Assembly (NCBI GenBank): GCA_977016875.1
Contig: CDRNST010000002.1
Span: 930,001 to 994,000, forward strand
DNA length: 64,000 nucleotides
Direction: 5' to 3'
Source: Pavona decussata
Taxonomy: Eukaryota
Program-made: the position numbers and the translations under genes
Shown: piece by piece, positions 1-64,000 of the stretch
How positions within the stretch are numbered: the stretch's first letter is position 1
Layout: the number at the start of each line of letters is the position of its first letter
The notes under the pieces: model-generated
What the model was told of the DNA's origin: nothing
Database searches by the model: none
The model's input: only the letters and a program-made list of their open reading frames with translations

Positions 1-1031
1 ATGTTCTGATTCGCTGTCTATGCGTATCTTTATAAATGGAAATTATGGTCGCATATAAAATGCTAACGGCTGTTTTGCCTATGTAAAGCGTTTTATAAGC
101 GTATAGAGAGAAAATAAGAAAATTTGTTAAAAATATTTCCTCGATTTAATTTCCCACATTATCACTACGAAAAAAAAGCAGCGGCTCAATCAAATACGCA
201 TTTCAGAAACGCGTCATGGCACGACCTTTTTGTAGCTCTGCAGAAATTTAGAAAGGATAGAATAGATCCCCATAGCAAGGGAAAATGTACGTTGGCAAAG
301 TTTGGTTCACTGATTTGCAGTTATTTTCTTGACTTGATTATTCAGCCACTGTAAGAGAGAAGAAATGAAGTACATCAGCGAGGCCAAAACATCACACTAT
401 TGACCCATGCGATGTGATTGGTACAGATTTTTACTCTGGTAGTTCTAACTTTTTTTCAAGTAATTCCCGAAATTGTAATGTTTAACATGACTACGTTGGA
501 CTTAAGTGGAAGGAAAATGTGAAGGCCATAAAACCCAAAGCAAAAGAAATGGATTACTCTGACTTTCGTTCTGGTAGACCTACGAAGTACTTAATAGTTT
601 GATTTCTCTTGGTGTTGAATACCTTTAAACACCCACAAGCGAGGAACAATTTATGTCAACGTATTAAAATTGCGACCGATTTCATTTCTTTCTGAAAGCC
701 AAAATCACAAAAACTTCCTTTCTGGATATTCATTCATTCATCCATTCGTTCGTTCGTTTGTTCGTTCATTCATTCATTGAACGTTTTTCAGAAATCTTTT
801 TACAAGCTTTCTTCTACTGAAGTAGTCTTTTTTTTTTTATTTTTGGTCGGATGTGGGATTGCCATTTTCTGTGTTAAAAATGTGTTTCTTTTCTCTGTTC
901 CGTACTTACCAACTTTTTAATTGTGAAACAACAGGCCGCTTTACAACTTTGCTTTTTAACACTTTTGTTACAACCACTTGTCACGGAGGTGGATAGTTCA
1001 ACAGCCAAACATTAAACCAAGATGATCATTT

Positions 1032-4000
1032 TCACAAAACGAAAACAACATCAACCACCACAACATTTGGATAAAAGAACTTACTATTTTCACGCATCAT
1101 TTCAGCGCTTTGCTTCCTTGTGTCCAAATTCAAGTGGATGTCATCACCAATTAGTACAAAAGGAGCCCAGTAATTCACAGCAAAGAACTCCTCTGACTCT
1201 CGTAGACACTTCATAGCCTGGTGAAGAGCTACACTAGCCGTTTTACCATCTCCAAGATGTTGGTAGAAACTCTTCATGAACTCCATAGTTGCCTGGTCTG
1301 AAATTGCCCAAAGTGAAGCCAGAACAGAACGAGCCCCAGCAGCCAAGAAAGCCCGAGCAATTCCGACGACACCCTCAGACTTAATCCCTCCTCTGCCACT
1401 ATGACAGCAACTAAGCACAACCAGTTTTGCTCGCAGCTTAACAGCTTGGACATCCGACATTTTTAACATGTAGTTGTCTTCCTCAGGACCCTTGTTCTTT
1501 GCTCTTGATCTTGAACTTCCATCGTAATGTTTTTGCCATCCTGGATTTGGAGCCAAAGCAATTTCTCCCGTTTCCTTTCTTCCATGAGCTGCGATATGAA
1601 CCAAAGCGGCCGAAGTAATTCGTTTTAACACCTCGTCTTTGGTTGCCTCTGTTCCTGTTAGTGGTGGAATCTTTAGGATTTCTCCTATCATCTCTACTTC
1701 CTTTCTGGCACATGGCAGTTGCCTGTACTTTGGATACTCGACATTCCCCAGATATGGATCTCCGACAAGCAGTGCCTCCTGCACACTTTTGCAGTCCTCA
1801 GGGCGATCTGTGATCAGTCTTAAACTGGTCAACGAGGGTACAGTGCGGATGTGGATAGATGTGCTCAGAGCAGAGAATGGAGCCAGGCAAAGAGGACCAT
1901 CGGGGACAACGATCAATTCGTTACCTTGACACAAGTCTGCAATGGGGCCAAGAATTGCATCATGTAATGGTTGTAACGCATTGATGGTCCATTGTGAGGG
2001 CACTCCTTGTTTATCTTCATCCTCTTCATCATTGTCATCAACATCACGATCATCTAGCTCATCCAGTGAACGATTCTCACATTTTACGCGGACACGAACT
2101 CCAATTTCCTTCAAAGTAGTATTCAACAAGGCAGTCACTGCATCTTCGTCCGCTCTTCCCTGTTCAAATTCCTTTTCTCGAAACTCAACCTTGCTTCCCT
2201 TGCTGATAATCCAGAAAGTGATTTTGTTGCGCCTGTGACCCAAGAAAACCGTTTTCGTAAATAACTTGTTTGAGATGAAGGAAATGGTTTCTTTAGGTTC
2301 AAGTAACGTCGATGGAGATTCTGTGATACCATACTGTGTTTTTAAGATGTCAACCAAAGTCTGTGCTCGACCTGCCTCAGCAGCACACAAAGCCTCATCT
2401 GTTCTTCCCAGCCTCAATAGGTTTTGCCAAAGATTACTGTAAGCAGCACGATAAAGTTCCCGAAAACTTATTTTTAAGGCGTCTTCACGAGTAATGGAAG
2501 CTCTGACAATATCAAGTATATTTACACTATCTTGATAACATTCACAGGCTTCCTGAACCTTTCCAAGAATTTGATTAATGTTGCCGAGGTCATTGTAGGC
2601 CTGCCCTTCCATGGCTGTATCGCTTACTTCCTTTGCTATTTTCAGACACTTTTCTTGATACTCTATGGCCTTTTGGGCATTTCTCATACGCAAATAAAGG
2701 CAACCAAGTTTGCCATAGGCCTGACCTTCTCCGTCTCTATCGCCTACTTCTTTGGCTATTTTCAGATAATTTTCATAGTACTCCATGGCCTTTTGAAAGT
2801 TTCCCAGTCCCTCATAAGCGATGCCGAGGTTGCAATAGGCCGCACCTTCTCCAGCTCTATTGCCTACTTCTTTTGCTATTTTCAGACAATGTTCCTGGTA
2901 CTTTGTGCCCTTTTCCAAGTCGCCCAGGCACAGATAAGCGCCGCCGAGGTTGCCATAGGCCCGACCTTCTCCGTCTCTATCGCCTACTTCTTTGGCTATT
3001 TTGAGATCCTTTTCATGGTACTCTATGGCCTTTTTGAAGTTGCCTAGGCTCTGATAAGCGTTTCCGAGGTTTCCATAGGTCACACCTTCTCCAGCTCTAT
3101 CGTCTACTTCTTTTGCTATTTTGAGATCCTTTTCATGGTACTCTATGGCCTTTTGGAAGTTGCCCAGGCTCTGATAAGCGTTTCCAAGGTTGCCATAGGT
3201 CCCACCTTCTCCAGCTCTATCGCCTACTTCTTTTGCTATTTTGAGATCCTTTTCATGGTACTCTATGGCCTTTTTGAAGTTGCCTAGCCTCCAATAAGCG
3301 TTGCCGAGGTTGCCATAGGTTTCACCTTCTCCAGCTCTATCGCCTACTTCTATTGCTATTTTGAGATCCTTTTCATGGTACTCTATGGCCTTTTGGAAGT
3401 TGCCCAGGCTCTGATAAGCGTTTCCGAGGTTTCCATAGGTCCCACCTTCTCCAGCTCTATCGTCTACTTCTTTTGCTATTTTGAGATGCTTTTCATGGTA
3501 CTCTATGGCCTTTTGGAAGTTGCCCAGGCTCTGATAAGCGTTTCCAAGGTTGCCATAGGTCCTACCTTCTCCAGCTCTATCGCCTACTTCTTTTGCTATT
3601 TTGAGATGCTTTTCATGGTACTCTATGGCCTTTTGGAAGTTGCCCAGGCCCTGATAAGCGTTTCCAAGGTTTGAATAGTTCCTACCTTCTCCAGCTCTAT
3701 CGCCTACTTCTTTTGCTATTTTGAGATGCTTTTCATGGTACTCTATGGCCTTTTGGAAGTTGCCCAGGCTCTGATAAGCGTTGCCGAGGTTGCCATAGGT
3801 TCCACCTTCTCCAGCTCTATCGCCTACTTCTATTGCTATTTTGAGACGCTTTTCATGGTACTCTATGGCCTTTTGGAAGTTGCCCAGGCTCCGATAAGCG
3901 ATTCCGAGGTCTCCATAGGTCCCACCTTCTCCAGCTCTATCGTCTACTTCTTTTGCTATTTTGAGATGCTTTTCATGGTACTCTATGGCCTTTTGGAAGT

Positions 4001-4711
4001 TGCCCAGGCTCTGATAAGCGTTTCCGAGGTTTCCATAGCTCCCACCTTCTCCAGCTCTATCGTCTACTTCTTTTGCTATTTTGAGATCCTTTTCATGGTA
4101 CTCTATGGCCTTTTTGAAGTTGCCTAGCCTCCGATAAGCGTTTCCGAGGTTTCCATAGGCCCGACCTTCTCCGGCTCTATCGCCTACTTCTTTTGCTATT
4201 TTGAGATCCTTTTCATGGTACTCTATGGCCTTTTGGAAGTTGCCCAGGCTCTGATAAGCGTTTCCGAGGTTTCCATAGCTCCCACCTTCTCCAGCTCTAT
4301 CGTCTACTTCTTTTGCTATTTTGAGATGCTTTTCATGGTACTCTATGGCCTTTTTGAAGTTGCCTAGCCTCTGATAAGCGTTTCCGAGGTTTCCATAGGC
4401 CCGACCTTCTCCGGCTCTATCGCCTACTTCTTTTGCTATTTTGAGATCCTTTTCACGGTACTCTATGGCCTTTTGGAAGTTGCCCAGCCTCTGATAAGCG
4501 GTGCCAAGGTTGCAACAGGCTCTTCCTTCTCTGGATCTATCGCCTAGTTCTTTTGCTATCATCAGATCCCTTTCTTGGTACTCTATGGCCTTTAGCAAGT
4601 TGCGCTGGTTGTGATACGCGAAGCCGAGGTTGCAATAGGCTTTTCCTTCTCCGGATCTATCGTGTGCAGAATCTTTCTTTCCCATCTTTTTATGTGAGAG
4701 TGTAGCGAAGT
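1032..4711 (-). CDS. Terminal giant exon of a TPR-CHAT (TTC28-like architecture) protein: 18 x 40-aa TPRs plus a CHAT caspase-like peptidase domain
   Basis: 1217-aa ORF with repeats [40 protein letters not shown]. CHAT motifs are VVPDGPL, HIAAHG (His 1584-1586), LVVLSCC (Cys 1404-1406), AFLAAGA and WAPFVLIG. A phase-1 acceptor tttctacag| at 4711 is in frame with the ORF, so the ATG at 4685 is probably internal. Confidence 0.93.
2505..4664 (-). repeat. Coding tandem repeat of 18 x 120 bp (TPR array); units 3-14 (2985-4424) nearly identical
   Basis: 120-bp periodicity is directly visible in DNA (e.g. tttcatggtactctatggcc recurs every 120 bp). Confidence 0.97.
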
Positions 4712-5949
4712 CTGTAGAAATTTACATAGGGGACATACTTATTCTATGAATACATTTTAAAGCCTGTTCATACAGGCACTACTTTAGGGTTGTTTGTATG
4801 TGCTTATGGAAATCAAAAAATATAACTCGAAAGAGGAAGAAATGACGTTCATTGCTTGAACTTAAAAGATTTCTTAAGTTGATCTGCGTCTAGTAACATT
4901 TACGTAGACTGTTGTATTTTAGAGGTATTCCTAGATAAGTTAGGAAGTCTCGCTTGAAATGTTTTAGTAATCTAGACTGAGGGAGTCTATATACAGTTAA
5001 TGTACAGGAAATGAAAACTTTGAGTATGCAGATGGAGTCTATACCGTAAAATACCCCTATAAAAATTGTGAAAGCGCAGATATTATCATGTCCAGAAACT
5101 CCCAGTTAGGCACTGGTCTAATTTACTTGTTCGCTAAGACTTCTTTCCAATAAGTACAAGGAGTTCTTGAGTACTTTTAAGAGCAATATGACCTAGTGGT
5201 GGTAGAAGTGTTAAGGTCAATATCGCTCATATTTTGGTAAAGCATACAGTCTGTAGATAGTTTTAACAATTACTACTTCCTTTGGTTAAAATGTGGTGCA
5301 AATAGACGGCATTTTGTAAAAATTTGGAAGGCTCGTGTATCAAATTTGAATTAGTGACGCATTTGAAGATAACATGTGGTTTTCTAGTGCAAACTTAAAT
5401 AAGTTATATATTTAAAACGTGATTAGAAAACTTAGGTTTCCTTGCAAGTAGGACGCTTTTAATAGAATGGTCTATAATTTGGGATTGTTTTTTTTTTCCT
5501 TGCCAAGCTTTGCTTTTATGCGCCGCTTTTTCCGATTACATAAAAATTGCTTAAGCAAATAATCTTGAATCACCCAAAGGGTCTCGTATTAAACAACGTC
5601 TTAATCGTAAACCTGGTCTTCACACCGTAGACAATGGTCTGTCTTAACAGAATGGTCTGGGAAAAGTAAACTTTATAAGTATAACAAGAGAAACCACTAG
5701 TAGACCAAAATACAGGACGTGGAATGAAGGGCTAGATCAACTGTAATAAATTAATTTTGCTTCAAGGTTAACAGAAATTAGCGAAGAATCTAACGTCTCA
5801 ACATTTAAACACGAAGTTTTAATAAAACAAATAAAATAACTTACTATTTTTCGCCATAAAAATTGCCTCAAGTGTAGCAGCCCAACAAGACTAATCGTCA
5901 CAAAACCAAGTTTGAGTAATTTTTAGTTGCACATTTTGCTTTCAACTTC

Positions 5950-6720
5950 AAGACTCGATATCTCATCTTTACAAAACTCGCCGCAATCAGCGACATTTCC
6001 TCTACTGTTCTCTCTGGATGTAGAGCTGCTTGTCTTGTGGGTCTGAATATCAGGGTATTAGTGTTGAGAACTACCTTTACCCCTGTCACAACTCCGAATC
6101 TTCCTGAATATAGTTCCTGAAAGTATGTCAAGAGGCTATATTACACGGTTGTCCTCCTCAGTTTAAGGATCAATATATCGCCAATATCCAAGGTGAGGTG
6201 TTTGGCCCTATTTCAAGGATCCGCATGTATTTGTGGCTCGCGTAAGAAAATGCTGGGAGGAACATCATGGAATTAGGGGTGAGGATTGATAGTATAACAT
6301 CATCATCTATGTAGCTTAGAAGCCAGTTTTCAAGGTTAATTCCACATCAAGGAGCAATTTCATTAGCAAACGCAACCCAATGGCCTTCTCAATAGCGCTT
6401 TTGTTTAACCCAACCATCCTCTCCTACTGCTTGGCCAATCAAGTGGCACGGTTGATACGCGAACTGATTTTGTTTTCAGTAAGGAGCTGGTTCAACTTCT
6501 CTTCACACATAGCTTTCCTGAAGCGCCAAGCAGCTCCAGCAGATATTGACCCATGATCTACATACACCTTCTCTGGTCTTCCTTTCATTGGAATCAACCT
6601 CCTCAGACTCAAAAAGACTTCTTGGGTTTTAATGAACGAAAACGGGAACTGCTATAGAGCACAATGTAAGCTTTGCCTTCGTATAAAACCATCTAATTGG
6701 CTTTGTAACCCTTTCCTTCA
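5950..6720 (-). mobile_element. Decayed BEL/Pao LTR retrotransposon integrase/C-terminal remnant
   Basis: Minus-strand translation gives LRRLIPMKGRPEKVYVDHGS (cf. RRFIARRGRP..IYSDNG) and GRFGVVTGVKV; stops and frameshifts present. Confidence 0.55.
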
Positions 6721-7630
6721 GGAGTATGAATGGGCTGGCACTCGGTTGTGTCATCCGCTCTTTTCATCGCGAATAAGCATGACTAACTGTCTGGTTATTA
6801 TGTTCCTCACTCAGCGGTCTATGTGGTCTCATTTGTTACGTCGCTCTGTCTTTTCGCTCCCACCATGCCTCCGTTCAGTTGAGTCATTCTCACTGGTTTT
6901 ACCGGTGTCTCAGCTTGAATGTTTTTCATGGGCATAATCTTGTAAACTTAAACATATTAAAATCTGTCTTAAAACATGAAAAGAGATATTGGTGTTTTAA
7001 TACTTATGGCTCTCATGGTACTGAAAAAGACTTCTCATGATCTGACCCACCAAAAACATAGCATTATGAGTAGTATAGGGGTTAAGGGTACTAGCACATT
7101 TTATGCTGATATCCCACCAACTCCTTTACTACACCCACCAACTCATATACTACATCCATCAGATGGCAAATTGTGCTCTTAACCATCAGACGGAAAAATG
7201 CGCTGATGGTTCTATCTACTTTTCATTGCGTGACCTCTCATGAAAAGGAAGTCACAATTCTCGGAAAAACGGGAAGTCTATGATGTCATACCACAGCGAA
7301 AGTCCCAATGAGTCATCAAATTTACTATTGTTTTTCAAGTCATATGAGAGTTGTATGATCTCTCTCAACCAATCAAAAACGTTACAATTTTGCTTCACAA
7401 TTGTGAAACTTTTCAGTGAAACTCCAATTAATTTGTGAAATTTGTTGTATAAAGATGCTTTTATCACTTAAACAGCTGGATCAACGCTATGAAAGCGTAA
7501 CTTTGAAGTTAATGTTGAATGATATCTTCTCCAAAGTAATAGATACCAATATGCGGCAAAGTAAAGAGTAATAGGTTTAAACGCATCATGTTAAAGATAT
7601 GAAGAATATCTCATCCTATTAATATAGAAG

Positions 7631-8195
7631 ATGCTTTGTGATAAGGATATTCATGACGAAATAAAGAGTATGGATTATATTACGTGTCCATTATGCGATG
7701 AACAGATTCGAGCTTGTTCAACCAAAAATGAAACGTGTTGTGAAAATGTGAAAATTCAAAGTACAGTGACAACGGTATGATTGTATGTGTCAGTTGTGGT
7801 CAAGTGGAAGGTCATGCAGTGGCAAAGGATCATATTAATTTTTATGAGAGTAGGAGTAATATTGTCAAAAAGTCTGTTTACCATAGACGTTATCATGTGA
7901 AAAATTCGATTTATAATATATGTAGTAAGAATAAAATACAAATTACCCATGATAAAATAAATCAAATAATTAAAGTATTTTAAAAAATCGAACAGATACT
8001 CCTTCAATTATACGGAAATAGAAAAAGAACGATAAGTTCATATTTTATCATTTCGCAGTTATTCAAGCTGATGAATTTATCATATGAAAATATTCAAATA
8101 ACCAAATAAAAAAACGCAAGCGTTTTTGTAAAAAATATCGGGGGAACATTCAAGCATTAATCAGTAAAAAGATTCAATCGATTATTGACAGATGA
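7631..8195 (+). pseudogene. Polinton gene relic, VLTF3-like zinc-ribbon transcription factor
   Basis: CPLC...CC...CVSCG followed by KKSVYHRRYH (cf. the VLTF3 YxRxxH motif); frameshifted with stops. Confidence 0.5.
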
Positions 8196-8199
8196 AAAT

Positions 8200-8640
8200 C
8201 TTATTGTATTTTTTTTTCACCCATTTATCAGCAAGAGGGCTATTGTCAAGTATAAAATCGTCATTGTGTTGCATTTTGCTATAGAATTCTTGTGAATTGA
8301 ATTCACCAGATCTTCAAATGTCTTTTATCTCGTTTAAAAGGTGCCCATATGTTTGAAAAGCGTATCGGCATTGATTAACCTTTTTCTCTACATCCTTGTG
8401 CTTCATATACGAATGAATTAATACGGAAACAGCTCATATAGCCACCAAACTGACTCCTGATGTAGCTACTGCAGAAGTGATACCTCCTGTGGCAAATATT
8501 ACGCTTGATATATCACCAGCCTGCTTCCATTTTCTTAATCTTTCGAACGCTGCCTTGTAGCACCACTTTTTTGCGATATGATGTGTAATAAACTTTTGGT
8601 TCCTCTGTTTTATCTTCAGTTAATCAGTCAGATATATGGC
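8200..8640 (-). pseudogene. Polinton small membrane-protein relic (hydrophobic Gly/Ala-rich hairpin)
   Basis: Reads AGDISSVIFATGGITSAVATSGVSLVAI*AVSVLIHSYMKHKDVEKKVNQCRYAFQTYGHLLNEIK, with internal stops. Confidence 0.5.
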
Positions 8641-9948
8641 TCCAGTCAAATATATTCTTTATACTATTTAGTTAAACTATTCTTCATTCGAACTAACAGG
8701 TAATTCTCTAGGTATCACTATATAGTCCAGAAAACACTTTATTCCCCAGTCAGAAGGAAGCGTATTAAAGTAGCAATAGTATTTTGTGAAATCTTTACTG
8801 AAAAAGAACTTTAAGTGTCCAAAACTACTAGTCACAAAAATCAGATAAAGTATGATGGTTTCTATCATTTCTTAAACGTTTTGTACAACAACATCTTGTC
8901 AAGTAGTAGCACCATCGATATCAGAAGCGCTTAACAAAGGAATTCATGATTAGTTAGTTTTAGGTATAGTCAGAGCCTTTCTTCCAATACGACCTCTTAT
9001 TTGTTCATTTCGAAATTGAATTATCTGTTTTTGTAATTCAACTTTGAAAGCGTCGAGAGCAGTTTTTATACTTGTTTGTATTTGTGTTGTTATTATATTT
9101 TTCAATGTTTCGATATGATTTGTAGTTTGTGAATTAATTGTGTTTATTTGAGAATTTGAGTAGTTATTGTTTTTTTGGTAGTGTTAATCAGATTTGTCAA
9201 TAAAGTTTCTGTTGTTGCAATTTGATTTATCATTTGACCTTTCGACACAGTATGATCAGCATCAACTCCGTCTTTCATCACCAAATGTCTATCTTCAGTA
9301 TTTAGGTGACCATCATCATTTTCATTAATGTTAGTATAATATTTCGGATAGCTGACGGTGTATTCTGTTTTATTACCATTTTCATCTAAAATATGGTTTC
9401 CATTTTCATCTTTTGCGTGAGGCATATATTGATACTTTATATTATTTTATAACAAATTGTGCATCTGACATTATTTGACCAAGTACTTACCCATTGAGTA
9501 TAATCACCGTCATCTCTATCAGTATGACTAATTGAAAACGAACGTATACCTGACTGAATTTGTTGATTAAGTGAGATCGTTACATTTCTTTTAGAAGTGA
9601 ATTCATAATTTTCTGGAGACGTATATCCTGTTTTTTTTTTTGTATAATTAACAATGATATATTTTATTTGAATCGTTACCAGAAAAATACATTTCGATTT
9701 TGTATATGTACACCTTTAATAAAAAACGGAGTGGAATATTATTATTATTTACATCACGAAAAGAACGACCACTCAGAGAACTATCAATCATTTGCATTGT
9801 ATAACCAAATAATGGTTTCATATAAGCTCTTGTCACAGCATCACTGTCATTAAGAGGATTCCTCAAACCATAAATATTATGATTATTCATATTAATATTT
9901 TGATCAATACCGATTCCAATATATTATTTTACAGGCGTAGGACTTACA

Positions 9949-12900
9949 CCTCGCGCTGGGGCTATACGGCGTACTGGGGCGCGTCCCCCGGTTGGTGGAT
10001 GGGGGAGCCCTCCCTTTGGGGGGTTGCACCTGAATAATACGGAATAGGGTGCCGTGGACCAACATAGCCTAGGAGAAGCAAAACTCTGATTCCAAAACCG
10101 GGCAGGTGGAGCTCGTTAGCCTTGGCAGGCAGTTCATCTAGGAGACAGAAAACTCTGATTACAAACCCGGACAGATGGAGTTCGTTAGCCTTGGCAGGCA
10201 ATCGTCTAGGAGTGGAAAACTCTGATCTCAAACCCGGGTAGATGGAACTCGTGAGCCATGGTCGGCTATCATTTAGGAGAAGGAAACTCCAAGTGAAATC
10301 ACCCCTCCCTCCAGGCTGGGGGTTAGACACAGGGCTAACAACCCTGTTCTGTAAAAACAAGTCTTGTTGCGGAAACAGCAACAAAGGAAAAGAACACTTC
10401 TAGGTGTGACAGGCTTCCAGAGTCATCGCAAGATACTCGTGTGACTGGCAGTGGTGAAAACCGAATGGAAGCCACTGACAGGAGGATGGAAGTCTTAAGC
10501 GCCAAAACCAGAACCAGGATTGGTTTCTGGAATGTAAGAACCATGTATGAGACCGGGAAGCTAGCGCAAGTTACAGCAGAGATGAGGCGCTACAATCTAC
10601 ACATTCTTGGAGTCAGCGAGAGCCGATGGACAAGATCCGGTAGATACAGAACCAACACGGGGGAGACAGTGCTCTACAGTGGTAGAGATGACGATCAACA
10701 CCACGAAGGAGTCGCAATCATCCTTAAAAAGGGAGTGGAAAAGTGCCTGATGGAGTGGAAGCCTATTAACAGCAGGCTGATGAAGATCAGATTGAGAGGG
10801 AAGCACATCAATACCACCATCATCCGGTGCTACGCACCAACCAACGACAGTGAGGAAGAGAGCAAGGAGGCTTTCTATGAACAGTTGCAGGCTGAACTGG
10901 AGAACACACCAGGACATGAAATGAAGATAGTGATGGGCGACTTGAATGCCAAAGTTGGAAGCGATAACACCAACTACGAGATAGCCATGGGTAAGGAAGG
11001 ATGTGGAAGCATGAACAACAATGGAGAGAGACTGCTGGAATGCTGCGGGACATACGACCTTTTCATTGGCGGGACTCTCTTTCCACACCCAGACATCCAC
11101 AAACTTTCCTGGTGTTCCCCCAACGGCAGAGACAAGAATCAGATCGACCACCTGATAATCAACGAGACGTGGAGGAGATCGCTGCAAGACGTTAGAGTGA
11201 GGAGAGGAGCAGATGTTGGCAGTGATCACCACCTTGTCACTGCAACTCTGAAAGTGAAACTGAGAAAGAATGGACCTGAGAAACCAAGACAACAACAGTT
11301 TGATGTGGAGAAGCTGCGCGACCCCAAAGCAAAGAATGCCTTCATCCTTAAGCTGAAGAACAAGTTCCAAGCTTTGGCAGATGCTGAAAACTACACCCAG
11401 ACAGAGTCAGCGGGAATCGACACCGCGTGGAAGCAAGTAAGATCAGCCTACACACAGACCAGTGAAGCTTGTTTAGGAAGAGGACGAAAGAGGAGGAAAG
11501 AGTGGATAACAACGGATACCTGGAAAGCCATTGAGAACAGGAGAACCCTTAAGAAGAGAGTGTTGGAGACCAAGTCAGAAAGGCTGGAAGAGAGGTACAA
11601 AAAACAGTACAGGGAAGCTGATCAAACAGTGAAAAGAATGGCTAGGGCCAACAAGCGGGCCTACGTGGAATGCCTTGCAAGGGAAGCAGAAGAGGCCGCG
11701 GCCAGAGGAGAACAAGGACGGGTGTACAAAATCACTAAGCTCGTCAGCGGCAAGTACCGGGGATCTACAGACACACCCATCGCAGATAAACAGAGACGGA
11801 TACTAACAACAGAAGCAGAACAAGAGGCGAGATGGGCAGAACATTTCAGCGAAGTTCTAAACAGACCACCACCAACCGCTCCAGCGGATGTACAGGACCC
11901 GGCTAAAGACCTGGATGTAAACACAACGCCACCTGAGAAACAAGAAATTGTAGCAGCCATCAGATCCCTCAAAAACGGAAAGACCCCTGGTCAAGACAGC
12001 CTCAATGCAGAACTCTTCAAGGCAGACCCAGAGCCTGCAGCGCAAGTTCTTCAGCCACTCTTTACAGCCATCTGGGACGAGAAACAACTACCAGAGGATT
12101 GGACGGAAGGCGTCATAGTAAAGATCCCAAAAAAGGGAACCTTGAGCAATTGTAATAACTGGAGAGGAATCACCCTCCTGTCTGTTCCAAGCAAGATCCT
12201 CGCAAAAATCATCATCAAGCGAATTGAAGAGGCAGTGGACCAGCAACTCCGAAAGGAGCAGGCCGTTTTTCGACCAGGAAGAGGGTGCACAGACCAAATA
12301 TTTACTCTGCGAAACATCATCAAACAGTGCACAGAATGGCAGAGACAGTTGTACATCAACTTCGTAGACTTTGAAAAGACCTTTGATAACATCCATCGAG
12401 CGAGTCTATGGCGCATTCTCAGGGCATATGGAATACCGCAGGAGATTGTTCTTGTCATCAAGAGTTTCTACAACAACTTCACATGCATGGTAGGAAGCAG
12501 CGAGACCAGCTTCAGCGTGAAGACCGGTGTTAGACAAGGCTGTTGTATGTCTGCGATGCTCTTCAACTTGACAATCGACTGGGTGATGAGGCAGACAACA
12601 GCAGACCAATCAGATGGACCCTCTTGACACAACTTGAAGATTTGGACTTTGCTGACGATCTAGCACTCATGTCGCATACCCACCAGCACATGCAGGAGAA
12701 GACGTCCCGTCTAAATACCTTTGCACAGCAAGTAGGCTTGAAGATCAGCCAGAAGAAGACGGAGGTAATGATGCTGAACGTATCAAACCCATCACCTGTC
12801 ACAGTAAATGGAGAAGATCTACCAACGACCGAAGAAGTTACATACCTTGGGAGCACTGTCAGACATGACGGTGGGGCAGGCAGCGACATCAAGAACCGCC

Positions 12901-13442
12901 TCAGTAAGGCCAGAAATGCGTTTAGAATGATGAAAAACGTTTGGAAGTCATCCCAGTACAGCACCAAGACCAAACTAAGACTGTACCAGAGCTGTGTAAT
13001 CTCCACCCTACTGTACGGCTAGGAATGTTGGAGGATGACAGAGAGCGACCTCAACAAGCTGTCCACCTTCCACACGAAAAACCTCAAAAGAATCCTACGT
13101 ACATTCTGGCCTGAAACCATCTCCAACCAAGAACTTCTTACTCGCTGCAACCAGGACGGCATGGGAACCATCATTATGCGAAGACGATGGAAATGGATCG
13201 GACATGTCATGCGACGGGAGCAAGACATCATCACTCGCACAGCCCTTCACTGGACACCAGAGGGGAGACGCAGGCGAGGACGACCCAAGATCACCTGGCG
13301 TCGGACTGTGGAAGCAGAACTGAAGACCTTACATCATACCTGGGGAACCATTCAGAGGCTGGCCCGGGACAGACAGGAGTGGCTTAATTTTGTTGCTACC
13401 CTACATGCCAAGCCGGCATGTGGGCATGAGTGAAGTGAGTGA
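9949..13442 (+). mobile_element. Near full-length RTE-clade non-LTR retrotransposon (APE + RT), inactivated
   Basis: APE motifs WNVRT, GDLNAKVG and SDH; RT motifs GVRQG and FADD. Frameshift at ~12610 and stop at 13020. GAGT-type 3' tail; 12-bp TSD GTAGGACTTACA (9937-9948, 13443-13454). Confidence 0.93.
10441..13433 (+). pseudogene. RTE endonuclease-reverse transcriptase ORF, broken into 10441-12627, 12543-13022 and 13035-13433
   Basis: ORF-track fragments are collinear with a single APE-RT polyprotein. Confidence 0.9.
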
Positions 13443-15250
13443 GTAGGACTTACAGCATCTTGATCATTCACAGGATTAGCTAAATTCGTTATTTTTTTAT
13501 TATTTATGTCAATATCTGTCTGTATCTGCATATCTCCATTTTATATTCAAACATCTGGTCCTTTATATTATCATAAACAGCTGAATCAACACTATCAGAC
13601 CAATCTTTACGCCATAAGTAATCAGATAGCTCTGTACTGGAGTCGCCGTTGCTGTCCCGTGCATAGTGAAATAAATGTAATCCGGTGTGTCTTTGATTCC
13701 TTCATCTATTTTAACCAACACCTTAGAATAACAAGAGAAATCTTTTTGCACCTGCGAGTGCATATAAGCTGTAGTAGCCTGGCATGTTACTTGTATATTT
13801 GTCATTTAAGGAGGGTAAAATTTAAACACAATTTTATATGTTCCAATATCTAGAGGGTAAATATTGAATCCATTCCTTGATCTGTAATCATCAGATCCAG
13901 CGTCCTTTGTCAAAACTATGTCATGGAGCTTTTTTATTTCGATGTGGTGATTGATTGAAATCAACTATACCACTCACTGTGAAATTATATTCAGAACTGC
14001 TCTCGTCTTGATCTATGAGGTATTTGAATGAATTTGTTTTATGAGACGATATTTAATGTGATTTAGCGAGTGTATCTTCAATGTATTTTGTTTTGCTCGC
14101 ATCTCCATCATGATAGAGTGTTCTTAGATTATTGTTTCCTCACCAGTCATAGCATTAGTACCATCCTTACTCAAAGCTAAAGAAAATGCATCATTGATTG
14201 TATTTGCTACAAAAGCAATACTATTTGACAAGTAATCAATATTTACAGCGTCATTAAGTTCATTAGGATCTGGATTTGTGACATTGGTAAGGTTGTTTCC
14301 ATCAAGATTCAAATCGGCAGTCATTTCTACGCTTCCATCCTTTTTAATATAATCCGATGTGTTTATGATTGGTATTTTGGCTATCTCGGAATCAACATAA
14401 CTTTTAATAACAGCTTCATGACTACTTGTAGCTGCAGCAAGATTTTCAATTTTGTTTTGTTATTCATATCAAGGGCAGCCTCCATTGGAAATAATTTTTT
14501 TACGCGATAAAAATATGTCTCTTGCTGCTCTATAACTTACAGCTTTGTTTGTATTTTCTTGTATTGGATATGGTTGAGATTGAAGAATGAGATCACCTGT
14601 AATTGCATCTCTCGACGTTTCCTCAAACATGTCATTTTGTGCTATTCTTTGTTTTGCTAATTCACCATCAACATAAGATTTATTTACAGCATCATTATTA
14701 TACATAGGATTTGCCACTTGTCTCTGAAAACCTTTTTACTAGTGATCGTTTGGTCCACAGAAGAGACCATTATTTCACTTCTTCTCCGACCACCATAACC
14801 ATCATAGTTTTTAATATCCGGGATGTATAAATGCACGTTGTTATATGATTGATGTTCAGTCATGATTCGTATTTCATCAGAATTACCAGCATCATCCGCA
14901 TTATCTTTCAAATACAAGCTTCGTGTGTGTAATGCACTTGTTGATAAATATATAGCTGCTATGTTCTTAACAACGTAACCAGCTCTTGCCCCATCCAACA
15001 ATTGAATTTGTCTATTTGCGACGATATCATTTAGACCTGTACCTTGTTTCACATTGACTAGCTTTTTGTTTTGTATATCATAGTCACCGTCACCTGTTAA
15101 TTTGAGATCGCCCTTTTCACCTTTGCCAAATGATTCATGATACAAATATTTTTCAGGTAGTAAACCGTTTGAATAAGTCATTATAGAAATATTTTAGATT
15201 ATATCTTCTCATCAAAGTTTTTGGCTTTTAAGTTTCGTTGTTTATCAATA

Positions 15251-15850
15251 CAGTTGAACCTCTCCACAACGGCCACCTAGGGGACAGAAGAAAGTAACCG
15301 TTGTGGAGAGGTGGCCGTTATGGGGAGGTAGGGGTGTAATATGACACCCTTTTTTTCCGGGAAGTACAACATGTTTATTGTGCTAAGTTCATGCTTACTG
15401 TAGCCTATAATGGCAATCCAATCTTAGATAATATATACAGCTAAAAAACACAATAAAACGTAAATAATGTTTTGAATCAAAATGTTAACAAGACGAAACG
15501 AGCAAGGTTCGCAACATTCGCTGTATTATTGTAGACAATTTATGCTTACTGCAGCGTATATCATTAAAATGGATACAGCCGTGAGAAACGTAATGTTCCG
15601 AAGACAAATGTCGATTACTGCATCAACTTATAAAAAAAGGTTTTTACAAAAAAGAGCTGTACTGGCCGTGCAGAGGTTATTTTGGCAGTTGGGGACGCAC
15701 TTTAGTGGCCGTTGCCGTTGTAGAGAGGTGGCCGTTGTAGAGAGGTTTAAACAAGAGCTAATGTATGGACTGTCCGCCGGGACAAAAAAAAGTGGCCGTT
15801 GTAGAGAGGTGGCCGTTGTGAAGAGGTGGCCGTTAGTGGAGGTTCGACTG
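15251..15850. mobile_element. Tc1/pogo (Tigger-like) MITE inserted in the Polinton; copy at 23481-24080
   Basis: TIRs CAGTTGAACCTC / GAGGTTCGACTG; TA TSD; internal GAGGTGGCCGTT subrepeats. Confidence 0.85.
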
Positions 15851-15852
15851 TA

Positions 15853-17720
15853 TATGGGAAGCTATACGGGTCTCTGGTTGCTTTTCCATATTCATATTTG
15901 CCGATATTTAGCTCTCTACATATCATGTTTTTCTTAACTGATGTGTTTGAAAGCTTTAGGAAAACATGTCTTCAGTATTACAAACTAGACCCATGTCACA
16001 ATTTCACGTTTCCAGGTTTGAGTTGGGATTCAATGTTGAAGATGACTGATATTAAACTAGATCTTATGTGTGATATTGATAAGTTTCAGTTCATTGAAAA
16101 AGTTACAAGGGGAGGTATTTTATATATTGCCAACCGCTATGGAAAAGCAAACAACAAGTACACGGAAAACTACGACGAAAGCGCACCGTCGAAGTATATT
16201 ATGTACCTAGATGCTAATAATATTTATGGTTGGGCAATGAGTCAAATTCTACTACGAGAGGATTCTAATGGTTTAAACGTGATGACATCAATAAAATCGA
16301 ACTATTCATGCACAAAAAGAATAGTGAAAAAGGATTGATCCTTGAGGTTGATCTTGAATATTCTTAGGATTTGCATTTGCATAGTCGGAATGACTACCCT
16401 CTTGCTGCTGAAAAAATGAATGTTGACGAAACTATGTTGTCAAAATATTGAGGGCAAATAAGAAATAAATATGGTATGACAAAAATTAATCCCAACCTTG
16501 AACAACAAACAAAAATATGTGCTTCATTATCGAAATCTTGAACTGTATATCAAACTCGGATTAAAAGTAACCAAAGTTCATCGGGAGTTAGAGTTCAATC
16601 AATCAACTTGGCTAAAGAGGTATATCAGTTTTTTTTTAAAAAAAGAACCCCTGCTAAAAATGCTAATGAATAACAGTGTTTTTGGAAAAACAATGGAGAA
16701 TATTCATAAAAGAGTGAATGTGAAACTAGTGACTGATCGACAAAAATTAGCAAAATTAGTATCTAAACCTAGTTGTATCAGTAGTAAGATTTTCAATAAT
16801 GATCTCGTAGCAATTCATAAAATCAAGGAAACGATAGAGTTGAACAGACCGGCTTATGTAGGAATGTGTATTCTTGATTTGAGCAAGACTTTGATGTACA
16901 AGTTCGATTATCATCATAATAAGAAAAATTATGGTGATAAAGCTGAACTGTTGTTTACTGATACAGACAGTTTGACTTATGAGATTGAAGCAGAACATGT
17001 TTATCAAGATTTTTGAAAAAAAAAAATAAGTTTGATAACTGCGATTACCCAGAGGACACTCCATTCTTTGACAAAACGATTAAAAAAGTGATTGGTAAAT
17101 TTAAGGATGAAGTTGCAAGTATTCCGATCAATGAAAAACTGATCATCCATGTGCTTCTCTTTGCCAGTATAATCTGATTCTCCTTTTCCCTTTTCATCTC
17201 TTTTCTATTGTAATATTAATGATAATAAAAAATTACATATAATTTACTTTAATTTTGATGTATAGCCTTTTCTAAATCTGCATTGATTATGTAAAGTTAA
17301 GTTTTCCGTTTTCTAGCATGTTTGTAATTTACTGTAATTTTTTTGTCTTGTACCCCCGTGACTAGCTTTGTGGCTATTTGCGGGACAAGCCCTTTATATA
17401 ATCTAAATCTGCAAATAAATTGTTGTTGTTGTTGTTGTGAGTTCGTTGGTTTGAGATCAAAGACGTATTCGTATCTGAAAGAAGACAACTAAGGAGGAAA
17501 GACTGCACAGGGAATCAAAAAATTAGTGATGAAAAAAGATATTGAACACGAAGACTACAAACAGGTTTTATCAAAAAAAATGAACAGGTTTACCACAAGA
17601 TGAAAACAATCAGAAGCGACAGCCACGCGCTTGGAAGTTATCAGATTCTCAAAACGCGCGTTTTGATTTCAATATGATGAAATCAAAAGTTTCGCCTACG
17701 GACATTATAAAATTCTTGGT
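15853..17720 (+). pseudogene. Protein-primed family B DNA polymerase (pPolB), 5'-truncated and frameshifted
   Basis: Motif A YLDANNIYGWAMSQ, motif B KMLMNNSVFGKTMEN, motif C LLFTDTDSL, GKFKDE, FVGLRSKTYS, and C-terminal AYGHYKI. Confidence 0.9.
17134..17437 (+). mobile_element. Short LINE 3'-end fragment inserted in pPolB; copy at ~25363-25666
   Basis: Interrupts IPINE|FVGLRSK and ends AATAAA(TTG)n. Confidence 0.55.
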
Positions 17721-17995
17721 TAACTTAAGCGTTGGTAAACACAATGAGACTAGTGTGAGGGAAAGTCCCATGACATCATCAACTTCCTGCTTTTCCGAGA
17801 ATTGTGACCTCCTGTTCATGAGATGTCATGCAATGAAATAGCATAGATCACCGACGCATTTTACCGTCTGTTGGTTACGAGCACAATTTGCCATCTGATG
17901 GATGTTGTATATGAGTTGGTGGGTGTAGTAAAGGAGTTGGTGAGATATCAGCATAAAATGTGCTGGTTCGACTCAACTCCTATACTACTATTTTG

Positions 17996-19640
17996 ACATG
18001 GTTCGCTCTGCTTATTTTGACAGGCGTGGGAACCAACTTGCTCTTCTCCCATTTGTCGTTGTCAAACCAACTCCCCTATGGAAGGCGAAAACGTTTTCTC
18101 AGTTCATCATACACCATCTTCTGGATGTACAGTTCAGGTGTGCTTGGGAGGTATGTGGAATGAATCCCTGTGCTAATAAAGAACGAAAAAGCGGCGCAAC
18201 TCCCTCACCCATGTTTCAGCATTTTACAACTTTGCTCGCACAATTGTGTCCGTCAGAGAATGTCCCCTTTTGTATTATACAGGGTGAATCTGTATATTTC
18301 CCTAAGTAGAGGCCTCTGTGACTACAGTTGTTCGTGAGCACTTGTTTTAGGTGAGGCACTGATAGATAGTATTCGTAGTATGTTCTCTTCAAATAGTGTC
18401 TAAGAAGAGTTAGCTCGGAAAAGTCCAAGAACCTCTACTTTGATGAAGTCTCGTTTAACTCCATATTGGTGCCATTGAAGAGAAGAAAGTGTACTGAGAG
18501 GTCTCAATGGGCTTAAAATGGTGCTTACATCGAGCACTTGTTCCTCTCTAAATCTCTCACGTTGGTGTCAAAGGAGTTATTTTTCTCTTTCAGATATTTC
18601 AGCCGTGAATTTGATAGTGGAATGGTACTTATTAGGTTGTTCAATGAACTATACAATTTGCTTTCTGGTTGTGTTTCAGACGGAAAAATGTCATCCATAT
18701 AACGTTTTCAAACAAGTAGTTTTAGATCGCTTTGGATTACAATATTTGTTTCAGCCTTTGTTATGAAGATATTGGCGAAGGCGACTGCCATTTTTCGTAT
18801 ATCCATAGCAGTTGAGATATGTCAGAGCGGAGTTGTTGTTTCATATAAGGTGATTTAAAACTTTCACAATATGTGAATTCTCTCCTCTTGTGGTATATTT
18901 GTGTAAAGACTCGTTGAGTCCATCGAAACAAGGATTGTGTCTTATAGAACTTTTTTTTTGCTGAAGGGGTTTATCAATGAATGATGATAGTTTTTCTGTA
19001 GGTCCACCACACCCTAATTTCTTCAACTCTTTATTTGTAAAGGGACGCTGACTTTATGGTTAGGGCAACATATGAAGCCTTACAATGAAAAACGTTCACT
19101 TAATAGCTTTGGCCAGTTCAAATGTGAATTTCAAGACAACAATAGAGCCTGACAGCCACAACTTGAGTAACTTTACTTGGGTAGCTTTTAGTTCCACTGT
19201 ACGTGCTGCGGACGTTTGGATAACTTGTTCTGGCGGCCAGCATTTACGAACTACTATCCACTCAATCATTTCATCTCCCCTGATGAACAGGATGGCTGTT
19301 GTTTCCGGTTATCTGGGTTTTGCTTAACCAGGTCTTGCTGCACAACAGCGAGAACTTAGCCTTGGTTCCAGGTGTACGTGTCCAGTGAGGCCTTCGGAAA
19401 TGTCAGAATCAATGATACTACACTAAGTGAGTTTTGTCTTAGATGGTAGATTATAAGTTAAGTGAATAAAGATGGAGGTAGCAACAGGTTCCATGAACAA
19501 GAAAAAGTTCCGCAGGGGCTTTTGTGGTCCCGCGTTCTCCCAGGTGGCTTGACTTGGCGTCCTCCTCCAAGGACCGAAGACCAAAGTCATCATCGGAATA
19601 TGAAACTGTACTCTGATTACGACAACCTTGTTGATCAATA
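17996..19640 (-). mobile_element. Decayed Penelope-like retroelement RT remnant; copy at 26225-27870
   Basis: CGGPTEKLSSFIDKPLQ and HFKPIETSQYTFFSS (cf. FKPTETFQY...SSCHP); heavily degenerate. Confidence 0.55.
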
Positions 19641-20275
19641 AAGTTTCTTGTTCTTTTTATAATATATTTCAACTTATTTTTTTTAAGACGTTAGGTTACT
19701 TCATAATCCGCGTTAATTCGGCCTCTGTCGATTTCTTATTTGTGCTGTTCCTAGGATCTAGAAACTTGAATTACGCATATTTCCAAGACATTTCCCTTTG
19801 GAGTTTTCATACATTTTGTATTCTCAAACCACCAAATTTTTTTGAGCTTAAAACCACGGTAATTTGTAGGATCGCGTTTTTGTTTATAAAAACCAAATGG
19901 TACGCAAACAGCAGGGTACCTTTGGGAGTTCCTGTAGAACTAAAACCATTTAGCCAAAATCTACTGTCTAGAGAATAAGGTAGTATTGATAAAGTTTGAA
20001 TCTCAAGTCAAAAACTCAAAACATATTCTTATTAATTATTACAACATTTTACATTCACTTGTTTTAAAAAAGAATTTGCATTCGGTGTTTTGGGGTTTAC
20101 AATATACTTTTATTGTCCGTGTTATGCGTCTGCGATCTAATGAGCAACGACCTTCAAATATCGACCAGCAAATGGACAGATAACCTTTTGGAATTCCTTT
20201 CGTAGAGTTTTAGGCTATTCAGATAAATTGAATAACGATATGAAAATCTTGTAAGGCCACAAAATTTATGGTGAA

Positions 20276-20591
20276 CTGCGGATGAAAGATCAAATAGAAG
20301 AATGATCCTTGCAGTTAGTACGCAACCTATGCAGTTGCAAAAAGAAAGGCTGAAAAAAATTTTCATCCGCAGTTCAAAATATATAAGTTTCGCATACTTA
20401 CATTCATTTATTCATTTGTCACATGTATATTACGGACTCCAATATGACCAGCTCCCAGTTGTCTTGATAGCTCAGTTGGTAGAGCACGAATCCCGTTCAA
20501 GCCTGAATTTTGTTCAGGCTTTCTTTTCGTAACTGCTTAAGTTGCGTAGTAACTGCGAGGATCTTTCTTCTATTTGATCTTTCATCCGCAG
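20276..20591. mobile_element. Fold-back repeat with a tRNA-derived core; copy at 28505-28820
   Basis: Inverted arms CTGCGGATGAAAGATCAAATAGAAG... surround an A-box TAGCTCAGTTGGTAGAGC with a truncated tRNA body. Confidence 0.65.
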
Positions 20592-21454
20592 CTCAAAATA
20601 TATATGTTTCATATATTTACATTAATTATTATGAGAGTAGCTTAAAATTCCCGACAGCGAGTTTAATCCAGCATGCCACTTCTTCTCTCTCATTTTCAGA
20701 TATGGAGAATGGGAAGTCACTAGACTCACCCTCCCCGTTCCCATTTTTGGCGTATAAGACTTTTATAATAGCTTATGATCATGGGTGACGGAAAAAAAAC
20801 ATTTTTGGATCATTTATTACGAGAGATTTTGTCAGTAGCCAAAAAGCTTGTTCAAAAATTATATAACTAAAGTATATATTAGGTTAGATGAATACTCATA
20901 CAAATAGGGCATTGAAAAGTTCATTAAAGAAATGTCTTTTTATTGTGGTGATTCTTTAGGCTGCGGGATTTGTTAATTTTAGGTTTTGTTGAATCGTTTT
21001 TGCCAAACATTTTCATGTTTCATGTCTTCTAGTATTAAATCTCCGCCCGCGTGACATTAATGTGAAGCCATCAACGTCACATCGGTGATACATTCGTTGG
21101 CAATCGGGCCATTCAGATGGATTTAAACAAAGGTTTGCTTTCATTTTCTAATAAATGAAAGTCAAAATAGAACTGCATTTTATAAAATTCCACTTTACCG
21201 CTCATAGAAATTTTTTCGCCAAAATTTTGGTCGCGGAAAAATTTAAATTCTAGTAGCCTTTCTCAGTGGTTATGAAATCATTTTTATCTCAAGGCGTTCT
21301 TCGTTAAAGGAAGAAGCTTAAAGAACTTACTACACATGTAATTTCAGTTTTCTTCGCTCTTTTATCACTCTTTCTAGTTTGATACGCGAGCCTTTCAAAC
21401 TTACTTTCATCAATGTTCTGTGTTCCCTAATAGCTTATAAGACATCAGATTCAC

Positions 21455-21548
21455 CTGAATCTTCCTCTCCGTCTGTATTTCGTAGCTTGTTGCTTTCATT
21501 GACAGATCTCCTCCTTAGTTCCACCAATTTCTGGTTATTATTGCTAAT
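21455..21548 (-). CDS. Duplicated copy of exon 5 (5')
   Basis: Identical to 29684-29777 (offset 8229). Confidence 0.55.
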
Positions 21549-21868
21549 CTTACATCAGTCAAGATCTATAACAAGCCGGTTGTAAAAATTATCTAAAGCT
21601 TAAAAATCCTTCAGACCGGACGAAAGTTCTCACGGAAAATGTGTGTTAATTCTTTGCCTGCTTTTCTTCTATGTTTCTTTCTCTTTTTCCTTCTCTGACG
21701 GGGAAGTTAAGGACAACAGCGAAATTGAAATCATCGTGAAGACTAAAAGAAATTTTTGTAATGAGAGTTACACTTAGAAAGTACGCACACAAAAGCAAGA
21801 ACGAAAGACTTATGTAAAGTTTGAATATGACAAATCTTTTCCATTGAAGCATCTGTAGTGAAGGATAC

Positions 21869-21936
21869 TGCCAATCCCTTTTCACACCACGTGATGGCTT
21901 CCTCAAACTGATTCAGCTGAAAGGATGCACTTGCTC
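21869..21936 (-). CDS. Duplicated copy of exon 4 (4')
   Basis: Identical to 30098-30165; the acceptor is retained about 10 nt from the duplication junction. Confidence 0.6.
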
Positions 21937-24082
21937 CTAATAGAAATAACAAGAGAAATCTTTTTGCACCTGCGAGTGCATATAAGCTGTAGTAGCCTGG
22001 CATGTTACTTGTATATTTGTCATTTAAGGAGGGTAAAATTTAAACACAATTTTATATGTTCCAATATCTAGAGGGTAAATATTGAATCCATTCCTTGATC
22101 TGTAATCATCAGATCCAGCGTCCTTTGTCAAAACTATGTCATGGAGCTTTTTTATTTCGATGTGGTGATTGATTGAAATCAACTATACCACTCACTGTGA
22201 AATTATATTCAGAACTGCTCTCGTCTTGATCTATGAGGTATTTGAATGAATTTGTTTTATGAGACGATATTTAATGTGATTTAGCGAGTGTATCTTCAAT
22301 GTATTTTGTTTTGCTCGCATCTCCATCATGATAGAGTGTTCTTAGATTATTGTTTCCTCACCAGTCATAGCATTAGTACCATCCTTACTCAAAGCTAAAG
22401 AAAATGCATCATTGATTGTATTTGCTACAAAAGCAATACTATTTGACAAGTAATCAATATTTACAGCGTCATTAAGTTCATTAGGATCTGGATTTGTGAC
22501 ATTGGTAAGGTTGTTTCCATCAAGATTCAAATCGGCAGTCATTTCTACGCTTCCATCCTTTTTAATATAATCCGATGTGTTTATGATTGGTATTTTGGCT
22601 ATCTCGGAATCAACATAACTTTTAATAACAGCTTCATGACTACTTGTAGCTGCAGCAAGATTTTCAATTTTGTTTTGTTATTCATATCAAGGGCAGCCTC
22701 CATTGGAAATAATTTTTTTACGCGATAAAAATATGTCTCTTGCTGCTCTATAACTTACAGCTTTGTTTGTATTTTCTTGTATTGGATATGGTTGAGATTG
22801 AAGAATGAGATCACCTGTAATTGTATCTCTCGACGTTTCCTCAAACATGTCATTTTGTGCTATTCTTTGTTTTGCTAATTCACCATCAACATAAGATTTA
22901 TTTACAGCATCATTATTATACATAGGATTTGCCACTTGTCTCTGAAAACCTTTTTACTAGTGATCGTTTGGTCCACAGAAGAGACCATTATTTCACTTCT
23001 TCTCCGACCACCATAACCATCATAGTTTTTAATATCCGGGATGTATAAATGCACGTTGTTATATGATTGATGTTCAGTCATGATTCGTATTTCATCAGAA
23101 TTACCAGCATCATCCGCATTATCTTTCAAATACAAGCTTCGTGTGTGTAATGCACTTGTTGATAAATATATAGCTGCTATGTTCTTAACAACGTAACCAG
23201 CTCTTGCCCCATCCAACAATTGAATTTGTCTATTTGCGACGATATCATTTAGACCTGTACCTTGTTTCACATTGACTAGCTTTTTGTTTTGTATATCATA
23301 GTCACCGTCACCTGTTAATTTGAAACCACCACCAGGATCGCCCTTTTCACCTTTGCCAAATGATTCATGATACAAATATTTTTCAGGTAGTAAACCGTTT
23401 GAATAAGTCATTATAGAAATATTTTAGATTATATCTTCTCATCAAAGTTTTTGGCTTTTAAGTTTCGTTGTTTATCAATACAGTTGAACCTCTCCACAAC
23501 GGCCACCTAGGGGACAGAAGAAAGTAACCGTTGTGGAGAGGTGGCCGTTATGGGGAGGTAGGGGTGTAATATGACACCCTTTTTTTCCGGGAAGTACAAC
23601 ATGTTTATTGTGCTAAGTTCATGCTTACTGTAGCCTATAATGGCAATCCAATCTTAGATAATATATACAGCTAAAAAACACAATAAAACGTAAATAATGT
23701 TTTGAATCAAAATGTTAACAAGACGAAACGAGCAAGGTTCGCAACATTCGCTGTATTATTGTAGACAATTTATGCTTACTGCAGCGTATATCATTAAAAT
23801 GGATACAGCCGTGAGAAACGTAATGTTCCGAAGACAAATGTCGATTACTGCATCAACTTATAAAAAAAGGTTTTTACAAAAAAGAGCTGTACTGGCCGTG
23901 CAGAGGTTATTTTGGCAGTTGGGGACGCACTTTAGTGGCCGTTGCCGTTGTAGAGAGGTGGCCGTTGTAGAGAGGTTTAAACAAGAGCTAATGTATGGAC
24001 TGTCCGCCGGGACAAAAAAAAGTGGCCGTTGTAGAGAGGTGGCCGTTGTGAAGAGGTGGCCGTTAGTGGAGGTTCGACTGTA

Positions 24083-25950
24083 TATGGGAAGCTATACGGG
24101 TCTCTGGTTGCTTTTCCATATTCATATTTGCCGATATTTAGCTCTCTACATATCATGTTTTTCTTAACTGATGTGTTTGAAAGCTTTAGGAAAACATGTC
24201 TTCAGTATTACAAACTAGACCCATGTCACAATTTCACGTTTCCAGGTTTGAGTTGGGATTCAATGTTGAAAATGACTGATATTAAACTAGATCTTATGTG
24301 TGATATTGATAAGTTTCAGTTCATTGAAAAAGTTACAAGGGGAGGTATTTTATATATTGCCAACCGCTATGGAAAAGCAAACAACAAGTACACGGAAAAC
24401 TACGACGAAAGCGCACCGTCGAAGTATATTATGTACCTAGATGCTAATAATATTTATGGTTGGGCAATGAGTCAAATTCTACTACGAGAGGATTCTAATG
24501 GTTTAAACGTGATGACATCAATAAAATCGAACTATTCATGCACAAAAAGAATAGTGAAAAAGGATTGATCCTTGAGGTTGATCTTGAATATTCTTAGGAT
24601 TTGCATTTGCATAGTCGGAATGACTACCCTCTTGCTGCTGAAAAAATGAATGTTGACGAAACTATGTTGTCAAAATATTGAGGGCAAATAAGAAATAAAT
24701 ATGGTATGACAAAAATTAATCCCAACCTTGAACAACAAACAAAAATATGTGCTTCATTATCGAAATCTTGAACTGTATATCAAACTCGGATTAAAAGTAA
24801 CCAAAGTTCATCGGGAGTTAGAGTTCAATCAATCAACTTGGCTAAAGAGGTATATCAGTTTTTTTTAAAAAAAGAACCCCTGCTAAAAATGCTAATGAAT
24901 AACAGTGTTTTTGGAAAAACAATGGAGAATATTCATAAAAGAGTGAATGTGAAACTAGTGACTGATCGACAAAAATTAGCAAAATTAGTATCTAAACCTA
25001 GTTGTATCAGTAGTAAGATTTTCAATAATGATCTCGTAGCAATTCATAAAGTCAAGGAAACGATAGAGTTGAACAGACCGGCTTATGTAGGAATGTGTAT
25101 TCTTGATTTGAGCAAGACTTTGATGTACAAGTTCGATTATCATCATAATAAGAAAAATTATGGTGATAAAGCTGAACTGTTGTTTACTGATACAGACAGT
25201 TTGACTTATGAGATTGAAGCAGAACATGTTTATCAAGATTTTTGAAAAAAAAAAATAAGTTTGATAACTGCGATTACCCAGAGGACACTCCATTCTTTGA
25301 CAAAACGATTAAAAAAGTGATTGGTAAATTTAAGGATGAAGTTGCAAGTATTCCGATCAATGAAAAACTGATCATCAATGTGCTTCTCTTTGCCAGTATA
25401 ATCTGATTCTCCTTTTCCCTTTTCATCTCTTTTCTATTGTAATATTAATGATAATAAAAAATTACATATAATTTACTTTAATTTTGATGTATAGCCTTTT
25501 CTAAATCTGCATTGATTATGTAAAGTTAAGTTTTCCGTTTTCTAGCATGTTTGTAATTTACTGTAATTTTTTTGTCTTGTACCCCCGTGACTAGCTTTGT
25601 GGCTATTTGCGGGACAAGCCCTTTATATAATCTAAATCTGCAAATAAATTGTTGTTGTTGTTGTTGTGAGTTCGTTGGTTTGAGATCAAAGACGTATTCG
25701 TATCTGAAAGAAGACAACTAAGGAGGAAAGACTGCACAGGGAATCAAAAAATTAGTGATGAAAAAAGATATTGAACACGAAGACTACAAACAGGTTTTAT
25801 CAAAAAAAATGAACAGGTTTACCACAAGATGAAAACAATCAGAAGCGACAGCCACGCGCTTGGAAGTTATCAGATTCTCAAAACGCGCGTTTTGATTTCA
25901 ATATGATGGAATCAAAAGTTTCGCCTACGGACATTATAAAATTCTTGGTT
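24083..25950 (+). pseudogene. Second copy of the pPolB relic (tandem duplication)
   Basis: Near-identical to 15853-17720. Confidence 0.9.

Positions 25951-64000: not shown

Follow-up and report, generated by a model that had tools for sequence, protein, structure and literature searches.

A coral TPR-CHAT gene with a homogenised repeat array and fast-changing codons in frame with a conserved protease domain

The window, a stretch of 64,000 nucleotides of Pavona decussata DNA, carries on its minus strand a gene whose large exon encodes 18 TPR units, each of 40 aa, followed by a linker and a CHAT domain (Table 1). Across the family to which this gene belongs, four or five codons per unit change their amino acid faster than they change synonymously, and the units at the centre of the present array are homogenised. 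With moderate confidence, we read the gene as a coral-specific TPR-CHAT member in which a reshuffled, variable-binding array sits on an intact protease, and which would form part of a repertoire for the recognition of non-self. Few gene expansions in reef-building corals are as large as that of TPR-CHAT, which has itself been published. To this we add that the arrays resemble fungal NLR recognition domains in their behaviour, being homogenised, reshuffled and fastest at the same few codons, that these codons lie mostly at TPR groove positions, and that the attached protease is constrained and keeps its catalytic residues. A 'maybe immune' label can thereby be turned into testable statements on specificity residues, on the cysteine and on a splice junction, and coral immunology and allorecognition gain a defined candidate receptor class without an NTPase. 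If the diversity were neutral, the gene would be unremarkable among the members of a repeat gene family that evolves fast.

Table 1. Features of the TPR-CHAT locus, in window coordinates
Feature	Coordinates	Strand	Details
Large coding exon	1032..4685	minus	Single open frame, 1217 aa; stop counted within coordinates
CHAT caspase-like protease domain, residues 904-1181	1143..1976	minus	PF12770, E 5.6e-49, profile positions 4-289 of 289
Putative catalytic Cys1094 codon	1404..1406	minus	Motif L-S-C-C-H-S; homologue conservation
Putative catalytic His1034 codon	1584..1586	minus	Motif H-I-A-A-H-G; homologue conservation
Linker region, residues 721-903	1977..2525	minus	Helices, then small beta-sheet subdomain before the CHAT core (AlphaFold2)
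Units 15-18, diverged C-terminal	2526..3005	minus	Positional orthologues between paralogs
Units 3-14, twelve homogenised 120-bp units	3006..4445	minus	All nearest neighbours within own array
Units 1-2, diverged N-terminal cap	4446..4685	minus	17-39 nt from core units; nearest are the corresponding paralog units
Splice-acceptor-like motif TTTCTACAG	4712..4720	minus	Conserved in upstream-region alignment of 21 paralogs
Five candidate upstream coding exons	29684..31919	minus	31919-31829, 31296-31135, 31026-30949, 30165-30098, 29759-29684

Domain layout, protease and coral family

Searched against Pfam, the 1217-aa frame matches TPR and CHAT families and nothing else. The TPR match covers residues 1-720 (TPR_12, PF13424, E 4.9e-138; TPR_7-type, PF13176, E 5.5e-119), and the resulting layout, a long N-terminal TPR stretch and a single C-terminal CHAT, agrees with both domain criteria of the coral TPR-CHAT family. 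P-loop NTPase, NACHT and NB-ARC domains are absent among the 29 Pfam families that match the frame, in line with the initial annotation, which had proposed a sensor lacking an NTPase. Its statement that the whole array occupies one exon holds only in the sense that the frame 1032..4685 is uninterrupted. The array is of the LGN/TPR_12 type: the TPR unit of LGN/GPSM2/Pins is likewise about 40 residues long and carries the motif G-N-L-G-N-x-Y, and the superhelix of LGN binds extended peptides in the inner channel. LGN is the closest solved match to the TPR part, at 22-24% identity, but consists of eight diverged units and has no protease. The linker between array and CHAT includes an acidic loop of low confidence (AlphaFold2 pLDDT).

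The CHAT domain retains both of its putative catalytic motifs. His1034 is nearly invariant and the following Gly1035 invariant among 33 homologs, with the motif kept in 21 of 21 paralogs; the cysteine motif (C1093/C1094) is likewise nearly invariant among the 33 homologs and is kept in 20 of 21 paralogs. The CHAT half evolves at an omega of 0.35 among the 21 paralogs, that is, under purifying selection. Its AlphaFold2 model (pLDDT 79.9, pTM 0.80) shows a caspase-like alpha/beta fold, for which Foldseek returns the CHAT domain of DdvA, separase, Csx29, SAVED-CHAT and gingipain at a probability of 1.00, the first four with E-values of 1e-12 to 1e-5. Judged by its residues and its predicted fold, the domain is predicted to be a catalytically intact cysteine protease of clan CD (separase/caspase-like), and the caspase-like domain that had been described as wired to the array is present in conserved form. 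We also considered membership in a bacterial defence family and rejected it: the PADLOC and NCBIfam matches are weak and confined to the region of the catalytic cysteine, with 18.5 bits for Csx29 (NF041237), which has a cut-off of 300 and does not include this protein, and with 23.7 bits for SAVED_CHAT, far under the family cut-off.

The gene has numerous relatives. Its own genome holds at least 87 scored paralogs and 473 candidates, and more than 4,700 relatives are found in databases, coral proteins named TTC28 among them; identity to Stylophora 'TTC28' and Oculina models is 47-50%. Homology to Stylophora and Oculina proteins and expansion to many copies are also both criteria of the coral TPR-CHAT family, of which other corals have 276-362 copies with hypervariable TPR length, located in copy-number-variable, transposon-rich regions (PMC12314368). 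By homology and domain layout, the gene is a member of this published coral TPR-CHAT or 'TTC28-like' expansion (PMC12314368, PMC9145168) and hence of a kind already known. It has in common with the proteins described there (Takeuchi et al. 2025, PMC12314368; Montipora, PMC9145168; Pocillopora, PMC6208414) the long TPR stretch with a single C-terminal CHAT, hundreds of copies per genome, variable TPR length, transposon-rich location and direct homology. Homogenisation within arrays, hypervariable codons and site-specific omega above 1 are not described in the searched text of these three papers.

Concerted evolution and fast codons in the array

Tandem Repeats Finder detects a repeat with a period of 120 bp and 17.1 copies at 2614-4662 (score 2894). 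We cut the units in a 40-codon register, in which the segment 2985-4424 of the initial annotation corresponds to 3006-4445, shifted by seven codons. The twelve units of this segment had been called almost identical in DNA, and they are: in pairwise comparison, units 3-14 lie 1-17 of 120 nt apart (mean 7.7), which amounts to 93.5% identity in DNA and 88.1% in protein, and they reach the high internal repeat conservation of about 85% or more that serves as a criterion for fungal NLR-type repeats. Units 3-4 recur as units 5-6 with 2 and 1 nt differences, as had been noticed, and the mosaic combination of variants is borne out by the four-gamete test, which 37 of 78 informative site pairs fail. 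The flanking units, also correctly described as more diverged, stand at 17-62 nt (units 1-2 and 15-18).

The relationships between units support concerted evolution of the array. Each of the 12 central units has its nearest relative in its own array, at a nearest-neighbour distance of 3.0 nt, compared with 6.0 nt for the units of any other array; each edge unit has its closest relative in the positional counterpart of a paralog. Units 15-18, for instance, lie 17-41 nt from the units of their own array but 9-13 nt from the last four units (-4 to -1) of paralog L031. This pattern, own-array neighbours in the centre and positional orthologues at the edges, agrees with the reshuffling by recombination that had been suggested. 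In mechanistic terms, the central units turn over through unequal crossing-over or gene conversion within the array, with the edge units remaining anchored. The number of units, whose comparison the initial annotation had advocated, indeed differs among paralogs, from 9 to 42, and the closest paralog (dS 0.063) has 25 units as opposed to 18 here.

Amino-acid changes had been reported to cluster at a few positions of the unit, and in units 3-14 all of these are found with the residues given. In the numbering of the initial annotation, they are positions 8 (R/G/E/V), 9 (A/S/T/N), 11 (G/S), 12 (N/D), 15 (N/I), 18 (Q/R/W), 19 (S/R/G) and 33 (H/D/R), and also 1, 24 and 38, each with two states. A stretch of 12 consecutive codons in helix A contains seven of the 11 that vary (hypergeometric P = 0.008), and on a helical wheel the variable residues lie about 180 degrees from the conserved packing residues of this helix. 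The sites were mapped by Pfam TPR_1 numbering, by the helical wheel, by the literature and by the helix borders in an AlphaFold2 model of the last two units (pLDDT >= 94). A model of the 720-aa array made without an alignment was discarded for its pLDDT of 40.9 and spurious strands, and because of this failure TPR positions 27 and 39, which are off the classical concave face, are left unplaced. In TPRs generally, positions 2, 5, 9, 12 and 13 form the concave face, and HOP contacts its ligand via positions 2, 5, 6, 9, 12 and 13 (PMC1261162); a literature search on the groove residues of LGN yielded nothing usable. The proposed placement of the variable sites in the helix-A groove consequently applies to positions 8, 18 and 19 of the initial annotation, which equal TPR positions 2, 12 and 13 on the concave face (PMC1261162), and not to position 33 (TPR 27), which is off it.

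That dN/dS exceeds 1 at the variable codons had likewise been predicted, and here the scale of comparison matters. In this array alone, the overall pN/pS is 0.60; at eight codons chosen after the fact it rises to 1.16, which is not significant. At the level of the family, the excess is found at positions 8, 18, 19 and 33 of the initial annotation. The family estimate is based on 425 units from 29 paralogous arrays, a set drawn from the less distant subfamilies; omega was counted on minimum spanning trees, with kappa correction and bootstrap, and not with a recombination-aware codon model. Five codons per unit, namely TPR 2, 12, 13 and 27 and one loop codon, reach an omega of 2-5, and their bootstrap intervals all lie above 1: 3.2 [2.7-3.8] at unit position 15 (TPR 2), 3.0 [2.5-3.8] at 25 (TPR 12), 2.0 [1.5-2.7] at 26 (TPR 13), 2.3 [1.8-3.0] at 40 (TPR 27) and 2.0 [1.4-2.7] at 12. 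The same codons have an even higher omega on the youngest edges of the spanning trees, and they lead again in an independent set, the positional edge units compared between paralogs. Hypermutability of CpG is ruled out as the cause at unit positions 15, 25, 26 and 40, where it accounts for 1-15% of changes; at unit position 12, CpG transitions make up 31% of changes, and the excess there is partly CpG-driven.

These figures bear on whether the diversity is a neutral by-product, in which a tandem repeat is homogenised through unequal crossing-over in a fast duplicating and decaying family, and the variable sites are simply its least constrained surface residues and serve no variable recognition. 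We judge this unlikely. It would be consistent with the high array-wide omega of 0.7-0.9, with the lack of significance of the hand-picked codons in the present array and with the copy-number-variable, transposon-rich surroundings of the family (PMC12314368). It would also fit the state of some relatives: in-frame stops occur in many family members, others have lost their ATG, the closest paralog has no in-frame ATG, and some of the family may be in decay. Relaxation, however, pushes omega towards 1 and does not yield values of 2-5 whose intervals lie clear of 1, and it would not bring the same five codons to prominence in two independent data sets while scaffold codons are held at 0.1-0.5. 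Nor does neutral drift sit well with the constraint on CHAT and the retention of its catalytic motifs in 20 of 21 copies, or with the frames of 900-2200 aa that are still open in most close paralogs.

A close parallel to this mode of evolution is found in the repeats of fungal NLRs (HET-E/NWD WD40; Podospora TPR and ANK NLRs; Dyrka et al. 2014, PMC4986451). Shared with them are near-identical tandem repeats that are reshuffled in concerted evolution, variation in repeat number, here among paralogs, and, here at the family level, a few codons of the concave face under positive selection. Unlike the fungal receptors, the coral gene has no NACHT or NB-ARC domain, its effector is a C-terminal CHAT protease, and its host is an animal.

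Upstream exons and possible roles

The protein probably extends beyond the large exon. With the splice-acceptor-like motif in use, this exon would start at 4711, 26 nt ahead of the in-frame ATG, and the frame is open across this interval. The five candidate exons further upstream have AG/GT borders, and their phase chain ends in phase 1, as the large exon requires; the donor at 29684 has a duplicate at 21455. They encode a TPR module of the Hsp70/90 co-chaperone type (TTC4/Cns1-like) and a charged linker; searched one by one, they match TPR families alone in Pfam, and their sequence matches in the PDB are Hop, Cns1 and PP5. An exon of this type accompanies nearly every paralog, upstream and on the same strand, and the Stylophora model P0080 shows this architecture. 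The coding region thus probably starts about 25 kb upstream with these exons, and in view of them we have dropped our preference for a non-coding 5' exon with its end near 5127. The initial annotation had coupled the array directly to the protease; the two do share a frame, but the co-chaperone-type module would probably precede them in the same protein. Like the features of the array, this N-terminal module is not described in the searched text of PMC12314368, PMC9145168 and PMC6208414.

Given these elements, we infer a role as an immune sensor. The codons at TPR 2, 12 and 13 lie on the exposed face of helix A, the helix that in solved complexes of TPRs with peptides lines the concave groove for the ligand. 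The array would then act as a variable binding superhelix, in which the order of the units and their hypervariable residues determine the bound ligand, and binding may recruit a substrate to the protease or lift its autoinhibition, similar to what is known from separase, Craspase and SAVED-CHAT. A large and fast-diversifying repertoire of this kind could recognise non-self, be it a pathogen, a symbiont or allogeneic tissue.

Several systems lend themselves to comparison. Csx29 (type III-E CRISPR, Craspase), SAVED-CHAT and the CHAT anti-sigma factor DdvA, all among the best fold matches of the coral domain (Foldseek), likewise join a helical-repeat or sensor module to CHAT, which in those systems is activated by binding. 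Unlike them, the coral gene has no Cas7-11, SAVED or transmembrane partner, and its array of TPRs is repetitive and much longer. Separase (fold E about 1e-10) also has a helical-repeat N-terminus and a C-terminal caspase-like domain that follows a small extra subdomain, but shares only 11-16% identity and is single-copy, conserved and regulated by securin, with repeats that are not homogenised. Lastly, human TTC28 (TPRBK) resembles the coral gene in having a TPR array and CHAT (PMC12314368, PMC9145168), and differs in being single-copy with diverged repeats.

Some of these similarities would also suit a variable binding module outside immunity, in which the proteins are substrate-recruiting proteases or scaffolds for the cell cycle, apoptosis, bleaching or chaperone-linked quality control and have diversified towards many host substrates. 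Human TTC28 works in cell division (mitosis and cytokinesis; PMC12314368, PMC9145168) and not in immunity (PMC12314368), the nearest fold matches include separase, the N-terminal module that probably belongs to the protein resembles Hsp70/90 co-chaperones, and a role in apoptosis or bleaching has been suggested in Pocillopora (PMC6208414). In acroporids, however, canonical TTC28 is reported to form a separate, conserved orthogroup (PMC9145168), and a family of hundreds of lineage-specific, copy-variable paralogs in which omega exceeds 1 at particular sites is more characteristic of genes in conflict or recognition than of housekeeping genes. We therefore regard a non-immune function as improbable.

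Recognition of non-self, our preferred reading, can be extended to a broader picture that we put forward as a tentative and rather doubtful possibility. The corals would possess several hundred intracellular receptor-proteases as a germline-encoded repertoire; their specificity would arise from the reshuffling of units and from diversifying selection on the groove, and they would signal directly through CHAT without an NTPase, possibly coupled to Hsp70/90 by the N-terminal module. Such a repertoire would be an animal counterpart of both the hypervariable repeats of fungal NLRs and the CHAT proteases of bacterial defence.

That the near-identical units stem from a mis-assembled repeat is very improbable: long 120-bp arrays at 93% identity are difficult to assemble and the contigs examined from public runs are all short, but the units differ by specific mosaic changes, the frame stays open through all 18 of them, 20 other loci are similarly organised with differing unit numbers, the array sits on a contig of 3.5 Mb, and contigs from independent runs under the same species label match it at 97-100% identity. 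Some Logan contigs are joined so as to leave out a net 600 or 840 nt, equal to 5 or 7 units; the sides of these joints are only 20-24 nt long, and they were not counted as allelic. Short Logan contigs from RNA libraries, 97-100% alike, map to the CHAT half and to portions of the array, with none on 4601-5200; this would agree with transcription of either this gene or a close paralog, without proving it.

Repeat array and protease in a single frame

The initial annotation had described a hypervariable yet homogenised TPR array on a caspase-like protease, and this feature is real and was described accurately. Tandem Repeats Finder detects 17.1 copies of a 120-bp repeat at 2614-4662. In the 1217-aa frame that contains it, Pfam TPR families cover residues 1-720 (TPR_12, E 4.9e-138) and a single CHAT domain covers residues 904-1181 (PF12770, E 5.6e-49, entire profile covered), while neither an NTPase nor any other domain was found there with Pfam. 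Cut in register, the array comprises 18 units of 40 residues, with units 3-14 forming the core of 12 units singled out in the annotation. As the register used there was offset by seven codons, its position 8 is unit position 15 here, i.e. position 2 in the Pfam TPR_1 alignment.

The core units differ pairwise at 1-17 of 120 nt, with a mean identity of 93.5% in DNA, but only 88.1% in protein. All variable positions and residue sets listed previously are found in these units; four further codons vary only synonymously. Twelve consecutive codons of helix A hold 7 of the 11 amino-acid-variable codons (P = 0.008), and in a helical-wheel projection the variable residues lie about 180 degrees from the conserved G/Y/L packing residues. 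Units 5-6 repeat units 3-4 with differences of just 2 and 1 nt, and 37 of the 78 informative site pairs fail the four-gamete test; the array variants are therefore mosaic, as had been claimed.

In the protease half, the His-Gly and Cys motifs show little or no variation across 33 homologs (down to 38% identity) and are retained in 20-21 of 21 paralogs; the putative catalytic residues are His1034 and Cys1093/1094 in ORF numbering. Among paralogs, the median omega over the half made up of linker and CHAT is 0.35. According to Foldseek, the fold neighbours of the model include the DdvA CHAT domain, separase, Craspase Csx29, SAVED-CHAT and gingipain, and for its TPR part LGN-peptide complexes; at the sequence level, SAVED_CHAT, BovA and Csx29 match weakly, with scores far under the family cut-offs. 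The last ~15 residues (1032-1080, minus strand) are encoded by a GTT/GTG-rich tract, whose reading frame differs between paralogs (N-V-V-V-V... or Q-M-L-W-W-L-L...). This tail is hydrophobic in both frames, is missing in more distant homologs and is modelled with low confidence.

Features of the TPR-CHAT locus and its surroundings (window positions)
Feature	Position	Strand	Remarks
Large open frame with repeat	1032..4685	minus	1217 aa, single frame
Core units 3-14	3006-4445	minus	register cut
Five candidate coding exons	29684-31919	minus	AG/GT borders; phases chain to phase 1
LINE-like endonuclease and reverse transcriptase	10441-12627	plus	mobile-element ORF
GIY-YIG nuclease ORF	46747-47244	plus	mobile-element ORF
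Reverse-transcriptase fragment	56085-56636	minus	mobile-element ORF
67-bp tandem repeat, 3.3 copies	10069-10289		Tandem Repeats Finder
(ATTC)n microsatellite	728-778		Tandem Repeats Finder

Selection on repeat codons and their structural placement

On its own, this array yields a Nei-Gojobori pN/pS of 0.60 overall, with 1.16 at eight codons picked after seeing the data and 0.24 at the remaining ones, which is suggestive of selection but no proof of it. We therefore added paralogous arrays from the same genome (20 complete and 8 partial genes) and counted synonymous and nonsynonymous changes per codon on minimum spanning trees of the units inside each array (29 arrays, 425 units; 936 synonymous and 2455 nonsynonymous changes). 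Omega was corrected for transition/transversion, with intervals from bootstrapping over arrays; the values are count-based estimates and not derived from recombination-aware codon models. Omega exceeds 1, and its interval excludes 1, at five codons: unit positions 15 (TPR position 2; 3.2 [2.7-3.8]), 25 (TPR 12; 3.0 [2.5-3.8]), 26 (TPR 13; 2.0 [1.5-2.7]), 40 (TPR 27; 2.3 [1.8-3.0]) and 12 (N-terminal turn of helix A; 2.0 [1.4-2.7]). Restricting the count to the youngest edges (<=8 nt) raises these values to 2.5-4.9. Unit positions 11, 18, 22 and 23 are near 1, and scaffold codons range from 0.1 to 0.5. The same codons rank first between paralogs in an independent set of four positionally orthologous C-terminal units. 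Of the changes at positions 15, 25, 26 and 40, 1-15% are CpG transitions, compared with 31% at position 12, which is thus the least secure of the five.

In a structural model of residues 641-1217, built from a 33-sequence alignment (pLDDT 79.9, pTM 0.80; pLDDT 94-97 in the last two TPR units), helix A spans unit positions 10-26 and helix B runs from position 30 into the next unit, as far as its position 6. The concave-face TPR positions 2, 5, 9, 12, 13, 33 and 34 are the most variable in TPRs, and HOP binds peptides via positions 2, 5, 6, 9, 12 and 13 (Magliery and Regan, PMC1261162). The high omega at TPR positions 2, 12 and 13, together with near-neutral values at 5, 9 and 10, fits this concave face, whereas positions 27 and 39 lie outside the classical groove positions; a single-sequence model of the array, with a pLDDT of only 40.9, gives no placement for these two. 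At the family level, the data support a recombination-reshuffled, diversifying binding module joined to an intact protease, which, we infer, may act as an immune sensor.

Homogenisation and expansion within a coral family

All 12 central units have their nearest relative inside their own array, at a mean distance of 3.0 nt versus 6.0 nt to any other array. For units 15-18 and unit 2, by contrast, the nearest relatives are their positional counterparts in L031, a neighbouring paralog 188 kb away. Despite a CHAT-half dS of just 0.063 between the two genes, L031 has 25 units, compared to 18 here. Among the fetched paralogs, unit number ranges from 9 to 42, and the open frames of a more distant tandem cluster differ in 40-aa steps. 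In some arrays, which are old and diverged, nearest neighbours differ by 12-15 nt, so homogenisation is not universal in the family. Another paralog, L032 (G000 contig 486, same genome), has a 30-unit array in which a six-unit higher-order repeat occurs three times, which indicates that arrays also grow via multi-unit duplications.

In the 602-Mb genome, scored matches to the CHAT half number at least 87, with 473 candidates, and databases contain over 4,700 relatives; those that carry names are from the stony corals Oculina and Stylophora and are annotated in Stylophora as "Tetratricopeptide repeat protein 28". The gene is a further member of an already published family, with earlier mentions in Montipora (PMC9145168) and Pocillopora (PMC6208414). 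The searched text of Takeuchi et al. (PMC12314368) gives 276-362 copies per coral genome with very variable TPR length, reports tandem duplication in non-syntenic regions, and suggests a link to ligand diversity and immunity. The searched text on the coral family makes no mention of hypervariable codons or concerted evolution of units. For fungal NLRs, this mode of evolution is well documented in the TPR, ANK and WD repeats (PMC4986451). The present analysis adds the site-specific selection pattern, the anatomy of concerted evolution and a probable N-terminal co-chaperone-type module.

In a ~60%-identical subfamily (G000 contigs 39, 79, 80 and 105), nearly all copies carry exactly one in-frame TGA or TAA within the CHAT half, and open-frame lengths rise in steps of 40 aa (831, 911, 951, 991, 1031, 1071 and 1111). 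The stop may mark a short intron; alternatively, this could be a pseudogene lineage whose duplication continued.

Candidate upstream exons and RNA contigs

Conservation among paralogs extends over about 250 nt 5' of the ORF. Within these lies a splice-acceptor-like motif, TTTCTACAG, 26 nt ahead of the ATG, with the frame open across it. In L031, the closest paralog (G000 contig 2, 1118800-1124000), ATT replaces the in-frame ATG of the large exon, with the 1504-aa frame and its 25 units intact, consistent with translation starting in upstream exons or with L031 being a young pseudogene.

Five candidate upstream exons chain to the phase that the large TPR-CHAT exon needs and encode a Hsp70/90 co-chaperone-type (TTC4/Cns1-like) TPR module and a charged linker. 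In exon-by-exon searches, the second one matches the TPRs of Hop, Cns1 and PP5. At least 150 copies of it exist in the genome, and almost all close TPR-CHAT paralogs have one on the same strand, 8-30 kb upstream; among the 44 best copies, ~40 have an open frame. Likewise, the Stylophora "TTC28" gene model (P0080) starts with the same module, followed by the array and CHAT. Given the phase chain, the genome-wide pairing and this architecture, the protein probably starts at 31919, with a putative intron of ~25 kb filled with mobile elements; no RNA junction was observed.

Public-run evidence consists of short Logan contigs only. Those from RNA libraries, 97-100% alike, map to the CHAT half and parts of the array; none maps to 4601-5200, which contigs from DNA runs cover. 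A spliced transcript, from this gene or from a close relative, could account for this pattern but is not proven by it.

Within the putative large intron lies an 8.23-kb tandem duplication (13724-21946 and 21941-30175, 99.73% identical), which carries candidate exons 4 and 5, with second copies at 21936-21869 and 21530-21455. As the two exons together measure 144 nt, in-frame splicing of both copies would be possible.
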